From IMG/VR virus record IMGVR_UViG_3300047318_000369, positions 26,553 to 90,552 of that record: a DNA stretch of 64,000 nucleotides; one strand, given 5' to 3'. The notes below the pieces were generated by a model. It was not told where the DNA came from and did no database searches. It saw only the letters and a program-made list of their open reading frames with translations. The position numbers were made by a program, and so were the translations under genes. Positions 1-64,000 of the stretch are shown here, piece after piece (position 1 is the first letter of the stretch; the number at the start of each line of letters is the position of its first letter). The DNA comes from a virus.

Positions 1-335
1 GCGTCGTAGGCGGTCAGGATGGACAAGGTGGTCTCCTGGTTCTGGTGGGGCTTCTTCTCGTGGTTGCGCATGCTGGCGGGGGCGCCGACGTAGCCGCAGC
101 CGCGCGGGCACGTCTCCCAGCTTCCCGCCTCGACGGCCGCCTGGGTCACGGACTCGTCCGGGCCGAAGCCGTGCTCGGCGAGCAGTCGGGGCACGGACGC
201 CTCGTAGCGGACGGCCATCAACGCGGCCTCCGCCACCTTGTCGTGGCCCTGGGCGAAGAAGCGGCCGATGCCGATCTCCCTGCCGCAGCCGCACCAGCAG
301 AAGCCATTCGGGATCAGGCGGTTGTTGTTCGTCAT
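1..335 (-). CDS. Hypothetical Cys-containing protein, partial (runs off window)
   Basis: ATG at 335, MTNNNRLIPNGFCWCGCGRE..., open to position 1; not in supplied ORF track. Confidence 0.55.
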   Translation of the reverse strand, partial: MTNNNRLIPNGFCWCGCGREIGIGRFFAQGHDKVAEAALMAVRYEASVPRLLAEHGFGPDESVTQAAVEAGSWETCPRGCGYVGAPASMRNHEKKPHQNQETTLSILTAYD

Positions 336-346
336 GTCTGGCCGCC

Positions 347-556
347 TCAGAGCTTGTTGGACTGGACGTCGAAGGCGATGACCGCGCCACGCACACTGCT
401 GGGGTAGTCGCGCTCGATCTCCTGGCGGATCCTGTTGAACAGGTCGATACGCGTCTCTCCTCGCTCCGGTGTCGTCAGGCCCTGGTAGCTGCCGATGGAG
501 TTGCTCGGCTCCTGGATGACCATCAGCCAGAAGTGGCTTCCTTGCTTGTTCGTCAT
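347..556 (-). CDS. Hypothetical protein
   Basis: 69-aa ORF with normal composition, co-oriented with the 1-335 ORF. Confidence 0.6.
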   Translation of the reverse strand: MTNKQGSHFWLMVIQEPSNSIGSYQGLTTPERGETRIDLFNRIRQEIERDYPSSVRGAVIAFDVQSNKL

Positions 557-739
557 GAACCCAAGGTAGCAAGTCTTGGGATGTGGTCAAGGGTGAATGT
601 CAAGACTGAAGTGAGGAGTAGCGCATAACGTCTTGCTATGTGCGGGGAGTTGATCTCCCATCAGCCCGTCGATCCCGAGACGTTACCCACGGTAGCCCGG
701 TATAATTTCCCATATACAAGCCTACTTTGAGGGGGAGTC

Positions 740-1162
740 GTGAGCGGTAAAACGGTGGTGCGGGATGCCCGCCGCTGGTGGGTGGTTGGCTGTGACGGAT
801 CGATGCTGCACTTCTATGAAGCGCCGACCAGCCGCAGTGCGGTCGCGGCATTCAGGGCCAACCTGGTCGAGATGGAGCGTGGATCTGGCGTCAGCATTCG
901 CGACGCACAGTTCATCGTGCGCGGGCTCCAGCCGCACGTCGTCGAGGGACCCCTGACGACGCAACAGGCATACGAGCTGGACCTCGGCTGGACGTGGGCC
1001 ATTTGCTGGGCGGACGGATTCCACGGAACCTCAGTGTCTCCCGTCGGCCCGATTGACCGCGCAACTGCCGCGTCTCGGCTCGGCGAGCAGACCACGGCGC
1101 GACTGGAACGCTCCGCGCGGGTGCGGTACGGCCTCGACCTGATAGGCGGCAAGGCTGCATGA
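740..1162 (+). CDS. Hypothetical protein
   Basis: GGGGGAG RBS; stop overlaps recombinase start (ATGA). Confidence 0.6.
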   Translation: MSGKTVVRDARRWWVVGCDGSMLHFYEAPTSRSAVAAFRANLVEMERGSGVSIRDAQFIVRGLQPHVVEGPLTTQQAYELDLGWTWAICWADGFHGTSVSPVGPIDRATAASRLGEQTTARLERSARVRYGLDLIGGKAA

Positions 1163-2301
1163 ACGAATCCGACGAGGTGGTCGACGCCGAACTGGTGGAC
1201 GACGACCACCTCCCCGCCCGGGTCGAACCCAGCCCCGCCGCCCGGCCGCTGGTCGACAGGCACACAGTGCTCGCACCCGGCGAACTGCTCGCCCTCGCAG
1301 GCGACGGCCCGACGTACACCGAGGCCGACTTCTACATCTCGCAGGACACTGCCGACCGAGCCGCACGCGCCAAATCCGAGAACACCCGCCGAAACCGCGA
1401 CTACACCGTCGAACGCTTCCAGACGTGGTGCCAGCAGCAAGGCCGAGTCGCGCAGCCGTGCACCACCGCCACCTACACCGAATACGGCGCCCACCTCATC
1501 CGCCAAGGCCTCAAAGCCACCAGCATCAGCGCCTACATGAGCCACATCCGCATGTGGCAGCCCGTCGGCCAACGTCCCGACGCCACCCGCTTCCGCGACC
1601 AGCTCGCCACCTACCGGCGCGAACAGCCGCGCACCAACCGAAAGAAGCAGTCCGAGCCGATCCGGCTGCCCGACCTGATGGCCATGCTCGCCACCTGCGA
1701 CCGCAGCCCCGCCGGACTCCGCGACGCCGCCCTGCTCGCCTGCGGATACGGAACCCTCGCCCGCCGCATCGAACTCGCCGACCTCCTCATCGAAGACCTC
1801 ACCATCAGCGACAAGCGGATCGTCGTCGACTTCATCATCGACAAGACCCACCAAGACGGCGACCTCCCACCGACCCCCATCCCTGACCGGCCCGACATCA
1901 AGCCCGTACAGCGGCTGCGCGACTGGCTGGCGACGCTCGCCAAGCTCGGTGCCACCACCGGACCCGTATTCCGTGCGCTCACCTCCGGCGGCACACTCCA
2001 GACCCGCACCCTCGCCACAGAACGCGGCGACCACATGACCGGCGACGCCATCAACGCCATCGTCAAGAAGCGGGCCATCGCCGCCGGACTGGAGAACGCG
2101 GCCAAGATGACCGCCCACGGCCTCCGCGCCGGACCCACCACCGACCTCCGCAAGGCAGGCGTCACCGGCAAGCGCCTGAACAGGGCGGGCCGATGGGCAG
2201 ACGACTCCCGCATGCCCGAGGTCGTCTACGTGCGCTACGGGGAGGACGAAGAAGGCGATGCCCTGTCAGCGATCCCCGTGTACGAGGAGACCACCGAGTA
2301 G
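1159..2301 (+). CDS. Cre-like tyrosine recombinase
   Basis: Catalytic residues: RDAALL...ARRIELADL (R), DKT (K), HGLRAG (HxxR), GRW (W as in Cre), VY (Y). Confidence 0.9.
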   Translation: MNESDEVVDAELVDDDHLPARVEPSPAARPLVDRHTVLAPGELLALAGDGPTYTEADFYISQDTADRAARAKSENTRRNRDYTVERFQTWCQQQGRVAQPCTTATYTEYGAHLIRQGLKATSISAYMSHIRMWQPVGQRPDATRFRDQLATYRREQPRTNRKKQSEPIRLPDLMAMLATCDRSPAGLRDAALLACGYGTLARRIELADLLIEDLTISDKRIVVDFIIDKTHQDGDLPPTPIPDRPDIKPVQRLRDWLATLAKLGATTGPVFRALTSGGTLQTRTLATERGDHMTGDAINAIVKKRAIAAGLENAAKMTAHGLRAGPTTDLRKAGVTGKRLNRAGRWADDSRMPEVVYVRYGEDEEGDALSAIPVYEETTE

Positions 2302-2368
2302 GCCCCGCCCCGTGCCACACTGGCCGTGCCCCTGCCGCGCATCCCCCGTCGCGACAGGGGCTCAGTCG

Positions 2369-2566
2369 TCACCGCCCCCACGGCCGCCGCTCGTCGCCCT
2401 GCGCCTGCCTCTCGGCGCCGACCCGACGCCAGCACCCCACGGCCCCCGCCCCGAGCGCGATGACGATGACCAGCTCAACCGGATCCCCGTGCCCAACGAC
2501 GCTCATGACGCCGCCGATGGTGAGCGCGGTCAGGAGCAGGGCGAGCAGCAGCCAGACGAATTTCAC
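2369..2566 (-). CDS. Small membrane protein
   Basis: Two hydrophobic segments. Confidence 0.5.
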   Translation of the reverse strand: MKFVWLLLALLLTALTIGGVMSVVGHGDPVELVIVIALGAGAVGCWRRVGAERQAQGDERRPWGR

Positions 2567-2821
2567 GGGACCCCCAAGTGGTGAGGGTGGGAATCTAGCG
2601 GACGAGGCATGAGTTTTCCCGGCCGCGTTCTGCCAGACTGATGGTGCGATCGTCGTCTGCTCGTGGGAAACCCGAGCGCCCGGTGTCCCCGGGTCTTAGC
2701 CGACGGCGCAGTCTGGTCGGCACGCCGGTAAGGGCCAGGTACAGGAGCGTGAACACAATCCTGGCCACCAGCACACCGCCTGGCGCCAACCGGGCACGGG
2801 ACATCTGCTGAGTGCTCCCTT

Positions 2822-2856
2822 GAACGCCCGGCCGGGCTGATACCGGCCGGGCGTTC
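2822..2856. terminator. Stem-loop, probable terminator
   Basis: GAACGCCCGGCCGG-N7-CCGGCCGGGCGTTC perfect inverted repeat. Confidence 0.6.
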
Positions 2857-2986
2857 GTGTGCGCCGGCTAGTACTCGCTGAGCCCCGCGTTGTCGGCGAC
2901 GCCCCGTAGCATGGCCAGCATCCATCTTTGGTGGCTATTCGAATGACGCCTCGTCCGGTACAGCGCCCGGGCGGGGCGTCGCGCTG

Positions 2987-3196
2987 TCAGCCCTCCCCGT
3001 GCCGCACGGCCTTCTTGAGCCCCATCTCGACGTCGATCCGCGCCACCGGGTTGCCCGCCTCTTTCGCCTGCTGGACGAACTCGTCGATGCCTTGATGCAC
3101 GGCCTGCGCGGTGTCGACGGTCAACGCTCCGGCCTGGATCTCCTCCCAGGCGCGGGCTTCGAGGGCGAGCAGGTCGGGAGGGAAGTCGATGGTCAC
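2987..3196 (-). CDS. Hypothetical protein
   Basis: 69-aa helical ORF with typical codon usage. Confidence 0.6.
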   Translation of the reverse strand: MTIDFPPDLLALEARAWEEIQAGALTVDTAQAVHQGIDEFVQQAKEAGNPVARIDVEMGLKKAVRHGEG

Positions 3197-3545
3197 CGGG
3201 GGATCCTACGTCGAACATGAAAGCGCCCCCGGGCACCACCCCGAGGGCATGTCGCGTGGACCCACCAGGGCGCCGTCAACCCTGCCAGCGTACCGGCGCC
3301 CTACGCCGCCTCGGTTACATCCCCGCGCTCGACCTGACGCAGCTCGGCCAGCAGCAGCCGGTACTTCTCCCGCTGCTCGTCCGTCAGCCGCGCATCCCGA
3401 TGCGTGAAAAGGGCACGGATCTCCTCGTTCACCACAGCGGCAGGGCGTAGAGAGCCCGGAGTGGGGGGAGGTGGGGGCATGGTCTGATCCTACCGAGGAC
3501 CACTGTCAGAGCGTCTGTTCGGGCGGCTCTGCCATGCTGTACGGC

Positions 3546-3758
3546 ATGAGCGCCGACACCTACAAGGCCCGCTACTGGCGGTACTCCAAGCGGTACGAGG
3601 AAGAGTGCCCCACGCTCGACGAGGCGGTCACCTTCCTCGCCTACGGCTGCATGGACACCGGCGCGTGCGCAGCGGCCGACGTCGTCAGCCCCGACGGAAC
3701 AGTCGTCCTGGAGGGCGAGGAACTGTTTCAGCGCATGTTCGCCCTACTCGACGACTGA
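3546..3758 (+). CDS. Hypothetical protein (paralog of 54106..54330)
   Basis: ARYWRY..YE..C...DEAV.FLA.G...PDGTVVL resembles ARYYQY..YE..C...DAI.FLA.G...PDGTVIL. Confidence 0.65.
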   Translation: MSADTYKARYWRYSKRYEEECPTLDEAVTFLAYGCMDTGACAAADVVSPDGTVVLEGEELFQRMFALLDD

Positions 3759-4001
3759 TCCGCCCTCCGGCGGCTGTCGGGCGACGAACGATCCGAGCCC
3801 CGGTTCCGTGTAGATGAGCCCTTCGTCCCTCAGCCCGCCGTGCACCTTCTGCGCTGTCGCCTGGGCGATGCCGAACTCGGCACTCAACTGGATGACCGAG
3901 GGCACGCGCGTGCGGGGCGGATAGGTGCCATCGGCAATCCGCTGCCGGATCACCGCAGCTACCTGCTTCCACCTGGGCACATCCGCCTCGAATTCGATCA
4001 C
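3744..4001 (-). CDS. GntR-family winged-helix regulator (DNA-binding domain only)
   Basis: PRWKQVAAVIRQRIADGTYPPRTRVPSV..LSAEFGIAQATAQK...LRDEGLI...PGLGSFV. Confidence 0.85.
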   Translation of the reverse strand: MIEFEADVPRWKQVAAVIRQRIADGTYPPRTRVPSVIQLSAEFGIAQATAQKVHGGLRDEGLIYTEPGLGSFVARQPPEGGSVVE

Positions 4002-4150
4002 ACCGTCAACGTGACACGCCATCCCATGCCACGCGAGCTGTCGCATACGAGGCACGGCATAGCATGCTATGGCTAAGCTGCTGAAACGAAGCCCCCGCGA
4101 CCGCTCGCACGGCAGTCCGGGGGCGTGGACGACACCGCAGGAGCGCCGCC

Positions 4151-4381
4151 ATGGAAGAGCGTAGAGACGGACCACCCGAGCCGGTAACCCGGCCGCCCGT
4201 CATAGCCTCCGGCGCCGGGACGCTCAGCCCCCTCCAGCAGGCCTACAGCGCCTACGTCACCCACGCCACCGGCTGCGACGACTGCCGGGACATCGACAGT
4301 GCGGCGTGCGAGACCGCGGGGGAGCTGTGGCGGGCCTATCAGGCGACAGGTGATGAGGCGTACCGGCAGATGCCCCGCTGA
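4151..4381 (+). CDS. Hypothetical protein with HxxxCxxC..C motif
   Basis: AGGAG RBS; HATGCDDCR..C. Confidence 0.6.
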   Translation: MEERRDGPPEPVTRPPVIASGAGTLSPLQQAYSAYVTHATGCDDCRDIDSAACETAGELWRAYQATGDEAYRQMPR

Positions 4382-4600
4382 TCGCCCGGCCGCCGCCCAG
4401 ACCCCGCGGCGGTACGGGTCGCACGGGGTGCGAACCGGAACGCTCTGGCCAGAGGGTCGCGGTGGGCTAGATGTTCACATGGGGCGTACAGATTCCACGC
4501 AGATATATGCAGTGGGCACACTTCCCTTACCGTGGGTTTACCTGTTGACTCGAATTCAGCAACGCCGTGCAGCCCAGACCCCGCCGCGCGTCCCCGCAGG

Positions 4601-4840
4601 TCAATTGAGAAGGTCAGTGACGTGGACGCGAAGCGCCTGTGCAAGCAGCAGCAGGTCGGCATACCGGGGATCGGTGACCGCGTTCTCGTACCGCTGCACG
4701 GTCCGCCGCTCGACGCCCATCCGGTCGGCTAACTGCTCCTGGGAGAGTTCGGCGGCGCGGCGGAGGTCGGCGATGCGGTTACCGAGCTGGCGTTGGCGCT
4801 GGCGGATCCAGTCAGGTCTGACGTTGCGGCGGGCTGGCAC
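4601..4840 (-). CDS. XRE-family HTH regulator
   Basis: LRRAAELSQEQLADRMGVERRTVQRYENA. Confidence 0.9.
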   Translation of the reverse strand: MPARRNVRPDWIRQRQRQLGNRIADLRRAAELSQEQLADRMGVERRTVQRYENAVTDPRYADLLLLAQALRVHVTDLLN

Positions 4841-4964
4841 CCGGCAAACGGTCTCGGCCAGGTGATCTTGCGTCAGTACCTAAACTGTCGCTTCCGACCC
4901 TCGTGTACACATGCAGCCTTGCGGGTGTGGCATATGCCGCAGGGCTCGATGTAGTGTCCTAGAT

Positions 4965-4980
4965 TCGAACAGGTGTTCAC
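4965..4980. promoter_or_regulatory. LexA (SOS) box-like site
   Basis: TCGAAC-AGGT-GTTCAC vs actinobacterial consensus TCGAAC-N4-GTTCGA. Confidence 0.5.
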
Positions 4981-5049
4981 TCGAAAGAGTGAACAACCGC
5001 ATTGACCTGCAACCGTTAGGCAATACGGAAGGTCAGGCACCCAGGAACG

Positions 5050-5150
5050 TGCCGGGCCCCGTCGACTGGAGCTAGCCCCCCCTCGTTGACGGACCCGGCA
5101 CTCGGGGCGGCCCCCCGCACCCTCGCCAGCGTGGGGCGCGGGGGGTCGCC
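5050..5150 (+). ncRNA. 6C-RNA-like double hairpin
   Basis: Two tandem GC-rich stems, first loop contains CCCCCC; lies downstream of an SOS-like box. Confidence 0.4.
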
Positions 5151-5178
5151 TGCATCATCTGACGTGCATCAATGAGTA

Positions 5179-5460
5179 GATCACTTAGGGGATCGATAGG
5201 GGATGACACAGACGCCTAGCAAGGATCTCCGAAGGTTCCGCCAAGGAACTGCCACGGCGAAAGACGGCCCCGCCCACTCCTCGTCGAGGCCGTGATCTGC
5301 GAATATGCACACTCGCCGACTGGTCAGCGCGCTGGTGCAGTAGGGCCCTTCAGCTAACGGGTGTCTCGATTTGAGACACCCGTTTCAGCCTGGCTTGCCT
5401 TATGCAGGGCGGTTCGAGGCGCCCGACGGAGATCATTTAGGAGAGATTCCGGAGATCAAC
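5179..5460. other. Putative att (attP-like) region
   Basis: Downstream of integrase; core-like inverted repeat AACGGGTGTCT-CGATTTG-AGACACCCGTT (5356-5384); arm-like repeats TAGGGGAT x2 (5186, 5197) and a similar GATCA.TTAGG motif near 5431. Confidence 0.45.
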
Positions 5461-6682
5461 TCTCCCAGACATCCCGCCACCCCAGACTCCCCAGCGCCCT
5501 TACGAACAGCTCCTGCAGGCCATCCAGCCGCTCCTGCCGCATCGGCGGCGTCGCATGCTGGTAAGTGCCCTTGATGCCAGGGTACTTGTGCCCCGCCTGC
5601 TCGAACGCCAACACTGCCTTCACCCCGATCTGCGCCTGGTAGGTGTCGTGCGAGTGTCGGAGATCCCGCAGTGTCAGCCCCGGCTTGATCGGCTCCCACG
5701 CATCGGTACGGCCGTCCGCCACCTTGCGGATAAGTTCGGTCAACGTTCCCCGCGGCCACCAGCTGCCGTCCTTGCGCGCGAAGACGAAGTCGTGCGGCCA
5801 CTGGGTCAGGCGCGCTTCCAGCAGGGAGGCCAGGAACGGCGGAACGTCGATATCGCGGGCACTCTGCGCATTCTTCGTGGGCTCCACCCCGCGGAACCTG
5901 ATGCGCCGGCCGTCGTCGCCGTACTTGTAGTACTCGACGAGCGCGCCTGCGTCTTTGTCGATGCGCACGATGGGACAGGTGAACACACCGTCGTCGTGCC
6001 GCTGCCTGCGCTCCAGGAGGGTGTTGTGCCGGCGCAGCCCCAAGGCCTCCTCCACCCGGAGCCCGAGGAAGCCGATCGACAGCACGAGCATCCCGTCGAT
6101 CGGCCCCATCCGCCGCGCCATCTGCAGTACTTCCTCGGGGCGCGCCCACATCTCTTCGTGCTCGGTCTTGCGCTTCTTCGCCGCCTCTGCGGGCAGGCCG
6201 GTCAGGCGGCGCCCCTGAAGCGGGTTGACGGCCAGACAGCGTGCGTCGACGGCACCCATGAGGATCTGCGACATGAGCCTCACGCATATCTTCGTCGTGA
6301 CGTGAGCGCACGTCAGGCTGCGGGCCCACGCCTCTATTTCGAACCAGGTGATGGCGGCCAGCGGAACGTTCTCCCAGCGCGGCAGGACGGTCTGCGTCAG
6401 CCGTTCGCGCCGGTTCATGACGGTCTGGCCACGCGGCCTCTGGGCGGCCATCCACTCCTCGGCGAACTCGCCGAACGTCTTGCGTGAGAGCGCGGGGTCG
6501 ATCCACCGGCCGGCCCGCATGGCGGCCTCCTGCTCCTCGCCCCACTTCTCCGCGGTCCCCTTGGTGGGGAATCCGGGCTCGCTGCCCCACGTGCCGTCAG
6601 GTTTCTTGTACCTGGCACGCCAGGTGTACTTGGTGGTCCTCTTCCCGTCCCTGACCTTGTGGACCTTCTCGGCGTAGGCCAT
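5456..6682 (-). CDS. int: Tyrosine integrase
   Basis: N-terminal arm-binding region (WRARYKKPDG..GFPTK); GLRVEEALGL, TK, LRDLRHSH, AGH, TYQH motifs. Confidence 0.92.
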   Translation of the reverse strand: MAYAEKVHKVRDGKRTTKYTWRARYKKPDGTWGSEPGFPTKGTAEKWGEEQEAAMRAGRWIDPALSRKTFGEFAEEWMAAQRPRGQTVMNRRERLTQTVLPRWENVPLAAITWFEIEAWARSLTCAHVTTKICVRLMSQILMGAVDARCLAVNPLQGRRLTGLPAEAAKKRKTEHEEMWARPEEVLQMARRMGPIDGMLVLSIGFLGLRVEEALGLRRHNTLLERRQRHDDGVFTCPIVRIDKDAGALVEYYKYGDDGRRIRFRGVEPTKNAQSARDIDVPPFLASLLEARLTQWPHDFVFARKDGSWWPRGTLTELIRKVADGRTDAWEPIKPGLTLRDLRHSHDTYQAQIGVKAVLAFEQAGHKYPGIKGTYQHATPPMRQERLDGLQELFVRALGSLGWRDVWES

Positions 6683-6703
6683 GGTGCCCCCTCGCGCGCT
6701 CGG

Positions 6704-7108
6704 CTACTCGGCGCCGGTTTCGCCGTCGTGGTAGCCCTTGGGTACACGCTGCCAGTACGGAGATCGCTCAGTGTCGAGATGGCCGAGGAAGTCGCCGGCG
6801 CGCTGGCTGAGGATCGACGAGTCGATGGTGTATGTGATCGCGTCGGGGCCGTCGTCGACCCCTATGGCGAAGGGGTCGGGCAGGTCGGGTACGCACATCC
6901 AGCGCACTGGGATGACGGGGCCGAGGGGTGATTCGGGAGGGCGGGGGGCCCAGCGTTGCGCCTGCTCGGTGAGGAGCTCGGCGAGCATCTTCGGCCCGTC
7001 TTCGCTGATGTCGTCCGCGTGGATTCTGAACAGGCAGCCGCCTTCGAGATCCACGATCTCTGGCGCTATGTAGTCACCTTGGACGCGCTCAACTTCCATG
7101 ACCCACAT
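6704..7108 (-). CDS. Hypothetical protein in immunity operon
   Basis: Between repressor and integrase; GGGGA upstream of ATG 7108. Confidence 0.6.
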   Translation of the reverse strand: MWVMEVERVQGDYIAPEIVDLEGGCLFRIHADDISEDGPKMLAELLTEQAQRWAPRPPESPLGPVIPVRWMCVPDLPDPFAIGVDDGPDAITYTIDSSILSQRAGDFLGHLDTERSPYWQRVPKGYHDGETGAE

Positions 7109-7207
7109 GCTCAATTCCCCGATCCGAGCAGTGCCCCCCCTCGGTGACGGTCCGTGCATCGAAGCACAGTTTTGAGTCACCGTCGACCGTCTGGGACCGG
7201 ATCAGGG

Positions 7208-7732
7208 TCAGGATTCTTGTGGGGTGTCTGATTCGCCGGGGATTGCCTGCAACTGGCGGCGCATCTTCCGCCACTTCTGCCAGAGCTCGTCGAGTTGCTC
7301 TTCGCTGAGATCCTCGGACCCCTTGAGGAGAACGATCAACCGGGTGTCGTCGTCGTTCTCGCCGCCGAGATTCACGACGGCGTGGTCGAGGGTCTTGCCG
7401 GAGCGGAGTTCCCGGTCGACGGCCGCCGGCAGGTCCGACTTAGGGTCGGCATCCCACTCGGAAACGGGCTGGGTGGCCGGTTCTGGCTCCTCGCCGCGCA
7501 GGATTCGGGCAGGGGAGTCCTCGGTCCAGCCGACGAGTCGAGCGTAGGCCCGCATAGTGCTGGTGACCTTGCCGTAGGGATTGCCATTGGGCTGCTTGCC
7601 CCGCTCGATGGCCTGGATGGGTGTGCGGGTCACAGACAGGCGTGTGGCGACCTCGACCTGCGTGAGGTCGGCCGCTTTGCGCGCTTCGGCGAACGCCGCA
7701 CCCAGGCGTTCCCAGTCTCGCTCTGACTCCAT
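7208..7732 (-). CDS. XRE-family immunity repressor (CI-like)
   Basis: ARKAADLTQVEVATRLSVTRTPIQAIERG; divergent from Cro-like gene; GGGGAG RBS. Confidence 0.85.
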   Translation of the reverse strand: MESERDWERLGAAFAEARKAADLTQVEVATRLSVTRTPIQAIERGKQPNGNPYGKVTSTMRAYARLVGWTEDSPARILRGEEPEPATQPVSEWDADPKSDLPAAVDRELRSGKTLDHAVVNLGGENDDDTRLIVLLKGSEDLSEEQLDELWQKWRKMRRQLQAIPGESDTPQES

Positions 7733-7948
7733 GTCTCCCCATCTTGCCCTACCTCCATGCAACCACCTAGCCGGGTTCAGGCCTTTTGACCTGCGACTGA
7801 GCGCACAAAAAGAGCGTTTGGGTTGCATGGGGCGTGTTACGCGTAACGCCACGTGAGCGACAGATGGCCCACCGTGGGCACTAAAAAAGTGCTATCAAGG
7901 CACTCGCAAGGCTTGCCCAAAGCACTCACAGGGGCTAGCTTTTGAGGC

Positions 7949-8149
7949 GTGAGACCGCACTCCAGCGCTATCCGCTTCAGAAGGAGGGCTCTAAAAATGA
8001 GCCTGCCCACGCTCTCCGTCAAGACGGGGATCCACAAGTCGCACCTCTCCCGAGTCGAACGCGGACTCGTCGGCCTGAGCGACAAGAACATCGAGAAAGT
8101 CGCGGACGCACTGGGTGTCACCCCCAACGACATCACCCACCAGGAGTAA
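7949..8149 (+). CDS. Cro-like HTH regulator
   Basis: RRALKMSLPTLSVKTGIHKSHLSRVERG. Confidence 0.85.
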   Translation: MRPHSSAIRFRRRALKMSLPTLSVKTGIHKSHLSRVERGLVGLSDKNIEKVADALGVTPNDITHQE

Positions 8150-8151
8150 CC

Positions 8152-8415
8152 GTGGCCCCCCGCAAGCTTCCCCCGGTCCGGGAGAACCTTCCCGCACCCA
8201 GCAGTCCCGAGGGCGAGCTCTTCCACTACCAGCCCACTGAGGCTGCGCTCTGGCTCCCCTTCAGCGCTCGCCAGCTCGCCCTGAAGGCGTTCGCCCGCGA
8301 AATCCCCCACGTGAACAACGGCAACAAGATCTGGTTCTCCGGGCTCAACATCCGGGCGATCACGGAGCAGTTCACGGTCCAGCCGTTCAACAAGCCGGCC
8401 CGCGCCGCCGCATGA
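8152..8415 (+). CDS. Excisionase-like DNA-binding protein
   Basis: AGGAG RBS; YQPTEAALWL..SARQL...AFAREIPHV..GNKIWFS resembles Xis/MerR-type wHTH. Confidence 0.55.
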   Translation: MAPRKLPPVRENLPAPSSPEGELFHYQPTEAALWLPFSARQLALKAFAREIPHVNNGNKIWFSGLNIRAITEQFTVQPFNKPARAAA

Positions 8416-8495
8416 CCGGCAAGGAGAAGGCCGGCCACCAGAGGCGACCGGCCGAAGCGACCCACCTGAACTCACCACAAGAAAGGAGGGGCCGC

Positions 8496-9056
8496 GTGTC
8501 CAGTGTGACAGACCGCGACTTCATCACCGAGATGGCCGAGGCGGTCGAGGGTGCGATTCCCGCAGGTGACTACGTGGCGTCGATGGTTGCCGCCGACCTC
8601 GTGGAGCACCTGAGGGCGCAGGACCCGGAACTGCTGGCCGGGTGGCTGGACTTGAAGGCGGCGGTGATCCTCGCGGACGTCGTGGCCCGCAGGTCGAACA
8701 GCAAGCGGCAGGCGGCCCGGATCGGCGCCCCGCGCAGGGCGTTCGCCGAGGCGGCCCGCAGTTTCGCCGGTGGTGACGTCACGGCGTTGCACCCCTTCGC
8801 CGCCGAGTACGTGGTCGACGAGGACAACACCCGTCGGACGGTGGCGAACATGACCGCCGACGACTGCCGGTTCGTCGCCTCGAAGTACGAGGACGCGGCG
8901 CGGATCTCGAAGTTGGAGGCGGCGTTCCACCGGGCGGTCGGCAAGAAGATCGGCGGCCAGTTGGTCGGCGAGGTCTTCACAGAGGCGCAGTACCTGGAGA
9001 TGTACCGCTCCGTCACCCAGCAGGGACCGCGAGCGATGCCGCGAGCAGCGGCATGA
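8496..9056 (+). CDS. Hypothetical helical protein directly upstream of the pentamer array
   Basis: GAAAGGAGG RBS before GTG 8496; stop overlaps start of array. Confidence 0.8.
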   Translation: MSSVTDRDFITEMAEAVEGAIPAGDYVASMVAADLVEHLRAQDPELLAGWLDLKAAVILADVVARRSNSKRQAARIGAPRRAFAEAARSFAGGDVTALHPFAAEYVVDEDNTRRTVANMTADDCRFVASKYEDAARISKLEAAFHRAVGKKIGGQLVGEVFTEAQYLEMYRSVTQQGPRAMPRAAA

Positions 9057-9795
9057 CGAAGAGCACCGGCCGACACACCGCGCCTCACACCTCCTCGACT
9101 ATTCACGCCCAGGCGTTTCCACCCCACTCGGAACGACTTCCCGACGCCACGCGACCGCACCTCATCCCAACTCTTGCCGACTTTTCTTTTCGCCACCGCG
9201 CCAGCCTCCACACCCCATGCCGACGGATCAACCCGGGCCGTTACTTCCCGCCCCTCGTCGACTACGCGCCCCTACGCAGGGCTTCCCGCTGCCGCCCCAC
9301 CCAGCCGACTTTTCTGCCCCCTCCTGCCCCGCGCAGTTCAGCGCTACCCATGCCGACTATCCGTCGCTTCACCAACCAGCCCGCTCTGACTCGCGTCGAC
9401 GTGCCAAGCCCACCCTCACCACGCCGTACCGACTGCCCGACACGAGGCCCGGCCACCCACCCCATCCCGTGCCGACTTCCCAATCCGGCTCGTCGCCGCA
9501 CAGTCCGAGCCAAGCCCTCCGACACCCCCGCCCCGGCCTGGACCAGCCACCCCGGCCCAGCTCCGACCGACTACCCGGTCCGGCTCGCCACCTCGCCACA
9601 CATCACGACTCGCTCCAACCGACATGCCATCTCGATCCGCCTCGACCCGAGCCCGCCCGCAACGACTGCTCTTCCCGTCTCGCCTCGGCGCCCACCGTCC
9701 CATGACGACTTGCCAACCCTCCGCAGGCCAGGCCTAGCCGACTACCCATTCCAACTCAGCCCACTCCGCCGCAGCCCACACGACCGCCCAGGTCA
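9054..9795 (+). repeat. Pentamer-phased array: 16 full CGAC(T)-initiated units plus partial end units; candidate guide-RNA array
   Basis: CGAC at 9096, 9134, 9178, 9221, 9259, 9306, 9354, 9397, 9430, 9473, 9520, 9568, 9620, 9663, 9706, 9739, 9781; spacings 33-52 in steps of ~5; C at position 4 of nearly every pentamer. Confidence 0.9.
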
Positions 9796-9813
9796 CCGAA
9801 AGGAACTCACCAC

Positions 9814-10485
9814 ATGACCAGCATCTTCGCCAGCTTCACCGACAAGGCGTGGCCCCACCGCTTCCACGGCACCATCCGCGTGAAGAACATCGCAGGCGGC
9901 ACGCCGACTGACCCGAAGGTCGCCGAGGGCTGGCTGCGAACCAAACTCGCCGACAAGGACGACCTGATCCGCGAGATGGTCGCCCAGACCATGGTCGACC
10001 GAGGCGTCACCGCCGACGAGGCCGCGAAGCTCGTCGACACCAACAAGCACCTCAACGGCTTCCGTCGCGACGAGGACGGCTTGTACATCGAAGGCCGCCA
10101 GTTGAAGGCCGCGATCAAGGAAGCCGCGTCCGTCGCCCGCTCCGTCGACAAGCTGAAGTCCCGCTGGGGCTCCACCAACAAGGGCGTCCAAGGCTTCGTC
10201 GCCGAACACATCATGGTCGTCGAGGACAAGCTCCACCTCGGCGTCACCGAGCCCACCGGCGTCCTCCAGTCCTTCCCGAAGAACCCGCGCACCGGCCAAA
10301 CCGGTATCCAGTACACGGAGTTCATCGAGACCGCCGAGTTCGACTTCACGGTCATCTCCGACTACGCGTTCACCGACGAAGAGTGGGCCATGCTCTGGCT
10401 CACCGGCGAACAGCAGGGCGTCGGCGCTTCCCGCTCGCAGGGCTTCGGCAGGTACGAGGTCATCAAGTGGGAGGCCACCGCATGA
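9814..10485 (+). CDS. Stand-alone Cas7/RAMP-superfamily-like protein
   Basis: YIEGRQLKAAIKEAA resembles the RAMP (I/L)PGSSLKGALR helix; C-terminal Gly-rich loop GVGASRSQGFGRYEV; GAAAGGA RBS; 223 aa. Confidence 0.75.
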   Translation: MTSIFASFTDKAWPHRFHGTIRVKNIAGGTPTDPKVAEGWLRTKLADKDDLIREMVAQTMVDRGVTADEAAKLVDTNKHLNGFRRDEDGLYIEGRQLKAAIKEAASVARSVDKLKSRWGSTNKGVQGFVAEHIMVVEDKLHLGVTEPTGVLQSFPKNPRTGQTGIQYTEFIETAEFDFTVISDYAFTDEEWAMLWLTGEQQGVGASRSQGFGRYEVIKWEATA

Positions 10486-10721
10486 GCGACCAGACCCCCG
10501 CGTCGGACGACACCACCGCCGTGATCAAGCACCTGTGTGCCGAGCTCGGCATCAACACCATCCCCTATACGGACGAGGCGGGTGTCTCGCACGTCGAGAT
10601 CGACGTGATTCACGTGGCCAGCCTGATCGAGGCCGGCACTCTCGCCGCCCGCGCCGAAGACCACCCGCCGTTCGTGGAGTTCGCCCGCCGCCTCGGCATC
10701 ACGCTCGGTGGTGCGGCATGA
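10482..10721 (+). CDS. Hypothetical protein
   Basis: ATGA-coupled to the RAMP-like gene. Confidence 0.65.
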   Translation: MSDQTPASDDTTAVIKHLCAELGINTIPYTDEAGVSHVEIDVIHVASLIEAGTLAARAEDHPPFVEFARRLGITLGGAA

Positions 10722-11149
10722 GCGACACCCAGATGACGCCGGAGCGCATCGCCGAGATCAAGGACTTGCTCAAGTACGAGTCCTCCATCGCCTTCTACAG
10801 CAGCCGGGCGAAGGAGTCGATGCTCCTGCTCGTCGAGGAGGCCGAGGAGGCTGCACGTCTCCGCAAGCAGGCGGCGATCGTCGAGAAGTTCGTGGCCGAC
10901 CGCGCCGACTACATCACCGCGATCCGTAACTGCCACCCCGACAACGGCCACGACTACGACCGCTGGCAGGGGCACGCCGAATCCCGACGGCAGCTCGCCG
11001 AGCAGCTCGGCCTGCCCGTCGCATGGCCCGCCAAGGAGGCTCCCGCGCCGCAGCACTACGACAAGACGCCGGACCCGCTGGACGGATGCCACTGGTGCGC
11101 GTGCGGCAACCCCTGGCCCTGCGAGCACGCCAAGGCGGTGACGGTATGA
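10718..11149 (+). CDS. Hypothetical protein with C-terminal Cys/His motif
   Basis: Coupled ORF; CHWCACGNPWPCEH. Confidence 0.65.
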   Translation: MSDTQMTPERIAEIKDLLKYESSIAFYSSRAKESMLLLVEEAEEAARLRKQAAIVEKFVADRADYITAIRNCHPDNGHDYDRWQGHAESRRQLAEQLGLPVAWPAKEAPAPQHYDKTPDPLDGCHWCACGNPWPCEHAKAVTV

Positions 11150-11457
11150 CCGCCATCATCTCGGCCGAGGTCGTTGCGAAGCTCCGCGCGCTGCGCAAGA
11201 TCCGGAAGGTCTCGGCGCAGCAGCTATCCGACCGGATGGCGGAACTCGGTTACCCGGTCGCGCGCACGGTGATCGCCAATCTGGAGAATGGCCGCCGCGC
11301 CGAGGTCTCTATCGACCACGTAGTCATCGCGGCGCAGGCGCTCGACACGACAGTCGAGGCCCTCCTTACCGAGCCGGTTCGCTGCCCGTCTTGCAAGGGT
11401 GAGCCGCCCGCCGGGTTCACCTGCAACACCTGCGGCCAGGGCGGTGAGGCCGCATGA
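11146..11457 (+). CDS. XRE HTH protein with C-terminal Zn finger
   Basis: LRKIRKVSAQQLSDRM...TVIANLENGRR; CPSC..PPAGFTCNTCG. Confidence 0.8.
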   Translation: MTAIISAEVVAKLRALRKIRKVSAQQLSDRMAELGYPVARTVIANLENGRRAEVSIDHVVIAAQALDTTVEALLTEPVRCPSCKGEPPAGFTCNTCGQGGEAA

Positions 11458-11924
11458 ACGCCGAGACCTTCAACGCCCTGCACCCGGTCGGCACTCCGGT
11501 GCTCGCCTACCCCGGCGCCCGGCCGCATGGCGGCCCGAGTGACGAGATGCTGATCACCCGCACCCGTACCGAGGCCCTGCACTCCGCCAGCGGCGACGGC
11601 GTCGTCTGGGTCGACGGCCACGGCGCCTACATCGCCCTCACCCACGTCGACCCGGTCACCGAGGAGGAGTGGCAGCAGGCGCGGATCGACCGCGATGCGA
11701 CCACGGCGGCCCGGCGCGCCTCTCTCCTCGACGCCATCCGCGCCTACCCGGGCGGTGGTTGGACGCCGGACCGTGCGGCCTTCGCTGCGAAGCGGGCCGG
11801 ATTCGGCTGGGCCGGTACGCGCACAGCGACCGCCGACCTTGAAGCCCTGGTCGCCGAGGGGCACCTGACGCCGGTCACCAAGGTGGTCATCAGCCACTAC
11901 GACCTGACGGCGGCCACGTCATGA
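11454..11924 (+). CDS. Hypothetical protein
   Basis: Coupled ORF; FNALHPVGTPV motif. Confidence 0.65.
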   Translation: MNAETFNALHPVGTPVLAYPGARPHGGPSDEMLITRTRTEALHSASGDGVVWVDGHGAYIALTHVDPVTEEEWQQARIDRDATTAARRASLLDAIRAYPGGGWTPDRAAFAAKRAGFGWAGTRTATADLEALVAEGHLTPVTKVVISHYDLTAATS

Positions 11925-12175
11925 CCCGCCCGATCGAAGACCTCGACGCCCCGCCGACGCTGCGCGACCGGATGGCCGCCCTGGTGGCCCGGCAGAAGGT
12001 CGACGCCTCAGCCGAGCGCCTCCGTCTGCTGCTGGCCGACCCGCAGGCCGGTGTTCACGGCCAGCACGCCACATCCGGTGAGGGCGCCGAAATGCGGCAT
12101 CTGCTCTACGACGCCGACTCCGACGCCAGCGTCCCCGCCTTCCCCTACCCGACCGCCCAGGAGGCGTCGAAGTGA
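11921..12175 (+). CDS. Hypothetical protein
   Basis: Coupled ORF. Confidence 0.6.
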   Translation: MTRPIEDLDAPPTLRDRMAALVARQKVDASAERLRLLLADPQAGVHGQHATSGEGAEMRHLLYDADSDASVPAFPYPTAQEASK

Positions 12176-12381
12176 CTGCGATCTCGCTCCTCTCCATCAA
12201 GGTCGACTCACCGCCCGAGCAGCTCAGCCTCGACCCCGAGTACGGGCTGCTGCTGCGCCTCGAAGTCGGCGTCCACCTCAACCTGTCGGACGCGTCGGAA
12301 GCGACCTGCCGCACCATGGCCCGGCTCCTCATGCAGGCCGCCCGCATCAAGGCCAGCCAGACGCTGAAGCAGGTGGCCTGA
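12172..12381 (+). CDS. Hypothetical protein
   Basis: Coupled ORF. Confidence 0.6.
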   Translation: MTAISLLSIKVDSPPEQLSLDPEYGLLLRLEVGVHLNLSDASEATCRTMARLLMQAARIKASQTLKQVA

Positions 12382-12382
12382 C

Positions 12383-12574
12383 ATGGCGACCGCCGTGGAC
12401 CCCCGCCCGCTGGCCGACCTGGAGATGGACGCCCTCGTCCGCGTCGAGCAGGAGATGGAGCGCCGCGCGCACGGCGTCCGGCCGTGGTCGATCGCCGACT
12501 ACCTCGACCAGAACGCCGCCGAACACGCACGGTTCGAAGTCGCACGCCGGGTCCGGCTCGGGCGGGTGGCGTGA
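12383..12574 (+). CDS. Hypothetical protein
   Basis: Operon position, AGGTGG RBS. Confidence 0.6.
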   Translation: MATAVDPRPLADLEMDALVRVEQEMERRAHGVRPWSIADYLDQNAAEHARFEVARRVRLGRVA

Positions 12575-12771
12575 TGACCGCTTCCCTTGACGCGATCCTC
12601 GCCGCCTCCTCAGAGACGGGCGCCGTGGTCACGATCCCCGGCCTCCTCCACTGGCTCGGCCGTGAAGCCAGCACCCCCGACCCCGACTTCACGGCCTCGA
12701 TCGAGAGCGGATTGACCGAGGGCTATGAGGCCTACTGCGAGCGCATCAGCCGGACGGAGGCGACGTCATGA
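12571..12771 (+). CDS. Hypothetical protein
   Basis: Coupled ORF. Confidence 0.55.
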   Translation: MMTASLDAILAASSETGAVVTIPGLLHWLGREASTPDPDFTASIESGLTEGYEAYCERISRTEATS

Positions 12772-13019
12772 GCGGCCGGGAACTGGACCAGTACGTGCTG
12801 GCCGTCGGCGCCCCCACCGCCCGGCAAACCCGTGCCGCAGCCGTGCACGTCGCGGACCGGATCGCCGCCGAGCACCCGCACCCGCTCGACGACGTCATGC
12901 CGAAGCTCGCCGGCAGGCAGCTCGCCAAGGACCCGGCCATCGCCGCCGGGGTGCTCGAACTCCTCGACGTGCTCGGGCTCATCACCACACGGCGGCAACC
13001 GGAAGGGGCCGAGTCGTGA
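12768..13019 (+). CDS. Hypothetical protein
   Basis: Coupled ORF. Confidence 0.6.
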   Translation: MSGRELDQYVLAVGAPTARQTRAAAVHVADRIAAEHPHPLDDVMPKLAGRQLAKDPAIAAGVLELLDVLGLITTRRQPEGAES

Positions 13020-13128
13020 CCTCCGCCTTCCTCGCATGCGTCATCGCCGCCCTGCTGTGGGCCGCCGCCTACGACGCCTGCCGCAACAACGACCAACGCA
13101 TTGCCGCCGAGAACGACGAGGAGCAGCA

Positions 13129-13578
13129 GTGACCCTCACCGACCTGATCCCTTCCCTGACCGGCAAGCCGAGGCCCCGCAAGGCGAACCGCATCGAGGCC
13201 AGGCTGCGCAAGGCCCAACTCCACCTGGCTGCCGTCCGCGAGGACAACGCCAAACTCCTCGACCGGCAGACCGCCGCCGACGACTTCTTCGCGATCCTCA
13301 TGCACGACGTCGTCACCACCAACGCCGCGCTCGGCCTGGAACAGCAGTTGCGCGCCGAAGCCGAAATCGACCGCGACGAGTGGCGGGACGAAGCGCTCGC
13401 CCTGCATGCCCGGTTCAGTGCGCAGATCGCCGCCGAGGCCAACGCAACCGCGGTCGACGTGCCGCCCCTGAAGCGCATCGGCTGCGACGACGACACCGCA
13501 TCCGTCGACGTCACCACGCTCTGGGAAGCCGCCGAAGCGGGCCTGCTGCCCGGCTGCGGTCCAGGGCGCCTCACCTGA
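13129..13578 (+). CDS. Hypothetical coiled-coil protein
   Basis: GAGGAG RBS, coupled ORF. Confidence 0.6.
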   Translation: MTLTDLIPSLTGKPRPRKANRIEARLRKAQLHLAAVREDNAKLLDRQTAADDFFAILMHDVVTTNAALGLEQQLRAEAEIDRDEWRDEALALHARFSAQIAAEANATAVDVPPLKRIGCDDDTASVDVTTLWEAAEAGLLPGCGPGRLT

Positions 13579-13687
13579 ACCCGCCGGCGCGGGCGATGAC
13601 TCGCTCTCGCCTCGCTGGCGCCCAAGAAGAAACCCCGCACGCGGCTGGCATGCGGGGGCCCACCACCAGCATCTCAGAAGGAATCCG

Positions 13688-14485
13688 ATGCCCCAGATCA
13701 GCTTCCCCCTCGACAAGGCGCACCAGGCGCTCGACGAGTTCCTGACCGGCGAGGACGCCGTCGACCACCTCGGCAACCGGTACAGCCGCCACATCTACGA
13801 CGACAAGGAGAACGGCGTCGCCGTCATCCTCAGCGACGAGGAGTACCGCACCTACCTGACCGGCTACCAGGCCTGGCAGGACTCGCAGGAGCCCACCGAC
13901 TCCCCGGACCTTGAGCCCGGCTACCGGCCCTACGTCCACTCGCCCGAGGCGACCGTCAACCGGCTCCTGCCGCATGAGCCGCTCCACGCGCCCCTCGCCC
14001 ACGCCATCTACAAGAAGGACTACGACGAGCTGGAGCAGCGCGACCAGGACTTCATCGTCGGCGTCGCCATCAACTGCCTGCTCCGCACCACCCTCGACCC
14101 CGACACCCAGGGCGCCGTACCGATCCTCATGCTCAGCCACAACGGCGACGACCCCGAGTCCCGCACGTTCTGGCAGCTCGCCTACAAGACCGACGTCGAC
14201 GGTCTGTTCCTGCGCGCCACCGGCAACGGCTTCTTCGGCGACGAGTGGGCCATCGTCACCGGCTCCGGATTGCGCCTCGCCAAGGGCTGGTGGTCGAAGG
14301 ACGACGCGGCCCGCGCCGCTGCTGCGATCGCACGGGTCCTGCCCTACATCGACTGGATGTCCGCGGACGCCGCGAACTTCACCGACAAGTCGAAGGCGGC
14401 ACTGAAGGCGACGATCCGCCGCTACCACTTCGCTGGCCTCCGCGAGGACGCGCCGGAGCCCGAGCCGCTCACGGCCGAAGTCTGA
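13688..14485 (+). CDS. Hypothetical protein
   Basis: 265-aa ORF, strong GC3 bias, GAAGGA RBS. Confidence 0.75.
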   Translation: MPQISFPLDKAHQALDEFLTGEDAVDHLGNRYSRHIYDDKENGVAVILSDEEYRTYLTGYQAWQDSQEPTDSPDLEPGYRPYVHSPEATVNRLLPHEPLHAPLAHAIYKKDYDELEQRDQDFIVGVAINCLLRTTLDPDTQGAVPILMLSHNGDDPESRTFWQLAYKTDVDGLFLRATGNGFFGDEWAIVTGSGLRLAKGWWSKDDAARAAAAIARVLPYIDWMSADAANFTDKSKAALKATIRRYHFAGLREDAPEPEPLTAEV

Positions 14486-14497
14486 GGAGGGACCGCC

Positions 14498-14839
14498 ATG
14501 TCATCCACCACCCACGAAGTCCGCGCCAGCCAGACGGATGCCCCGGTCCTCGTCCAGGCCATCGAGCCCGTGCCCGGCCTGTTCGTGTACGAGCAGCCCG
14601 AGGAACTCCGCAGGCCTCTCGACGACTGGTATCCGTGGCGCCTCGGCCACCACTCCGGGCTGATCGTCGCCGCCGCCATGTATGAGGACGACGCCATCCG
14701 CGGCGCACAGAAGATCGCCGACCGGGCCGACTGGACGCAGGACGTCGAGGAGTTGCGGACCGCGATCGACGCCGACGGCCTGTACACGGACCTCAGCTGG
14801 TCCTCCTGCGAGCACCCCACACTCGCCCGCCTCATCTGA
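14498..14839 (+). CDS. Hypothetical protein
   Basis: GAGGAGGG RBS. Confidence 0.7.
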   Translation: MSSTTHEVRASQTDAPVLVQAIEPVPGLFVYEQPEELRRPLDDWYPWRLGHHSGLIVAAAMYEDDAIRGAQKIADRADWTQDVEELRTAIDADGLYTDLSWSSCEHPTLARLI

Positions 14840-14856
14840 CCAACAACCCCACAGCC

Positions 14857-14935
14857 GCGGCGCGTTGAGCCCCCACTCCGCGCCGCACCAGGGCAGCTCG
14901 CCCCGCACCACCCCCCTGGTCGGGGCGAGCTGCCC
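14857..14935 (+). ncRNA. 6C-RNA-like double hairpin with C-rich loops
   Basis: GCGGCGCG..GAG-CCCCCA-CTC-CGCGCCGC then GGGCAGCTCGCCCCG..ACCA-CCCCCC-TGGT-CGGGGCGAGCTGCCC. Confidence 0.5.
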
Positions 14936-14964
14936 GCCCATTACGACACCCGAAAGCGAGTCCC

Positions 14965-15192
14965 ATGAGCACCGAAAGCACCACAAAGCCTGTCACGCCA
15001 CTGCGGTGCACCCGCTGCGGCGACGAGGACGGGCCGTTCACCGCCGACGGCCTGTGCGAGGAGTGCGACCCCGAGGCGCGGCTGCTGTCCGCACTGGAAG
15101 ACGGCGGCTGGCTGGGGGACAACGCCCGCCGGCTCATCGACGCCTACGCGGCAGTTGTCGTCCACCGGGCGCGGGCGGGGGCTGCGCGATGA
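14965..15192 (+). CDS. Small Zn-finger protein
   Basis: CTRC...CEEC. Confidence 0.6.
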   Translation: MSTESTTKPVTPLRCTRCGDEDGPFTADGLCEECDPEARLLSALEDGGWLGDNARRLIDAYAAVVVHRARAGAAR

Positions 15193-15683
15193 CCGCCGCG
15201 GTGGAGCAAAGTCTGCGCGCCTGGGTGGAGGTCCCGGCATTGGACTCGGGAACCCAAGTGACAGTCCTTGTGGACGTCGATGACTACATAGCCCTCGATG
15301 GGCGGCGCCTGTCCATCGGCTCGCACGGCTATGCCCAGATCTGGGCGCGCCCCGGGCTGCGCCTTCTGCACAAGTGGATCATGGGCGTCCCAACCGGCAC
15401 CCGGTACCGCGTAATCGTCGACCACATCAACCGCGACACGCTCGACTGCCGCCGTTCGAACTTGCGCCTAGTCACCCCGACGCAATCGAACCTCAACAGG
15501 GTGGTCGCGGCCCGGGATCTTCCCATCGGCGTCTATCGCACCCGCAATGGCAAGTTCGACGCCCGCATCAAGCGGGCGGGCGTCGCGCATCACCTCGGAG
15601 TCTTCGATAGCCCGGAACAGGCCGCCGACGCGGTCAGTGTCGCTCGCGCCCTTTTCGACGCCCCTGCGGAGCGTGCCGCATGA
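15189..15683 (+). CDS. HNH homing endonuclease with AP2-like domain
   Basis: LHKWIM..VDHINRDTLDCRRSNLRLVTPTQSNLN; GVYR..GKFDARI..HLGVFDSPEQAA. Confidence 0.85.
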   Translation: MTAAVEQSLRAWVEVPALDSGTQVTVLVDVDDYIALDGRRLSIGSHGYAQIWARPGLRLLHKWIMGVPTGTRYRVIVDHINRDTLDCRRSNLRLVTPTQSNLNRVVAARDLPIGVYRTRNGKFDARIKRAGVAHHLGVFDSPEQAADAVSVARALFDAPAERAA

Positions 15684-16513
15684 CCGCCGCAGTGGAGGCG
15701 CCGGCCGAGGTCGAGCCCGGCGTGTACGACATCGACGCCGAGCTGTACCACTCGGACCCAGTTCCGGGCGGCAGTCTCTCCTCGACCGGAGCCCGCACGC
15801 TGGTCTCTCAGTGCCCGGCGAAGTTCCGGCACAGCCTGGACCACGCCGAGCCCTACAAGGCCGCCTTCGACTTCGGCACCGCCGCACACAAGGTCGTCCT
15901 CGGCGACGGGCCCGAACTGGTCCTGGTCGACGCTGCCCGCTGGGACACCAACGCCATCAAGGCCAAGGTCGCGGAGATCCGCGAAGCCGGAAACATCCCG
16001 CTCAAGCGGCCCGACCTCGAACGCGTCCACGACATGGCGACCGTCCTCAGCCAGAACGCCGAGGCCGCCGACCTTCTCGCCCCGGGCAGCGGCACCGCAG
16101 AGCAGTCCCTGTTCTGGAAGGTCGGCAACGTCTGGTGCCGGGCCCGCATCGACTGGCTCCGCCCCGACGACTTCGTCGACTACAAGTCCTGCCGCTCAGC
16201 CCACCCGGACGCCATCCAAAAGGCGGTCCAGGACCACGGCTACCACATCCAGGACTACTGGTACCGGCGCGGCGCCATCGCCCTCGGCCTGATCCACCCC
16301 CAGGCGCCGTCCCACTTCATTTTTCAGGAGAAGGAACCGCCCTATCTGGTGACGGTTGCCCGCCTCGACCTCTGGCACCCCATCGCCTACCAGGCCTGCG
16401 AGCGCGCCCTGTTCCTCTACGAGACCTGCCGCGCCGCCGACGACTGGCCGGCCTACACCACCGAAACCGCATACATCTCGCCGCCCGCCTGGCTTGAGCG
16501 CCAGTTCGCCTAG
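15680..16513 (+). CDS. RecE/exonuclease VIII-like PD-(D/E)xK nuclease
   Basis: PGVYDIDAELYH..SLSST; FDFGTAAH; EQSLFW; CRARIDWL; VDYKS; YHIQDYWY; FIFQEKEPPY. Confidence 0.88.
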   Translation: MTAAVEAPAEVEPGVYDIDAELYHSDPVPGGSLSSTGARTLVSQCPAKFRHSLDHAEPYKAAFDFGTAAHKVVLGDGPELVLVDAARWDTNAIKAKVAEIREAGNIPLKRPDLERVHDMATVLSQNAEAADLLAPGSGTAEQSLFWKVGNVWCRARIDWLRPDDFVDYKSCRSAHPDAIQKAVQDHGYHIQDYWYRRGAIALGLIHPQAPSHFIFQEKEPPYLVTVARLDLWHPIAYQACERALFLYETCRAADDWPAYTTETAYISPPAWLERQFA

Positions 16514-16523
16514 GAGAAACCAG

Positions 16524-17480
16524 ATGAGTCAGCTTCCCCCGCCCGTCCGCACCGGCCGCCAGCAGCCACAGGCCGACCAGTACGACGACGCCCCGTTCAC
16601 CTTCCGCCCGGCCACCAAGGACGGCTTCACCGCCACCGTCGCCATCCAGGGCCCCTCCGGATCCGGCAAAACCTGGACCGGCCTCTCCATCGCCAGCGGT
16701 CTCGCCGAAGGGCAGCGGTTCGGGGTCATCGACACCGAACGCCGCGCCGCCAGCCTCTACATGCGCGACATCGACGCCACCTTCGACACCCTGCCGATGC
16801 ACCGTTACGACCCGCGAGACCTCCAGAAGGCGCTCGCCGCCGCCGCCCAAAACGGCTATCCCGTCGTGATGGTCGACTCCCTCAGCCACTTCTGGAAGGG
16901 CACCGACGGCACCCTCGACCAGGTCGACAAGGCCAAGTCGAAGTACGGCGGCAACAAGTTCGCGGGGTGGAAAGACGGCACCCCCATGCAGAACGAAATG
17001 ATCGAAGCGCTCATGTCCTACCCGGGGCACGTCGTCGTCACGATGCGGTCCTACGTCGACTGGGTCCTCGTCGACAAGAGCCCCGTCAACCAGGGCATGC
17101 GCGCAGAGCAGCGCCGTGGCATCGAGTTCGAGTTCGGTGTCGCCGCAGAGATGGACTCGGCCAACCGCCTGCGGTTCATCAAGTCCCGCTGCCCCGCCTT
17201 CCGTGGCCTGCTCCTCGACCAGCCGCACGGGGCGCGCGACATCGCCAAGCCGTACCTGGACTGGCTACGCGACGGCGGCAAGGAAACCGACTCCAGCGTC
17301 TGGATCGACGCGGCCAGCTCGTCCGAGGCCACCGCCGACAGCCTCCTGTCGCTGTACCGCGACGTCGAAGCGGCCAGCGCCCTCGCCACCCCACTGATGC
17401 ACCCGCAGACCGGCCAGCCGACCAATCTCGGCGACTTCATCAAGGAGCGCGGCAAGGCGCTCAAGAACGCCCAGCAGTAG
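16524..17480 (+). CDS. AAA ATPase, Sak4-like recombination protein
   Basis: Walker A GPSGSGKT, VIDTE, Walker B VVMVDSLSH; adjacent to RecE-like gene. Confidence 0.8.
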   Translation: MSQLPPPVRTGRQQPQADQYDDAPFTFRPATKDGFTATVAIQGPSGSGKTWTGLSIASGLAEGQRFGVIDTERRAASLYMRDIDATFDTLPMHRYDPRDLQKALAAAAQNGYPVVMVDSLSHFWKGTDGTLDQVDKAKSKYGGNKFAGWKDGTPMQNEMIEALMSYPGHVVVTMRSYVDWVLVDKSPVNQGMRAEQRRGIEFEFGVAAEMDSANRLRFIKSRCPAFRGLLLDQPHGARDIAKPYLDWLRDGGKETDSSVWIDAASSSEATADSLLSLYRDVEAASALATPLMHPQTGQPTNLGDFIKERGKALKNAQQ

Positions 17481-17547
17481 CCCACCCCGTTCGGCGGCCG
17501 GCCCTACCCGAAATAGGGCCGGCCGCCACCAGACAGGAGACCACAGC

Positions 17548-17841
17548 ATGCCTGACCTTCTCGTTCAGATCGGCGGCGAGACCTTGCCGCTCCGGTCCTG
17601 CCACTGGGTTCTCTTCGGCCCGAACGACTGCGCCTACGGCTCCGAGTACGGAGACGGCGCGGTCGATGCCGAGCAGGCCCACAAGAACCTGCGGCCCTAC
17701 AAGCGCGACCGCGACCGGGAGATCAAGCAGGGCTACCGGATCGAACTCCTCAGCAAGACGCAGTGGCAGGACCAGGCCGCGGCCTGCTTCTACGGCACCT
17801 GCACCCACCAGCCCCTCCGACGTGCGGCGGTGGCCCAGTGA
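17548..17841 (+). CDS. Hypothetical protein
   Basis: AGGAG RBS. Confidence 0.65.
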   Translation: MPDLLVQIGGETLPLRSCHWVLFGPNDCAYGSEYGDGAVDAEQAHKNLRPYKRDRDREIKQGYRIELLSKTQWQDQAAACFYGTCTHQPLRRAAVAQ

Positions 17842-18233
17842 AGGCCCTCACCGTCCGGCAACCGTGGGCCGGCGCGATCGCCCATCAGACGAAGAGGGTC
17901 GAGAACCGCACCTGGCAGCTTCCGTCGAAGCACTGGGGTGCCCGCATCCTCATCCACGCCGGAGCGCAGCGGGACCGGTTCGCGGTCGTCTACGGAGACC
18001 ACCTCGACGTGTACTCCGCGATCGTCGCCGTCGCCACGGTCACCGGCTGCCACTACTCGGAGGACGGCCGCTGCTGCGGTCCGTGGGGCGAGGAGAACGT
18101 CTACCACTGGGAGCTGGCCGACGTCACCGCGCTGCCCGAGCCCGTCCCGGCCAAGGGGGCGCTCGGGTTCTGGACGCCCGACGAGGAGACCGTCAACGCC
18201 GCACTCCGGCAGGACACGGGGGTGGCGTGGTGA
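17838..18233 (+). CDS. ASCH-domain protein
   Basis: KALTVRQPWAGAI...KRVENRTW...ILIHAG...PVPAKGALGFW. Confidence 0.88.
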   Translation: MKALTVRQPWAGAIAHQTKRVENRTWQLPSKHWGARILIHAGAQRDRFAVVYGDHLDVYSAIVAVATVTGCHYSEDGRCCGPWGEENVYHWELADVTALPEPVPAKGALGFWTPDEETVNAALRQDTGVAW

Positions 18234-18991
18234 GCCGCTGGTACGTCCGCCAGTCGACGAAGCGCGGCGGCATCCACCCGCCTCGCACCGCCCTCAACCG
18301 CGTCGGTGAGCCGTCGTCGGCGATGCGCCGCCAGGAAGGGCGCATCCGCGAAAAGCAGATCCTCGCCAACTATGTGCAGCTCAAGCCCGGCGTCCTCGTC
18401 ATCTGGGACCGGCAGCCGCACCGCGTTGTCGAACTCGCCGAACGCCCCCTCGACCTGTGGGGCGACAAGCACGAGATGCGGTACGCCACCGCCCTTGAAC
18501 GCTGGGAGCGTCTCGGACATAGGGGCGATCGGCCCGAGAAGGCCACCTGGGACGGCCGCCCCTATGTCTTCGTCCTCCAGCCCGACGGCAAGCCGCACGA
18601 GGAGCCCATCCACCTCATCGGCCCGGCCGACACATCGTGGGACGTCCTCCCCGAGCACTACGCGATCTGCTCGGCCTGCGGCGAACTCCCGCCCTGCCGC
18701 GACGAGCTGAACGAACGCGAAGCCGACCAGCAGGCAGCCAAAGCAGACGTCGTCATGGACATCCCGCCCGGCCACTGCCTCGGCTGCGGCGAGTTCGTCA
18801 CCACCCGCCAGAACGCGGCCCGCTTCCCCGGCCCCAACCTGTGGCGCCCCGACCTGCCCGAAAACTCCGCGGTGTTCCACGCCCGGCAGGAGTGCTCCGG
18901 CGAAGTCGAACGCTACCGGCGCCAGTGGGAAGCCCGCGGCAACAACGACACCCAGCCCAGCCTCTTCGCCGACGAGGAGCCCACCTCATGA
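18230..18991 (+). CDS. Hypothetical protein with two CxxC motifs
   Basis: Coupled ORF; CSACG..PC, CLGCG. Confidence 0.65.
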   Translation: MSRWYVRQSTKRGGIHPPRTALNRVGEPSSAMRRQEGRIREKQILANYVQLKPGVLVIWDRQPHRVVELAERPLDLWGDKHEMRYATALERWERLGHRGDRPEKATWDGRPYVFVLQPDGKPHEEPIHLIGPADTSWDVLPEHYAICSACGELPPCRDELNEREADQQAAKADVVMDIPPGHCLGCGEFVTTRQNAARFPGPNLWRPDLPENSAVFHARQECSGEVERYRRQWEARGNNDTQPSLFADEEPTS

Positions 18992-19395
18992 CCCACATCC
19001 AGCCCGCCTTCGACGGCCCGCACCTCGCCGCCGCAGCCCCGGCCGCCACCCGCCGCGTCATGGACGACTACGAGGCGTGGATCGACGAGGTCACACCGTT
19101 CTACGAGGCCGCCGCCGACACCCGCCAGCCGTTCACGATCGACGAGGTCGCGAGCCGCCACCACCTGCCGGATCCGCCGAAGCCGAAGAGTATGTGGGGC
19201 AGTCTGCCGCGGCGCCTCCTCGACGCCGGGATCATCCAGCACGCCGGCGCCTCCACCTCCGCCCGCGCCGGCTACTCCATGGTCCACCGGTGGATCGGCG
19301 TACCCGCCGCCCACCGCGAAGCCGTCGCCCGGCTGCGGAAAGAGCAGAAGAAGGCCGCCCGGACCGCACGCATGGACGGGCGGAGGGCCGCCTGA
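18988..19395 (+). CDS. Hypothetical protein
   Basis: Coupled ORF. Confidence 0.65.
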   Translation: MTHIQPAFDGPHLAAAAPAATRRVMDDYEAWIDEVTPFYEAAADTRQPFTIDEVASRHHLPDPPKPKSMWGSLPRRLLDAGIIQHAGASTSARAGYSMVHRWIGVPAAHREAVARLRKEQKKAARTARMDGRRAA

Positions 19396-19754
19396 TGAAG
19401 AAGACCATCCGCGACAACTACCGCCTCGAAGTCACCCCCGAAACCTGGGGCTACGGCACCCGCGTCACCGACAGCCACGAAGCCATGCAGCGCCTGCTCA
19501 CCGACCTGGCGAAGGCCGTGACACGGCACGTCGACGGCGTCGAGCAGACCGTGCCGCGCTGGGACACCCGCCAGGAGTGCTCCTTCTGCGGCCTCGGCTG
19601 GGAGGTGCTCACCGCCAAGGAAGCGGCGGACCCGCGCAGCCAGGAAGACGAGCACTCGGTTGAGGGCGAGCCCGTCTGCTGCGAGAAGGCCATCGACGAG
19701 TTCCGGGCCGAGCGCGGGATTCCGGCGCTCGCCGAGACGGGCGGTGCGGCATGA
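19395..19754 (+). CDS. Hypothetical protein
   Basis: Coupled ORF; CSFCG..CC. Confidence 0.6.
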   Translation: MKKTIRDNYRLEVTPETWGYGTRVTDSHEAMQRLLTDLAKAVTRHVDGVEQTVPRWDTRQECSFCGLGWEVLTAKEAADPRSQEDEHSVEGEPVCCEKAIDEFRAERGIPALAETGGAA

Positions 19755-19885
19755 GCCTCGCCGCACACATCGACCCCACCGACCCGCTGCTGGTCGCCAT
19801 CGCCGTCGGCGCCTGCTTCGCCGCCGGTGCAGGCCTCGGCTGGCTCATCAACTGGGCGTACAGGGCCGTCGGGAGGCGGACGTGA
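19751..19885 (+). CDS. Small membrane protein
   Basis: Coupled at both ends, one TM segment. Confidence 0.5.
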   Translation: MSLAAHIDPTDPLLVAIAVGACFAAGAGLGWLINWAYRAVGRRT

Positions 19886-20031
19886 GCCACAACGGCACCC
19901 TCCCCACCGTCGCCAACTGGTACGTCAACCAGCTCGCCACCTACGGCTGGCCCGTCCTCGTCGTCACCGCCATCGCGTGGACCGCCGCCTGGTGCGGCCT
20001 CGGCGTCCTCCTCAACGGGGGGCGGTCATGA
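19882..20031 (+). CDS. Small membrane protein
   Basis: Coupled at both ends, one TM segment. Confidence 0.5.
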   Translation: MSHNGTLPTVANWYVNQLATYGWPVLVVTAIAWTAAWCGLGVLLNGGRS

Positions 20032-20330
20032 ACCCCGACCTGTACGGCGCGTGGCTCACCGCCGGCAACAACCTGCAGCCCGTCGGGGCGTGGCTCGGCC
20101 GGAACTGGATCTGGCTCGCCGCCGCAGTGGTGGCCGCCGGATTCGCCTGGTGGGCGCTGCGGCGGGAACTCCGGGCCGCTGGCGAGCACGTCGCGGCCAT
20201 CCTCGCCGGTCAGCGGCAGCCCGGCACCGACACGGGGCTGTACCTCAAATGCGTCGCCATCTACGGCGACTGCGACGAACTCGACCGACTCCGCGATGCC
20301 ATCGACCAGCACCGGAAGGACATGCCGTGA
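20028..20330 (+). CDS. Membrane protein
   Basis: Coupled ORF; WIWLAAAVVAAGFAWWAL. Confidence 0.55.
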   Translation: MNPDLYGAWLTAGNNLQPVGAWLGRNWIWLAAAVVAAGFAWWALRRELRAAGEHVAAILAGQRQPGTDTGLYLKCVAIYGDCDELDRLRDAIDQHRKDMP

Positions 20331-20710
20331 GCCGCTACGACTGGATGGACAGCGCGGCCTGCGCGCAAGTCGACCCCGAAATCTTCCACCCCACCGGCAA
20401 CCCCACCCGGCAGGCCAAGAACGTGTGCGCCCGCTGCCCCGTCCAACGCCAATGCGCCAGCTTCGCCCACGCCGTCGAAGGCGAAGTCAGCCACCCCCAC
20501 CGGCACGGACTGTGGGCCGGAATGTCCGCCCGCGACCGGGCCGGCCGCGCCGTCGAAGACGCCCGGCTCAAGCGCGACGACACCATCTGGCGGCTCCACA
20601 CCCGCGGCGGCATGACCGCCGACGAAATCGGGGTGGCCGTCGGCTGCGACGCACGCACCGTCTACCGCGTCCTCAAGCAGACCCGCGGCTCCTACAAGGA
20701 GGCCGCGTGA
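20327..20710 (+). CDS. WhiB-family regulator with C-terminal HTH
   Basis: WMDSAAC..DPEIFHP..AKNVCARCPVQRQC..GLWAG; MTADEIGVAVGCDARTVYR. Confidence 0.9.
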   Translation: MSRYDWMDSAACAQVDPEIFHPTGNPTRQAKNVCARCPVQRQCASFAHAVEGEVSHPHRHGLWAGMSARDRAGRAVEDARLKRDDTIWRLHTRGGMTADEIGVAVGCDARTVYRVLKQTRGSYKEAA

Positions 20711-21084
20711 ACACCGCCGACTGGCGCCACCTCGCGGCCTGCCTCGACCACGACCCCGAACTCTTCTTCCCCGTCGGCGACTCCAATGCCGCCCGCCTAC
20801 AGGCAGAGGACGCCAAGAGGATCTGCCACACCTGCCCCGTCGTCGAGCAGTGCGCCCAGTGGGCCATCGACAACCGCATGGAGACCGGCGTGTGGGGCGG
20901 CCTCGACGAAACCCAGCTCCGCAACATCCGCCGCCACCGCACCCCATCACGACGCACACCCGCCCGCTGCGGCACACGGCCCGGCTACAAGCGCCACCAC
21001 CGCGAAGGCACACCCGTCTGCCAGCCCTGCAACGACGCCAACCGGGCTTACGCCAACCAACGACTCCAGAAGGAAGCCGCCTGA
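20707..21084 (+). CDS. WhiB-family regulator
   Basis: WRHLAAC..DPELFFP..AKRICHTCPVVEQC..GVWGG; C-terminal CGT..GY..H..C..C. Confidence 0.92.
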   Translation: MNTADWRHLAACLDHDPELFFPVGDSNAARLQAEDAKRICHTCPVVEQCAQWAIDNRMETGVWGGLDETQLRNIRRHRTPSRRTPARCGTRPGYKRHHREGTPVCQPCNDANRAYANQRLQKEAA

Positions 21085-22553
21085 TGATCACCCTGACCGA
21101 CCTGTTCTGTGGGGCTGGCGGCTCCTCCACGGGCGCCATCCAGATCCCGGGCGTGGAAGTCGTCATGGCTGCGAACCACTCCCGGCACGCCATCGACACC
21201 CACCAGGCCAACCACCCCGAAACCCGACACGACTGCGCCGACATCAGCCAGGTCGTCCCCGGCCGCTACCCCGCCACGGACATCCTGTGGGCCTCCCCGG
21301 AGTGCACCAACCACTCCGTCGCGAAGGGCAAGAAGCGGGACCACGGCGAGTGGGACGACGGCCTGTTCGCCCCCGACGGCGTCAGCGAGGCAGAGATCCG
21401 CTCCCGCGCCACCATGTGGGACGTCCCACGCTTCTGCGAAGAGCACGCATACCGCATCGTCATCGTCGAGAACGTCGTCGACTCCCGCTGGTGGGGACCC
21501 AAGTCACGGCCCGGAGCGATCTACGAGTCGTGGCTGCACACCATGCGGCACGGCCTCGGCTACTCCCACAAAGCCGTCTACCTCAACAGCATGTTCGCCG
21601 CCATGCTCGGCGACGGCGCCGCCCAGTCCCGCGACCGCAAGTACGACGTGTTCTGGCTCCCCGAGAAGGTCGAGCACGCCCCCGACTTCGACAAGTGGCT
21701 GCGGCCCACCGCCAGCTGCCCCATGCACGGTCCAGTCCGGGCGATCCAGTCCTGGAAGACAACGAAGATGTGCTCGCCAACCCGACCGTGGGGCCGGTAC
21801 GGCAAGACCGGCCAGTACATGTGGCGCTGCCCGCAAGTCGCCTGCCGCAACGCCATCGTCACCCCCACAGTCCGGGCCGCCTCCCAGATCATCGACTGGG
21901 GACTGCCCGCCCGCACCATCGGCGAACGCAAGGGCACCAAAGACGAGTTGGCGGCCAACACCCTGCGCCGCATCAACGCCGGATACGAGAAGTTCTCCCG
22001 CCCATTCCTCGTCCCGAACGAGGGCCGCGAGAAGCCCCCGATGGACATCCTCGACCCGCTGCGCACCGTCACCACCCGCAACGAGACCGGCGTCGCCCTG
22101 CCGCCCTACATGGTGGAACTCCGCGGCGGCGGATCCTCCCACCGCGCCATCACCGAACCGCTGTCCACAGTCACCGCAGGCGGCAACCACCACTTCCTGG
22201 TGAGCGCCCCCGACATGGTCCTGCCGTACTACAGCAGCAGCATCGCCCAGCCGGCCGCGCAACCACTCGGCACCGTCACAACCGTCGAGGGCCACGCCGC
22301 GGTGTATGGGGGCCGGGTGCGATCGGTCGACGACTGCCGCTACCGGATGTTGGAGCCGCACGAGTACCAGGCGGCGATGCACTTCCCCAAGGGGTACATC
22401 CTCACCCCGGCCGATAAGCGCACCAAGGTCAAGATGCTCGGCAATGCCGTCACGCCGAACGCCGCCCGCGACCTAGTCGCGATGGCCGTCGAAGCACTCA
22501 CCGGCGAAGACATCGAGTGCCCCACCGCGCCGCAACTCGCAGCCGCCGCATGA
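21084..22553 (+). CDS. DNA (cytosine-5)-methyltransferase
   Basis: Motif I DLFCGAGG, IV SPEC, VI ENV, VIII QSRDR, X GNAV. Confidence 0.92.
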   Translation: MITLTDLFCGAGGSSTGAIQIPGVEVVMAANHSRHAIDTHQANHPETRHDCADISQVVPGRYPATDILWASPECTNHSVAKGKKRDHGEWDDGLFAPDGVSEAEIRSRATMWDVPRFCEEHAYRIVIVENVVDSRWWGPKSRPGAIYESWLHTMRHGLGYSHKAVYLNSMFAAMLGDGAAQSRDRKYDVFWLPEKVEHAPDFDKWLRPTASCPMHGPVRAIQSWKTTKMCSPTRPWGRYGKTGQYMWRCPQVACRNAIVTPTVRAASQIIDWGLPARTIGERKGTKDELAANTLRRINAGYEKFSRPFLVPNEGREKPPMDILDPLRTVTTRNETGVALPPYMVELRGGGSSHRAITEPLSTVTAGGNHHFLVSAPDMVLPYYSSSIAQPAAQPLGTVTTVEGHAAVYGGRVRSVDDCRYRMLEPHEYQAAMHFPKGYILTPADKRTKVKMLGNAVTPNAARDLVAMAVEALTGEDIECPTAPQLAAAA

Positions 22554-22675
22554 CCGCCCGCCCCCCACCGGCGCGCCGGGCCCTGACACCCATCCCGCAC
22601 ACCAGCCGGACATGCACCCCAAGGCAGACATAGCGAAGCCCCGCCGAGGCGGGGCTGGGAGGAGACGAGGTGACG

Positions 22676-22963
22676 TCAGTCGGAAGTGCCGGCCATGACG
22701 CCGTCGTACAGGTCGGCGTAGTGCGCGCGGAAGGTGTTCGCGACCGACGTGTCCTCGTCGAAGACGGTGCGGAGCTGGGCAACCAGGGCCGCTTGAGCCT
22801 TCGCCTGCTCGTAGAAGTCCATGCCGACCAGGACGACGACCTGCTTGCCGCGGGACGTGAGCACGGTCGTCTCGTCGAAGTAGCGGGCCCTCTCGATCGC
22901 CTCAGCGAGCGAGTTCCGTACCTCGGCGATCGACTTCTGGTGCTCCTTCTTCGGCGCGGTCAT
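22676..22963 (-). CDS. Phd/YefM-family antitoxin-like protein (no adjacent toxin)
   Basis: SIAEVRNSLAEAIERA...TTVLTSRGKQVVVLV. Confidence 0.75.
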   Translation of the reverse strand: MTAPKKEHQKSIAEVRNSLAEAIERARYFDETTVLTSRGKQVVVLVGMDFYEQAKAQAALVAQLRTVFDEDTSVANTFRAHYADLYDGVMAGTSD

Positions 22964-23120
22964 GTCCGGAGTGTACCTCAGGATCATGGTGTACATGAGC
23001 GCGTTCAACGCTATGATGTACATGAACCCGTGATGCATGGGACGGGAGTCCTCATGCCCCCGTAGGCGGCGCAACTTTCCCTGCCCTACGACCAATGCGA
23101 ACTCCCGAGAGAAGAGACAG

Positions 23121-24023
23121 ATGGGTTACGAGCTGCGCCGGCAAATGCGCGAAGCGCTGGGGCCGGAGATCACTGGTCTTCAGCGTGCTGTCGCGCTGGA
23201 GATCGCCGACGACGCGAATGAGCGGACGCGGCGCAGCTGGGTGGCCCTTGAAGACCTTGCCCGCTGGACCGGCGCCAAGGACGGCAGCGTCGTCCGCAAC
23301 GCCCTCAAGCGGCTCGCCGCAGCCGGATGGGAGTTCCGCGTGCCGATCGGAAAGGGGAAAGACGGACGCGCGCTGTACGCCGTACCCGGCACCCGGATGA
23401 CCTTCTTGGTGCCTCACTTCGAAGGGGGAGCAGGGGCTACCCCTTCCGTGAATAAGGGAGAGCCAGGGCTACCCCAAGGGGGAGCCGCCGCTACCCCTTC
23501 GAAGCCACAAGGGGGAGCAGGGGCTCACTCAGAAGGTGCCACGGCTCCTTCAGAAGGTGCCGTGGCTCCCCCCTTCTCCTCAGACTCCTCAGACTCAAAG
23601 AAGCTAGCTAGCCAGCAGGCCGCCGCGAGTGAACCCGACTACGGCATCCCGGATGAGGTCCGGCCGCTCATCAACGGCATCGCCGCCGCAGGAGTCAACG
23701 TTCGCTGGCCCTTCCGCGGCAACGACTGGTTCCCGCTGATCGCGCTCATCCGGAAATCCGGCGCCAGCGCGATGGTCGACGTTGCAATCAAGATCGCCAA
23801 GCGCACATCCGTCGACTCGGCCCGCTACTTCCTCCCCGCCTGGACGGACCTGGCGCCGCTGCCCCCCGCCGACTTCCCCCGGCCAGTCCTGCATGCCGTA
23901 CCCGACGAGCACCTGTCCACAGCAGACCAGCGTGTCGCTGTCGGCCAGGCCCTCGCCGCCAAGTTCCGCGAGGAAGAACGCCTCGCCCTAGAAGCCGGCC
24001 ACGCCAATCAGGAGCCCGCATGA
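23121..24023 (+). CDS. Phage replication initiator (wHTH)
   Basis: N-terminal wHTH (LEDLARWTG..VVRNALKRL), central repetitive linker, upstream of helicase. Confidence 0.7.
   Translation: MGYELRRQMREALGPEITGLQRAVALEIADDANERTRRSWVALEDLARWTGAKDGSVVRNALKRLAAAGWEFRVPIGKGKDGRALYAVPGTRMTFLVPHFEGGAGATPSVNKGEPGLPQGGAAATPSKPQGGAGAHSEGATAPSEGAVAPPFSSDSSDSKKLASQQAAASEPDYGIPDEVRPLINGIAAAGVNVRWPFRGNDWFPLIALIRKSGASAMVDVAIKIAKRTSVDSARYFLPAWTDLAPLPPADFPRPVLHAVPDEHLSTADQRVAVGQALAAKFREEERLALEAGHANQEPA
23422..23570 (+). repeat. Iteron-like repeats within initiator gene (putative ori)
   Basis: 22-bp AAGGGRGAGCNNNNGCTACCCC-type repeats at 23422, 23454, 23476, 23509, plus AGAAGGTGCCRYGGCTCC x2. Confidence 0.65.
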
Positions 24024-24262
24024 CCCTCGCCGAAACCGCCGACCTGCTGTCGATCGCAGCCGCAGTCGATAAGCGCACGCTCGGCGAATCCGACGTCCGC
24101 GCCTGGCAGATGGTCCTCGACGACATCCCCCTTGACGCCGCGAAGGAAGCCCTCCGCGCCCACTACCGCGAGACCACGAAGCACGTCATGCCGGCCGACA
24201 TCGTCCGCCGCGTGAAGCCCAAGTCCGGTTACGAGTCCAACGTCGAGAAGGGGATCTTCTAA
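24020..24262 (+). CDS. Putative helicase loader/inhibitor
   Basis: Between initiator and helicase; D.RT..E.DV.AW..L..I..A..A..HY......MPADI. Confidence 0.6.
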   Translation: MTLAETADLLSIAAAVDKRTLGESDVRAWQMVLDDIPLDAAKEALRAHYRETTKHVMPADIVRRVKPKSGYESNVEKGIF

Positions 24263-25585
24263 GTGCCCGACGATCTCGACTCCGACTTCGGCGTCCCGTT
24301 CGAACGTGTCCCGCCGCACGACGCTTACGCCGAACAGGCAGCGCTCGGCGCCTGCATGCTTTCGCCGGCCGCCTGCGCCGAAGTCCTTGCCGCCGTCGCG
24401 CCGGAAGCGTTCTACCGGCCGCAGCACGTCACGATCTACCACGCGGTCGCCAACCTGTTCCTGGCCGGCGAGCCAGTCGATCAGATCACCCTGGCGAAAT
24501 ACCTCGGCGACTGCGGGGACCTCACCCGGATCGGCGGCCCCGCCTACCTGTCCGAGCTGGTGCGGGCCGTACCAACCGCAGCGAACGGCGAGTACTACGC
24601 CGACATCGTTCAGGACCGCGGCCTGCGCAGGTCCGTGATCGAACTCGGTGCGCGTCTCGTACAGATGGGCTACAGCCCTGACGGCGAGACCGCCGAGATC
24701 ATCGAACGCGCCGTGACGATGTCCCGCGAACTCCGTGACCGCAGCGGCGAGGACGACGACCTTCCGGCCGAGGACATCCTCGACTTCGTCCAGCACGAGG
24801 ACACCTACGACTGGATCGTGCCCGGGCTGCTGGAGCGCATGGATCGCATGATCCTTACGGCGGGCGAGGGTGGCGGGAAAAGTGTTTTGCTTCGGCAGAT
24901 CGCCGTCACGCTCGCCGCGGGCATCCACCCGTTCGAGACGTGGAAGACGATCGACCCGATCAGGGTGCTGGCTCTCGACTGTGAGAACGGTGAGGCCGCG
25001 TCCCGCCGCAAGTTTCGGCCGCTGCTCGACGCCGCCGCCAGCCTTGAGCGCCCCGTCGGCCGCGGCCAGTTCCACATCCGCTGCCGGCCCGAAGGCCTCG
25101 ACCTCACGCGCCCGCAGGACCGGTCGTGGGTGATGCGCCGTGTCGAGGACTTCAAGCCCGACCTGCTGATCGTCGGCCCGATCTACCGCCTGCACGCCGG
25201 CGACCCCAACTCGGAAGAGCTCGCCCGCAAGGTGTCCGTCGTCCTCGACGAAGCCCGCGCCACCGCGGGCTGCGCCGTGTTCATGGAGGCCCACAGCCCG
25301 CACCACAACGGCTTCGGGCAGCACCGCACCCTGCGCCCCGTCGGCTCCTCGCTGTGGATGCGCTGGCCCGAGTTCGGCTTCGGGCTGCGGCCCGTCGAGG
25401 ACGCGAAGTCCGCCGAAGACGGCGACGGCGCCCGCGGCCGGCGCTTCCTGCCCTGGCGCGGCATGCGCGACGAGCGCAACTGGCCGCAATTCATCAAGCA
25501 GGGCGAGAAGTGGCCCTGGATGTCCTACCGCCCCGTCGACACCAACGAATTCACGGGCCACTCCGAGACAGGAGCCATCTGGTGA
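24263..25585 (+). CDS. DnaB-like replicative helicase (DnaB N-domain plus RecA-like ATPase)
   Basis: PPHD..AEQAALGACML..FYRPQH..GGPAYLSEL; Walker A GEGGGKS. Confidence 0.88.
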   Translation: MPDDLDSDFGVPFERVPPHDAYAEQAALGACMLSPAACAEVLAAVAPEAFYRPQHVTIYHAVANLFLAGEPVDQITLAKYLGDCGDLTRIGGPAYLSELVRAVPTAANGEYYADIVQDRGLRRSVIELGARLVQMGYSPDGETAEIIERAVTMSRELRDRSGEDDDLPAEDILDFVQHEDTYDWIVPGLLERMDRMILTAGEGGGKSVLLRQIAVTLAAGIHPFETWKTIDPIRVLALDCENGEAASRRKFRPLLDAAASLERPVGRGQFHIRCRPEGLDLTRPQDRSWVMRRVEDFKPDLLIVGPIYRLHAGDPNSEELARKVSVVLDEARATAGCAVFMEAHSPHHNGFGQHRTLRPVGSSLWMRWPEFGFGLRPVEDAKSAEDGDGARGRRFLPWRGMRDERNWPQFIKQGEKWPWMSYRPVDTNEFTGHSETGAIW

Positions 25586-25851
25586 CCGACTTTCCGCCCT
25601 ACAGCGACACCTGCGAGGAATGCCTCGCCGCCACCCGCACCGTCGTGCGACCCGCCATGGCACTGCCGGACGGTGACGGCGGGCTCATAGCCGCCTACCG
25701 CTGCCCGGCCTGCGGCCACACCTGGACCTGCTCCTGGGGGCTCCAGGCCGGCCCCCGCCCACCGGAAGTGCCCGCGGACCCGGTCGGCCTGGAAGACCTC
25801 GTCGCGCAGCTCCACATCCGACTGGCCACCCAACCGCCGCGCACCGCCTGA
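25582..25851 (+). CDS. Zn-ribbon hypothetical protein
   Basis: CEEC...YRCPACGHTW. Confidence 0.6.
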   Translation: MTDFPPYSDTCEECLAATRTVVRPAMALPDGDGGLIAAYRCPACGHTWTCSWGLQAGPRPPEVPADPVGLEDLVAQLHIRLATQPPRTA

Positions 25852-25861
25852 GAGGGATGCC

Positions 25862-26584
25862 ATGACCGACACGATCATCACCTGGCCCGCCCACACGCTG
25901 GAGCCGATCCCCGTCCCGCTGCCACGTCTCGGCTTGTGCGGCCCGTGCGGGCAGGAGGTCCGCCTCCGCAACAACGGCCTGCTGTACGCGCACCCCTGCT
26001 ACGACGACACCCAGCGCATGCCCACCGCGGTCCTGCGGCCGACGTTCGCCCGCTGGCTGCACGCCCAGTCGAAGCGCCGCGACGACTACACGAACCGGCT
26101 GACGCTGCTCGCCGGCCGCCTCTTCCGGGGCTGCACCCGGGCGCGCAAGTTGGACCCGGGCGACATGGAGTGGGCGACCGCCGAGGAGCTGCACGGCCAC
26201 ATGCACCTCGTGCAGCTGGCCCGGACTGGCAGCGATCTGCGCAGTCCTCAGGCGGGGGAGCGATGCGACTCGATGTGCCGGGACATCGTCGAAGCTGACG
26301 CCGTCTACCAGCAGTTGATTGCCGACGCCGGTGACTCGATCGACGTCGCAGCCGGCCCGATCGTCCGCGTCCGCTACCACCCGACCGGCTGGGTGATGCG
26401 CGACTACACCGACCTGGAGTCGTGCACCAGCAACCACTTCCGCGCCCAGGACGGCCGCCCGGCCTGCACCACCCGAGCCGTGTGGAAGGTCGTCGAGGAC
26501 CACGGCATGCACCTGACCCTCAGCTTCTGGTGCGACGCCGACCTGCCCGAGCAGCACAAGGCGCAGCAAGGGGTGGCCGCATGA
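25862..26584 (+). CDS. Hypothetical protein
   Basis: 240-aa ORF, GAGAGGG RBS. Confidence 0.65.
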   Translation: MTDTIITWPAHTLEPIPVPLPRLGLCGPCGQEVRLRNNGLLYAHPCYDDTQRMPTAVLRPTFARWLHAQSKRRDDYTNRLTLLAGRLFRGCTRARKLDPGDMEWATAEELHGHMHLVQLARTGSDLRSPQAGERCDSMCRDIVEADAVYQQLIADAGDSIDVAAGPIVRVRYHPTGWVMRDYTDLESCTSNHFRAQDGRPACTTRAVWKVVEDHGMHLTLSFWCDADLPEQHKAQQGVAA

Positions 26585-26829
26585 CCGACCAGCCCACCGT
26601 GGCCATGAGCCCCGACGAACTCGCCATCGAACTCTTCACCACCAGCCAAGTCGTCACCGGCCGAGGCGAAGCCGAACGCCTGCTGAGGCAGGTCAAGAAC
26701 CGGCACGCGCACGAACTCGCCGAGCAGCAGCGGACCGATGCCGCGCTCCGCGGCACCGAAGGCGAGACCGAACTCGCCGAGTACGGCCGCGAACTGGCCG
26801 ACCTCATCGACCCGGAGGCCGCCCGATGA
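26581..26829 (+). CDS. Hypothetical protein (paralog of 53682..53915)
   Basis: AHELAEQ..R and A.LIDPE motifs. Confidence 0.6.
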   Translation: MTDQPTVAMSPDELAIELFTTSQVVTGRGEAERLLRQVKNRHAHELAEQQRTDAALRGTEGETELAEYGRELADLIDPEAAR

Positions 26830-26897
26830 CCCCCGCCACCCCCGCCCCGCACCGCGACAGCACCGCCGCCTGACCACCCACCGAAGGAGAAATCCGC

Positions 26898-27320
26898 ATG
26901 GCCGAGACCGAGACCACACCCCGCCTCGCTACAGCCCTCACCGTCTGGCAGGCGTGGTGGGAGGACCGCGACATGTGGGACGGCAACGAGATGTACCTCG
27001 ACTTCGACACCGCCAAGACTCATGCCGCGTTCAGCTACGAGGCCGACGAATACCCCGAGCCCGAGGACCGCGACGAGACCGTCCGGCCCGACTTCTCGTG
27101 GGAGTTCGGCTACGGCCAGTGGATGCTCCTCGACCACGGCAAAGACACCCTCGTCCGCGTCTCCCGCCGAACCGTGTACCGCCCGGCAACCGAGCGGGAG
27201 GTTCAGCAGCAGGACGCGCTGATGGCTGCCGAGCGTGACGCCCGGGTCGCCTACCCGCACCTGCCGACACGCGAGGCGATGGCGGCCATGCAGCCGACAA
27301 GGCGGCTTGCTGATGCCTGA
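26898..27320 (+). CDS. Hypothetical protein
   Basis: GAAGGAG RBS. Confidence 0.65.
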   Translation: MAETETTPRLATALTVWQAWWEDRDMWDGNEMYLDFDTAKTHAAFSYEADEYPEPEDRDETVRPDFSWEFGYGQWMLLDHGKDTLVRVSRRTVYRPATEREVQQQDALMAAERDARVAYPHLPTREAMAAMQPTRRLADA

Positions 27321-27519
27321 CCGCGCAACCCGCACCCCGCCTCCCCGCCGCCAGTCGACGCGCAAGTACTTGACGCCCGCAGCCGAGCGGATCATCGCCG
27401 ACTGCCACCCCGGCCAGGTGCTGGCTGCCGTCATCGAGCGGGCGGTGCGCCTGATGGCGGTGCGGGACGGGCTGCTGACGCCGAAGACGGGCAAACCGCG
27501 GGCGAAGGGCGGCGCTTGA
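27313..27519 (+). CDS. Hypothetical protein
   Basis: Overlapping operon ORF. Confidence 0.5.
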   Translation: MPDRATRTPPPRRQSTRKYLTPAAERIIADCHPGQVLAAVIERAVRLMAVRDGLLTPKTGKPRAKGGA

Positions 27520-27874
27520 TGGCCGGCCGCGCGTGGCTGCGTCACCCCCCGTTGACGGTCGGCCGCCCCGCGCGGTGCCCGATAGCCCTGCCGCGGTTCG
27601 CGTCGGTGGGGGTGGCGTCGCAGGCGGAGATCACGTCGGCGTTCGCGTCGGGGTGGCGGCGGGACGTGGTGGCGTGCGGGCGTTGCGGTGGCGCGCACAT
27701 CGTGCCGGTGGCCGTCGAAGCCCCGTCCGCGCCGCCGTAGCGGGGTCAGGAGCGCCGCGCAGGCCGTCGAGGCCCCCCGCGTCCTCCCGGACGCTCCTGG
27801 CGGCTCCTAGGGCCGCCTGCTGGCTTCCAGTCCCGATCTGAAACCCCGATCAACTCACCGACAGGAGAGGCCCA

Positions 27875-28171
27875 ATGACCACAAACCCGAGCATCACCAC
27901 CGACCGAGTCCTGCAGGAAGTCCTCGCCGAACGCATCCAGCAGGACGGCAAGTGGGGCGAGCAGAACGGCCACGACTTCGAGTGGGTGTCGATCCTGACC
28001 GAGGAGGTCGGCGAGTCGGCCCAGGCGGCGAACGAGGCGAACTTCAAGTCCGGCAAGACGCGCGGCGACTTCAGTCACCTGCGCGCCGAACTCGTGCAGG
28101 TCGCCGCCGTGGCCGTGGCGTGGATCGAAGCCATCGACCGTCGTACCGCCCGCACGACCGAGGCCGCCTGA
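27875..28171 (+). CDS. MazG-like nucleotide pyrophosphohydrolase
   Basis: ILTEEVGE..QA and LRAELVQVAAVAVAWIE. Confidence 0.8.
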   Translation: MTTNPSITTDRVLQEVLAERIQQDGKWGEQNGHDFEWVSILTEEVGESAQAANEANFKSGKTRGDFSHLRAELVQVAAVAVAWIEAIDRRTARTTEAA

Positions 28172-28443
28172 TGGCCCGCCACATCCGCGCCGCCGACGTC
28201 GACGCCGTCCTCGCCTACAACGGCTACGAGCCCTCCGAGTACGACCCCGGCACGCAGACGTGGGATCCCGGCTACCGCACCGCCCAGGAAGGCCGGCGGC
28301 AGGTCAACGTCTTCCACGACGGGCCCGGCGAGACGGACGGCCTGGAGCGGTACCGGCTGGAGTTGCAAGCCGCCGGATTCTGCGTGATCCCCGACCAGCA
28401 GCCCGGCGGGGGTCGGCGACGGCTGCACGTCAGCAAGCCGTGA
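28171..28443 (+). CDS. Hypothetical protein
   Basis: Coupled ORF. Confidence 0.6.
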   Translation: MARHIRAADVDAVLAYNGYEPSEYDPGTQTWDPGYRTAQEGRRQVNVFHDGPGETDGLERYRLELQAAGFCVIPDQQPGGGRRRLHVSKP

Positions 28444-28510
28444 GCCGAGCCCGCCCCCGCAGCCCACACCACCCCGCCCCACCCACCCGACAGAACGGAA
28501 ACACGGACAA

Positions 28511-28882
28511 ATGACCGCCGCTCCCGAGCCCACCATCCAACCCACCCGCTACGTCATCTCCTGCCTGCCCGAAGGCCACGACGAGCGGTTCACGTACACC
28601 GTGCAGGTCGAGTACCGGTGCGACGACCTGTGGGCCGTGCGCTGCCGCAGCCGATTCCTCGGCGCCGACGGCACCTGGTCGCACGGCTTCGCCTGGAGCG
28701 AGGGCCCCGACGAGCCCGCCACCGAGGCCGAGATGGACAGCTTCGACACGGAGCAGGCCGTCTGGCTGGCCGCGCACCGCTTCGACCACGACACGGCACT
28801 ACGGCTGGCCAGGGAGCAGGCGCCGCTGCTCGTGTACTGCGGACGCACCGTTGCCGACGCCCTCGCCGCCACCCCCGTCTGA
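28511..28882 (+). CDS. Hypothetical protein
   Basis: Typical codon usage. Confidence 0.6.
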   Translation: MTAAPEPTIQPTRYVISCLPEGHDERFTYTVQVEYRCDDLWAVRCRSRFLGADGTWSHGFAWSEGPDEPATEAEMDSFDTEQAVWLAAHRFDHDTALRLAREQAPLLVYCGRTVADALAATPV

Positions 28883-28936
28883 GCCTGTTCCCGTCGCACC
28901 CCAACCCGCCCAACCAGCCGGAAGGAACCACCCACC

Positions 28937-29263
28937 ATGACCAGCACGCCCGCTCCCGACACGTCGCTCGCCGCCGCAGTCTCCGAAGGCCTCGCCCACG
29001 CCGCCCACCTCGTCGGCCGCTTCGGCTGGCACCCGCCCGGCCCGAACGACAGCCACCTCAACATCGGCACCACGCTGAACCTGGCCGCCTGCAAGACCGC
29101 CCCACTGCATGGCCAGCCGGTGCACGACGTGCAGGCGGTCATGGCCCACAGGCTCAGCCGCCATCTCGGCTGCGGCCTTGTCGAGTGGGAGGACAGCGAC
29201 GGCCTGAACGTGGCCCGCGTGGTTGAGGCGCTCCGGGATGCCAGCCGGAAAGCCCCCGCCTGA
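28937..29263 (+). CDS. Hypothetical protein
   Basis: GAAGGA RBS. Confidence 0.6.
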   Translation: MTSTPAPDTSLAAAVSEGLAHAAHLVGRFGWHPPGPNDSHLNIGTTLNLAACKTAPLHGQPVHDVQAVMAHRLSRHLGCGLVEWEDSDGLNVARVVEALRDASRKAPA

Positions 29264-29324
29264 CCCACACCCCGCCCCAACCGTCGTCTTCCCGGCGGCG
29301 GCCGGCCCCACCCGAAGGAGCAGC

Positions 29325-31022
29325 ATGACCACCGACCCGCAGACCGCCCGCTTCCGCCACCGCACCGCCGAAGTCGAAGCCGTCCAGTGGACCGGCAGCA
29401 ACGCCGACCAGTTGCGGGCCTTCTGTGGCCGCGACTTCGACGGCATGGACCCGATGGAGCCCGGCGACTGGGTGGTGAAAGCCGACGAGGACTTCCTCGT
29501 GTTCAGCCCGGTCGACTTCGCCACGTACTACGAGCCCGCCCCCGCCGTGGCCGCACCCGCAGAGACCGCACTACGCGACCGGATCGCCGCGCTCGCGGAA
29601 GACCTCCGGTACGTCCTCGACTACCGGGGCCCCCGCCACGCCCACGAACGCCCCGGCGTGTGGGACACCTCCGGTAAGCCGTGCGAGCACTGCGCCCGGC
29701 TTGCTGTCGTGCGGAAGAATTTGGACGCCTACGACGCGGACCCGGATGCGGTCCTGGCCGCGCTGCCCACCGCCGACCGGCCCGCCGGGGAGGCGTACCG
29801 TCTCGCCGTCTCGGCTGCGCTCCGTCTCGGTACGGGGGCGACCTGGGAGGCGATCCGCGACCGGGCCGAAGATTTGGCGGCCGAGGTCGAGGGGCTCACC
29901 GAGGCGAGCCGTCGACTCCTGGAGCAGCGGCAGGAGATGGCTGCCGAGCGGTTCGCGTGGCAGGAGCGTGGCGATCGGGCGGAGGCTCGCGTCCGGCAGT
30001 TGGAGGCCGCCGCGTCCGTCGACCGCGCCCGCATCCTCAACGAAGCCGCTGACCATCTGGCCCGCCAGGCGGCTGACGCGTCGCCAAGCGCGCGGGACGT
30101 GATCCTCGCGGACGCCGACGAGTTGCGTCGCATGGCCGTCGAGGCGCAGCAGCAGACCGGTTCGGGCTCGCTTGAACTTCCTGGCCTGAAGTTCAAGGAA
30201 AACGCCGAAAGCTTGAATGGGGCCATCGAGACGCCGGACTGCCCCGACCCGATCGAGTGCGGGCACGAAGCCGCACTCGGACAGGCCCGCGCCACCAACC
30301 GCCGTCTCAACCTGCGTGCCCAGGGCCTGGAGTCCGAACTCGCCGCCTACCGTCGCGCGGTCGGCCAGTGGGAAGTCGGCAAGCGCGGGACCTACGTGCC
30401 GCTGCGCACGATCGCCGCCATCGCGAAGGCGGCAGGCCGGGACATCGAGACCCCGCAGTGGCTGCTGCACTACCAGCGCGTCGAGCAGGCCGAAGCGGCA
30501 ATCGAGCGAGTGCGTCGACTGCATGACTCACTGGAGCAGGAGACCGACCTGAGCGAGCCCGACGACCTGATCACCAAGGGGTCGGCCGCCCGCCGGATCG
30601 CGACCGCGCTCGACGGACCGAACCCTGCCGGGCTCCCGTCCTGCGACGTCGAGTTCGAGGGCGGCGGCCACTGCGCGAAGCCTGCCGGGCATCGGCCGCC
30701 GGGCAGCGACGACCCGCACGCGCCCGCCGTTGTCCCGGCCGGGGCTGGCGAGGAACCGGCAGACGAGACGCGCGAGGCCGAGGGCGAGTGCACCGAGAGC
30801 GTCGTCTACGAGGTTGTCGGTGACTGGGGTGTCGACGGCGCGGACAGCGCCGAGGGTGCGCGCGCGGCCGTGGCCAAGTGGCTGCGCGCCTACCCGAAGT
30901 GCGGGGCGTATGCGCAGCAGCGGATCGTCCGCATGTGGGACGACGGGTCGGAGTTCTACGGCCCGTGGACCGACTTGCCGGAGCCCACCGACGCCGTGTC
31001 CCAGCCCGGCAAGGAGCACTGA
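29325..31022 (+). CDS. Large mosaic hypothetical protein
   Basis: GAAGGAG RBS; N-terminal EAVQWTG..GDWVV domain shared with 55866..56126; coiled-coil segments. Confidence 0.7.
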   Translation: MTTDPQTARFRHRTAEVEAVQWTGSNADQLRAFCGRDFDGMDPMEPGDWVVKADEDFLVFSPVDFATYYEPAPAVAAPAETALRDRIAALAEDLRYVLDYRGPRHAHERPGVWDTSGKPCEHCARLAVVRKNLDAYDADPDAVLAALPTADRPAGEAYRLAVSAALRLGTGATWEAIRDRAEDLAAEVEGLTEASRRLLEQRQEMAAERFAWQERGDRAEARVRQLEAAASVDRARILNEAADHLARQAADASPSARDVILADADELRRMAVEAQQQTGSGSLELPGLKFKENAESLNGAIETPDCPDPIECGHEAALGQARATNRRLNLRAQGLESELAAYRRAVGQWEVGKRGTYVPLRTIAAIAKAAGRDIETPQWLLHYQRVEQAEAAIERVRRLHDSLEQETDLSEPDDLITKGSAARRIATALDGPNPAGLPSCDVEFEGGGHCAKPAGHRPPGSDDPHAPAVVPAGAGEEPADETREAEGECTESVVYEVVGDWGVDGADSAEGARAAVAKWLRAYPKCGAYAQQRIVRMWDDGSEFYGPWTDLPEPTDAVSQPGKEH

Positions 31023-31023
31023 C

Positions 31024-31494
31024 ATGGCCACCGGACTGCCCGACCACTTCGTCGACTACCTGATCAAGCGGGACGCCCAACGAGCCGACCGTGTCCGCGA
31101 CTTCCTCGACAGCCTCACCAGCTACGAGCGCGGCCTCGTCCACGACGTCGCCGTCATGGGCTACGTCCAAGGCCTCATGCGCGACCGCAGCGAGGGCGTA
31201 CCGAAGGACTCGCAGATCATGGCCCTGGTCATCGACGCCTGCTTCGCACACGACGACATGTACCCGACCGTCAACGGCGAGTTCGACAAGCGCGACAGCG
31301 TCGTCGAGTACTTCGTCCAGTGCCAGCAGCCCGACGGTTCGTGGGCGCAGTGCAGCAGCAACTCGCCAGCCGCCGACTACATCGTCCAGCAGCGGGACGC
31401 GCACCGCCGTAAGCATCCCGAGTTCGCCTACCGGCTCGCCCGCCGCACTACTCGCTTCGTCGTTGAGGCCGAGCGCACCCCGGAGTCGGAGTGA
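31024..31494 (+). CDS. Hypothetical protein
   Basis: AAGGAG RBS. Confidence 0.65.
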   Translation: MATGLPDHFVDYLIKRDAQRADRVRDFLDSLTSYERGLVHDVAVMGYVQGLMRDRSEGVPKDSQIMALVIDACFAHDDMYPTVNGEFDKRDSVVEYFVQCQQPDGSWAQCSSNSPAADYIVQQRDAHRRKHPEFAYRLARRTTRFVVEAERTPESE

Positions 31495-31814
31495 CCACCC
31501 CGCAGCTCGTCGCCGAGGCTCTCGCCACGATCCCTGTCCTGCTGCGTGCGGGTGCGATCTGGCTGCTCCTGCTGTGCGGGGTAGCAGGGCTGGCCGTGTA
31601 CGCGGCCGGTGTTGTGGCGTGGTGCGGCTGCCGGTGGGTGTGGCGGGCCGTTCGCGGTATCTGGGCGCCCGCTGGGGGGCCTGAGGGGGGCTCGGGGCTC
31701 CCGGGCGACCTCCGGGCGGCTCCTGAGCCCGCAGAGACGCTCTCAGGGCGTCCAGGGCCGAGCTGGGCGCGCTGCGACACCGATGACCAACCCGAGATTG
31801 AGGAAGCCGCATGA
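31491..31814 (+). CDS. Membrane protein
   Basis: Coupled ORF with hydrophobic N-terminus. Confidence 0.5.
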   Translation: MTTPQLVAEALATIPVLLRAGAIWLLLLCGVAGLAVYAAGVVAWCGCRWVWRAVRGIWAPAGGPEGGSGLPGDLRAAPEPAETLSGRPGPSWARCDTDDQPEIEEAA

Positions 31815-32080
31815 CCGACATCCCGCCCGCCATCCTGGCCTTCGCCGAAGGCAAGAACGCCGAAATCGAACGCCATCACCTCGCAGCCCGCATCGGCGAC
31901 TACCAGGGCACGCGCGTCCAGAACGTGCGCGACATCCTCGATGGCTGGGCGCCGACCGAAGGAACCCCGCTCCACGCCCTCTGGACCCAAATCCACACCG
32001 CCATCACTCAGTACCAGACCGAGATCAACAACATCCGGCAGGAAGCAGACCGCGACATCCCCGGCATCGAGGCGCCATGA
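31811..32080 (+). CDS. Hypothetical protein
   Basis: Coupled ORF. Confidence 0.6.
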   Translation: MTDIPPAILAFAEGKNAEIERHHLAARIGDYQGTRVQNVRDILDGWAPTEGTPLHALWTQIHTAITQYQTEINNIRQEADRDIPGIEAP

Positions 32081-32406
32081 CCGACACCCGCCGCGACGCC
32101 GTCTCCCTGATCGTCGCCAACAACATCACCGCCGCCCGACGACGCCTCGGATGGCGACTCGCAGACGTCTCCGACCGCACCGAGAAAGCCGGAAAACGCG
32201 TCGGCGTCAGCACCCTCTCCCGCATCGAGAACGGCCGCGACGGACACCGCACCGTCGTCATCTCCGTCGACGACCTCGCAGCCCTCGCCGCCGCATTCGA
32301 GACCAGCCCCGAAGACCTGCTCACCGAACGGACACCGAACTGCGCCGCCTGCATGGACGCCCCGCCACCCGGGTTCGCATGCCGAACCTGCGGAGCCGAA
32401 GCGTGA
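32077..32406 (+). CDS. XRE HTH protein with C-terminal Zn finger (paralog of 11146..11457)
   Basis: ARRRLGWRLADVS..VSTLSRIENG; CAAC..PPPGFACRTCG. Confidence 0.8.
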   Translation: MTDTRRDAVSLIVANNITAARRRLGWRLADVSDRTEKAGKRVGVSTLSRIENGRDGHRTVVISVDDLAALAAAFETSPEDLLTERTPNCAACMDAPPPGFACRTCGAEA

Positions 32407-32633
32407 GCGCCGAAGACGACCTCCGCGCCCAGGTTCGCGCCGAGCTCGGGAAGGCCAACCTCAGCCAGGCCGAAGCCTGTTACCGGCTCTGCTGCTCCAC
32501 CAAGCACATGAACCAGATGCTCCAAGGCCACGCGCCGCTGAGCCTCAGCTGGGCCGAACGCATCCTCGCCCTCTGCGGCAAACGTCTTGTCATCACCGTC
32601 CGACGGGCGCCGAGGGAAGCCCCCGATGCGTGA
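32403..32633 (+). CDS. Small HTH protein
   Basis: LSQAEACYRLCCSTKHMNQMLQG. Confidence 0.65.
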   Translation: MSAEDDLRAQVRAELGKANLSQAEACYRLCCSTKHMNQMLQGHAPLSLSWAERILALCGKRLVITVRRAPREAPDA

Positions 32634-32798
32634 GCCGCCCCCGGACTGCGAGCCCCTCTGGCACGACGACGACCGGGACCTCGCCCCCGTCGACCCCCGC
32701 CTCCACGACCTACGCGGACAAGGACGCCACGGCGAACCGCTCACCGAAGACGAGCTCCGCGCCATCACCGACATCACGATCAGCCGACAGGAGTACCT

Positions 32799-33086
32799 GT
32801 GACCAGCGCCAGCGACGAACTCCGAGCCGCAGCAACCCGGTTGCGTGAGCGTGCCCAACGAGCCGGACAGGGGATCGGCACCGTGATCCGCAAAGGCACC
32901 CGCGACCTCTTCGGAAACGTGCGCCCCGACCCGGCAGCCATGGACCCCCACGTCGGCACACTCCTCGCCGACGTCTTCGAAGCATGGGCGCGCATCGGCG
33001 AACTCGACCCCGACCTCCTCAACCGCGTCGGCGGACCCGAGACACTCGCCATCGCCCGCGCCATCAACACCGGAGGCCAGCCGTGA
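32799..33086 (+). CDS. Hypothetical protein
   Basis: AGGAG RBS, coupled. Confidence 0.6.
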   Translation: MTSASDELRAAATRLRERAQRAGQGIGTVIRKGTRDLFGNVRPDPAAMDPHVGTLLADVFEAWARIGELDPDLLNRVGGPETLAIARAINTGGQP

Positions 33087-33592
33087 CCGTCACCAGCAGC
33101 CCGGCCGGCGAACACGCCAACTCGGGCCAGTTCCGGTCTTCAGCAACGCCTGAAGAGAGATTTCGTAACCTGACCAACAAGACCGACACTTGCTGGCTGT
33201 GGACCGGGCGTCCGACCCCTCAGGGCTACGGCAGTTTCCAAATCGCCGGTAAGTACATACCGCCGCACCGGTGGGCCTACGAGCACTTCATTGGACCTAT
33301 ACCTGATGGATTGCAGATAGACCACGTGTGCCACAGCGAGGACTCAACATGCCCAGGCGGCAACGTTTGCAGCCATCGGCGGTGTGTGAATCCCGCGCAC
33401 CTCGAAGCCGTCACCGCTGCGGAAAACTCGCGAAGGGCGCGGTCGGCGAACCGTGACAAGACGCACTGCCCACGTGGACACGAGTACTCGTCGGCAAACA
33501 CATACGTCAATCCGCGCACGCGTAGGCGGTTCTGCCGAACCTGCAAGCAAATACGCGGAAGGAAGGCGAAGGTGGCAGGCCGTGAAATCTGA
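33083..33592 (+). CDS. HNH homing endonuclease (His-Cys type)
   Basis: CWLWTG..GYG..HRWAYE..GPIPDGLQIDHVC..CVNPAHLEAVT..EN; KTHCPRGHEY; lower GC than flanks. Confidence 0.88.
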   Translation: MTVTSSPAGEHANSGQFRSSATPEERFRNLTNKTDTCWLWTGRPTPQGYGSFQIAGKYIPPHRWAYEHFIGPIPDGLQIDHVCHSEDSTCPGGNVCSHRRCVNPAHLEAVTAAENSRRARSANRDKTHCPRGHEYSSANTYVNPRTRRRFCRTCKQIRGRKAKVAGREI

Positions 33593-33814
33593 GCACACCC
33601 CGAAGCCCGGCACCCACTGGGAACGCCGCCTCGTCACCAACGGCGAACAGCACGTCCCCGAGTGCACAGCCTCCATCCGCGGCACGTGCCTCGCCGAAGC
33701 CCAGTCCGAGACGGCATGCGACACCGAGGCCGGCGAGTGCATCCACGCCGCCCCCATGCCGTCGTTCGTGCCGCCAGCCAACCGGGAGACACGACGCGCA
33801 GCACGGAGGATTCG

Positions 33815-35008
33815 ATGACCGACCCGCGCCAGCTCGCCTACGACGCCGTGTACGAGTACATCCGCAGCCAGCCCCGCGGCTTCCTGCCGACGACCGTCGT
33901 CGGCCGCAACGCCATGATCTGGCGGTCCGTGAATGCCGCCCTCGATGCCCAGCACAGGAGCGCGGAGGTCACCCTCGCCCGCGTCCGCGATCTGGCCGTC
34001 CAGGCCCGTGACCACACCGCGGTCGGTATCGACGAACGCCGCGAGAAAGCCGAGACGGACATGCTCGCCGTGCACCCGCCGGACCAACCCAGCGCCCGCG
34101 CCGACGCCATCGCCTACCGGATCCGCGCCGAACTCGTCTGCTGCCACATCTACGACCGCGTCAACGACACCCACGAACTCACCATCCAGCAGGCCATGGA
34201 AAGCCGAGACTGGCACGACCTCTGCTACTGGGGAGAAGCGTCAGCACGGATCGCCGAAGGTCGCTGCCCCGGCTACAAGACCGAGCCGAACATCTGCCGC
34301 TGCTCGTGCGATGGCTGCAAGAGCAACTGCTCCGCCCACCAAGAAGCGGGGCCCGAATCTTCAGACACAGACCTCACCGCCGAGGAGGCCCGCGATCTCG
34401 CCGACGACCTCGGCCTCCAGCTCTACCGGGCGCAGGACGCCCTCGCGTTCGTCGAAGAATGCTGCGTCATTGCCGAGCGGGAAGGGCGGCCGATCACCGT
34501 GGCCGACGTCCGGACGTGGCTGAAGGGTGCGCAATGCGGGCGGCAGCTGGCGGCCGGCGGGCAGCTGGACGTCGGCCCGGCCTCGCCGCCCGTGCACCTC
34601 GTCACCTGGACCGGGGCCGCGAACAACGCCGAACAATCGCCGCGAACAACTGCGGACAACTCGCCGACCAGCAGCGATACGCCGGACAACTCGGCGCTGC
34701 ACGGCCTCATCCGGCAGGCCATTCACGACGCCGACGAACACTCCTGCCAGGAGCAGGACGGCGTCGACTACGACCAGCTCACCGCCGCAGCCCTCGCCGC
34801 GATCCACCCTCTCGGCAAGTTCCTCGGCGACATGCACCGCGACGCCGAAGCCGACCTGTCCCGCGTCATCGACTTGTACGAGCAGTGGTGCAAGGCCGGA
34901 CCGCCACCCCTCGGCATATCCGTCAGCCGGTGGTGGGATCGGCGGCTCGTCGAACTCCGGCAGGCGATCGTTGAGCCCGTCGAACAGATCGAACAGGAGG
35001 GCGAGTGA
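33815..35008 (+). CDS. Mosaic hypothetical protein
   Basis: GGAGG RBS; long ORF with Cys-rich segment. Confidence 0.65.
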   Translation: MTDPRQLAYDAVYEYIRSQPRGFLPTTVVGRNAMIWRSVNAALDAQHRSAEVTLARVRDLAVQARDHTAVGIDERREKAETDMLAVHPPDQPSARADAIAYRIRAELVCCHIYDRVNDTHELTIQQAMESRDWHDLCYWGEASARIAEGRCPGYKTEPNICRCSCDGCKSNCSAHQEAGPESSDTDLTAEEARDLADDLGLQLYRAQDALAFVEECCVIAEREGRPITVADVRTWLKGAQCGRQLAAGGQLDVGPASPPVHLVTWTGAANNAEQSPRTTADNSPTSSDTPDNSALHGLIRQAIHDADEHSCQEQDGVDYDQLTAAALAAIHPLGKFLGDMHRDAEADLSRVIDLYEQWCKAGPPPLGISVSRWWDRRLVELRQAIVEPVEQIEQEGE

Positions 35009-35226
35009 TGGTCAATCTCGACGAGTACCACGTCACCGGCGACGACCCCACCGGCGGACACCCAACCGTCGCCCTCACCTGCGACGCCTGCAACAACAAC
35101 CTGATCGGCGTCGGCGACGTCGGCACCTGGGACACCAACGACGACATCCCGTCCCTCGCCATCCTCATCGCCGCAGCAGAACGCCACGAGAAGAACGGGC
35201 ACCGAGCCGGACAAGGCGGCAAGTGA
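35008..35226 (+). CDS. Hypothetical protein
   Basis: Coupled ORF. Confidence 0.55.
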   Translation: MVNLDEYHVTGDDPTGGHPTVALTCDACNNNLIGVGDVGTWDTNDDIPSLAILIAAAERHEKNGHRAGQGGK

Positions 35227-35444
35227 GTACCGCCGACTGGATCGCCCTGGCCGTCGGCATCATCCTCGGACCCTCGGCGTATGCCGCCGCCCACACCGCC
35301 AGGCGCTGGATACGGGACGCCATCAACGCCCGGATCTGCCCACTCTGCGGACACGACTGCCCTGCTGGAGCGCCCGAGCGCAGCTTCAGCGACGGGGTAC
35401 GGCAGCTCGGGGAACAACTCGACCAGCAGAAGGAGCAGCAGTGA
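35223..35444 (+). CDS. Small membrane/Zn-finger protein
   Basis: Coupled ORF; N-terminal TM, CPLCG. Confidence 0.5.
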   Translation: MSTADWIALAVGIILGPSAYAAAHTARRWIRDAINARICPLCGHDCPAGAPERSFSDGVRQLGEQLDQQKEQQ

Positions 35445-35683
35445 CCGACTGGACCCCGCCACCACCCGGCGACCGCCGTGAGCAACTCCCCGACGAAGTG
35501 CTCGCCGCGATCAGCCCTACGGCCTACCTGTCCACCGCATGCCACACCGCGTTCCTCTGCGAGACCACCGAGCCAGCCGCGGTGCTCGACGGCTGGTCCG
35601 AACGCCTCCATGCGCGCTGCCGGACCAACAACAAGTTCACCGGCAAACTGTGCGTCTGCGGATGCCACCGGCAGACGAAGTGA
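35441..35683 (+). CDS. Hypothetical protein
   Basis: AAGGAG RBS; YLSTACH..CR..K..CVCGCH. Confidence 0.6.
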   Translation: MTDWTPPPPGDRREQLPDEVLAAISPTAYLSTACHTAFLCETTEPAAVLDGWSERLHARCRTNNKFTGKLCVCGCHRQTK

Positions 35684-35739
35684 CCGCGGTGAGACGGCGA
35701 AGCCCCGCACCTGATGATGCGGGCCTTCGTCACGTCCGG

Positions 35740-36060
35740 CTACGGCACGAACAGGTGGTACCCGGCCTTGCAAATCAGCGAGGCGTTGTAGTCCCCCAAC
35801 GCCACCTGGTACCGCTGCACCTGTGCCGCCATCCACAGGCCCCACAGCAGGCCTGCCAGGGCGATCAGCAGGCCGTATCCGAGGCTGCCCGTGACCGCCA
35901 CGTAGATCCCGAAGAAGATGGCGAGCACGCCCAGCCACTGCCGGACGTCCACTTCGTCCGGAGGGGCGTACTTGCTCTTGTTCGGCGACTCCGCCGGAAG
36001 ATCTTGCCAGTAGCCGCGCAGTTGCTGCACGTGCATCGACTTGCAGATCGGGCACTGCAT
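35740..36060 (-). CDS. Membrane protein with Cys motifs
   Basis: CPICKS, two TM segments. Confidence 0.65.
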   Translation of the reverse strand: MQCPICKSMHVQQLRGYWQDLPAESPNKSKYAPPDEVDVRQWLGVLAIFFGIYVAVTGSLGYGLLIALAGLLWGLWMAAQVQRYQVALGDYNASLICKAGYHLFVP

Positions 36061-36219
36061 CCCCAACACCCCCAAGGTCAAAGCGAGTTGACCGGGGGAG
36101 CGTCGCCGGAGGGGCGCGTTCCAGCAAGCCGTGCGCCGGGGTTGTGAGCGGGCTCACCGAGGGCGCGCAACAGGCGGGACGTGTGGGGCGTCAGCTCGCC
36201 CATCACAGCAGGAAGCGCG

Positions 36220-36504
36220 TCACTCGGCGACGGTGATGTAGCCGGCCGCCTCCAGCTCGCTCAGCAACTCGTCGACGTCTTCCGGCTCAAGCCCCGTAGC
36301 CCGCCGCTGCAACTCCTGCGCCCGCGCGGCTTCCACGTCGAAGTCGCCTTCGGTCGCGGTCAGTTCCAGCAGCAGCCCGAGTGCCGACATGCTGATGTCT
36401 CGGCGGTGGATCAACTCGTTGGGGAAGTACGTCATGTCCTCGATTGGGTCGCGGAGGACGCTGTCGAGGATGTCCGGCCGTACTCGAACGATCTTCTTCG
36501 TCAT
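36220..36504 (-). CDS. Small wHTH-like protein
   Basis: GAAAGGA RBS; PNELI..DISMSALGLL..L..ELEAAGYI. Confidence 0.6.
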   Translation of the reverse strand: MTKKIVRVRPDILDSVLRDPIEDMTYFPNELIHRRDISMSALGLLLELTATEGDFDVEAARAQELQRRATGLEPEDVDELLSELEAAGYITVAE

Positions 36505-36699
36505 CGGTTTCCTTTCGATCGCCTCGCGCACGCACGCACTGAGGCCGGGCTGCGCCCTGGAATATTGCTAGCCAGCAGGTTTGGTGGATCCGTATTAGGT
36601 AGCCCGTGTTCTTAATAGGGACCCGCTGGCGGACTGTCCGCGGCGGGCTACCTCCAGCCCGGAGGGTCCGACTCGCGAGGGGTCCGCTGACCGCGTCCT

Positions 36700-37044
36700 C
36701 TAATTGTCTGCTTTGCGAGGAAGGTCGTATGCGGTGAGTACCGTGACGAAGCCGCCCCCGCCAGGCTCTCCGGCAGGAATCTTCTTGGTCTCCCGCGTCA
36801 TGTAGCCGTACTCCTCCAGCTCCGCGAATGCCGTCCGGTAGGCGCGCTTGCCCTCGGCTCGCGGGCCACGGTTCCGGCACGCCTTCTCCCACATCTGCTG
36901 TGCATTCGTCTGCCAGCCGGGCGACCTCGCGATGATCTCGACCAGAACCATCCTGGCCAGCATGCTCAGCCGCTCGTCGAACACCATCTCGTTCGGTGGC
37001 TGTGAAAAACCCTTACGCAGCTTCGAGCGGCGGACTATCAGCAC
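36700..37044 (-). CDS. Replication-initiator-type wHTH protein
   Basis: FSQPPNE..DERLSMLAR..L..I..GW..G..A.RTAFAELEEYGYM. Confidence 0.6.
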   Translation of the reverse strand: MLIVRRSKLRKGFSQPPNEMVFDERLSMLARMVLVEIIARSPGWQTNAQQMWEKACRNRGPRAEGKRAYRTAFAELEEYGYMTRETKKIPAGEPGGGGFVTVLTAYDLPRKADN

Positions 37045-37297
37045 TCGCCCGCCCCCGTCTGGCAGGCGCGGGCGCAGTTCGCTATCGTCATGGGTAGTGC
37101 TCGGCTTTCTGCTAGGTCGGGAGGCTGCTCGGCTATCTGGCGACGGTCGGTCAGCAGGTGATTGGTGGCAGCGGGCCGGTAACCCGCTCAAAGCGAAAAC
37201 GGCCGGACGGTTAACCCCGTCCGGCCGTCGCCGTATTGCTGCCAATTCTAGGTGACGCCTGTGTCTTAAGTGGCCTATTCAGGGCGCCAATTGGACG

Positions 37298-37603
37298 TCA
37301 GAACTCGGTGAGTTCGAACGGCTTCGGAAGATCCGGAAGCGGAACCCGGAGCGCCCGCCCGAGCATCGCCCGTGCCGTCAGCTCCCACTCGGCCGCCGGG
37401 CGGTTGGTCGGCTTTACGAAGAACACGGCGTTGTCGCCGCGCACGTAGGCGCCACCGGTGAAGCCCGGCTCGCAGTCCAGCTCGTTCACGCCCACGCCGA
37501 ACTCGGCGAGCAGCTGGTCAAGCGGGGCATCCATGAGGTGGGCGGCAGTGGCCGTGACGTATGACGCAGGCGTCATCGCGGTGTCACGCAGTAAGGTATG
37601 CAT
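37298..37603 (-). CDS. Hypothetical protein
   Basis: GAGAAGAGG upstream; hairpin leader at ~37662-37697. Confidence 0.6.
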   Translation of the reverse strand: MHTLLRDTAMTPASYVTATAAHLMDAPLDQLLAEFGVGVNELDCEPGFTGGAYVRGDNAVFFVKPTNRPAAEWELTARAMLGRALRVPLPDLPKPFELTEF

Positions 37604-37883
37604 CTGGCCTCTTCTCTTGCGGGGAGTGGTTACTGATCAGCGAGGTCGCAACTCGCTGGTCGAACCGGCCGGGGTGCTCACGCACCCCGGCCGTTCGCTT
37701 TGTGGGTGCTGGCGCTAGGCCAGTTCCGGCCCCCGTCGGTGCAGTTGGTGCGAGATCAAGACCCCTGCCAATTCGGGGTCCGACCTGTACGGATCGGGGA
37801 GTTGCGCGGTCCGATAGGATTCGTCGCGCTACCGTCCCTGCGCGCGGACATATCGGCCACCGGCTGATCGTGGCCAGAAGACG

Positions 37884-38297
37884 TCAGTGCGGCAGAACCT
37901 CGTCCAAGTACTCCTGCACAGGACCGAACAAGCCGTAAGGCACGTAGGTGCTGATCCTCCCCAGTTCCACCCACTCCACCGCGTCCAACTCGTCCGCGTC
38001 GGCAACTCGCGCCTCGCCCTCGACGACCTCACACGCCGTGTAGAACATCTCCCGGCCCGACTTCGGATGCGAAGCCAGATAGCCGATCTGCCGAATCGCC
38101 TTCACCGTGAGGCCGGTCTCCTCGGCGGTCTCGCGCACCGCCGCGTCAGCCGCCCCCTCGCCGGCCTCGATCGCGCCCGCAGGGAACTGCCAACTGAGTT
38201 CACCCTCCTTCACGCGGCGACGCACCATCAAGACGCGCCCTTCGCTGACGATGATGGCCGCAGAGATGCCCGGCTTCTCGGTGATGGTCTCGGTCAT
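37884..38297 (-). CDS. Nudix hydrolase
   Basis: Nudix box GAIEAGEGAADAAVRETAEETG. Confidence 0.93.
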   Translation of the reverse strand: MTETITEKPGISAAIIVSEGRVLMVRRRVKEGELSWQFPAGAIEAGEGAADAAVRETAEETGLTVKAIRQIGYLASHPKSGREMFYTACEVVEGEARVADADELDAVEWVELGRISTYVPYGLFGPVQEYLDEVLPH

Positions 38298-38938
38298 GCG
38301 ATGGCCTCCAGGGCGCTCAGGATCGGCGGGAAAATCTGGTCTTGCGGAATGAAGCGGGTCAGTGCGGAACGGGGAACCCAGGTCACGTCGACGTTTTCCA
38401 ACTCATCCCGGTTGGATGCCTCTCCGGCCAGGAAATCGCAGAGGTGATAAACGGCGACCACGCCTGTCACGGGGTGAATGCGTTCGCCGAGTTCTTCGCG
38501 AACGGTGCAGTGCACGCCGGTTTCCCCGTGCGTCTCCTGAACGGCGATCATCTCCGCGGCGGCGCCTGGCTTGACCATGCCGGCGGGGAACTGCCAGCGC
38601 AGCTCACCGTCTCCGCGCCGACAGACGAGAAGCACGTCATCCCCGCGGGTCACCACGGCGATGGCGACGCGCAACGACTGCGCCTGCGTCTGGCCGCGGT
38701 CGGCCGGTGGCCGTATCAGGAGGCTGAACCGTCGTTGCACCGCCTCACCTGCCCCTTCGTATGCGATGTCGAGGATCTGCTGAACCTCGGTTCGATGGAT
38801 CATTTCGGGGCTGGCGTGCCACCGGGTGATCGTGCGCGGCGAGATCCCGAGGCGTTCCGCGAACGCCTCGTTCGTCAACCGCATGGCCTCCTGGAGGAGG
38901 CACGCTTTGCGGCCGGTCCATGTGCCGACAACATCCAC
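38294..38938 (-). CDS. HTH-Nudix fusion protein
   Basis: N-terminal HTH (LTNEAFAERLGISPRTITRW) plus variant Nudix box GMVKPGAAAEMIAVQETHGETG. Confidence 0.85.
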   Translation of the reverse strand: MDVVGTWTGRKACLLQEAMRLTNEAFAERLGISPRTITRWHASPEMIHRTEVQQILDIAYEGAGEAVQRRFSLLIRPPADRGQTQAQSLRVAIAVVTRGDDVLLVCRRGDGELRWQFPAGMVKPGAAAEMIAVQETHGETGVHCTVREELGERIHPVTGVVAVYHLCDFLAGEASNRDELENVDVTWVPRSALTRFIPQDQIFPPILSALEAIA

Positions 38939-39010
38939 AATGGGGCTCCCGTGCTCGTTGCGCTCGGGTCTGGCGAGGCGGCGACTAGGCCATGTCGCCG
39001 CGGTGTCTAC

Positions 39011-39355
39011 CTACGGCTGTTCTGGCGTTCCGGTGTCGGGGGAGTGTCCTTCTGCCGCGCGCGCGTGGGGCGTTGACTCGGCGGCATGGTCAGTTTTCCC
39101 CCGCCTCGAACTCCGCCCCTTGGCGATGGCTTCCGCCCAGCCGTAGCTACGACCGAACAGGTCACCCACCTCCGCCCACGTGCGTCCTGGGCGCAGCCCT
39201 TGTACGGCGGCCTGCTCAATCGCATAGAGGGCCTGGTCGCTTGTCGCCAGTTGCTGGCGCGCTTCGATGGCGGCCAGGCCCTGCGTGAGCGGATCGTCTA
39301 TGGCTGCTACTTCGGCGACTTTCGCCTCCAGGGACTCCGTGAACGCATCTGTCAT
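39011..39355 (-). CDS. Small HTH regulator
   Basis: LRPGRTWAEVGDLFGRSYGWAEAIA; divergent from the 39.5-kb operon. Confidence 0.6.
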   Translation of the reverse strand: MTDAFTESLEAKVAEVAAIDDPLTQGLAAIEARQQLATSDQALYAIEQAAVQGLRPGRTWAEVGDLFGRSYGWAEAIAKGRSSRRGKTDHAAESTPHARAAEGHSPDTGTPEQP

Positions 39356-39397
39356 GTGCCCAGAGTAGAAGCGAACGCGCCACTTCTCAATAGGGTG

Positions 39398-39430
39398 TTG
39401 ACAGACCCTCAGGGGTGCGCTCAGTATGGT
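39398..39430 (+). promoter_or_regulatory. Housekeeping-sigma-type promoter for transfer-like operon
   Basis: TTGACA at 39398; CAGTAT/TATGGT at 39422-39430. Confidence 0.5.
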
Positions 39431-39573
39431 GTTGAAGCAACCGAGGGACTCCACCCCGAGGGACCTTCACCCGCCGACTCCACCGGCACCCACAACCAAA
39501 AAAAGAGGCCCCGACGCAGCGACTCCACCGCTGGCCAGGGCCTCACCACCAGGAATCTCTGAAGGGTCCCCTG

Positions 39574-39957
39574 ATGGCTACGAAGAACTCTACCGGTGCG
39601 CCCGAGCGCTCCGTGATCAGCCCCACCGCTCCGCTCCCGACCCCGGCCGTCGCCGCCCTGGCCCGCCTGGAGTTGCGCCTCGCCTTCCCGAAGCCGGTTG
39701 TCGATGCGGTGACCCGCTACGAGTCGGCCGCCCTGCACGCTGCCGAGCTGGCGGCGAAGGCTGCAACCGGCAACGGTCTGCCCGCGCTGGATGTCCGTTC
39801 GTGGGAGTTCGCCGAGGAGCTGATGGCCGGCTCCCGCGCTACCCTCGCCGACGCCGGTCTGCTGCACCTCGTCGCCTCCGACGACCACGCCAAAGCGAAC
39901 GAGCCGCGCCTCCCGCAGCGTCCCCGCGGCCCGCACCCGCAGACGGCAGGTGCGTGA
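39574..39957 (+). CDS. Hypothetical protein
   Basis: GAAGGG RBS; first gene of operon. Confidence 0.6.
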   Translation: MATKNSTGAPERSVISPTAPLPTPAVAALARLELRLAFPKPVVDAVTRYESAALHAAELAAKAATGNGLPALDVRSWEFAEELMAGSRATLADAGLLHLVASDDHAKANEPRLPQRPRGPHPQTAGA

Positions 39958-40157
39958 TGGGCTGCTTCAGCAAGAAGGACATCGCCGCCGCGGCCACGCT
40001 TCAGGCCGATGCCCGCGGTCGCATCACCGACATCGCCGATCGAACCGAGTCCGCCACTACGGCGGCTGAGCACACGCAGCTCGGTCGCGAGCGGGCCAGC
40101 GCGTTCGGTGACCTGAAGTCTGCGACGTTCATTCTCACCGAGGACGGTGCGTCGTGA
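39957..40157 (+). CDS. Hypothetical protein
   Basis: Coupled ORF. Confidence 0.5.
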   Translation: MGCFSKKDIAAAATLQADARGRITDIADRTESATTAAEHTQLGRERASAFGDLKSATFILTEDGAS

Positions 40158-40327
40158 CCGGCCGCAAGGTTCTCGCCACCTCGCCGGCCTCCCACCCGCG
40201 CGGCTCCTGGCCCGCGGAGGAGCAGGCGAAGCAGTTCCGCGACCAGGGCGTCCCGGCGACCGTCGTGCAGGACATCCGTACCGACCGCTTCCTGGTCGTC
40301 GTCCCGGACGGCGGTGACCAGTCGTGA
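40154..40327 (+). CDS. Hypothetical protein
   Basis: Coupled at both ends; not in supplied track (57 aa). Confidence 0.5.
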   Translation: MTGRKVLATSPASHPRGSWPAEEQAKQFRDQGVPATVVQDIRTDRFLVVVPDGGDQS

Positions 40328-40518
40328 CCGCCGACCTGGCCCGTCTGACGGCGGCGCAGGCGAAGGCCGACGAGGTGATCGGCGCGGTCGCCGAGCCTCT
40401 CGACGGCGGCCCGCTGCTGCGGATCGCGGTCACCGACGCTGCGACCGGGCAACGCCTGGCCACCGGCTTCGTCGCCTACAAGGTTGGCGCCCCGCAGTTG
40501 ACGGTGGTGGCGCCGTGA
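40324..40518 (+). CDS. Hypothetical protein
   Basis: Coupled ORF. Confidence 0.5.
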   Translation: MTADLARLTAAQAKADEVIGAVAEPLDGGPLLRIAVTDAATGQRLATGFVAYKVGAPQLTVVAP

Positions 40519-40884
40519 CTGCCGACCCGTCGCCGGAGGAGGAGTTGGCGGCCAGCGTGGACGAGATCTTCCTCGGCTGGTGGCCCGACGAATTGATGGA
40601 CATCGTCCGTGCCCCGTACACGGGTGGCGCCCTCGCCGCTTATGCACACATCGACGGCGGCAAGTACCTGCCGCCGGACGACGGAGGCGAGTCCGGTGAC
40701 TGACTCAGAGCGCGCCGAGCTCTCCCGGAAGGTCGCCAAGACCAACCACGAGTCCGAGGTCCGGCCGAAGTCCTGACCCCCGAGCCGCCGCGCTGGCGGG
40801 GATGACCACCCCCGCGGCCCCCGTCAGCGCGGCTTTCCACCCCGCCCCACCCCCACGTTCTCTGCGACCCGAAAGGTCCCCCTC

Positions 40885-41106
40885 ATGTCCCCGTACATCC
40901 TTTCCGACGCCGATCTGGGCGCCTCCGAGCTCGGCCGTAAGCGCCGCGCCTCGATGCCTGTCGACGCGCAGATCGTCGCCTCCTATCTGGCGGCCCGGTC
41001 CGACGGCGACCGCGAGCACATGCGGCTCCTGCGCCGGAATGCCGCCTCCCTCGACCCGGCCCTCGTCGACGAGCTCGACGGCATCGACTTTCCGGCAGCT
41101 GCCTGA
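40885..41106 (+). CDS. Hypothetical protein
   Basis: GAAAGG RBS. Confidence 0.6.
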   Translation: MSPYILSDADLGASELGRKRRASMPVDAQIVASYLAARSDGDREHMRLLRRNAASLDPALVDELDGIDFPAAA

Positions 41107-41324
41107 TGGCCGCCGTGACACCGGAGCTGCTGGCCGAGGCCCGCACCCACGTCATCTACTTCCAGTCCGCGTCGGTGACGAGCCTGCAGCGGCGTCTCCG
41201 AGTCGGCTACCAGACGGCCTGCCGGCTGCTGGATCTGCTGGAGGCGGACGGTGTGGTCGGCCCGGCCCAGGGTGACCTGTCGCGCGAGGTGCTCGTCGCG
41301 GCCGACCCGGGGAGCTACCTGTGA
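41106..41324 (+). CDS. Stand-alone FtsK gamma-domain protein
   Basis: EAR..VI....ASVTSLQRRLRVGYQTACRLLDLLEADGVVGPAQG..SREVL matches the FtsK-gamma wHTH consensus. Confidence 0.88.
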   Translation: MAAVTPELLAEARTHVIYFQSASVTSLQRRLRVGYQTACRLLDLLEADGVVGPAQGDLSREVLVAADPGSYL

Positions 41325-41483
41325 TGTTCGGCCGCAAGCGCGACGACGCGCCCCCGCCACGGAAGCCCGACCCCGCCACGGTCGCCCGCGCCAAGCGTGA
41401 AGCGGACGCCCTGCGCAAGACGGCCCGGAAGCTGCCGAAGATCGACCCCGCCGACGCCAAGTACTGGTGAGCGGCCCCTGATC

Positions 41484-41564
41484 GCCGGGCGCGGGCCTCC
41501 CCCGTCCCGTATCCGGCTCGCCTCTCTCCCGTCGTCTCAATCCCCTACGGCGGCGGGAGAGAGG
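41484..41564 (+). ncRNA. Double hairpin with C-rich loops (6C-like)
   Basis: GCCGGGCGCGGG-CCTCCCCCGT-CCCGTATCCGGC and CCTCTCTCCCGTCG..ATCCCCT..CGGCGGGAGAGAGG. Confidence 0.35.
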
Positions 41565-41654
41565 CACCCCAGCCCCGGCCCGGCCGAACACGGGCCACGC
41601 ATCAACCGCAGGCCGGGGCGCGCACCGCACCAACCGACTACGAGAGGGATCCGC

Positions 41655-41840
41655 ATGTTCCGCAAGGGCGACAAGGTCACCGTCACCACCGGCGACGCGA
41701 AGGGCAAGACCGGCACGGTCGTCGACGACGGCTCCAAGTCCGGCGGTGAACTCGCCGTCAAGGGCATCGACGGGCGCGTCAAGGAGGCCGTCCTCGGCTA
41801 CCGCGGCTACACCGCCGACGAGCTCAAGCCCGGCAACTGA
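41655..41840 (+). CDS. Small KOW/SH3-like protein
   Basis: FRKGDKVTVTTGDAKGKTGTVV. Confidence 0.65.
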   Translation: MFRKGDKVTVTTGDAKGKTGTVVDDGSKSGGELAVKGIDGRVKEAVLGYRGYTADELKPGN

Positions 41841-41869
41841 CCGACCCCCAACCCCGAGAGGAGCCCCCC

Positions 41870-42382
41870 GTGCAGGTCAACGCCTACGCCATCGGCCCGG
41901 CCCGACGCCCAGTCCTGGACCGGGTGTGCGCCATTGCCGACCAGGCCGCCGCGCTCGTCGAGAGCGAGATGGGTGTGCGCCTGCTCGGGGTGGAACTCCT
42001 CGTCACCGGCACCTACTTCACCCGCCTCCTCGCCGGTGACGACGACGGCCTGTACGGCTGCACCTTGTACGGCCTCGACCGGGTCCTCGCCGTCGTCAAC
42101 GCCCAAGCCCACCTCTACGACGCGTCCGAGGTCGACAAGACCGTCATTCACGAACTCGTGCACGCCGCGCAGATGCTGCGACCGGGTGTGCGGCGGGTCG
42201 AAAAGTTCCGCACCGAAGAAGCCTTGTCCCGGCTCCCGGCCGCCGAGCTGGAGCAGTACGACGCGCAGTGGGAAGACGGCGAAGCCCAGGCCTGCGAACT
42301 GGAGCGCCTCGCCGCCCACCTCAACCCCGCCGCCGGACCCGTTCGTGTGGCCCGGCGCGCACCCATCCACACCATCGCCTGA
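41870..42382 (+). CDS. Putative zinc metallopeptidase
   Basis: TVIHELVHAAQ (HExxH) and a downstream EDGEA. Confidence 0.65.
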   Translation: MQVNAYAIGPARRPVLDRVCAIADQAAALVESEMGVRLLGVELLVTGTYFTRLLAGDDDGLYGCTLYGLDRVLAVVNAQAHLYDASEVDKTVIHELVHAAQMLRPGVRRVEKFRTEEALSRLPAAELEQYDAQWEDGEAQACELERLAAHLNPAAGPVRVARRAPIHTIA

Positions 42383-42399
42383 CCCCGAGAGGAGTCCGC

Positions 42400-42696
42400 A
42401 TGCGCCCGTACCTGATCACCGCGAAGCCCGGTCGGCTGCATCTCGCTGCCCGGTTCGCGGGCCGGTGGGCGCTGCGGGCCCTCGCCCTGGCCGTCATGTG
42501 CGCGCTCGGGGCGGTCGTGTTCGCGGTCCGCTGCATGCGTCCGGTCATCAACTACGCCGCCACCCGTATGGCGTGGCTGGAGCTGTGGGCCGCGTCGGTG
42601 ACCGGGATCGGCCCGCTCGGGGCCGCACTCGGCTCCGGACTCACCGACGAGTTCATCCGCGAATTCCACAAGGCGCGCACCAGCGCGCCCGCCTGA
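42400..42696 (+). CDS. Membrane protein
   Basis: GAGGAG RBS; hydrophobic segment. Confidence 0.6.
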   Translation: MRPYLITAKPGRLHLAARFAGRWALRALALAVMCALGAVVFAVRCMRPVINYAATRMAWLELWAASVTGIGPLGAALGSGLTDEFIREFHKARTSAPA

Positions 42697-42708
42697 GAGG
42701 AGCCCTAC

Positions 42709-42882
42709 ATGGGCCTGTTCAACCGCAACGTGCCGCAGAACCCGATCCGGCACGACGAGCACATCCGCCGCATCGAGGCGATCCGGGAGGTCAACCCCGA
42801 CGCCGACGCAACGATCGTCGCCACCTGCCTGGAGGTCTCGAAGAGCGAGGCCAAGGCCTACCTGAAGGAAATCGGCGGCTGA
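42709..42882 (+). CDS. Small HTH-like protein
   Basis: GAGGAG RBS; 57 aa, not in supplied track. Confidence 0.5.
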   Translation: MGLFNRNVPQNPIRHDEHIRRIEAIREVNPDADATIVATCLEVSKSEAKAYLKEIGG

Positions 42883-42920
42883 GCAGCCCCCGACCCCACC
42901 CACCCGAGAGGAGCACTCGC

Positions 42921-43385
42921 ATGAAGAAGTACAGCGTGACCTGGCCGACCCGACCCGAGGGCGTCTACACCCAGTTGGTGTACCTGGTGTACGCCGACGG
43001 CCCGACCGACGCGGTCCGGGTTGCCGCCGGACTGGACTGGCCGACCACCGACGGCTACTCAATGGCCTTCGACTACGAGCCCGAGGTGTGGCAACTGCGG
43101 TGGCCGTTCCGGCTCCGCTCGCATCACGTGGCGGGCCCGGACTTCGGCAGCACCGCCGCCAACGCCGTGGCGTTCGTGCCGGAGCCGCTCGACCTCGCAG
43201 CGCTCGCCGCCGAGGTCGTGTCCGTGATCCGCGTTTGCGACGCCCGCGGCAGCAGCAAGGACGAGGTCCGTGCCGCAGTCGGCCAGATCGTCGGCAACTT
43301 GCTCCCCGAGCAGGCCGAGCACGTCCTGGTCATCGTCGCCGCCGAGACCAAGGAGATCAACGCATACACGGGCGGGTGGGCCTGA
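42921..43385 (+). CDS. Hypothetical protein
   Basis: GAGGAG RBS. Confidence 0.6.
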   Translation: MKKYSVTWPTRPEGVYTQLVYLVYADGPTDAVRVAAGLDWPTTDGYSMAFDYEPEVWQLRWPFRLRSHHVAGPDFGSTAANAVAFVPEPLDLAALAAEVVSVIRVCDARGSSKDEVRAAVGQIVGNLLPEQAEHVLVIVAAETKEINAYTGGWA

Positions 43386-43514
43386 TGCCGATCACGTTGG
43401 GCGGCAAGAACACACCGCACTACACCCGCAGTTCGACCGGCCGCCGCACCACGTCGTGGAACCTCCCCGGCGGCTTCGGCTGGCGCAAGACGACCCGGCG
43501 GGGGAGGGGCTGAC

Positions 43515-43718
43515 ATGTGCCTGAACCGTCTCGTCCTGGTTGCGATCGGCGTCGCATCCGCCCTGGTCGCCTCCGTCACCTTGACCGCCGTCAGCACGCT
43601 CGGCGCCCCCACCGTCGTCACGGTCGCCGCAGCTGTCGCCGTGTTCTACGCGACCGCCTACAGCGCGGCCAACGCCACCGCAACCTTCATCGCCTACCGC
43701 GCCGCCCCGCGCGGCTGA
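43515..43718 (+). CDS. Small membrane protein
   Basis: GGGGAGGGG RBS; two TM segments. Confidence 0.6.
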   Translation: MCLNRLVLVAIGVASALVASVTLTAVSTLGAPTVVTVAAAVAVFYATAYSAANATATFIAYRAAPRG

Positions 43719-43736
43719 ATCCGAAAGGACACCATC

Positions 43737-45038
43737 GTGACCACCTCCGTCGAGAAGAAGGTCAACGGCTCGCCGCTGGCCTCGCCCGAGCCGCGGTTCG
43801 ACCCGCGCGCGCTGGCCGAGGCGGAGGCGATCCGCACCCGGGCCGCCGCCGAAGCCGACGCGCTACGCATCAAGGCCGAGGGCGAGGCGAAGGCTGCCGA
43901 GATCCTCGCCGCCGAGCAGGCCGAGAAAGAACGACTCACCAACGAACGAGCCCGCCTGGCCCAGGAGAGGAAGCAGGCCGATCACGACGCCTACCTCGCC
44001 AAGAAGGCCGCTGAGACGGCCCGGTCCGAAGCTGATCGGGAGAAGGCAGACGCGGCCGAGGCTGAGGCGGAAGCTCTGGATGCGCGGATCGCCAAGGAGC
44101 AGAAGCGTTCGGAGCGCTGGTGGAAGTGGGGCGCCCGCGGCATCTATGCCGTCGGCTTGGTGATCGCAGCACCGGTGCAGTTCATGCACTTCTGGGACCC
44201 GCACCGCAAGTTCCTCATCGCTGCCCCGGCACTGCTCGAAGGCTTCGCCCTCGTCCTCGCGTTCGGCGCCGCATGGGCGGTTGCCCACCGGCGCGACGTT
44301 CGCCCCTACCGCGTCGGCATCATGGTTGGCGCCGTGATCGCCGCAGCCGTCAACCTGTACGGCGGCATGACCGACCCGGCGATCGGCCTCAACGCCGGCA
44401 TCATCGGCGCGATCGCCTCCCTCGGTGGACCGATCGTGCTGATGACCTACGAGCACGGCATCGCGCAGAAGGTCGACGGGATCCCATCCGGCCGTGAGCG
44501 CCGGGCTGCCGAGCGCGCCAAGGCCCAGGCGGACGCCGCCCGCGAGAAGGCGCGCGCCGAGAAGCAGGCTGCCGATACGAAAGCGGCAGCCGAGAGGGTG
44601 GCCCGCGAGAAGGCCGCCGAGGAGGAGCAGACCCGCAAGGACGCCGACCGCGAGGCGACGCACGGCGACGTGTGGCAGGTCGCTGACGCGATCCGTTCCG
44701 CGCGCGGTTCCAGGTTCGTCACGGACCAGATCTGGGCCGAGTCCTGGTTCCTCGTTACCGGCTGCAAGACGGTCGGAATCCGTCCCGAAATCGAAGCTCA
44801 GTCGCGCGCCGCACAGGCCCACATGCGGACCGTCACTGAAGCGCCCGTTTTCGGCGAGTTCTCGCTGATCGAATCCCAAAAGGGTCCCCGCTCCAAGCGT
44901 GACCCGAACGCCCCCGACGGGCGCCGCAACAACGGCGGCACTCCGCCCGTCCGACGGGCCGGCGACAGCCAGCCGCCCAGCCCTATCGCCCGCACTCAGG
45001 CACGCCTTGAGCAGAGCACCCAGAAGGACCCGTCATGA
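43737..45038 (+). CDS. Coiled-coil multi-TM protein (Spd-like spread protein candidate)
   Basis: Coiled coils flanking four TM helices; coupled to the FtsK/TraB gene. Confidence 0.65.
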   Translation: MTTSVEKKVNGSPLASPEPRFDPRALAEAEAIRTRAAAEADALRIKAEGEAKAAEILAAEQAEKERLTNERARLAQERKQADHDAYLAKKAAETARSEADREKADAAEAEAEALDARIAKEQKRSERWWKWGARGIYAVGLVIAAPVQFMHFWDPHRKFLIAAPALLEGFALVLAFGAAWAVAHRRDVRPYRVGIMVGAVIAAAVNLYGGMTDPAIGLNAGIIGAIASLGGPIVLMTYEHGIAQKVDGIPSGRERRAAERAKAQADAAREKARAEKQAADTKAAAERVAREKAAEEEQTRKDADREATHGDVWQVADAIRSARGSRFVTDQIWAESWFLVTGCKTVGIRPEIEAQSRAAQAHMRTVTEAPVFGEFSLIESQKGPRSKRDPNAPDGRRNNGGTPPVRRAGDSQPPSPIARTQARLEQSTQKDPS

Positions 45039-47134
45039 GCCTCGAGATGAACCCGGAACTCCCGCCCGGCTGGGACCTGACGAAGGTGATCCCGGGCGAG
45101 CTCGAAGTCCCCGACGACCTGTCCGGGGAACTCGACGACGACATCGCGCCTGGCGTCCTCCTGCCCTACGAGCCCGCCTACCCGATGCTGCGGAAGACCG
45201 GGTCGGCGGCCATGGTCGTCGCCAAGACCACCGGGCGGGCGGTCGGTCTTTCGGTGCGCGGCAGCTGGACGGCGGCTCGCTGGTTCGGCGCCGGCGCCGG
45301 CGCCGTCTCCTTCCTCGGCTGGAGGTACCTGCGCTCCCACGACTATCAGGAGGCGATCGGCGGCGTCACCTCGTCGACCGACTGGCGCCGCAACACCGAG
45401 ATCCGCCACCGGCGTTGGAAGTTCCTCGGCTGGGGCGCCGCCGCACTCGCCGCACTCAACCTCGCCGGCTGGTGGGCGCTCGTCGCCGAAGCGGGCATGA
45501 CCGCCGCGGACTCGTGGTGGATCACGCCAGGCGTGCTCGCCCTGTCCGTGGCCTCCGCCGTCACCTGGTACGGGCACTACCGGCTCAACAACACCGGCCT
45601 TGCGCCCGAGCAGATCGTCGCCGAGCAGGACGACCCGACCAGCGACGAGCCGTTCCCGCTCGCGGTTGCGCAGTCGCCGGACAAGGTCGAGCAGTGCGTC
45701 ACCCGGGCGCTCGCCTGGGAGGGCATCGACACCCGCGCGGTGCGCGTGCTCGGCTACCGTGGCTGGGGCTGGGAGATCGACGTCGTCCTCAAGGGGGCGG
45801 CGCCGGAGCAGGTCAACGCCGTAATGAGCAAGCTGGACTCCCACTTCGGCATCGGCAAGGGGCAGACCCTGTGCGAGCCGGACCCGGAGGACAACTCCCA
45901 CCTCACGCTGCGTCTCGTGCAGTCGGATCCGTTCGCCGACATGCCCCGGCCGTCGGTGCACTCGCCGAACAGCCTGTCGGTGAAGGATGCGGTGGTGTAC
46001 GGCCGCTGCATGGACGGCACCTTGCTGGAGATGCGCCTGCGCGGAATGTTCATGATGGTCATCGGTTCGTCCGGGTCGGCGAAGACGAAGGGGGCGCTGC
46101 GCTGCCTCGCCGAGGTCATCACCGCATGCCGGGACGCCATCGCCATCGAGATGGACCCGGTCAAGGACGGAATCCGCGAGTTCTCCGAGGTCATGGCGCT
46201 GCCGCCGATCCGTGGACCGAAGGAGTGCACGGAGAAGCTGCGCTGGCTGCGCGACATCGCCTCGGCCCGCAATCAGGTCAAGTCGGCCAAGGAGATGGGC
46301 GACCTGTGGGAGCCCACCCCCGAAGAGCCCGCCATCTTCGGCCTGATCGACGAGTTCATCTTCCTACCCAAGGAAGCCAAGGAACTCGCCATCGAGATCC
46401 TCCGCATCGGCCGCGAGACCGGCGTCTACCTCCTCTTCGCCGCCCAGGAAGCCACACAAGACTCCCTCGGTGACGCCATCGCCAGCGCCGTCACCTACCG
46501 GGTGATGCTCGCCGCGCGCAGCGAGGACATCCCCCTTGTCCTGGGTAAGGGGGCCTCCGCGGCGGGATACCGTCCCGACCGGCTGCGTCCGGCCGTCGAC
46601 GACGAGCGGGTCTACGACGCCGGCAAGTTCTACATCGCTGGCCCTGGCTTCGACCGGCCCGTGCTGTGGCGGTGGAGCCGGTTCGAGCGTGACCAGATTC
46701 GGCAGGCCGTCAAGGACCGCAAGGACGCCGGACGTCCCTGGTTCGACCACGCCAGCCTCGCCGCCGCCAACCTGCTGCACGTGATCCGCCGCGATGGTGC
46801 GGCGGGCGAAGCGTCCCTGGCCGACCGCCTCGTCGCTCTCGACGAGCAGGGCGGTGTGGAGGATGCGGCGACGGTCGCCGTTCTGCTGCGGGCGTTCGGC
46901 GCGAAGACGTTCCTGCCGACGACCGAGGAACTGCTCCCCGCGCTCGGCGAGGCGGGCGTGCAGATGGACGCCAACGGCCTCTCTCAGCTGCTTCGGAAGC
47001 ACGCCCCGTCGGTGACGGCGATCCGTCAGGAGTGGGATGGCCGGGCGCAGGTCCGCGGCTGGTCCCGAGAGTCTGTTGAGCAGGCCGCCGCAGGCCTGTT
47101 GGGCCCGACTATGGCCCGTCTACGGGCCGCCTAA
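45035..47134 (+). CDS. FtsK/SpoIIIE-family TraB-like conjugative DNA translocase
   Basis: N-terminal TMs; Walker A variant GSSGSAKT; Walker B IFGLIDE; RIGRETGV..AAQ; C-terminal wHTH-like region. Confidence 0.8.
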   Translation: MSLEMNPELPPGWDLTKVIPGELEVPDDLSGELDDDIAPGVLLPYEPAYPMLRKTGSAAMVVAKTTGRAVGLSVRGSWTAARWFGAGAGAVSFLGWRYLRSHDYQEAIGGVTSSTDWRRNTEIRHRRWKFLGWGAAALAALNLAGWWALVAEAGMTAADSWWITPGVLALSVASAVTWYGHYRLNNTGLAPEQIVAEQDDPTSDEPFPLAVAQSPDKVEQCVTRALAWEGIDTRAVRVLGYRGWGWEIDVVLKGAAPEQVNAVMSKLDSHFGIGKGQTLCEPDPEDNSHLTLRLVQSDPFADMPRPSVHSPNSLSVKDAVVYGRCMDGTLLEMRLRGMFMMVIGSSGSAKTKGALRCLAEVITACRDAIAIEMDPVKDGIREFSEVMALPPIRGPKECTEKLRWLRDIASARNQVKSAKEMGDLWEPTPEEPAIFGLIDEFIFLPKEAKELAIEILRIGRETGVYLLFAAQEATQDSLGDAIASAVTYRVMLAARSEDIPLVLGKGASAAGYRPDRLRPAVDDERVYDAGKFYIAGPGFDRPVLWRWSRFERDQIRQAVKDRKDAGRPWFDHASLAAANLLHVIRRDGAAGEASLADRLVALDEQGGVEDAATVAVLLRAFGAKTFLPTTEELLPALGEAGVQMDANGLSQLLRKHAPSVTAIRQEWDGRAQVRGWSRESVEQAAAGLLGPTMARLRAA

Positions 47135-47242
47135 CCCCCGTCTTCACCCCGCCTATGGCCCGACTGGGCGATCAAGAGGAACCGCAGGTAGCCGGGCCAT
47201 AGACGGGCCTTAGTCGGGCCAAAGACGGCCCATAGACACCCT
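47102..47242. repeat. clt-like array of 11-bp repeats (6 direct, then 5 inverted)
   Basis: GGCCCGWCTAT-type units at 47102, 47113, 47124, 47135, 47146, 47157; reverse-complement units at 47188, 47199, 47210, 47221, 47232. Confidence 0.7.
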
Positions 47243-47284
47243 ATTGATCCACATATGTGAAGTTCTTGAGAAGGAGTCCCGATC

Positions 47285-47932
47285 ATGGCAGCGAAGCGTT
47301 CCGCAAGGCGGCCGACCGCCCGCCGCAAGGCCCCGGCGCGCCGCCGCACCACCGCGACCGCCGTCCGGCGCACGCATCCCGCCCGGCGGGTCAAAATCCC
47401 GCGCGGCGGCCCGCTCCACGCCCGCCTCGGCACCTGGCTGGTGCTGCGGGTCATCGCCCCCATGGTCGACACCCACCGCGACGTGACCACCTCCCGCAAG
47501 GCCGCGGCCATCCGCCGCATCACCCACGAGAACTGCACCACCTGCCACGGCAACGGACAGATCGCCACCCGGGCCAAGGACGGAACCCTCACCGGATCCA
47601 AGCCCTGCCCCGCGAAGGGCACCAAGGCCACGGCCAGCAAGTGGGCCGTCTACAAGGCGAGCCGGTTCGGTGCCGACAAAGGCTCCGGCCTGATCGGCTG
47701 GAGCTGCCCCTGCGGCAAAAAGGTGAAGCCCCGCTTCCAGGACGCCAAGAAGGCCACCAGCGCCTTGCGGGCCCACGAGAAGCAGACGCACGGCGGGGCG
47801 AGCGTCGGCGGCAAGTGGTACGCGCAGCAGACCGCCGCAGCCGCCATGGCCCCGTCGCCGCCCACACCCGCACCCAAGACCAGCACCCGCAAGAAGCCGG
47901 CCAAGGCGACCGCCAAGGCTGCCACCCCGTAA
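47285..47932 (+). CDS. Basic Zn-binding hypothetical protein
   Basis: GAAGGAG RBS; CTTCHGNG, C.CG..HE..H; Lys/Arg-rich termini. Confidence 0.65.
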   Translation: MAAKRSARRPTARRKAPARRRTTATAVRRTHPARRVKIPRGGPLHARLGTWLVLRVIAPMVDTHRDVTTSRKAAAIRRITHENCTTCHGNGQIATRAKDGTLTGSKPCPAKGTKATASKWAVYKASRFGADKGSGLIGWSCPCGKKVKPRFQDAKKATSALRAHEKQTHGGASVGGKWYAQQTAAAAMAPSPPTPAPKTSTRKKPAKATAKAATP

Positions 47933-47958
47933 CCACTACCCGAAGGAGACCTCACCCC

Positions 47959-48498
47959 ATGCTCGACCTGCCCGAGCCGACGCCCACCGCCGCCGCGGCC
48001 GGGCAGGCCACGCAAGCCGACCGCGACAACATCCGCCGCCTCTTCGCAGCCCTCGACGAGATCGGCACCGACAAGCCCACCGCCGTCCGCGTCGACGACG
48101 AGAGCATCCCGTCATTCGAGGACGGGCCTCGCGTTGGCACCACCCCGCCCGTCCTGCAGCCCGACAGCCGGATCGTGCCCGCCTGGGCGCTCGGAATCGC
48201 CGTCGGCTCCATCGGAGTCGGTGTCGGATCCATCGGCCTCGGCTGTGCGGTCTGGCTCGCCTGCAAGGGCCTGTCGTCGGTTATCCACAGCCTGTCCACC
48301 GTGACCCTGCCCGGTGTTCTGACCGTTGCCCTCCCGTTCGCCGGTTTCGCCATGGTCGTGACCGCCGTCGGGGGTGCCATCGGCAAGGCCAAGCGGGCCG
48401 TCGTGCCCGACGTGCACCACCACAACGGGCCCGAATATCACGAGCACCACACCACCAACACCCGGGCCGTCTGGGTCAAGAACATCAACCAGCGGTGA
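47959..48498 (+). CDS. Membrane protein (SpdD-like candidate)
   Basis: GAAGGAG RBS; two TMs and a C-terminal His-rich tail. Confidence 0.55.
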   Translation: MLDLPEPTPTAAAAGQATQADRDNIRRLFAALDEIGTDKPTAVRVDDESIPSFEDGPRVGTTPPVLQPDSRIVPAWALGIAVGSIGVGVGSIGLGCAVWLACKGLSSVIHSLSTVTLPGVLTVALPFAGFAMVVTAVGGAIGKAKRAVVPDVHHHNGPEYHEHHTTNTRAVWVKNINQR

Positions 48499-48516
48499 CC
48501 TGCCCGGGCGCACGCA

Positions 48517-48549
48517 AGCCCCGGCCGGGATCGTCTCCGGTCGGGGCTT
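48517..48549. terminator. Terminator between convergent genes
   Basis: AGCCCCGGCCGG...CCGGTCGGGGCT stem. Confidence 0.55.
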
Positions 48550-48588
48550 CCGTGTCGGGTACGGCGCGGGGCGGCCACCGGGCGCCGG

Positions 48589-48864
48589 TCAGCCCTCGGC
48601 GCTGCCCTTCCTTGATGAACGACTGTGTCCACGGGCAATGCCTGACACGCGCTCAGGCTTGACCCTGAGGGCGGGCGCCATGTCGGTGTAGCTGATTCCG
48701 TCGCGTTCATGGAGGGTGCGGACGACGTGCTGGCGCTGCTCCCGCAGCCAGCGTTGAAGGTCGGGGATGGCCTTCAATGCCTCGGTCAGGGCCTGGGCGC
48801 GCTCGATGCTCTCGGGGCCGGTGAGGGTGGTGAGCTGCTGAAACGGCTTGGGTGGAGTGTCCAT
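48589..48864 (-). CDS. Small HTH repressor
   Basis: DGISYTDMAPALRVKPERVSGIA. Confidence 0.7.
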   Translation of the reverse strand: MDTPPKPFQQLTTLTGPESIERAQALTEALKAIPDLQRWLREQRQHVVRTLHERDGISYTDMAPALRVKPERVSGIARGHSRSSRKGSAEG

Positions 48865-48876
48865 GTGTCGAGTGTA

Positions 48877-48940
48877 GTGGGTACCCATGAAAAGATCTAG
48901 TGGGTACCCACTTGACATATTGATGGGTACCCACTATATT
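48877..48940 (+). promoter_or_regulatory. Promoter overlapped by three palindromic operators
   Basis: RTGGGTACCCAY at 48877, 48900, 48923; TTGACA (48912)-N17-TATATT (48935). Confidence 0.8.
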
Positions 48941-48983
48941 TGAGGTATCGCAAGACGGAACGACACCTCAACAGGGAGTTCAC

Positions 48984-49175
48984 ATGGCGAAGAGCCGGTT
49001 CAGCTTCACCCGCACGACCGAAGACCTGCGCGGCACCACCCTCAAGGAGAACCGCGACGCACTCCGAGAGGGCGGGCTCAGCGTATCGACCAAGATCCAA
49101 GACAACGGGAAGGTCGAATTCAACATCAGCGGCGACGAGGAGACCGTCTCGGTGTGGCGCCGGATGATGGGCTAG
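48984..49175 (+). CDS. Hypothetical protein
   Basis: AGGGAG RBS; followed by hairpin 49187-49211. Confidence 0.7.
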   Translation: MAKSRFSFTRTTEDLRGTTLKENRDALREGGLSVSTKIQDNGKVEFNISGDEETVSVWRRMMG

Positions 49176-49271
49176 ACCGAACCGTAGGGGGCCCGGGACA
49201 ACCCGGGCCCCCTACGTAACGCAACACCCTTGCACCCGAATCAGTCCGGCCCCGCGACGAAAGGTCTCCCC

Positions 49272-49595
49272 GTGGACACGAACACCGCATTCCTCGCCTA
49301 CGGCCTGCACGTCGGATCCGACGGCCAGGAGGTCGAACGGATCGGCGACGTCCTGGACACGATCAAGGACCGGTGCCCCGACGTGTGGTACGTGGCCGGC
49401 GGCTCCAACCAGGGTGAACAGATCTTCCTGGTCGCCTACAGCAAAGAGGTCGAGCCCGGCGAGTACCGGAGCGCGGCGGCCATCCCCCCGGAGCGGCGGG
49501 CCGGCTGGGACATCCAACTCGCGCACGCGATCCAGGCCCTCGGCTACAGCGGCTGGGACCGGCCCGCATGGCTGTGCTTCACCGAACTGTCCTGA
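49272..49595 (+). CDS. Hypothetical protein
   Basis: GAAAGG RBS. Confidence 0.6.
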   Translation: MDTNTAFLAYGLHVGSDGQEVERIGDVLDTIKDRCPDVWYVAGGSNQGEQIFLVAYSKEVEPGEYRSAAAIPPERRAGWDIQLAHAIQALGYSGWDRPAWLCFTELS

Positions 49596-49863
49596 CCCGC
49601 CCCAAGCTCCCGACTGGCCACCGAAGAGCCCCGGCCGTCATCCTCGACAGCCGGGGCCTTCGTCATGCGCGGGACGGCGCGGGCCATCCAGCCGTTGCCG
49701 ATCGTGTCGACGGGTCGCCGCGCCACCTCTAACCCGGCGTCGAGCAGGAATTGCAGACCGGCCGCCGTCTCCGCCTCGTCATCGCCCTGCACCGTGAAAC
49801 GTAAGGCCATACGGGCAGTGTGGCGCGGGCGGTGGGGGAGCGGGGCGGGAATCGGGAAGCGGG

Positions 49864-50052
49864 CTACGGCTTGGGCCGCTCTGCTGCTAGCTCGCGTTCC
49901 TTCTTTCTGACCCAGTCGTGTACGGCCTCGATGAGGACGTCGGAGCGGGTGCGCCCGTCGGCCTTGACCAGTTCGTCCAGCCTCTTGCGGAGCGAGGTGG
50001 GGGGCCGGAACGAGACGCCGGGGGTCTGGCCTGTGGCGGGCCTGCCTGCCAT
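49864..50052 (-). CDS. Ribbon-helix-helix (CopG-like) regulator
   Basis: VSFRPPTSLRKRLDELVKADGRTRSDVLIEAV. Confidence 0.8.
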   Translation of the reverse strand: MAGRPATGQTPGVSFRPPTSLRKRLDELVKADGRTRSDVLIEAVHDWVRKKERELAAERPKP

Positions 50053-50106
50053 GTTCCTCCTTCGGTTGCTGTCTTACATAAATTATCATCCACCTGCCCC
50101 GACGTA

Positions 50107-50135
50107 TTGACAAGGGGATCCGATGGGCGCATTCT
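50107..50135 (+). promoter_or_regulatory. Housekeeping-sigma-type promoter
   Basis: TTGACA-N17-CATTCT, divergent from RHH gene. Confidence 0.55.
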
Positions 50136-50174
50136 TGTATTACAGAAAGCGGCGGCGAGCAGGGGAGACAGGCC

Positions 50175-50711
50175 ATGGCGCAGCAGTGGTGGACCGACGG
50201 CAAGCAGCACATGAACGAGGTCGCCGCCAGCAACGGCCACACCCTCACCTGGAAGCGCCGCCCCCGCCCCTCGAAGGAATACGCCCTGGTCTTCGAGGGC
50301 ACCTGCACCGACTGCGGAGCCACCGTCTGCATCGACCGTTACTCGTCCAGCACCACCGGTGTCCGTGACGCCCGCAACGCGACCTGCACCGGGGCCGGTA
50401 CCGCCGTGCTCACCGAGATCGAGCAGGGGCACGAGAACGAGCAGGCGGGCGAGATCGTCGGCGAGTACCTCCAGGCCCTGTCCGACGCCGGTATCACCTT
50501 CACCCGCGTCCAGGTCCCGTTCCGCAACCCGCTCGCCGCCGCCGACCAGTGCGGGCTGATGAGCAAGGACGGCTACACCTGCAAACGGCGCCTCAACAAG
50601 CGCGGCACCCACAACGGCAACGAGTGGGGCGGCCCCGACGGCCACGTCGGCACCCACCCCGACGACAACTACACGCGCCCGTTCAGCGACGACGACCTGC
50701 TGATGGCCTGA
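50175..50711 (+). CDS. Hypothetical protein
   Basis: AGGGGAG RBS; Cys motifs. Confidence 0.7.
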   Translation: MAQQWWTDGKQHMNEVAASNGHTLTWKRRPRPSKEYALVFEGTCTDCGATVCIDRYSSSTTGVRDARNATCTGAGTAVLTEIEQGHENEQAGEIVGEYLQALSDAGITFTRVQVPFRNPLAAADQCGLMSKDGYTCKRRLNKRGTHNGNEWGGPDGHVGTHPDDNYTRPFSDDDLLMA

Positions 50712-50780
50712 CCCGCCCCGCCCGGCCTTTCGAGGCCGGGCTTCACCACCGAACCGCCGCCCGACTGGAGATCGCAGCCC

Positions 50781-50999
50781 ATGAACCTGAAACGCATCAT
50801 GCCCATCAACACGGTCGGCGGGCTCTCTCTGGGGCGGCGCAGCTGCGGCGTGCACTACGACCCGACGCAAACCCAGCGCGTCATCGGCGAGCACGTCTAC
50901 ATCTTCCGGACCCTGCCGGACCGGATCGACGTATGGCGCTCCGAGATGGCCGACGACCACGGCGGCTACCGCTGGACGCTCGTCCACACCTACCGCTGA
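50781..50999 (+). CDS. Hypothetical protein
   Basis: GGAG RBS. Confidence 0.6.
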   Translation: MNLKRIMPINTVGGLSLGRRSCGVHYDPTQTQRVIGEHVYIFRTLPDRIDVWRSEMADDHGGYRWTLVHTYR

Positions 51000-51044
51000 C
51001 ACCGCCCCGCCGTCGCCCGCCTCGCCCGATCTCAAGGAACCGAC

Positions 51045-51425
51045 ATGGCCGACGTCAAGCCGAAGATGGACCAGTCCGAGCGTGCCGCCCGCGACCTCCT
51101 CAATCGCAAGGTCCGCGAAGGCGTCATGGAACGCCGGACCGCCAACCAGCTGCTCAAGGTCGCCTTGCCGTTCGTCCGCGCCATGCTCGCTCAGTGGCGG
51201 CGTGAAGGGGCCTCTCCGGAGTGGATCACGGGCGAGTTTCAGAGCAGGTTGACCAAGGCTCGGCAGCAACTCGGCACCGCCACCACCCCGGCCACTCAAC
51301 TGCGCGCCAAGACCACCATCGTCGCCGCCGAAATGTACCTCGCGATCTGGACAGGACTTCAGGCCGACCTCGGCCAGTTCAAGTCTGACCGCCGGTCTGC
51401 CCGCGCGATCGAAGGCAAGCCGTGA
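51045..51425 (+). CDS. Hypothetical protein
   Basis: AAGGA RBS. Confidence 0.65.
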   Translation: MADVKPKMDQSERAARDLLNRKVREGVMERRTANQLLKVALPFVRAMLAQWRREGASPEWITGEFQSRLTKARQQLGTATTPATQLRAKTTIVAAEMYLAIWTGLQADLGQFKSDRRSARAIEGKP

Positions 51426-52093
51426 TCGCCCGCCCGCCGCGCACCATCCCCATCCCGGATGCGGTCGCCCTGCTCGCCGGACAGCAACTCCCGTCGCGTG
51501 TACGGGAAGCCGTCGCCGAGGCCGGACTGTGCGGGCGGCTGCCCACCGGGCGGACGCTGGCCGCCTGCCCGGCCGTGGCCCGCGTCGAACCCGCCGTCCG
51601 GCTGCACGCCCGGCTCGGGTGGGCCAACAAGCAACTCGCCGCCTGCAATCCGGGGCTGGTCGTCGGCTGGGGCGACATGCCCGGGCTGAGCACCCGACCC
51701 GAAGGAAACTGAACGCGATGATCTTAGAATCGACTGGCCAATGGTGTGCCGACCGCGACCACCCGTTCATCACCTACAACCCGCACGGTGACCGGAGTTA
51801 CTGCCGTTGTGGCCAACGCCAGGAACCCGGCGCGCAGCCAATGGACTGGGAAGCGAAGCGCGAGATCTTCCACCACTGCAAGCCTGGCGACCCCTGCCAG
51901 TGCTACGTCAGTGGAAAGCCGACCAGGCGATGAGCGCTTCCGTGCCGTTCAACGGCGCCGCCCTCGCCGAGCCTCCGGTCCGCATCCAGGACGGCGTGGA
52001 CATGTCGCACGACTGGGATGAGACCCCGGCCGAGGCCGCCCGCTATGACCGCCGGTGGGGCGACCGCGACATCAACCGAGACGAGGACTGACC

Positions 52094-52402
52094 ATGCGCA
52101 ACCGCGACGAGACGGTGGAAGCCCTCCGGACGGTCATCAAAATCCTGGACACCGACCACTTCCCGTTCGGGCCGCCCGCCACCGACTACGACATCCTCAT
52201 GCGCGCCTGCTACGGGAACCTCCTCGCCCACAACCCGTCCACCGGGCGGTACGAACTCCTCACCCGGCGACTCCGACCCGAAGGCGCCCTCGACCACGCC
52301 CGCGCCCTCACCGCAACCGTCGTCGACCTGCTCGGCGGGGAACGCGGCGCCACCATCGCCGAAGTGCAGACCACACTCGGCAAGCTCACCGAGGAGGACT
52401 GA
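52094..52402 (+). CDS. Hypothetical protein
   Basis: GAGGA RBS. Confidence 0.6.
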   Translation: MRNRDETVEALRTVIKILDTDHFPFGPPATDYDILMRACYGNLLAHNPSTGRYELLTRRLRPEGALDHARALTATVVDLLGGERGATIAEVQTTLGKLTEED

Positions 52403-52698
52403 TGGCCTCCCGCCCCCTGTCCGCGAAAGCGGCCCGCACCGTCATCGACGCCGCCGAGATCGTGAAAGCCCCCGACTGGTCGGACACCCGCAACTGGCAT
52501 GCCGTATCCGGCGGGCAGGTGTTGGTCGTCGTCGAACCGTCCTACGGAGGGACTTCACGCACGGGCCGCAACGGGTGGCTGTGGTGGCTCGCCGACGGAG
52601 GCCGCACCCGGCACGCCCCCGAAGCCACCCGGGAGAAGGCCGCCGTTGCCGGGCTGCTCGCCTGGGAACGGCGGGCGACGAGGAAGGAGACCCGATGA
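52402..52698 (+). CDS. Hypothetical protein
   Basis: Coupled ORF. Confidence 0.6.
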   Translation: MASRPLSAKAARTVIDAAEIVKAPDWSDTRNWHAVSGGQVLVVVEPSYGGTSRTGRNGWLWWLADGGRTRHAPEATREKAAVAGLLAWERRATRKETR

Positions 52699-52880
52699 GC
52701 TCCACCGATCGGCCGCACCGTCACGAGTCGACCGACGTCCTCAAGGCAGCCCTCGCGCGCACCAGCGCCGACGCCCGGCGGTACGCCCTGACCGGACCGA
52801 AGCAGCACGAGGACGCCTGCCACACGATCGCCGACCAGTTCCTCGACGAACTGGAGCAACGAGGAGAGCTGGCCCCGTGA
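52695..52880 (+). CDS. Hypothetical protein
   Basis: AAGGAG RBS, coupled. Confidence 0.55.
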   Translation: MSSTDRPHRHESTDVLKAALARTSADARRYALTGPKQHEDACHTIADQFLDELEQRGELAP

Positions 52881-52977
52881 CCGCCCTACTGCGCCAATGG
52901 CCCGCAATGTCAACCCATGCGGCACCATTGGCTCAGTAGTGCCCCCGTTTCTCGATCCACCGCCGAGGAGCCGCACC

Positions 52978-53685
52978 ATGCACGACCACACCGACGACGA
53001 CTCCGGCTACATCTGGCCGACATGCGTCACCCCCCGCTGCGGCCGGCAGCTGTGGGCCGACGAACTCGACCGGTGGGCTTGCCGGCCCTGCGGCGACGCC
53101 ACCCTGGCCCGCATCGCCGAACTCCCCGCCCTCTTCCGGCAGATGGACACGACCGCGGCGCTGATGCGCGGCGCTCGACGTCCGGGCGGTGGCGGATCCG
53201 GCTCGAAGACCCCGCCGATCCCGCCCCGCCTCGAAGTCCTCTCCCTCGTCGGCCCGGGCGGCGTTGCGGCCCGGTTGTCGGCGATCGAGGACGCGTGGAG
53301 GCAGATGCTCGGCTGGACGGTCGCCCCGTGGCGCGGCAGCCCGGCGCAGGCCGTCCCGCAGCTGGCTGGCTTCCTCGCCAACAACCTGCCGTGGGCGTGC
53401 GGCAGTTACGAGGAGGTCGGGCAGGACATCGACGACCTGCGGCGGCTGCACGGCGAGATGAAGGCCATCGCCGACGACGAGCGGCGGCCCGGCAGGGTGC
53501 AGATCGGGGCGTGCCCGGTGCGGCTCGATGACGGGCCGTGCTGGACGCCGCTCACCGCCCGCGCCGACAGCCACCGCGTCCACTGCCCGAGCTGCAAGAC
53601 GAAGTGGGAGACGATCGGGGAGTGGCGGGAACTGCGGGCCGCACAAGAAGCCGTGCTCGCCGAAGCGGCAGGAGTGGCGGCATGA
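52978..53685 (+). CDS. Zn-binding phage protein (putative transcriptional regulator)
   Basis: C..C..CRPC..ELPAL; CP...CWTPL..V.CPSCKTKW. Confidence 0.65.
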   Translation: MHDHTDDDSGYIWPTCVTPRCGRQLWADELDRWACRPCGDATLARIAELPALFRQMDTTAALMRGARRPGGGGSGSKTPPIPPRLEVLSLVGPGGVAARLSAIEDAWRQMLGWTVAPWRGSPAQAVPQLAGFLANNLPWACGSYEEVGQDIDDLRRLHGEMKAIADDERRPGRVQIGACPVRLDDGPCWTPLTARADSHRVHCPSCKTKWETIGEWRELRAAQEAVLAEAAGVAA

Positions 53686-53915
53686 CGGATCGCGACGAGG
53701 CCCGGCAGCGACTGATCGACACCCTCAACGAAGAGCACAACCCCTCCTACTTCGGCGACGATTCACGCGATGCCGAGCAGCTCGTCAACGACTTCGCCCA
53801 CGAACTCGCCGAGCAGATCCGCAACGCACCCGAGCCCTCCCAGGCATGGGACGACCACTACTTCAAGGGCGAGGAAAACGCAGCGAATCTGATCGACCCA
53901 GAGGTGCAGCCATGA
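53682..53915 (+). CDS. Hypothetical protein (paralog of 26581..26829)
   Basis: AHELAEQIR..AANLIDPE. Confidence 0.6.
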   Translation: MTDRDEARQRLIDTLNEEHNPSYFGDDSRDAEQLVNDFAHELAEQIRNAPEPSQAWDDHYFKGEENAANLIDPEVQP

Positions 53916-54109
53916 GTGAGCGATCCGAGAACTTCATCTGGACCAGCGGCATCCTGACCCTCGGCCTCGCCGGCTTGGGCACCGGGGCGTGGGTGACTGC
54001 AGTCGGAGGCAGGTACATCGCCCCGGGAGTGTTGGCGATGCTCTGCGGACTCTTCCTGATCTTCATGGCCTTCGCGGGGCGGCGACACGAGGATGGTGTT
54101 GGATCGTGA
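53912..54109 (+). CDS. Small two-TM membrane protein
   Basis: Coupled ORF. Confidence 0.55.
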   Translation: MSERSENFIWTSGILTLGLAGLGTGAWVTAVGGRYIAPGVLAMLCGLFLIFMAFAGRRHEDGVGS

Positions 54110-54330
54110 GCGACGACTTCGTAGCCCGCTACTACCAGTACCACCGGCTCTACGAAATGCCCTGCGAGGACATCGAGGACGCGATCGGCTTCCTTGCCGC
54201 AGGAGTCGACAATGGGAAATGTGTTCCGGAGGACGTCACCCAGCCGGACGGGACCGTGATCCTGGACCATGCGCAGACCCTCAGGCGCATCGAGGCGACG
54301 CTCGAAGAGTGGCATCAGGAGACGCCGTGA
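54106..54330 (+). CDS. Hypothetical protein (paralog of 3546..3758)
   Basis: Shared motifs, coupled ORF. Confidence 0.65.
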   Translation: MSDDFVARYYQYHRLYEMPCEDIEDAIGFLAAGVDNGKCVPEDVTQPDGTVILDHAQTLRRIEATLEEWHQETP

Positions 54331-54548
54331 GCGATGTGTACGTCGTCACGGAAGACACTGGATACGACGTCGGCCTCGTCGTCCGTGGCGTGTTCAGCAC
54401 CCGACAGAAGGCCGACGCGTGGATTGAAGCCAGACGCGCCGAGCACGCCCGCAGAGTCCGCGAAGGGAACGCCATCCAGTGGGGCGCTCCGGCGTATGAC
54501 GTCGAGGAGTATCAGGTCGACCCCGGCGCGGAAGGGCAGACGACGTGA
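54327..54548 (+). CDS. Hypothetical protein
   Basis: VYVV...VRGVFSTRQKA..YDVEEYQVD. Confidence 0.6.
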   Translation: MSDVYVVTEDTGYDVGLVVRGVFSTRQKADAWIEARRAEHARRVREGNAIQWGAPAYDVEEYQVDPGAEGQTT

Positions 54549-54741
54549 ACGAGACGAGCCCCGCTAGCCCTGATCAGGCGAACAGCAAGTGCGGCCACCC
54601 GCCCGCGATGGACGTTGAGTGCGTATGCCACTGCGTCCGTTGCGCTGACCCTCGCATCCCGCGCGGGGAGCCGGGCTTCTGCATCTGCCCGCAGTGCACG
54701 ATCTGCCGTGTCGAACCGCACGAGAAGCACGGACATACGCC

Positions 54742-55050
54742 GTGAACGAAGCGAGCCCCAACCAGGGCCTGTTCAGGATCTACGCTGCCGCCTGGCTCAT
54801 GGGTGCCGCCATGGTCGTCGCGGTCGTCTTCACGGCGTCCGACCTGCCCAAGCTCGGCGTCGCTGTCTACCTCTGCATCGGACTGGCCCTGTGGGCGGTC
54901 GACATGGTGCTCACCAACGGCAGGCCCCGAGGCGGGCACGGGCTCTCGCACGCCATGCTCACCGCCGCCTTTGCGCTCATCTGGCCGCTGGTGATCGTGG
55001 GGCTGGTCGTGTACCTCGGAACGGCCGTGGTCCAGGCGGCGAGGCAATGA
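54742..55050 (+). CDS. Three-TM membrane protein
   Basis: Hydrophobic ORF, coupled. Confidence 0.55.
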   Translation: MNEASPNQGLFRIYAAAWLMGAAMVVAVVFTASDLPKLGVAVYLCIGLALWAVDMVLTNGRPRGGHGLSHAMLTAAFALIWPLVIVGLVVYLGTAVVQAARQ

Positions 55051-55310
55051 CAGCTCCGCCGTGGGGCCACAAGCCGCCGCCCGTCGACGACGTCACCGCC
55101 TACTGGGATGGCGCCACGCCCGCCATGTCACCGCGCTGCGGCTACTGGCTCACACGCCACCACGAAGGTACCTGGCGGGCCAACCGATGGATTCGGCGCG
55201 AGGGGTACCACGCGGCAGCCGAACGGCTCGGGGTGTGGATCTGGGAGTACCTGCGGGTTATCCGGCCGCTGTTCGACGAGGAAGACGCATCGCGTCCCGT
55301 GAGGGACTGA
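55047..55310 (+). CDS. Hypothetical protein
   Basis: Coupled ORF. Confidence 0.5.
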   Translation: MTAPPWGHKPPPVDDVTAYWDGATPAMSPRCGYWLTRHHEGTWRANRWIRREGYHAAAERLGVWIWEYLRVIRPLFDEEDASRPVRD

Positions 55311-55449
55311 GCTGCGCGATCTACTTGTCAGCAGATCAACGGGCACTGTATCTTCCGTACCGAAGGCTCGAAACCTCCGTCACAAAAGCCACTGAGACCC
55401 CCACCGTGAACACACCGGTGGGGGTCTTCGCGTACCAGCGGGAGGTGTC

Positions 55450-55734
55450 GTGGTCGCCTACCCCAACCCGCCCGCAGACGAGATCCACTTCGAGTCCGTG
55501 CAGAGCGACGAACGCGTGCTCGGCGACCAGCGGCAGGCGGCCCTCGCCGCCGGGGTCAAGCCCGGCACCATCCAGGTCTGGGTGAGTCGCAAGAAGATCG
55601 AGCCGGTCTTCACGGGCCCGACGGGGCCGATCTTCCACCTGCCCACCGTCAAGAAGGCGGCTAAGGGCGGCTCGGCTCACAGGCATCCCACGCCGTGGCT
55701 CAACAGCCAAGGCCCCCACGCCCACGCCGCCTGA
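55450..55734 (+). CDS. Small HTH DNA-binding protein
   Basis: GGGAGG RBS; QAALAAGVKPGTIQVWVSRKKI. Confidence 0.65.
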   Translation: MVAYPNPPADEIHFESVQSDERVLGDQRQAALAAGVKPGTIQVWVSRKKIEPVFTGPTGPIFHLPTVKKAAKGGSAHRHPTPWLNSQGPHAHAA

Positions 55735-55865
55735 CGGCCACAGTCTCCTGCGCGCGGTGGCGCAGGCGGGCCTTGAAGCGCCCCGCGCTCGGCCCCACCG
55801 TCCGCCCGGCCCTGGAGGGGACCGGGCGGACGGACAAACCCTCCCCCGACCTGAAGGAGACGGCC

Positions 55866-56126
55866 GTGGGCCGCTACCGCAAGAAGCCGATCGAGATCGA
55901 CGCCATCCAGTTCACGGGCGACAACGTCCACGAGATCTGGGACCAGTTCGGCGCCGACGGCATCTACGGGCCCACCGAGAAGAACCCGGACTGGCTCATC
56001 CTCACCACCGTGCACGGCGACGAAGCGCCCGCACGGAAGGGTGACTGGGTCATCCCGGACGGCAAGCCGGGGACGTTCTACCCCTGCAAGCCCGACATCT
56101 TCGAGAAGACCTACGACGCCATCTGA
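55866..56126 (+). CDS. Conserved phage hypothetical protein
   Basis: YRKKPIEIDAIQF..GDWVI..FYPCKPDIFEKTY, a widespread phage motif. Confidence 0.8.
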   Translation: MGRYRKKPIEIDAIQFTGDNVHEIWDQFGADGIYGPTEKNPDWLILTTVHGDEAPARKGDWVIPDGKPGTFYPCKPDIFEKTYDAI

Positions 56127-56218
56127 GCCCGGGGCTGGCCGCTCATCCGAGTCCCGGACGTTCCGCCGCCCACACCACCCCTGACGCGGGCGGCGGAACA
56201 GCCAACCCGAGGAGCAGC

Positions 56219-56452
56219 ATGCGCCGCCCCGTCATCACCGCCCTGTTCGTCGCCGCGTTCCTTATCGGGCCCGTCGCCTGCACCCACGACGATCCGGCGT
56301 CCACGCCCAGTACGACGCGGCCGACGGCTACCAGGACGCCCACCGTGACGCCGAGCCCCTCGCGCACACCGACCGCGCCGCCAGCCAGTCCGACAACGGA
56401 CCCAAGCCCCAGCGAGTCGACGCCGGCGAGTTCACCGACCGGAGCGTCGTAG
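56219..56452 (+). CDS. Pro/Thr-rich lipoprotein
   Basis: Signal peptide with lipobox-like PVA-C. Confidence 0.55.
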   Translation: MRRPVITALFVAAFLIGPVACTHDDPASTPSTTRPTATRTPTVTPSPSRTPTAPPASPTTDPSPSESTPASSPTGAS

Positions 56453-56710
56453 GAGGCAAACCGCATGCTCAACGTCCTCTGCTACACGGCCGGGCTCATC
56501 CTCCTGGTGCTCGCGGCCGTCCTCCCGGCGAACGTGCAGCGCGACCGCCTCGCCTACGCCGGGCTCGCGTTCTGGCTGCTGCCGACGACCGTGCATGCCT
56601 TGCAGAACCATTGACCAACCCGCCCCATACGCCTGCGGCTTGATCACCGCAGGAAGGAAGCCCCGAGTTCCTGGCTCGGGGCTTCCGAACAACCAGGAAG
56701 GCCCGCACTC

Positions 56711-57085
56711 ATGACTCCGCCCGACAGCGAACCGATGGCCGCCGACGACCTCTGTGAACACTCCTGGTCGTACAACAAGCCAGCCCACGCCACGGCTTCA
56801 GTCCGCATCTGCTCCCTCTGTCACGCGATCGACGGCGAAGACCTCATGCGGACGCTTAACGAGTACGCGCAGGAGTACGCCAAGCTGTACAGCCCGAAGC
56901 CCGTCAGCCTCATCTATGGGCACTCCGACGGGCAGACGATCAGCGTTGTGGATCAGGACGGCGGCATGCCGAAGGCTCCCCGCGAACGGGCCCTGCTTCG
57001 CGCGCTGCTCATCCACACCCTGCGGGCAGTCGACGAGCGCGACCATCCACTGCGGCTCGTCAGCCTCCCCGCCGACCCGCACTGA
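56711..57085 (+). CDS. Hypothetical protein
   Basis: Follows hairpin 56656-56686; AGGAAGG RBS. Confidence 0.6.
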   Translation: MTPPDSEPMAADDLCEHSWSYNKPAHATASVRICSLCHAIDGEDLMRTLNEYAQEYAKLYSPKPVSLIYGHSDGQTISVVDQDGGMPKAPRERALLRALLIHTLRAVDERDHPLRLVSLPADPH

Positions 57086-57583
57086 TCAACTGCCGAGCGA
57101 TGCCGCGAACTCCCCGGCCTTCGCCTCGGCTGCCGTCACCGTGATCTGCCCCCGGTGGCTCACCTCGACCCGGTAGAACTTCGAGCCGCCCGGAACATCC
57201 GGCACCCGCACCGGGAACACGCACGCCGCCGCCTTCGGCTTCCCCGTGCCGAGCGCGCCGGTTGCCACGACCTTCCCCGCCGAGTCGTACACCGTCACGC
57301 TCGCACCCGCCGCAATGTCCTCGTAGCCGCTGTACCCGGTGCAGTCCTCGGACGTGTCGCCGACCGGCACGTTGTCACCCGTCAACGTGATCACGCCGGT
57401 GAGCGTGAACGGCTTCGGGGCGGATGAGCCGCCGCCCGACAGGCCCCACGCCAGGCCCACGGCGCACGCACCAACAGCGAGACCAGCAAGGCCAGTTACC
57501 AGCGGATGAGGCCAACGCCCCGCCTTCACAGGCGGCGTCACGGGAATCGGCGGGGTGGCAGGCATATCGGTCGCATCAGACAT
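57086..57583 (-). CDS. Membrane-anchored exported protein
   Basis: Single TM then CTGYSGYEDIAAGASVTV..C.F..V..FYRVEVSHRG. Confidence 0.7.
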   Translation of the reverse strand: MSDATDMPATPPIPVTPPVKAGRWPHPLVTGLAGLAVGACAVGLAWGLSGGGSSAPKPFTLTGVITLTGDNVPVGDTSEDCTGYSGYEDIAAGASVTVYDSAGKVVATGALGTGKPKAAACVFPVRVPDVPGGSKFYRVEVSHRGQITVTAAEAKAGEFAASLGS

Positions 57584-57798
57584 GCGCCGAATCATGACAG
57601 CGCCAACACCCGGCGTACACGCCAACGGCCAGACCGAACCCGCGCCACGCGGCGCACAACCCGAAGGAGGCCGCGTGGCCGACGAACACGTCATCACCCT
57701 GGCCATCGAGGCGTCGGGTGAAGTCACGCCCGCACCCACCACGGAACAGGCAGGCACCAACGAGGCCGAGCCTCGCGACGACGAGGAAGGCATGACCG

Positions 57799-58197
57799 AT
57801 GGCTGAAGGCCTGTCCACGACGCTGGTGTCCAACTGGCTCAATACCTTGCGTGCTGCGGGCGCGGCTTTCGGCCCGGTCGCCGCCGAGTACGCGCAGCTC
57901 CACACCGCCAACCCGGGTGCGGCCGGCACCACCGCCATCTCCGCTGGCTCCGCGACCCGCGTCATCTTCACGCACGCCGCGTCGTCCGCCGGCTCGGCGC
58001 TCGCGCTCACCGGCACCAACCCGGCGTGGACCAACGGCGGGACGAGCGAAACGATCACGGACATCTCCGTGTGGACCGCGGTGACCGGCGGCACCTTCCT
58101 GTACTCGGTGCAGCTCACCGCCTCGAAGGCGTGGGCGTCCGCCGACACCTTCACGCTGACGAGCCATTCCGTCTCGCTAAGCCCACAGGCGGCCTGA
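57799..58197 (+). CDS. Putative virion structural/tail-associated protein
   Basis: YAQLHTANPGAAGT..TITDISVWTA.TGGTFL; Ala/Thr-rich beta protein. Confidence 0.6.
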   Translation: MAEGLSTTLVSNWLNTLRAAGAAFGPVAAEYAQLHTANPGAAGTTAISAGSATRVIFTHAASSAGSALALTGTNPAWTNGGTSETITDISVWTAVTGGTFLYSVQLTASKAWASADTFTLTSHSVSLSPQAA

Positions 58198-58217
58198 CCC
58201 CCTGACGGGGAGGACTC

Positions 58218-59723
58218 ATGACGTCCTTCGCCGATGACTTCAACCGGGCCAACGGCGCTCCAGGGTCCGGGTGGGTAGATGCGACCGGCCTCTGGACCAT
58301 CGTCTCCAACCAGCTCTCCTCGGGAAGCGCCGGCGGCACGATCATCATTCGTGCCGCCACGGCGATGGCCACCTCGGATAACTCGGCGCAGATCACCATC
58401 GCCGCCACCGGGGCCGTCTCCCACGGCGTGTTCTGCCGCGCCAACACCGGTTCCGGCTTCACCAGCGGCTATCTGTGGCGCAACGATGGCACCTCGTGGA
58501 ACTTGTTCTCGAACGTCGGCAGCTCGTTCACCTCCCTGGGCTCCTTTGCCGGGGCAGCCGTAGCGGGAGACGTCGCCAAGATCACGGCTGTCGGCAGCAC
58601 CATCACGGGCTACGTAAACGGCGTCGCGCGCGTAACGGTCACCAACACGGCCGTCACCACCGGAACCGGCCTAGGCCTTCGCGCCGAGTCGTCGAACGTG
58701 CTCCGATTCGACGATTTCGCCGGGGCAGACGTCACATCCGGCACCACAGGCGACGCGGCGCTGTCCGGCACCGCAACACTGACTGCGGCCGGCCTGCGCG
58801 CCACAACCGGCGGCGGTGCACAGGCGGCGACAGCCAGCCTGACCGCCGGAGGGGTCCGGGCAACTGCCGGCGGCGCAACCGTGGCCCCCACCGCCACCCT
58901 CACAGCCGGCGGCCTGCGGGCCACAGCCGGGGACGCGGGCCTGTCATCCTCGGCGAGTCTGACGGCCGACGGTACTCGTGCCGCGTCCGGGGCAGCGAGC
59001 CTTGCTGCGACGGGGTCCCTGGCCGCCAGCGGTTTCCTCGGCGCCACCGCATCCAGCAGCACGACGGCCACCGCCAGCCTGACCGCAGCCGGACAGGTGG
59101 ACCACCCGGCGCAGGCCGCACTCGCCGCCTCGGCCGGGCTCGCCGCGAGCGGAACACGCGCCACCCAGGCAGACGCGGGGCTTCCCGCCACAGCAGGTCT
59201 GACCGCTACCGGGCAGACGGCGACCGTCGGCGACACCACCCTCACCGCCGCGGCGGTCATCACGGCGACCGGACAGCGAGGCGCCCTCGCCGACGCAGCA
59301 CTCGCCGCTACCGCCGGCCTGGCCGCGCAGGGACAGGTCGCGTACAGCGCCGCCGCCGCCCTGGCAATAGCAGCCACGCTCACGGCTGGAGGAGTCACAG
59401 GCGCGGCTCCCGTGCTCGGCGACGCCGCCCTGAACGCGACGGGCACCCTCACTGCGGCAGGCGCCCGCACGACGGCAGCGGGGGCTGGTCTCAACGCCGC
59501 CGCGACACTCGCAGCAGCAGGGAACAAGGCAACCGCCGGAGCTGCGGCCACCGCCGTCACGGCCATCCTCGCCGCCAGCGGGACCCTGATCTCCACCCGC
59601 GACGACATCGACGTCACCGTCGGCGCCCCCTACAGCCCGTGGTCCGTCGGTGCTCCGCAGCGTGAGACGTGGCCCGTGGCCGAACCGAAGCCCGCACCCT
59701 GGCTCGTCGGCCAACCCCAGTGA
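58218..59723 (+). CDS. Putative fibre/adhesin: lectin-like N-domain plus Ala/Thr-rich repeats
   Basis: FADDFNRANG..FDDF domain followed by ~20-aa repeats like GDAALSGTATLTAAGLRATT. Confidence 0.65.
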   Translation: MTSFADDFNRANGAPGSGWVDATGLWTIVSNQLSSGSAGGTIIIRAATAMATSDNSAQITIAATGAVSHGVFCRANTGSGFTSGYLWRNDGTSWNLFSNVGSSFTSLGSFAGAAVAGDVAKITAVGSTITGYVNGVARVTVTNTAVTTGTGLGLRAESSNVLRFDDFAGADVTSGTTGDAALSGTATLTAAGLRATTGGGAQAATASLTAGGVRATAGGATVAPTATLTAGGLRATAGDAGLSSSASLTADGTRAASGAASLAATGSLAASGFLGATASSSTTATASLTAAGQVDHPAQAALAASAGLAASGTRATQADAGLPATAGLTATGQTATVGDTTLTAAAVITATGQRGALADAALAATAGLAAQGQVAYSAAAALAIAATLTAGGVTGAAPVLGDAALNATGTLTAAGARTTAAGAGLNAAATLAAAGNKATAGAAATAVTAILAASGTLISTRDDIDVTVGAPYSPWSVGAPQRETWPVAEPKPAPWLVGQPQ

Positions 59724-59734
59724 AGGCGGTGGAC

Positions 59735-60034
59735 ATGCAACTTCCCGCCACCACCACCGAGTTCATTCACGTCCCCGTCACCCCGCCGGTCGGAGTCGAC
59801 GTCACCGGCATCCCGCCCAAGCTGGCGATCCTGCCCGTGAGCAACCGGGCCAACCCGACAGTTGGCGACTGGATGACCGGGACGTGGGGCGCCGGACCGG
59901 AAGCGCTACTCCTCGTCGGGCCCGACGCGGGCGCGGTCACCCTGACCGTCGGCGACTACCGGGTCTACGTCAGCTTCGATCCGCCCGGCAGCGAAAACAT
60001 CGTCCGCCAGTCCGGCTACCTCAGCATCACCTGA
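59735..60034 (+). CDS. Small beta-sandwich virion-associated protein
   Basis: Follows fibre gene; LVGP..L..GDYRVYV. Confidence 0.55.
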   Translation: MQLPATTTEFIHVPVTPPVGVDVTGIPPKLAILPVSNRANPTVGDWMTGTWGAGPEALLLVGPDAGAVTLTVGDYRVYVSFDPPGSENIVRQSGYLSIT

Positions 60035-60049
60035 ACGGAGACCAGAACC

Positions 60050-60328
60050 GTGGCCACCCCGAGCGTCGGCATGACCGTGCACTACGTCAGCTACGGCACC
60101 CCCGGCGGCGAGTACACCTCACAGTGCCGGGCCGCCATCGTCACCGCAGTCCCTGACATCCTCACCGACGGCCTCTACGGCAAGGTCCCCGACGCGCACC
60201 TGTGCGTGCTCAACCCGGAGGGCTTCTTCTTCAACAAGAACGTGATCTACGACGAGCCGCAGCTCGATGAGCACGGCCACCCGGGACTGCGCGGCGGCAC
60301 CTGGCACTGGCCCGAGCGCAGCGAGTAG
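60050..60328 (+). CDS. Conserved phage hypothetical protein
   Basis: PSVG..VHYVS.GTPGGEY..CRAAIVT..GTWHWPER. Confidence 0.75.
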   Translation: MATPSVGMTVHYVSYGTPGGEYTSQCRAAIVTAVPDILTDGLYGKVPDAHLCVLNPEGFFFNKNVIYDEPQLDEHGHPGLRGGTWHWPERSE

Positions 60329-60422
60329 ACGGCACCCCCCCATCACGCCTGCGGCCAGCTACCGCAGGAAGGAAACCCCGGCGTTCCTGGCGCCGGGGTT
60401 TCCGCACACCCAGGAGACGAAC

Positions 60423-61115
60423 ATGGCCCGCTTGCAGATCCTCCAACTCCCCGCAGGTGCCGGAGACGACCGGCCGCCGTTCGTGCTCGTCGTCGACGAG
60501 ACCGTGCCCCAGCGAGTCGCACTCGGCCCGGACACCCCGTTCCGCGACTACTGGGAAGAACTCGCCCTACAAATCGGGGCGCGAGGCGTCATCGTCACCC
60601 CTGAGACCGTCGACATCCCCGCGAACGAACTGCTTCCGGGCTCGACGGGCGCGCGCGTCTACCTAGGCGACATGGAAGTCGGCAGCGTCAGCAGTACCGA
60701 CTCCACCGACCGGGCGACGGAAGCCGAGTCCAGGCTGAAGGCCCTGGCTGGCGAATATGCCGCGCTTCAGGAGCAGCTCAACGACGCCCGCATGTGGGCC
60801 CGGCATGGCTACGAGATCGGGCAACGCCACTGCGGATGGTCGGACCACGGCGTCGCACCCGACTGGCTCACCGAAGGCTGGCCGTACAGTTTCGACTCCT
60901 GCGAACACCTGAAGCAGGCTGCGGAGTACGACGAAGCGCTGACTCGGGTACGCGGCCTACATCGACCCGTCGAGCATCACGGGCAGACCATCTGTGCGGA
61001 ATGCTCCGGTTATGGAGGGCAGAGCACCGACAACGCGCCTGTCGCCCACGACAAGTGCGGCACACTCCGAGCGCTCACCGTGGATAGTGCAGACGAGCCG
61101 ACGGTAAAGCCGTGA
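60423..61115 (+). CDS. Hypothetical protein
   Basis: AGGAG RBS after hairpin 60371-60403. Confidence 0.65.
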   Translation: MARLQILQLPAGAGDDRPPFVLVVDETVPQRVALGPDTPFRDYWEELALQIGARGVIVTPETVDIPANELLPGSTGARVYLGDMEVGSVSSTDSTDRATEAESRLKALAGEYAALQEQLNDARMWARHGYEIGQRHCGWSDHGVAPDWLTEGWPYSFDSCEHLKQAAEYDEALTRVRGLHRPVEHHGQTICAECSGYGGQSTDNAPVAHDKCGTLRALTVDSADEPTVKP

Positions 61116-61387
61116 GGATCCGCCGTCGCAGGCCCGAGCCGCAGCCTGCACCGCCGCGCCCGAACTACACGGCGATCGCCGTGATGGAACACGACGAGTT
61201 CGGCATCCAACCCGAACCCGGAACGGCCGCAGCGTTCGTCATCGGGCTGCGCAAGGCGGTCGCGAACTGCACGGCGCATCAACCCGTCGACACCACACCG
61301 TTCGCCCAGGTTGGACGGCGAGGCGTGTGCACGCGGTGCGGCTGCGACATGGTGCAGGACGGCGACGGCCAGTGGGTCAAGACGTAG
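61112..61387 (+). CDS. Hypothetical protein
   Basis: Coupled ORF; CTRCG. Confidence 0.55.
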   Translation: MRIRRRRPEPQPAPPRPNYTAIAVMEHDEFGIQPEPGTAAAFVIGLRKAVANCTAHQPVDTTPFAQVGRRGVCTRCGCDMVQDGDGQWVKT

Positions 61388-61414
61388 GCAGACCAGTAGC
61401 GGCCGGAGGATGAC

Positions 61415-61588
61415 GTGGTCGACCTGCACGTCGTACCCGTAGACGACCTCGTCGAGCACGACACCAGCATCGACGCCGCCTGCGTCTGCGTCCCAACCGA
61501 TACGCCCGTCGAGCAGGAAGACGGAACGATCCGCTGGCTCGCCGTCCACCACAGCCTTGACGGGCGTGAACTGTCGGAGGCGACGTGA
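61415..61588 (+). CDS. Small phage hypothetical protein
   Basis: GGAGG RBS; HVVPVDDLVEH..CVC.P..HHSLDGRE; not in supplied track. Confidence 0.6.
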   Translation: MVDLHVVPVDDLVEHDTSIDAACVCVPTDTPVEQEDGTIRWLAVHHSLDGRELSEAT

Positions 61589-61833
61589 GCGACATCGATA
61601 GCAGCTTTGTCCTCGTCACGAGTGAGGCGCCCTACCTGCTCGACTTCACCCCGAAGCCGCAGACGATCACCATCACGGGCGCAGACAACGCTCCGCTCGT
61701 CACCATCCACCCCGACGGCACACTCGACTACGGGCCTGACTACACGCCCGATGCGGCAGCCCACGCATTCTGGGAAGCCATGCGGTGCTACATGCCAGCG
61801 CGGTGCGAACGGTGCGGGCACGAGCTGACGTGA
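61585..61833 (+). CDS. Hypothetical protein
   Basis: Coupled ORF. Confidence 0.6.
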   Translation: MSDIDSSFVLVTSEAPYLLDFTPKPQTITITGADNAPLVTIHPDGTLDYGPDYTPDAAAHAFWEAMRCYMPARCERCGHELT

Positions 61834-62077
61834 AGAAGCACAAGCCACCCAACCGCCAGCCTCGCGGGCCACGCGCCACACTGCCCAAGCCGATGGATGT
61901 CCGGCCGCCGCTGTGCGGACCCAACCCGTACCCCGAGATCAGCGGCGACCCGGCGTGGGCGCACGACCACAACATGTGCGGCTGCTGGCATCAGTACGAC
62001 GAATGCCCGTGCAGCCTCGTTGCGCACGAAGCGGCGCACCTCGCGGCCGGATGCCCCTGCAAGTTCTACGGAGAACG

Positions 62078-62389
62078 ATGACCGCCAACCCGGCAGGCCT
62101 CACCTACACCCTCCACATGGCCACGACAGACGGACGCCTCGCCATGGTCGACATCACCGAAGCCGTCACCCGCGCCCACTTCGTCGTCACCCAGGCCGAC
62201 GGCACACTTGGCATCACCGGCATCCACGACGCACTCCCCGGAGACGCCGACGCCAGCGCCGCCCACCGCATCATGCTCGTCACCTGCCAGAACCCAGCAG
62301 GCAACGGCCAAGTACCTATGACCGTCGACCCCGAAGCCGCGCGGGTGCTCGACGTCATGAAGGCACAGCGGGCCAACGCCGGACGCTGA
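62078..62389 (+). CDS. Hypothetical protein
   Basis: GGAG RBS, coupled. Confidence 0.55.
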   Translation: MTANPAGLTYTLHMATTDGRLAMVDITEAVTRAHFVVTQADGTLGITGIHDALPGDADASAAHRIMLVTCQNPAGNGQVPMTVDPEAARVLDVMKAQRANAGR

Positions 62390-62645
62390 CGAACGGGTGG
62401 GAGGCAGGCATGGCCGACGATCGAGCAAGCGCCAAGCTGCAACTCCGCACAGCCCCGCGCTCAGCAGGCGGGTACCGGCCGCGCAGCGACTGCCGCACCG
62501 TCCTGGAGTACTGGCTGCGCTACGCCATCAGCGAGCCGTGCGACTTCACCTACTGTGCCCCGCGACGCATCGCGTGCAGCCTCCTCGGATGGCACAACAC
62601 CACCTGCGTCGGACGGTCAGCACCGCACCCACGGAGCTGGTGACC

Positions 62646-63038
62646 ATGCCCAGGCGGACAGGCTGGCGCGTGTGCTCGACACCGGGATGCCCGGAGTTCT
62701 CGCAGGGCGGGAAGTGCGACGACCACCGGCGCGAGGCAGAACAGCGACGCGGCACCGCACGACAGCGTGGGTACGGCAAGCAGCACGAGCAGAGGTTCAG
62801 ACCCGGCGTCCTCGCACGCAACCCGACATGCGTCTGCCCTGACGAAGGCCACGACCACGGCTCACCCTGCGGCCAGCGATCCGTACACGCCGACCACTGG
62901 CCACTCGACCGCAAGGCGCTCGTCGCAGCAGGCCTCGACCCCGACGACCCCAAGCGCGGGCGCGGGCTCTGCGGGCCATGCCACTCCAAAGAGACGGCAG
63001 CCAACCCCGAGCAGCAAGGCGGATGGGCGCGCAGATAG
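62646..63038 (+). CDS. HNH endonuclease (terminase-associated type)
   Basis: CSTPGCPE..CDDH..RQRGY; CVC..HADHW..GLCGPCHSKET. Confidence 0.8.
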   Translation: MPRRTGWRVCSTPGCPEFSQGGKCDDHRREAEQRRGTARQRGYGKQHEQRFRPGVLARNPTCVCPDEGHDHGSPCGQRSVHADHWPLDRKALVAAGLDPDDPKRGRGLCGPCHSKETAANPEQQGGWARR

Positions 63039-63143
63039 GTGACCGGCAACACCGTTGCCCCGTCCCGCAATTACCCCCGCAATGCGGGCTGACCTGGGAC
63101 AATAAAGCAAGGACCCCGGCGAGTGCGTCAACACTCCCGGGGC

Positions 63144-63908
63144 GTGGCCGAACCTGATGAGAGGTACGACTTGCAGAACGATAGCAAGTGTCTCGCGTGC
63201 GAAGCTCTGCTCCCTGCGAGCAGAGGCAGCCGCCCGCGACGGTGGTGTTCCGACAAATGCCGTAGCTGGGCTCGACTCAATCCCGGGAAGAAGCGACCGT
63301 CGGGCCGGGTGTGTCGAGGGTGTGGCGTCGGCATCGACCACTTGATCACCAAGGCGATCTACTGCACCCAGGCGTGTGGCCAACGGCTGCGCGACACGGA
63401 TGCCAAGGTCCAGCTCCCGACGCGCCCGTGCAGGCAGTGCGGCAGATCGTTCCAGCCTTTCCGGTCCAACAGCTCGTGCTGTTCGGATAGGCACTACAGG
63501 ACGTGGCGCCAGAAGCAGTGGAGCGCAGCGAACCCGAAACTCGTCAGGCTTAGGCGCGCCGAACTCCGCGCTCGAATGACAGAAGAGCAGCGACTCAGGG
63601 AACGGGCGCGACAGCGACTCCTCGCCCAAGTTCGCCGAGCGCAGAAGAAACTCTCGCTGCACTTGCGCTTCACTGACGTGCAACTGGCTCAACGGATGGC
63701 GATGTTCGCTGGCTGCTGGATGTGTGGCGGCCCGTTTGAGCACATTGATCACGTGAAGCCGTTGGCCGCTGGCGGCCCACACATCCTCGCGAACCTTCGG
63801 CCGGCCTGCGCTCCGTGCAACCTGAGCAAGGGGAGTCAGTGGCCGCTGCGGTCGCCGCTGATCATGGCTGGTCGGCGAGTCAGGGATGAGCCCGCAGCAG
63901 CCCTCTAG
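63144..63908 (+). CDS. HNH endonuclease with N-terminal Zn fingers
   Basis: Three CxxC..CxxxC-type modules; CWMCG..IDHVKPLAAGGPH..NLRPACAPCNLSKG. Confidence 0.88.
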   Translation: MAEPDERYDLQNDSKCLACEALLPASRGSRPRRWCSDKCRSWARLNPGKKRPSGRVCRGCGVGIDHLITKAIYCTQACGQRLRDTDAKVQLPTRPCRQCGRSFQPFRSNSSCCSDRHYRTWRQKQWSAANPKLVRLRRAELRARMTEEQRLRERARQRLLAQVRRAQKKLSLHLRFTDVQLAQRMAMFAGCWMCGGPFEHIDHVKPLAAGGPHILANLRPACAPCNLSKGSQWPLRSPLIMAGRRVRDEPAAAL

Positions 63909-64000
63909 CTCCGAGGTGCGGTCGGGCAGTCGTCGCACTCCGTAGTCAAAAGCCCCCTCTGGACCCCAGGGGGTGACGGTCTAGATGATCCAACCGGGAC

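What the first reader, a model, noticed from the sequence alone, without database searches (positions are those of the whole stretch)
8496..10485. Candidate phage RNA-guided system: 5-nt-phased repeat array plus a solitary Cas7/RAMP-like protein
Seen: a ~740-bp patterned array (9054-9795) lies immediately 5' of a 223-aa gene with RAMP hallmarks (YIEGRQLKAAIKEAA helix, C-terminal Gly-rich loop GVGASRSQGFGRY). An unknown 186-aa gene lies on the other side. No cas1/2/3/5/6/8/10 and no canonical CRISPR are present in the window. The module sits right after cro/xis, so it is probably expressed early. Established: Cas7-group RAMPs polymerise along guide RNA with a fixed nucleotide step. Inference: each array unit is one RNA, each pentamer binds one protomer, and variable positions specify a target. 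With no nuclease nearby, the likely output is binding or repression, for example of competing phages or host defence genes. From memory, the architecture resembles recently reported phage VIPR systems (RAMP plus GGY/NN pentamer RNAs), but the motif here is C-based with a CGAC punctuation, so it may be a distinct subtype. I cannot verify that relationship here.
Basis: partly seen in the sequence, partly recalled or inferred. Interest (0 to 1): 0.97.

Follow-up and report, generated by a model that had tools for sequence, protein, structure and literature searches.

The report
Actinophage VIPR guide-RNA system
A Streptomyces prophage carries a small CRISPR-like protein, a partner gene and about twenty short guides written in five-letter steps; it is a divergent member of the VIPR systems described in 2026, and one guide spells the active-site motif of rival elements' integrase genes.

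Summary
Window 9054-9795 is 49% C and has a strong 5-nt period found nowhere else in the 64 kb. The 223-aa protein (9814-10485) folds as a Cas7-type RAMP. Its family is profile-homologous to the SUSP1 Vipr family, PDB 36pp.

The array consists of units of 5n+3 nt. Each pentamer has one near-invariant base, two biased bases and two free NN. Gene, array and a conserved 186-aa partner travel together in most related loci.

Under the published one-base-skip rule, the window's longest unit spells (M/I)YLLRHGH, an integrase motif, in four viral contigs and one Streptomyces genome. Other family guides hit a phage helicase, a small phage ORF and vipr itself. Statistics are modest, and three other window guides found nothing.

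So this is a VIPR system, a kind known from 2026 preprints. It differs in unit architecture, lacks the G-binding residues, has an unrelated partner gene, and its fixed letters are C on the gene strand.

Which strand is the RNA remains unresolved. This scan has noted the same clade before on other DNA.

The parts
8496..9056 (+). Conserved 186-aa partner gene, a candidate Vipr accessory protein. It is mostly helical with no known fold or family.
   Evidence: ORF. A homologue lies upstream on the same strand in 30 of 31 related loci that have at least 1 kb of upstream flank; L041 is the exception. There are no significant Pfam, PHROG or NCBIfam hits; the only PADLOC hit is JAB at E 0.031. The AF2 model has pLDDT 83.9 and is mostly helical. 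Foldseek against PDB gives 0 matches at E<=0.001. hhalign finds no similarity to SUSP1 vap1, probability 0.2%.
9054..9795 (.). Guide array with about 23 GTCG/CGAC-delimited units, 9 of them in a clean register. Pentamer code read on the - strand: G(95-97%) R g N N. Read on the + strand: N N c Y C. Junction on the - strand: ...GGG-WA|GTC|GG...
   Evidence: No Rfam family matches; the only hit has E 0.34 and is below the gathering score. It is not coding: there is no lag-3 signal, and a spanning ORF is not conserved.
9310..9357 (-). 48-nt unit with NN string AT TA CT CT CG CA GG CA (AA). Under the 1-nt skip rule it reads (M/I)-Y-L-L-R-H-G-H-(K), the catalytic-box motif of foreign tyrosine integrases.
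   Evidence: Unit listed. There are 14 exact IMG/VR matches. Four (L054, L056, L057, L059) plus a Streptomyces genome (L045) lie in integrase genes, in the frame where the skipped base is the wobble base. These proteins match phrog_1 integrase at E 5e-25 and 1.5e-22. The ninth pair also matches in L045, L054 and L056. The window's own integrase matches only 10 of 18 nt.
9814..10485 (+). vipr-like gene encoding a 223-aa minimal Cas7-type RAMP.
   Evidence: AF2 pLDDT 76.1. Foldseek against PDB gives 95 hits at E<=1e-3, the top ones Csm3 and type VII Cas7 at 2e-6. VIA Z is 9.4-9.8. hhalign to the SUSP1 Vipr family gives probability 93.7%, E 1.8e-7 over 122 columns. The family has 1477 clusters at 90% identity and 605 at 50% identity, and every listed member that carries a source name is called hypothetical.
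9916..9935 (+). Site inside vipr (codons K-V-A-E-G-W-L) that a guide of a related phage (L020) matches 7 of 7 NN pairs under the skip rule.
   Evidence: The same guide matches the vipr genes of 16 sources, its own included.
7208..8149 (.). Context: divergent HTH pair of the immunity region. The repressor-like gene is at 7208-7852 on the - strand and the cro-like gene at 7949-8149 on the + strand, directly upstream of the module.
   Evidence: Pfam HTH_31 at 2.4e-9 and HTH_3 at 6.3e-10.
5456..6682 (-). Context: the prophage's own tyrosine-integrase-like gene. The window's integrase-motif guide does not target it.
   Evidence: Phage_int_M at E 0.0056, below the Pfam cut-off. Its LRDLRHSH site matches 10 of 18 guide nucleotides.

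Best explanation
This is a VIPR-family RNA-guided DNA-binding module of a temperate Streptomyces phage.

Proposed mechanism. The early operon reads cro-like gene, 186-aa partner, array, vipr. It yields an RNA made of about 20 short units. Vipr protomers are inferred to polymerise along each unit, one protomer per pentamer. They would grip the three fixed or biased letters and present the two free letters. The presented dinucleotides read double-stranded DNA with one target base skipped per step, so they match codon positions 1-2 and ignore the wobble base. Binding is expected to silence transcription of genes of rival mobile elements. For the window's longest unit, the target is the catalytic box of a foreign integrase family.

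Which strand is the RNA. I favour, at about 55:45, that the array is transcribed with the operon. In that case the RNA is C-rich (N-N-c-Y-C), a mirror of the published G-G-Y/N-N code.

What is shown: the fold, the homology, the array grammar, the conserved linkage and the in-silico targets.

What is inferred: transcription, filament assembly, silencing and the RNA strand.
For: Fold. Cas7-type RAMPs fill the top ranks of both methods. Foldseek gives E 2e-6 and 95 hits at E<=1e-3. VIA gives Z 9.4-9.8, and all 50 rows are CRISPR RAMP effector entries (all but two titled as such).

Homology. A profile of 58 family members against a profile of 31 SUSP1-Vipr relatives gives probability 93.7%, E 1.8e-7 over 122 columns. 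The alignment covers helix-1 and the G-loop. SUSP1 Vipr is the solved protein 36pp.

Array grammar from 178 units of 34 sources. One base is 95-97% fixed every 5 nt, two are biased and two are near-uniform. Of 410 head-to-head distances of 20 nt or more, 205 are 3 mod 5.

Linkage.
- 10 of 10 genome loci have the array just upstream of the gene and nowhere else.
- Of 27 viral loci with flank, 24 have it directly upstream, 1 has it beyond the partner gene and 2 lack it there.
- The partner gene is present in 30 of 31 loci.

Targets under skip-1.
- The window unit hits integrase genes in 4 viral contigs and 1 genome.
- Two of four 20-nt guides from related loci each have exactly one IMG/VR match. 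Both are in the wobble frame of real phage genes: a helicase at motif VI (phrog_16, 7.6e-96) and a 94-aa ORF.
- Background estimated from the 16-nt scan is 14/256 = 0.055 per pattern, which gives a Poisson P of about 0.02.
- One guide matches vipr genes in 16 sources.
- Recombinase active-site targets and vipr targets are both in print for VIPR (passages read).

Evidence for the sense strand.
- Every array seen is C-rich on the gene strand, even where its position differs: L030, L039, L044 and Mae-JY09.
- Arrays abut the preceding stop codon (TGACTACCC) and the next RBS, leaving no room for their own signals.
- In Mae-JY09 the order is vipr, array, GC hairpin, genome end.
- SUSP1 vrRNAs are co-oriented with vipr.
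Against: - No RNA data exist, so transcription, processing and binding are all inferred.
- All published vrRNA consensus forms are G-based: GGY/NN, NNNGG, YNNNG, NNNNG (sections read). That fits the antisense strand here.
- The SUSP1 residues that hold G1 and G2 (D177, W178, R138) are not kept. This shows divergence but does not say what is bound instead.
- The profile match covers only the C-terminal two-thirds of the protein.
- Target statistics are thin. In a 615-kb local test there was no enrichment counted per guide: for n=7, 12 guides had hits against 11.1 in shuffles. Sixteen of the 20 perfect skip-1 hits came from one guide.
- Two of four 20-nt guides found nothing.
- Three other window guides found nothing in the four integrase-bearing records.
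- Only 1 of 401 Streptomyces genomes holds the integrase match.
- No promoter or terminator consensus supports either strand.
- A long untranslated C-rich RNA should attract Rho, which argues against the sense reading. This point rests on established knowledge of rut sites and was not tested here.
Confidence: 0.8

Rival explanations
1. This is the same VIPR system, but the guides are transcribed from the strand opposite to vipr. The RNA is then G-anchored (G-R-g-N-N). It would be one of the alternative consensus forms (NNNNG or NNNGG), and possibly a 'staggered array', both already listed in the first VIPR preprint. In that case the locus is an ordinary member of a published type.
For: - Read on the minus strand, units start with GTCGG and carry an invariant G every 5 nt. 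The order fixed-fixed-biased-N-N has the same polarity as G1-G2-Y3-N4-N5.
- The preprint reports NNNGG, YNNNG and NNNNG repeats and staggered arrays (sections 9 and 20 and the legend of fig. S18 read).
- The G-loop arginine (R179 in SUSP1, R207 here) is kept.
- G-rich RNA is not a Rho substrate (established knowledge, not tested here).
Against: - A minus-strand promoter would have to lie inside the first codons of vipr, or of whichever gene follows each array. In L044 three arrays are each followed within about 20-40 nt by an RBS and start codon of a plus-strand gene.
- No conserved hairpin or terminator separates the array from the partner gene, so the transcript would run antisense into it.
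- Orientation never flips although the array's position does.
- D177 and W178, which read the guanines in SUSP1, are Ala and Ser here.
Confidence: 0.4
2. The array acts as DNA or as a cis-acting leader rather than as guides. Examples would be iterons, a Rho-loading (rut) or attenuator leader that meters vipr expression, or a recombination hot spot. The RAMP would then bind some other RNA.
For: - C-rich, G-poor untranslated sequence resembles rut sites (established knowledge, not tested here).
- Most window units have no identified target.
Against: - A leader does not need one fixed base per 5 nt with two free positions, nor 5n+3 units kept across proteins 46-98% identical.
- Arrays also lie downstream of vipr, or after other genes.
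- The free positions spell conserved protein motifs of foreign phage genes in the wobble frame.
Confidence: 0.05
3. The array is a protein-coding gene. ORF 9053-9817 encodes a 254-aa proline-rich product and overlaps both neighbours by ATGA.
For: One frame is open across the whole gap, and ATGA overlaps sit at both ends.
Against: - There is no period-3 signal: lag 3 equals the shuffle mean, while lag 5 is about 6 sd above it.
- Units of 5n+3 nt cannot keep a frame.
- In 7 of 27 sources (L008, L009, L012, L020, L021, L023, L039) no frame stays open for more than 250 nt up to vipr, and the open frame differs between loci.
- Stop codons are rare in 49% C sequence anyway.
Confidence: 0.02

Closest known systems
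Type II VIPR of Escherichia phage SUSP1 (Vipr, PDB 36pp; vap1; four vrRNAs). Sources: bioRxiv 10.64898/2026.04.26.720920, 10.64898/2026.04.26.720927 and 10.64898/2026.10.15.759431. I read Results, Discussion and two Methods sections of the first, one Results section of the second, and passages of the third.
   Same: - A minimal Cas7-like RAMP about 200 aa long, with profile homology over helix-1 and the G-loop.
- A two-gene module with long non-coding pentamer-repeat tracts in a phage.
- A repeat of three fixed or biased letters plus two free letters.
- Targets read with one skipped base that falls on the wobble position, including a recombinase catalytic motif and vipr genes.
   Different: - SUSP1 repeats are YNNGG on the vipr strand, with 9-16 repeats plus a structured 3' tail of about 40 nt and their own promoter. 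Here the units have 5-10 pentamers, no tail and a 3-nt junction, lie flush with the neighbouring genes, and the fixed letter is C on the vipr strand.
- D177, W178 and R138 are not conserved.
- The partner gene is unrelated to vap1.
- The host is a high-GC actinomycete and the phage is temperate.
VIPR systems with 'staggered' arrays and alternative repeat consensus (NNNGG, YNNNG, NNNNG) in the seven-type classification of 10.64898/2026.04.26.720920. I read the text and the legend of fig. S18.
   Same: Back-to-back units without spacers, in which the end of one marks the start of the next. Only one or two fixed G per pentamer if read on the minus strand.
   Different: I could not see whether this actinomycete clade is among the 667 classified systems, which type it would be, or which strand the authors assign. 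'Actino' and 'Streptomyces' occur 0 times in the main text. The preprint says staggered arrays were not among the architectures confirmed by small-RNA sequencing.
Cas7-group RAMPs of class 1 CRISPR effectors (Csm3, Cmr4, type VII Cas7).
   Same: Closest solved folds. VIA Z is 9.4-9.8 with rmsd 3.1-4.5 over 130-158 residues. Weak sequence echoes of Csm3 helix-1 and the Cas6 G-loop, at E 0.004-0.011.
   Different: No CRISPR repeats or cas partners were seen next to the gene. Identity is only 12-16%. Guides are pentamer-coded rather than contiguous spacers.

Membership tests
VIPR (Vipr + vrRNA) | Minimal RAMP protein: single RRM core, helix-1, glycine-rich loop and thumb, with a Cas7-like fold. 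| tested here: met
   AF2 model. Foldseek to Csm3 and type VII Cas7 at E 2e-6. VIA Z 9.4-9.8.
VIPR (Vipr + vrRNA) | Homology to an experimentally characterised Vipr (SUSP1, PDB 36pp). | tested here: met
   hhalign of A2 against A3 gives probability 93.7%, E 1.8e-7 over 122 columns. 36pp is confirmed as SUSP1 Vipr. The N-terminal third is not aligned.
VIPR (Vipr + vrRNA) | Tandem pentanucleotide repeats with a fixed triplet and hypervariable NN, beside the gene. | tested here: met
   Conserved linkage across loci.
VIPR (Vipr + vrRNA) | GGY fixed triplet, on the same strand as vipr, as in the type II reference. | tested here: not met
   Here the triplet is G-R-g on the opposite strand, or c-Y-C on the gene strand. 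SUSP1 has YNNGG on the vipr strand.
VIPR (Vipr + vrRNA) | Guanine-contacting residues H17, D177, W178 and R138 of SUSP1 Vipr. | tested here: not met
   The aligned G-loop is GVGDWRPRFGRF in SUSP1 and GVGASRSQGFGRY here. D becomes A, W becomes S, and R179 is kept as R207. The column of R138 is not basic, and the H17 region is unaligned (residue roles).
VIPR (Vipr + vrRNA) | Structured, invariant 3' tail after the repeat tract (type II). | tested here: not met
   Units abut through a 3-nt junction with no tail.
VIPR (Vipr + vrRNA) | Conserved accessory gene (vap) in a minimal operon. | tested here: met
   A 186-aa partner is present in 30 of 31 loci. It is unrelated to vap1 and has no known fold.
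VIPR (Vipr + vrRNA) | Targets read by NN with a 1-nt skip, aligned to the wobble position, in rival mobile elements. | tested here: met
   In silico only: integrase, helicase, a small ORF and vipr.
VIPR (Vipr + vrRNA) | vrRNA expression, co-purification with Vipr, dsDNA binding and silencing. | not testable with these tools
   No transcriptome or biochemical data are available here.
VIPR (Vipr + vrRNA) | Non-CRISPR context: no cas1/2/3 genes and no CRISPR array. | tested here: inconclusive
   Only the ORFs between about 5.4 and 11.1 kb were scanned, and none is a cas gene. The rest of the window was not scanned.
Class 1 CRISPR-Cas effector (Cas7 subunit) | Cas7 fold. | tested here: met
Class 1 CRISPR-Cas effector (Cas7 subunit) | Adjacent CRISPR repeat-spacer array and partner cas genes (Cas5, large subunit, Cas6). 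| tested here: not met
   The neighbours are a helical 186-aa protein and small unknown ORFs. The adjacent repeat is pentamer-coded and is not repeat-spacer.

The most novel reading that the evidence does not exclude
This actinophage clade may use a mirror-image VIPR code. The guides would be the C-rich sense strand, co-transcribed inside the early operon as back-to-back 5n+3-nt units. A Vipr that has lost the guanine-binding Asp, Trp and Arg would grip c-Y-C triplets instead of G-G-Y. The protein-RNA 'grip' of this guide class would then be naturally re-writable while the one-base-skip readout stays the same.
Probability: 0.5. Interest if true: 0.7.

Novelty: new variant of a known kind. Interest (0 to 1): 0.5.

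Why it matters
VIPR systems were described only in 2026 and have been characterised in one clade, from E. coli and Pseudomonas phages.

This locus extends the family to temperate Streptomyces phages. It offers a very compact guide format of 33-53 nt with no tail. It has a partner protein of unknown fold. It also provides a concrete, testable natural target: the LLRHGH box of a rival integrase.

If the guides prove to be the C-rich strand, that would show the fixed 'handle' letters of pentamer-coded guides can be swapped. This bears on how the code evolved and on engineering orthogonal VIPR tools.

If the guides are the G-rich antisense strand, the locus is an ordinary member of an already listed variant.

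Tried and rejected
Searches on the proteins that gave nothing.
- Pfam, PHROGs and NCBIfam on the RAMP gave nothing significant. The best PHROG hit was phrog_4652 at E 0.057.
- A PDB sequence search with the protein and with the family profile gave only chance-level rows. The SUSP1 structure 36pp did not appear in the fold library, which was released up to 8 April 2026. A direct fold comparison with a solved Vipr was therefore not possible.
- The partner protein has no family, no Foldseek match and no Atlas lead.

The coding reading of the array was rejected.

Strand signals.
- A consensus scan found no sigma-70 promoter. The terminator-like hairpins it found were not above shuffles.
- The hairpin at 8429-8453 is not conserved upstream of the partner gene in other loci (my simple stem finder also missed the window's own bulged hairpin).
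- There is no conserved hairpin at the boundary between the partner gene and the array.

An apparent inverted array in L041 (4500-4870, G-rich, strong period 5) turned out to be a 15-nt-period pentapeptide-repeat gene.

Local target test on 615 kb.
- The excess of perfect skip-1 hits (20, against 2-6 for other skips and 3-4 in shuffles) comes mostly from one guide.
- Per guide there is no enrichment at n=6 or n=7. At n=8 it is 2 guides against 0.4 expected.

Other target searches.
- The window's 16-nt pattern was absent from the genome that holds the closest relative, G001.
- Three 14-nt window guides were absent from the four integrase-bearing viral records.
- I could not test G:U wobble asymmetry to assign the strand, because all the matches found are perfect.

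What I could not see. Supplementary tables of the preprints are closed, so I cannot tell whether relatives such as WP_042408135.1 are already classified. Main-text searches for 'Actino' and 'Streptomyces' gave 0 occurrences in the first and third preprints. Library searches found only the three VIPR preprints.
Full report
WHAT IS THERE

The window is a high-GC temperate phage record. It covers bases 26553-90552 of a 90,552-base virus record. Its closest genomic relative lies in a Streptomyces genome, with 98% protein identity (L001).

The gene order around the finding is as follows:
- an integrase-like gene at 5456-6682 on the minus strand;
- a repressor-like HTH gene at 7208-7852 on the minus strand;
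- a cro-like HTH gene at 7949-8149 on the plus strand;
- a 186-aa gene at 8496-9056;
- a 757-nt gap;
- a 223-aa gene at 9814-10485.

The gap is 49% C. Same-base autocorrelation is 0.42 at lag 5 and 0.396 at lag 10, against 0.326 +/- 0.015 in shuffles. There is no lag-3 signal. No other part of the 64 kb reaches the period-5 score of this stretch.

GRAMMAR OF THE ARRAY

Read on the minus strand, the gap breaks into units that begin with GTCG(G). I pooled the window with 36 related loci.
- Of 410 head-to-head distances of 20 nt or more, 205 are 3 mod 5, with peaks at 33, 38, 43, 48 and 53 nt.
- A logo built from 178 such units shows one G at 95-97% every fifth base. The next base is G at 47-78% (otherwise mostly A). 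The third is G at about 60%. The last two positions are near-uniform.
- Units join through ...G-g-g-W-A | G-T-C | G-g..., which is a 3-nt jump of register.
- On the gene strand the same code reads N-N-c-Y-C, with CGAC-TWCCC junctions.

In the window, 9 units are in a clean register and 12 of 23 distances are 3 mod 5. The window's array is therefore somewhat degenerate. No Rfam family matches it.

THE PROTEIN

No Pfam family matches it. The AlphaFold model has pLDDT 76.1, with low confidence at residues 45-80. It has the strand-helix-strand core, a long helix at 94-110 (the YIEGRQLKAAIKEAA motif) and a C-terminal glycine loop followed by a strand.
- Foldseek against PDB gives 95 matches at E<=0.001. 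The best are Csm3 and type VII Cas7, at 2e-6.
- An independent all-against-representatives alignment puts Cas7-type RAMPs on top, with Z up to 9.4.
- A second look gives Z 7.9-9.8 for 50 CRISPR RAMP effector entries (all but two titled as such).
- Viral predicted structures include phage proteins annotated as RAMPs, at E 5.7e-11 to 4e-7.

The family is large: 1477 clusters at 90% identity and 605 at 50% identity have E<=0.001. Every listed member that carries a source name is called hypothetical.

RELATION TO VIPR

The library holds three 2026 preprints on Viral Interference Programmable Repeat systems. I read the Results, Discussion and two Methods sections of the first, one Results section of the second and passages of the third.

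According to these, VIPR consists of a minimal RAMP (Vipr), usually one accessory gene (vap), and vrRNAs of 9-16 YNNGG repeats plus a 3' tail. One protomer binds each repeat and sequesters GGY. The NN dinucleotides read double-stranded DNA with one base skipped per step, usually the wobble base. Seven types exist, with alternative consensus forms (NNNGG, YNNNG, NNNNG) and 'staggered' arrays.

I fetched phage SUSP1 and located its locus. The vipr gene is at 28474-29061, with YNNGG runs on the same strand upstream and downstream. A clear promoter lies in front of vrRNA1, and structured tails follow the repeats. Its Vipr is the solved chain 36pp.

A 58-sequence profile of my family aligns to a 31-sequence profile of SUSP1-Vipr relatives with probability 93.7% and E 1.8e-7 over 122 columns. 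The alignment runs from helix-1 through the G-loop. The single-sequence comparison already aligned the same motifs.

Of the residues that hold the two guanines in SUSP1 (H17, D177, W178, R138), D177 and W178 are Ala and Ser here. The column of R138 is not basic. R179 is kept as the invariant R207.

LINKAGE OF GENE, ARRAY AND PARTNER

- All 10 genome loci carry a period-5, C-rich stretch immediately upstream of the gene and nowhere else in about 8 kb. They come from Streptomyces, Streptacidiphilus, Actinomadura, Nocardiopsis, Streptosporangium, Pedococcus and MAGs, at 59-98% identity.
- Of 31 viral loci, 27 have usable upstream flank. Of these, 24 have the array directly upstream (21 at the 300-nt window and 3 more at 200 nt). 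One (L030) has it beyond the partner gene. Two (L034, L036) lack it there.
- The 186-aa gene has a homologue upstream on the same strand in 30 of 31 loci with enough flank.
- Its model is mostly helical (pLDDT 83.9). It has no Foldseek match and no similarity to SUSP1 vap1.
- A distant relative in a 58%-GC viral contig (L044) has three arrays between plus-strand genes.
- The only cultured-phage hit, a record named Microcystis phage Mae-JY09 (32% identity, E 1e-28), has the order partner-sized gene (similarity to the window's 186-aa partner not tested), vipr, array, GC hairpin, genome end.

DO THE FREE LETTERS SPELL TARGETS?

I extracted 188 clean units and tested skip rules 0-3 against 615 kb of fetched DNA with the arrays masked.
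- Perfect skip-1 hits numbered 20, against 2-6 for the other rules and 3-4 for shuffled guides.
- However, 16 of the 20 come from one 43-nt unit of locus L020. Its seven NN pairs match codons (K/N)-V-A-E-G-W-L of vipr genes in 16 sources. These include its own gene and window 9916-9935.
- Counted per guide there is no enrichment at 6 or 7 pairs. At 8 pairs it is 2 guides against 0.4 expected.

I then spent the remaining IMG/VR scans on exact skip-1 patterns.
- Two of the four guides scanned (each with 10 NN pairs, 20 specified bases) each found exactly one place. The other two found none.
- Both hits lie in real genes, in the frame where NN are codon positions 1-2. One is a phage DNA helicase at motif VI, YVQMVGRVLR (phrog_16, E 7.6e-96). 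The other is codons 10-19 of a 94-aa ORF.
- The window's own longest unit (9310-9357, 8 pairs) found 14 places. That puts the background for a 20-base pattern at about 14/256 = 0.055. Two hits from four patterns then has a Poisson P of about 0.02, before counting the frame.
- Four of those 14 places have 66-70% GC. Together with the single hit among 401 Streptomyces genomes, they lie in homologous integrase genes at the motif (M/I)YLLRHGH, again in the wobble frame. These proteins match phrog_1 integrase at E 5e-25 and 1.5e-22, and one has Phage_int_SAM_3.
- In three of the five, the ninth pair (AA) matches too.
- The window's own integrase matches only 10 of 18 bases at the homologous site.
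- Three other window guides found nothing in the four integrase-bearing records.

Both target classes have precedents in print for SUSP1-type VIPR: a recombinase active site and vipr genes, each wobble-aligned.

WHICH STRAND IS THE RNA?

This is unresolved.

For the antisense, G-anchored reading:
- Every published consensus is G-based.
- The order of fixed and free letters then matches GGY/NN.

For the sense, C-anchored reading:
- The arrays are C-rich on the gene strand in every locus, even where the array has moved (L030, L039, L044, Mae-JY09).
- They start at, or overlap, the stop codon of the preceding gene (TGACTACCC in six loci). They end 20-45 nt before the next start codon, leaving no room for an antisense promoter or terminator.
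- The one terminal array is followed by a hairpin on the gene strand side.
- SUSP1's vrRNAs are co-oriented with vipr.
- The guanine-reading residues are lost.

Consensus scans for promoters and terminators were uninformative. Because a double-stranded target is the same for a guide and its complement, the target matches cannot decide. I put the sense reading at about 55%.

RIVALS

- A protein-coding reading of the gap (ORF 9053-9817) fails. There is no period 3, units of 5n+3 nt cannot keep a frame, and the frame is not conserved.
- A purely cis-acting leader or DNA element does not explain free dinucleotides that spell foreign protein motifs.

VERDICT

The kind is known from 2026 preprints. 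This clade differs in repeat letters and strand, unit architecture, G-loop residues and partner gene, so I file it as a new variant of a known kind.

There is a caveat. The preprint's closed tables may already list this clade among its seven types.

Earlier notes of this scan describe the same actinophage clade on other DNA with similar conclusions. They are unchecked AI notes, and I give them no weight as evidence.

Noticed in passing
L020:2928-2970 (guide) and L020:3097-3116 (target): The unit nearest to vipr in this related viral contig matches its own vipr gene 7 of 7 NN pairs under the skip rule, and the vipr genes of 15 other sources as well. It could be autoregulation or an anti-VIPR guide. 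The first preprint reports no self-targeting in the types its authors examined.
   Followed up: partly
window 8429-8453: An imperfect GC-rich hairpin lies between the unnamed ORF ending at 8415 and the 186-aa gene. On the minus strand a T-rich tail follows it, so it looks like a terminator there. It is not conserved at this place in related loci.
   Followed up: partly
window 9053-9817: A 254-aa open frame spans the whole array and overlaps both neighbours by ATGA. It looks like a by-product of the C-rich composition, since neither the frame nor its openness is conserved.
   Followed up: yes
window 9224, 9357, 9709 (minus-strand unit heads): Three of the nine clean units begin GTCG(G/T)-CATGG, so the first free pair is AT followed by the fixed G, which reads like a start codon. 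The integrase match indeed starts at ATG or ATC. The family-wide logo shows no such bias.
   Followed up: no
L046 (PP395641.1 31749-38976): The record named Microcystis phage Mae-JY09 has 73% GC in this stretch and carries the actinophage-type module at its right end. From recall, Microcystis genomes are far lower in GC, so the host assignment looks odd.
   Followed up: no
L041:4600-4870: A 15-nt tandem repeat (GACCTGTACGGGGCG-like) lies inside a 705-nt ORF. It is a pentapeptide-repeat protein gene downstream of vipr in a related viral contig, and it mimics a period-5 array.
   Followed up: yes
L002:3500-3790: Part of the array of the Streptacidiphilus carbonis locus reads as a run of N, meaning it is masked or withheld in the collection. 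Its unit count is therefore incomplete.
   Followed up: no
L062:1252-1274: The window's integrase-motif pattern also matches IYLLRHGQ at the N-terminus of a protein that looks like a histidine phosphatase, in a 58%-GC viral contig. This is probably a chance convergence on an RHG motif.
   Followed up: no

What the first reader, a model, noticed from the sequence alone, without database searches (positions are those of the whole stretch)
9054..9795. Internal grammar of the array: CGAC(T) + (pentamer) x 5-9 + 2-3 nt, with a near-invariant C every 5 nt
Unit starts (9096, 9134, 9178, 9221, 9259, 9306, 9354, 9397, 9430, 9473, 9520, 9568, 9620, 9663, 9706, 9739, 9781) give lengths 38,44,43,38,47,48,43,33,43,47,48,52,43,43,33,42, i.e. 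about 5n+3. Examples: 9306 CGACT TTTCT GCCCC CTCCT GCCCC GCGCA GTTCA GCGCT ACCCA TGC; 9739 CGACT ACCCA TTCCA ACTCA GCCCA CTCCG CCGCA GCCCA CA. By hand count, position 4 is C in 111 of 112 pentamers (allowing a single 1-nt slip in the 9134 unit). Positions 2 and 3 are C-biased (about 70 and 62 of 112). Position 5 and the next position 1 vary freely. No two units are the same, so this is not a decaying tandem duplication: phase is conserved while content varies. Inference: a degenerate CCC-like scaffold triplet alternates with information-bearing dinucleotides, and CGAC marks processing or nucleation sites.
Basis: seen in the sequence. Interest (0 to 1): 0.9.

Follow-up and report, generated by a model that had tools for sequence, protein, structure and literature searches.

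The report
Phage VIPR guide-RNA array, C-anchored
The odd C-rich stretch is a real, non-coding array of about 17 short guide units written in five-base steps for the CRISPR-like protein encoded next to it, a kind of phage weapon (VIPR) first described in 2026, so it is a new example of a known kind.

Summary
Window 9071-9797 is a G-poor, non-coding array of about 17 units. Each unit is a run of NNNCN pentamers that starts with CGAC and overlaps the next unit by CG. The pattern far exceeds shuffles.

It is best read as the guide array of a VIPR system, a kind published in four 2026 bioRxiv preprints.
- The gene just downstream (9814-10485) is a lone RAMP protein homologous to the Vipr protein of phage SUSP1 (hhalign probability 93%).
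- A conserved partner gene lies upstream.
- CGAC-anchored arrays of the same build flank homologues in 52 of 73 viral loci.
- The two free letters of each pentamer have even base composition.
- Read with the published one-base-skip rule, unit 9306 matches 18 of 18 letters of an integrase catalytic-box motif. It does so in 7 Streptomyces genomes and 2 viral contigs, always with the skipped base on the wobble position.
- The phage's own integrase differs at that site.

This branch differs from the published type. Its fixed letters are x-Y-C, not G-G-Y. Its units abut without a 3' tail.

The transcribed strand is not shown. I favour the gene's strand at about 2:1. No RNA data and no fold could be obtained.

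This scan has already met the same kind of array on at least 6 other genomes.

The parts
8412..9056 (+). Conserved partner gene of the module (vap-like accessory protein, 214 aa from the ATG at 8412; the real start may be the ATG at 8496)
   Evidence: tblastn finds homologues in 37 of 73 loci searched, own genome included. All are on the strand of the RAMP gene and close to it: upstream in most, downstream in L037, L121 and L123. It has no Pfam, PHROG or NCBIfam family and no usable atlas hit. It shows no likeness to SUSP1 vap1. The first ~30 residues are not conserved in the alignments.
9071..9797 (+). Array of about 17 guide units. Each is k pentamers NNNCN from CGACN to NNCCG and overlaps the next by CG. 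The first ~22 nt and the last unit are conserved with the nearest relative; the inside is not.
   Evidence: structure and statistics. (only the flanks, the first unit and the last unit align with L002). (no conserved reading frame). (no Rfam family).
9306..9355 (+). Unit of 10 pentamers whose 9 free dinucleotides match a prophage integrase motif under the one-base-skip rule
   Evidence: The skip-1 pattern gives 2 viral contigs (L089, L090) and 22 genome loci. Seven of the 22 are Streptomyces. All 7 lie in ORFs of 438-489 codons, in frame, at (K/R)R(M/I)YLLRHGHK, with varying wobble bases. The L089 ORF is an integrase (phrog_1, E 5.6e-25). The skip-0 and skip-2 patterns gave 0 hits.
9814..10485 (+). 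Vipr-like lone RAMP protein (223 aa); its RBS directly follows the last array unit
   Evidence: hhalign of its family (A3, 47 sequences) against the SUSP1 Vipr family (A4, 27 sequences): probability 93.4%, E 2.6e-7, 127 columns. Weak PADLOC hits are nearly all to RAMP families: Csm4 13 of 47 members, Cas6 9 of 47. Its G-rich loop aligns with that of Csm4 in the PDB (E 0.39). The family has 1477 proteins and 721 representatives at 50% identity, with no Pfam or PHROG family.

Best explanation
The stretch is the guide-RNA array of a phage VIPR system (Viral Interference Programmable Repeat).

Published mechanism for type II, inferred here. Copies of the neighbouring lone RAMP protein (Vipr, 9814-10485) line up along each unit, one copy per pentamer. 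Each copy hides the fixed triplet, here x-Y-C with only the C invariant. The two free letters are left exposed. The free dinucleotides of one unit pair with double-stranded DNA while skipping every third target base. A unit of k pentamers therefore reads about k-1 codons at codon positions 1 and 2 and silences that gene.

Shown here: the grammar; the homology of the protein to Vipr; the co-occurrence of gene, partner gene and arrays across many phages; and one decoded natural target class. Unit 9306 spells the catalytic-box motif of integrases of other Streptomyces temperate phages.

Inferred: that the RNA is made; that it is cut at the CGAC junctions into units of 33-58 nt; that Vipr binds it; and that the RNA is the C-rich strand (same strand as the gene; my odds about 2:1).

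The module sits two genes downstream of a cro-like gene (7949-8149), beside a divergent cI-like repressor gene. It would therefore act early in lytic growth against rival prophages.
For: (1) Grammar. It is real and far beyond chance. It is not coding: there is no period 3. The nearest relative, L002, has stops in all three frames inside its array. tblastn of the 254-aa frame finds nothing in relatives.

(2) Protein. A3 against A4 (SUSP1 Vipr family) gives hhalign probability 93.4%, E 2.6e-7, 127 columns. A3 against the single SUSP1 protein gives E 9.5e-4. RAMP-only weak hits appear in PADLOC.

(3) Co-occurrence. 71 CGAC-anchored arrays lie within 3 kb of the homologue in 52 of 73 loci. Some loci are only 29-35% identical or have 46% G+C. 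The partner gene is present in 37 of 73 loci.

(4) Free letters. Positions 5 and 1 are compositionally even; positions 2-4 are b-Y-C.

(5) Targets. The skip-1 pattern of unit 9306 hits an integrase motif in 7 Streptomyces genomes and 2 viral contigs, all in frame with the skipped base on the wobble position and with differing wobble letters. Skip-0 and skip-2 patterns give 0 hits. The phage's own integrase differs at that site.

In a 1.24-Mb local set, the only exact hits of units with 8 or more pairs were at skip 1. The last unit of L097 matches 16 of 16 the vipr genes of 5 other phages at KVAEGWLK. It is 2 letters off its own vipr gene.

(6) Print. The same period, skip rule, wobble alignment, recombinase active-site targets and vipr-gene targets are published for VIPR. 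Non-canonical repeats, including triplets ending in C such as GAC/NN and CAC/NN, are also published.

(7) Strand. 64 of 71 arrays have the C strand on the gene's strand. In the window and in L158 the array fills the gap between two genes of that strand, up to an RBS. In SUSP1 the guide strand is the gene's strand. The residue that holds the pyrimidine before NN in SUSP1 (R179) aligns with invariant R207. The G-reading residues D177, W178 and R138 align with A205, S206 and T168. The C strand folds half as strongly as the G strand (-163 against -308 kcal/mol; z +1.3 against -1.6).
Against: - No RNA evidence at all: expression, ends, strand and binding to the protein are untested.
- The hhalign match covers only the C-terminal two thirds of the protein.
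- Only 1 of 3 window units tried against public collections gave a convincing target. Unit 9520 gave 1 hit that looks like chance. Unit 9568 gave none.
- None of the other 13 window units matched anything in the local sets.
- In the local all-against-all test the excess at skip 1 rests on one independent unit: 3 exact sites against 0.5 in shuffles, and 6 against 3.0 with one mismatch.
- One 7-pair skip-1 hit (L094/L117 on L125) is out of wobble phase for the plausible gene and is probably noise.
- Seven of 71 arrays have the opposite polarity to the gene, so co-transcription with the gene cannot be the rule everywhere.
- The residue-level argument for the strand rests on a distant alignment.
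- The partner gene has no detectable likeness to SUSP1 vap1.
Confidence: 0.85

Rival explanations
1. Same VIPR system, but the guides are made from the opposite (G-rich) strand. They would be repeats with a single fixed G (the NNNNG type named in the first VIPR preprint), each unit ending in a short GTCG 3' tag.
For: - The first preprint lists only G-based consensus motifs (YNNGG, NNNGG, YNNNG, NNNNG), in its methods section.
- Seven of 71 arrays lie with the G strand on the gene's strand. In L037 and L121 two arrays of opposite polarity flank the gene pair.
- The target search cannot tell the strands apart, because the published rule lets either DNA strand be the target.
Against: - On the G strand the letter just before the free pair would be mostly purine. 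Read on the G strand, position 2 becomes G 46% and A 19%. In SUSP1 that pocket shuts out purines, and its arginine is the one contact kept here.
- Under this reading 42 arrays would need a promoter inside the gene and 22 would run head-on into it.
- The later preprint writes its non-canonical repeats with triplets ending in C.
- The G strand folds strongly.
Confidence: 0.3
2. A long C-rich, G-poor untranslated leader that loads the termination factor Rho (a giant rut site). It would gate early transcription and have no guide function.
For: - C 49% and G 20%, weakly folded.
- It lies in the early rightward operon, two genes downstream of a cro-like gene.
- That rut sites are C-rich and G-poor is recalled knowledge, not tested here.
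Against: - It explains neither the exact 5-nt phase, nor the CGAC anchors, nor the units quantised by 5.
- It does not explain the fixed link to a RAMP gene across 52 loci, including arrays placed downstream of the gene.
- It does not explain the in-frame 18-of-18 match to integrases.
Confidence: 0.03
3. A protein-coding gene: the 254-aa proline-rich frame 9053-9817, coupled by ATGA overlaps to both neighbouring genes.
For: The frame is open over the whole array and overlaps the stop of the upstream gene and the start of the downstream gene.
Against: - There is no period-3 signal.
- Stop codons are rare in all frames simply because G, A and T are scarce.
- The nearest relative has 2 to 6 stops inside its array in every frame. 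In other relatives a different frame is open.
- There is no protein-level likeness among relatives whose flanking proteins are 83-93% identical.
Confidence: 0.01

Closest known systems
VIPR type II system of Escherichia phage SUSP1 (Vipr + vap1 + vrRNAs). Sources: bioRxiv 10.64898/2026.04.26.720920, 10.64898/2026.04.26.720927 and 10.64898/2026.10.15.759431.
   Same: - A phage-borne lone RAMP protein homologous to the one here.
- A second small gene beside it.
- 5-nt-periodic arrays up- and downstream on non-coding DNA.
- Two free letters per pentamer.
- Targets read with one skipped base that falls on the wobble position.
- Natural targets include a rival element's recombinase active site and rival vipr genes. 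These mirror the targets of unit 9306 and of the L097 unit.
   Different: - The fixed triplet is G-G-Y in SUSP1 and x-Y-C here.
- SUSP1 vrRNAs are about 100 nt, with 9-16 repeats and a structured 3' tail with a pseudoknot. Here units of 33-58 nt abut and overlap by CG, with a CGAC start and no room for a tail.
- Three mapped G-contact residues are replaced.
- The partner gene is unrelated to vap1 by BLASTP.
Non-canonical and 'staggered' VIPR arrays mentioned in print. These are NNNGG, YNNNG and NNNNG repeats and staggered overlapping vrRNAs (10.64898/2026.04.26.720920, methods and legend of fig. S18), and GAC/NN, CAC/NN, WGT/NN and TGH/NN repeats in 21 clusters (10.64898/2026.10.21.760802).
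   Same: - Period 5 next to a Vipr-like fold.
- Triplets ending in C followed by NN. The low-GC relative L158 reads mostly xAC/NN.
- Units whose end marks the start of the next.
   Different: I could not check whether this actinophage clade is among those described. The figures and supplementary tables are not held or are closed. The main texts that I searched (the first and third preprints) do not contain Streptomyces or Actino. Here only the C is invariant, the overlap is 2 nt, and the CGAC anchor is conserved from 29% to 93% protein identity.
Class 1 CRISPR-Cas crRNA-Cas7 filaments (types I, III and IV)
   Same: - RAMP protein with a G-rich loop.
- One protomer per fixed step of the guide, with lengths quantised by that step.
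- An 8-nt repeat-derived 5' handle in crRNAs resembles the 8-nt junction here. These CRISPR properties are recalled, not tested.
   Different: - The step is 6 nt with contiguous pairing, not 5 nt with two read letters.
- No 23-50-nt repeats were found.
- The Pfam RAMP model finds nothing in the phage genome.
TRAP-RNA binding (triplets spaced by 2-3 nt around a protein ring) and Rho rut sites (both recalled)
   Same: Short triplets about 5 nt apart on unstructured RNA (TRAP). C-rich, G-poor RNA (rut).
   Different: No TRAP-like or Rho-linked gene is tied to the arrays, whereas the arrays track a RAMP gene. Neither model predicts codon-phased matches to other phages' genes.

Membership tests
VIPR systems | A Vipr protein: a lone RAMP (single RRM core, G-loop, thumb) related to the published Vipr proteins | tested here: met
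   Sequence level only. hhalign of A3 against the SUSP1 Vipr family A4 gives probability 93.4%, E 2.6e-7, 127 columns, with the helix-1 motif and the G-loop aligned. PADLOC weak hits are to Csm4, Cas6, Csm3 and Cas7 models.
VIPR systems | Tandem pentanucleotide repeats next to vipr, with a fixed trinucleotide alternating with a hypervariable NN | tested here: met
   Period 5. Positions 5 and 1 are even in base use; positions 2-4 are b-Y-C. Arrays lie within 3 kb of the gene in 52 of 73 loci. The fixed letters are not the canonical GGY.
VIPR systems | Canonical GGY/NN (YNNGG) repeat consensus | tested here: not met
   No GG step on either strand. On the gene's strand the pattern is x-Y-C/NN; on the other strand it is G-R-v/NN. 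The preprints allow 'a related consensus', so this bars type II only, not the class.
VIPR systems | An accessory vap gene in a minimal two-gene locus | tested here: inconclusive
   A conserved partner gene travels with vipr in 37 of 73 loci. It has no family and no likeness to SUSP1 vap1. vap2-6 could not be compared because the supplements are closed.
VIPR systems | Carried by phages or proviruses | tested here: met
   The window lies in a 90,552-bp virus record with direct terminal repeats. A cI-like and a cro-like gene pair lies upstream, one gene (the partner gene) away. All 79 related loci are viral contigs.
VIPR systems | Free dinucleotides match natural targets with one skipped base, aligned to the wobble position | tested here: met
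   Unit 9306. L097 unit on 5 rival vipr genes. Breadth is limited: 1 of 3 window units tried in public collections, and 1 independent unit of 192 in the local set.
VIPR systems | vrRNAs are expressed, processed and bound by Vipr, and the complex silences the target | not testable with these tools
   No RNA run is listed for this DNA. No complex job was run.
VIPR type II (SUSP1 clade) | vrRNA of about 100 nt with an invariable structured 3' tail (pseudoknot) | tested here: not met
   Units of 33-58 nt follow each other with a 2-nt overlap. No Rfam structure was found. The C strand folds no better than shuffles.
CRISPR-Cas | Array of near-identical direct repeats of 23-50 nt separated by unique spacers, with cas genes | tested here: not met
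   Tandem Repeats Finder finds only three trivial short repeats. The only shared element is CGAC plus phase. The Pfam RAMP model finds nothing in the phage genome at E up to 10.

The most novel reading that the evidence does not exclude
This actinophage branch is a distinct VIPR type that is not among the seven described.
- Its guides are read from the C-rich sense strand.
- The protein has given up the two guanine pockets and keeps only the pyrimidine pocket, so a single C per pentamer sets the register.
- The guides are packed head to tail, with an 8-nt CCGAC junction serving as both end and start. This yields tail-less guides of 33-58 nt and arrays of up to about 2 kb (dozens of units), cut by the protein itself or by a host RNase.
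Probability: 0.3. Interest if true: 0.55.

Novelty: new member of a known kind. Interest (0 to 1): 0.4.

Why it matters
VIPR systems were described only in 2026 and were worked out in E. coli and Pseudomonas phages. This locus shows the same logic in a temperate Streptomyces-type phage, with different fixed letters and a far more compact array.

It also gives a concrete, testable target: the catalytic-box motif of rival prophage integrases, read only at the amino-acid-determining codon positions.

That makes three questions directly testable. How does a Vipr protein set its register on one cytosine? How are abutting guides cut apart? Do phages of antibiotic-producing actinomycetes use such guides to block rivals' integration or excision?

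For annotation, it explains hundreds of 'hypothetical protein plus odd C-rich gap' loci.

Tried and rejected
Coding reading. The 254-aa frame 9053-9817 with ATGA overlaps is rejected.

Known RNA families. The Rfam scan of 7800-10600 at E up to 1 gave only one chance match on the other strand inside the gene.

Promoters and terminators. Consensus scans of 7000-12500 and of L158 9000-13000 gave nothing usable for the strand question.

Protein family searches for the 223-aa protein.
- Pfam, PHROGs and NCBIfam gave nothing.
- Weak ANTAR matches (5 of 23 members, best E 0.01) were judged chance.
- The Pfam RAMP model finds nothing in the phage genome at E up to 10.
- The ESM Atlas gave only unnamed viral clusters.
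- A PDB profile search with A1 gave 0 sequences. With A3 it gave 5 at E 0.39-1.9: four Csm4 and one unrelated.

Cultured phages. DNA and tblastn searches found only Microcystis phage Mae-JY09.

Partner gene. The atlas gave no usable hit and there is no likeness to SUSP1 vap1.

RNA evidence. No RNA holder is listed.

Laying contigs of X1, X2, X3 and X7.
- X1 and X2 are near-identical and may be the source.
- X3 and X7 are low-depth fragments. X3 has no cover at 9213-9515, which proves nothing.
- No unit turnover could be read from this.

Local target searches.
- 14 window units against 0.52 Mb gave only noise-level scores.
- The first all-against-all test used a too-greedy mask that hid true sites; it was redone.
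- Skip-3 'hits' were units matching themselves in unmasked arrays.
- The 7-pair hit on L125 was judged noise, as was the skip-2 hit of a window unit on L097.
- No other window unit matched near the nine integrase loci.

Early ideas dropped once the RAMP link and the preprints were found: a Rho-loading site, a TRAP-like ring, primase sites, i-motif or G4 DNA, and a type III toxin-antitoxin RNA.

Papers: what I saw.
- 10.64898/2026.04.26.720920: outline, the Results section, methods sections 18 and 20, and passages.
- 10.64898/2026.04.26.720927: outline and the first part of Results.
- 10.64898/2026.10.15.759431 and 10.64898/2026.10.21.760802: the search listing and passages only.
- Figures are not held and the supplements are closed. 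Fig. S17, fig. S18 and the tables of types I-VII may already show this clade.
Full report
THE OBSERVATION

Window 9054-9795 is strongly C-rich and G-poor: C 364, G 147, A 125 and T 106 of 742 bases. The G/C skew sets in exactly between the stop of the upstream gene and the RBS of the downstream gene.

The C's repeat every 5 bases. Autocorrelation is +0.24 at lag 5 (z 6.3 against 1000 shuffles), +0.14 at lag 10 and nothing at lag 3.

88% of the region lies in runs of six or more C's spaced exactly five apart. Shuffles give a mean of 22% and never more than 55%, in 2 x 1000 controls.

One refinement: a unit is a whole number of pentamers, from CGACN to NNCCG. Its last CG is the first CG of the next unit. 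That is why unit starts are 5n+3 apart.

IT IS NOT A GENE

A 254-aa frame (9053-9817) spans the array with ATGA overlaps at both ends. Three results speak against it:
- There is no period-3 signal.
- The closest relative has several stops in all three frames inside its array, and other relatives are open in different frames.
- tblastn of the frame finds nothing in relatives whose flanking proteins are 83% and 93% identical.

Stop codons are simply rare where G, A and T are scarce. Rfam has no match.

THE NEIGHBOURS AND THE RELATIVES

The window belongs to a 90,552-bp virus record with terminal repeats. A cI-like gene (7208-7852, minus strand) and a cro-like gene (7949-8149) lie upstream, one gene (the 214-aa gene) away from the array.

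The array is flanked by a 214-aa gene (8412-9056) and a 223-aa gene (9814-10485). Neither has a Pfam, PHROG or NCBIfam family.

The 223-aa protein belongs to a large family: 1477 proteins and 721 representatives at 50% identity. The named source records among the listed hits include Streptomyces, Streptacidiphilus, Actinomadura and Nocardiopsis.

In 79 viral contigs that encode a homologue, I kept 72 after dropping duplicates and added the phage's own genome (73 loci). In these I found 71 CGAC-anchored period-5 arrays within 3 kb of the gene, in 52 of the 73 loci. This includes homologues only 29-35% identical and contigs of 46% G+C. The longest anchored array measures 1.8 kb; a C-rich period-5 stretch of 2.1 kb was seen.

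The 214-aa gene has homologues beside the RAMP gene in 37 of the 73 loci.

Against the nearest relative (L002), the flanks, the first ~22 bases and the last unit align at about 92% (my estimate from the alignment). The inside of the array is not alignable, although it follows the same grammar.

WHAT THE PROTEIN IS

The C-terminus carries a G-x-G-A-x-R-S-Q-G-x-G-R-F motif.

Against PADLOC, nearly all weak hits of 47 family members are to RAMP proteins:
- Csm4: 13 of 47 members for the most-matched model; the best E over all Csm4 models is 8.4e-6
- Cas6: 9 of 47, best E 1.1e-4
- Cas7 of type III-D: 6 of 47
- Csm3: 4 of 47

A PDB profile search finds the G-loop of Csm4 at E 0.39.

THE LINK TO PRINT

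A literature search led to the 2026 preprints on VIPR systems. These are phage-borne lone RAMP proteins (Vipr) with an accessory gene (vap) and guide RNAs (vrRNAs) made of pentamers. In each pentamer a fixed G-G-Y alternates with two free letters. The free letters pair with double-stranded DNA while every third target base is skipped.

I fetched the reference phage SUSP1 and found its arrays and its two-gene operon. I then compared families. My family (A3) against the SUSP1 Vipr family (A4) gives hhalign probability 93.4%, E 2.6e-7, over 127 columns, with the helix-1 motif and the G-loop in register. The second SUSP1 gene does not match.

So the 223-aa protein is a Vipr homologue, and the array is the expected guide array.

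THE GRAMMAR IN VIPR TERMS

Base use over 1860 internal pentamers from 322 units:

| Position | Base use |
|---|---|
| 5 | A .28, G .29, C .23, T .19 (near even) |
| 1 | A .27, C .26, G .23, T .25 (near even) |
| 2 | C .46 |
| 3 | C .60 or T .20 |
| 4 | C (fixed by how the units were defined) |

The array is therefore (x-Y-C)(NN) on the gene's strand.

This differs from SUSP1, where the fixed letters are G-G-Y on the gene's strand. [quoted passage not shown] The low-GC relative L158 indeed reads mostly xAC/NN.

I could not see the figures or supplements. I therefore cannot say whether this clade is among those described.

DO THE FREE LETTERS READ TARGETS?

In a local set of 1.24 Mb (related viral loci plus the phage genome, arrays masked), I scored 192 units with 8 or more free pairs at skips 0 to 3, with shuffled-order controls.
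- Exact hits occurred only at skip 1: 3 sites against 0.5 in shuffles.
- One-mismatch sites numbered 6 against 3.0.
- The other skips gave 0 exact sites.

All three exact sites come from one unit, the last unit of L097. It matches 16 of 16 the vipr genes of five other phages at the codons KVAEGWLK, with every skipped base on the wobble position and differing wobble letters. It is two letters off its own vipr gene.

For the window itself I searched the three 9-pair units in the viral collection at skip 1.
- Unit 9306 gave two contigs. Both hits lie inside an integrase (phrog_1, E 5.6e-25), in frame at MYLLRHGHK.
- Unit 9520 gave one hit that is not in a long in-phase ORF.
- Unit 9568 gave none.
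- The 0-skip and 2-skip versions of unit 9306 gave none.

In the collection of 185,579 species genomes the skip-1 pattern of unit 9306 gave 22 loci.
- Seven are Streptomyces. All seven lie in ORFs of 438-489 codons at (K/R)R(M/I)YLLRHGHK.WLD, with different wobble bases.
- The other 15 are scattered over unrelated phyla, 11 of them in ORFs of 56 codons or fewer.

The phage's own integrase (window 5426-6622, minus strand) reads LTLRDLRHSHD at that place and is not matched.

This mirrors what the October 2026 preprint reports for SUSP1: a guide on a rival's recombinase active site, vipr-targeting guides, wobble alignment and sparing of self.

The limits are plain. There is one convincing target for one of the 14 window units with 5 or more free pairs. 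The other window units matched nothing in the sets that I could search.

WHICH STRAND?

This is not shown. For the C strand (the gene's strand):
- 64 of 71 arrays have that polarity.
- The arrays often fill the space between two genes of that strand, up to an RBS.
- In SUSP1 the guides lie on the gene's strand.
- The SUSP1 residue that holds the pyrimidine just before NN (R179) aligns with R207, one of only three invariant residues. The guanine-reading residues D177, W178 and R138 align with A205, S206 and T168.
- The C strand folds weakly (-163 kcal/mol, z +1.3) and the G strand strongly (-308 kcal/mol, z -1.6).

Against it:
- Seven arrays have the other polarity, and two loci carry arrays of both polarities around the gene pair.
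- The residue mapping rests on a distant alignment.
- The first preprint names only G-based motifs.

I put the C strand at about 2:1.

VERDICT

The role of CGAC in processing is untested.

The thing is a VIPR guide array, so it is a new member of a kind published in 2026. It has branch-specific features: x-Y-C instead of G-G-Y, abutting tail-less units with a CGAC junction, and an unrelated partner gene. These may or may not already be in the preprints' unseen supplements.

Earlier notes of this scan reached the same reading on at least six other genomes. I reached it from my own calls before reading them.

Noticed in passing
window 7208-7852 (-) and 7949-8149 (+): A divergent pair of helix-turn-helix genes (HTH_31/HTH_3, E 2.4e-9 and 6.3e-10), laid out like a cI/cro immunity switch. 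It lies upstream of the VIPR module, one gene (the 214-aa partner gene) away. The module would therefore be expressed with the early lytic genes unless it has its own promoter.
   Followed up: partly
window 5426-6622 (-): The phage's own tyrosine-integrase-like gene is a distant relative (about 24% identity, E 4e-8) of the integrases matched by unit 9306. At the matched motif it reads differently, so the guide would spare it.
   Followed up: partly
L037 1794-2570 and 3939-4430; L121 (same contig as L040) 9556-9868 and 11245-11572: In two related phages the vipr and partner-gene pair is flanked by two arrays of opposite polarity (G-phased upstream, C-phased downstream), as if transcribed divergently. 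In L140 both arrays are G-phased on the gene's strand.
   Followed up: partly
PP395641.1 37749-38450 (Microcystis phage Mae-JY09): This is the only cultured phage in the phage collection with a homologue of the 223-aa protein (32% identity, E 1e-28). The gene is annotated as a hypothetical protein. I did not look for an array there.
   Followed up: no
L158 10847-10871: In a low-GC relative (46% G+C) a G/C-rich hairpin sits between the stop of the vipr gene and the first array unit. The array again ends at the RBS of the next gene, and its triplets are mostly xAC.
   Followed up: no
window 9053-9817: An open 254-aa frame with ATGA overlaps at both ends is a by-product of the G-poor composition. 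It could easily be mis-annotated as a proline-rich protein.
   Followed up: yes
P0355, P0325, P0330: The canonical SUSP1-type Vipr family also has members in Streptomyces, Gordonia and Rhodococcus records. Actinobacteria therefore seem to carry both the G-G-Y branch and the C-anchored branch.
   Followed up: no
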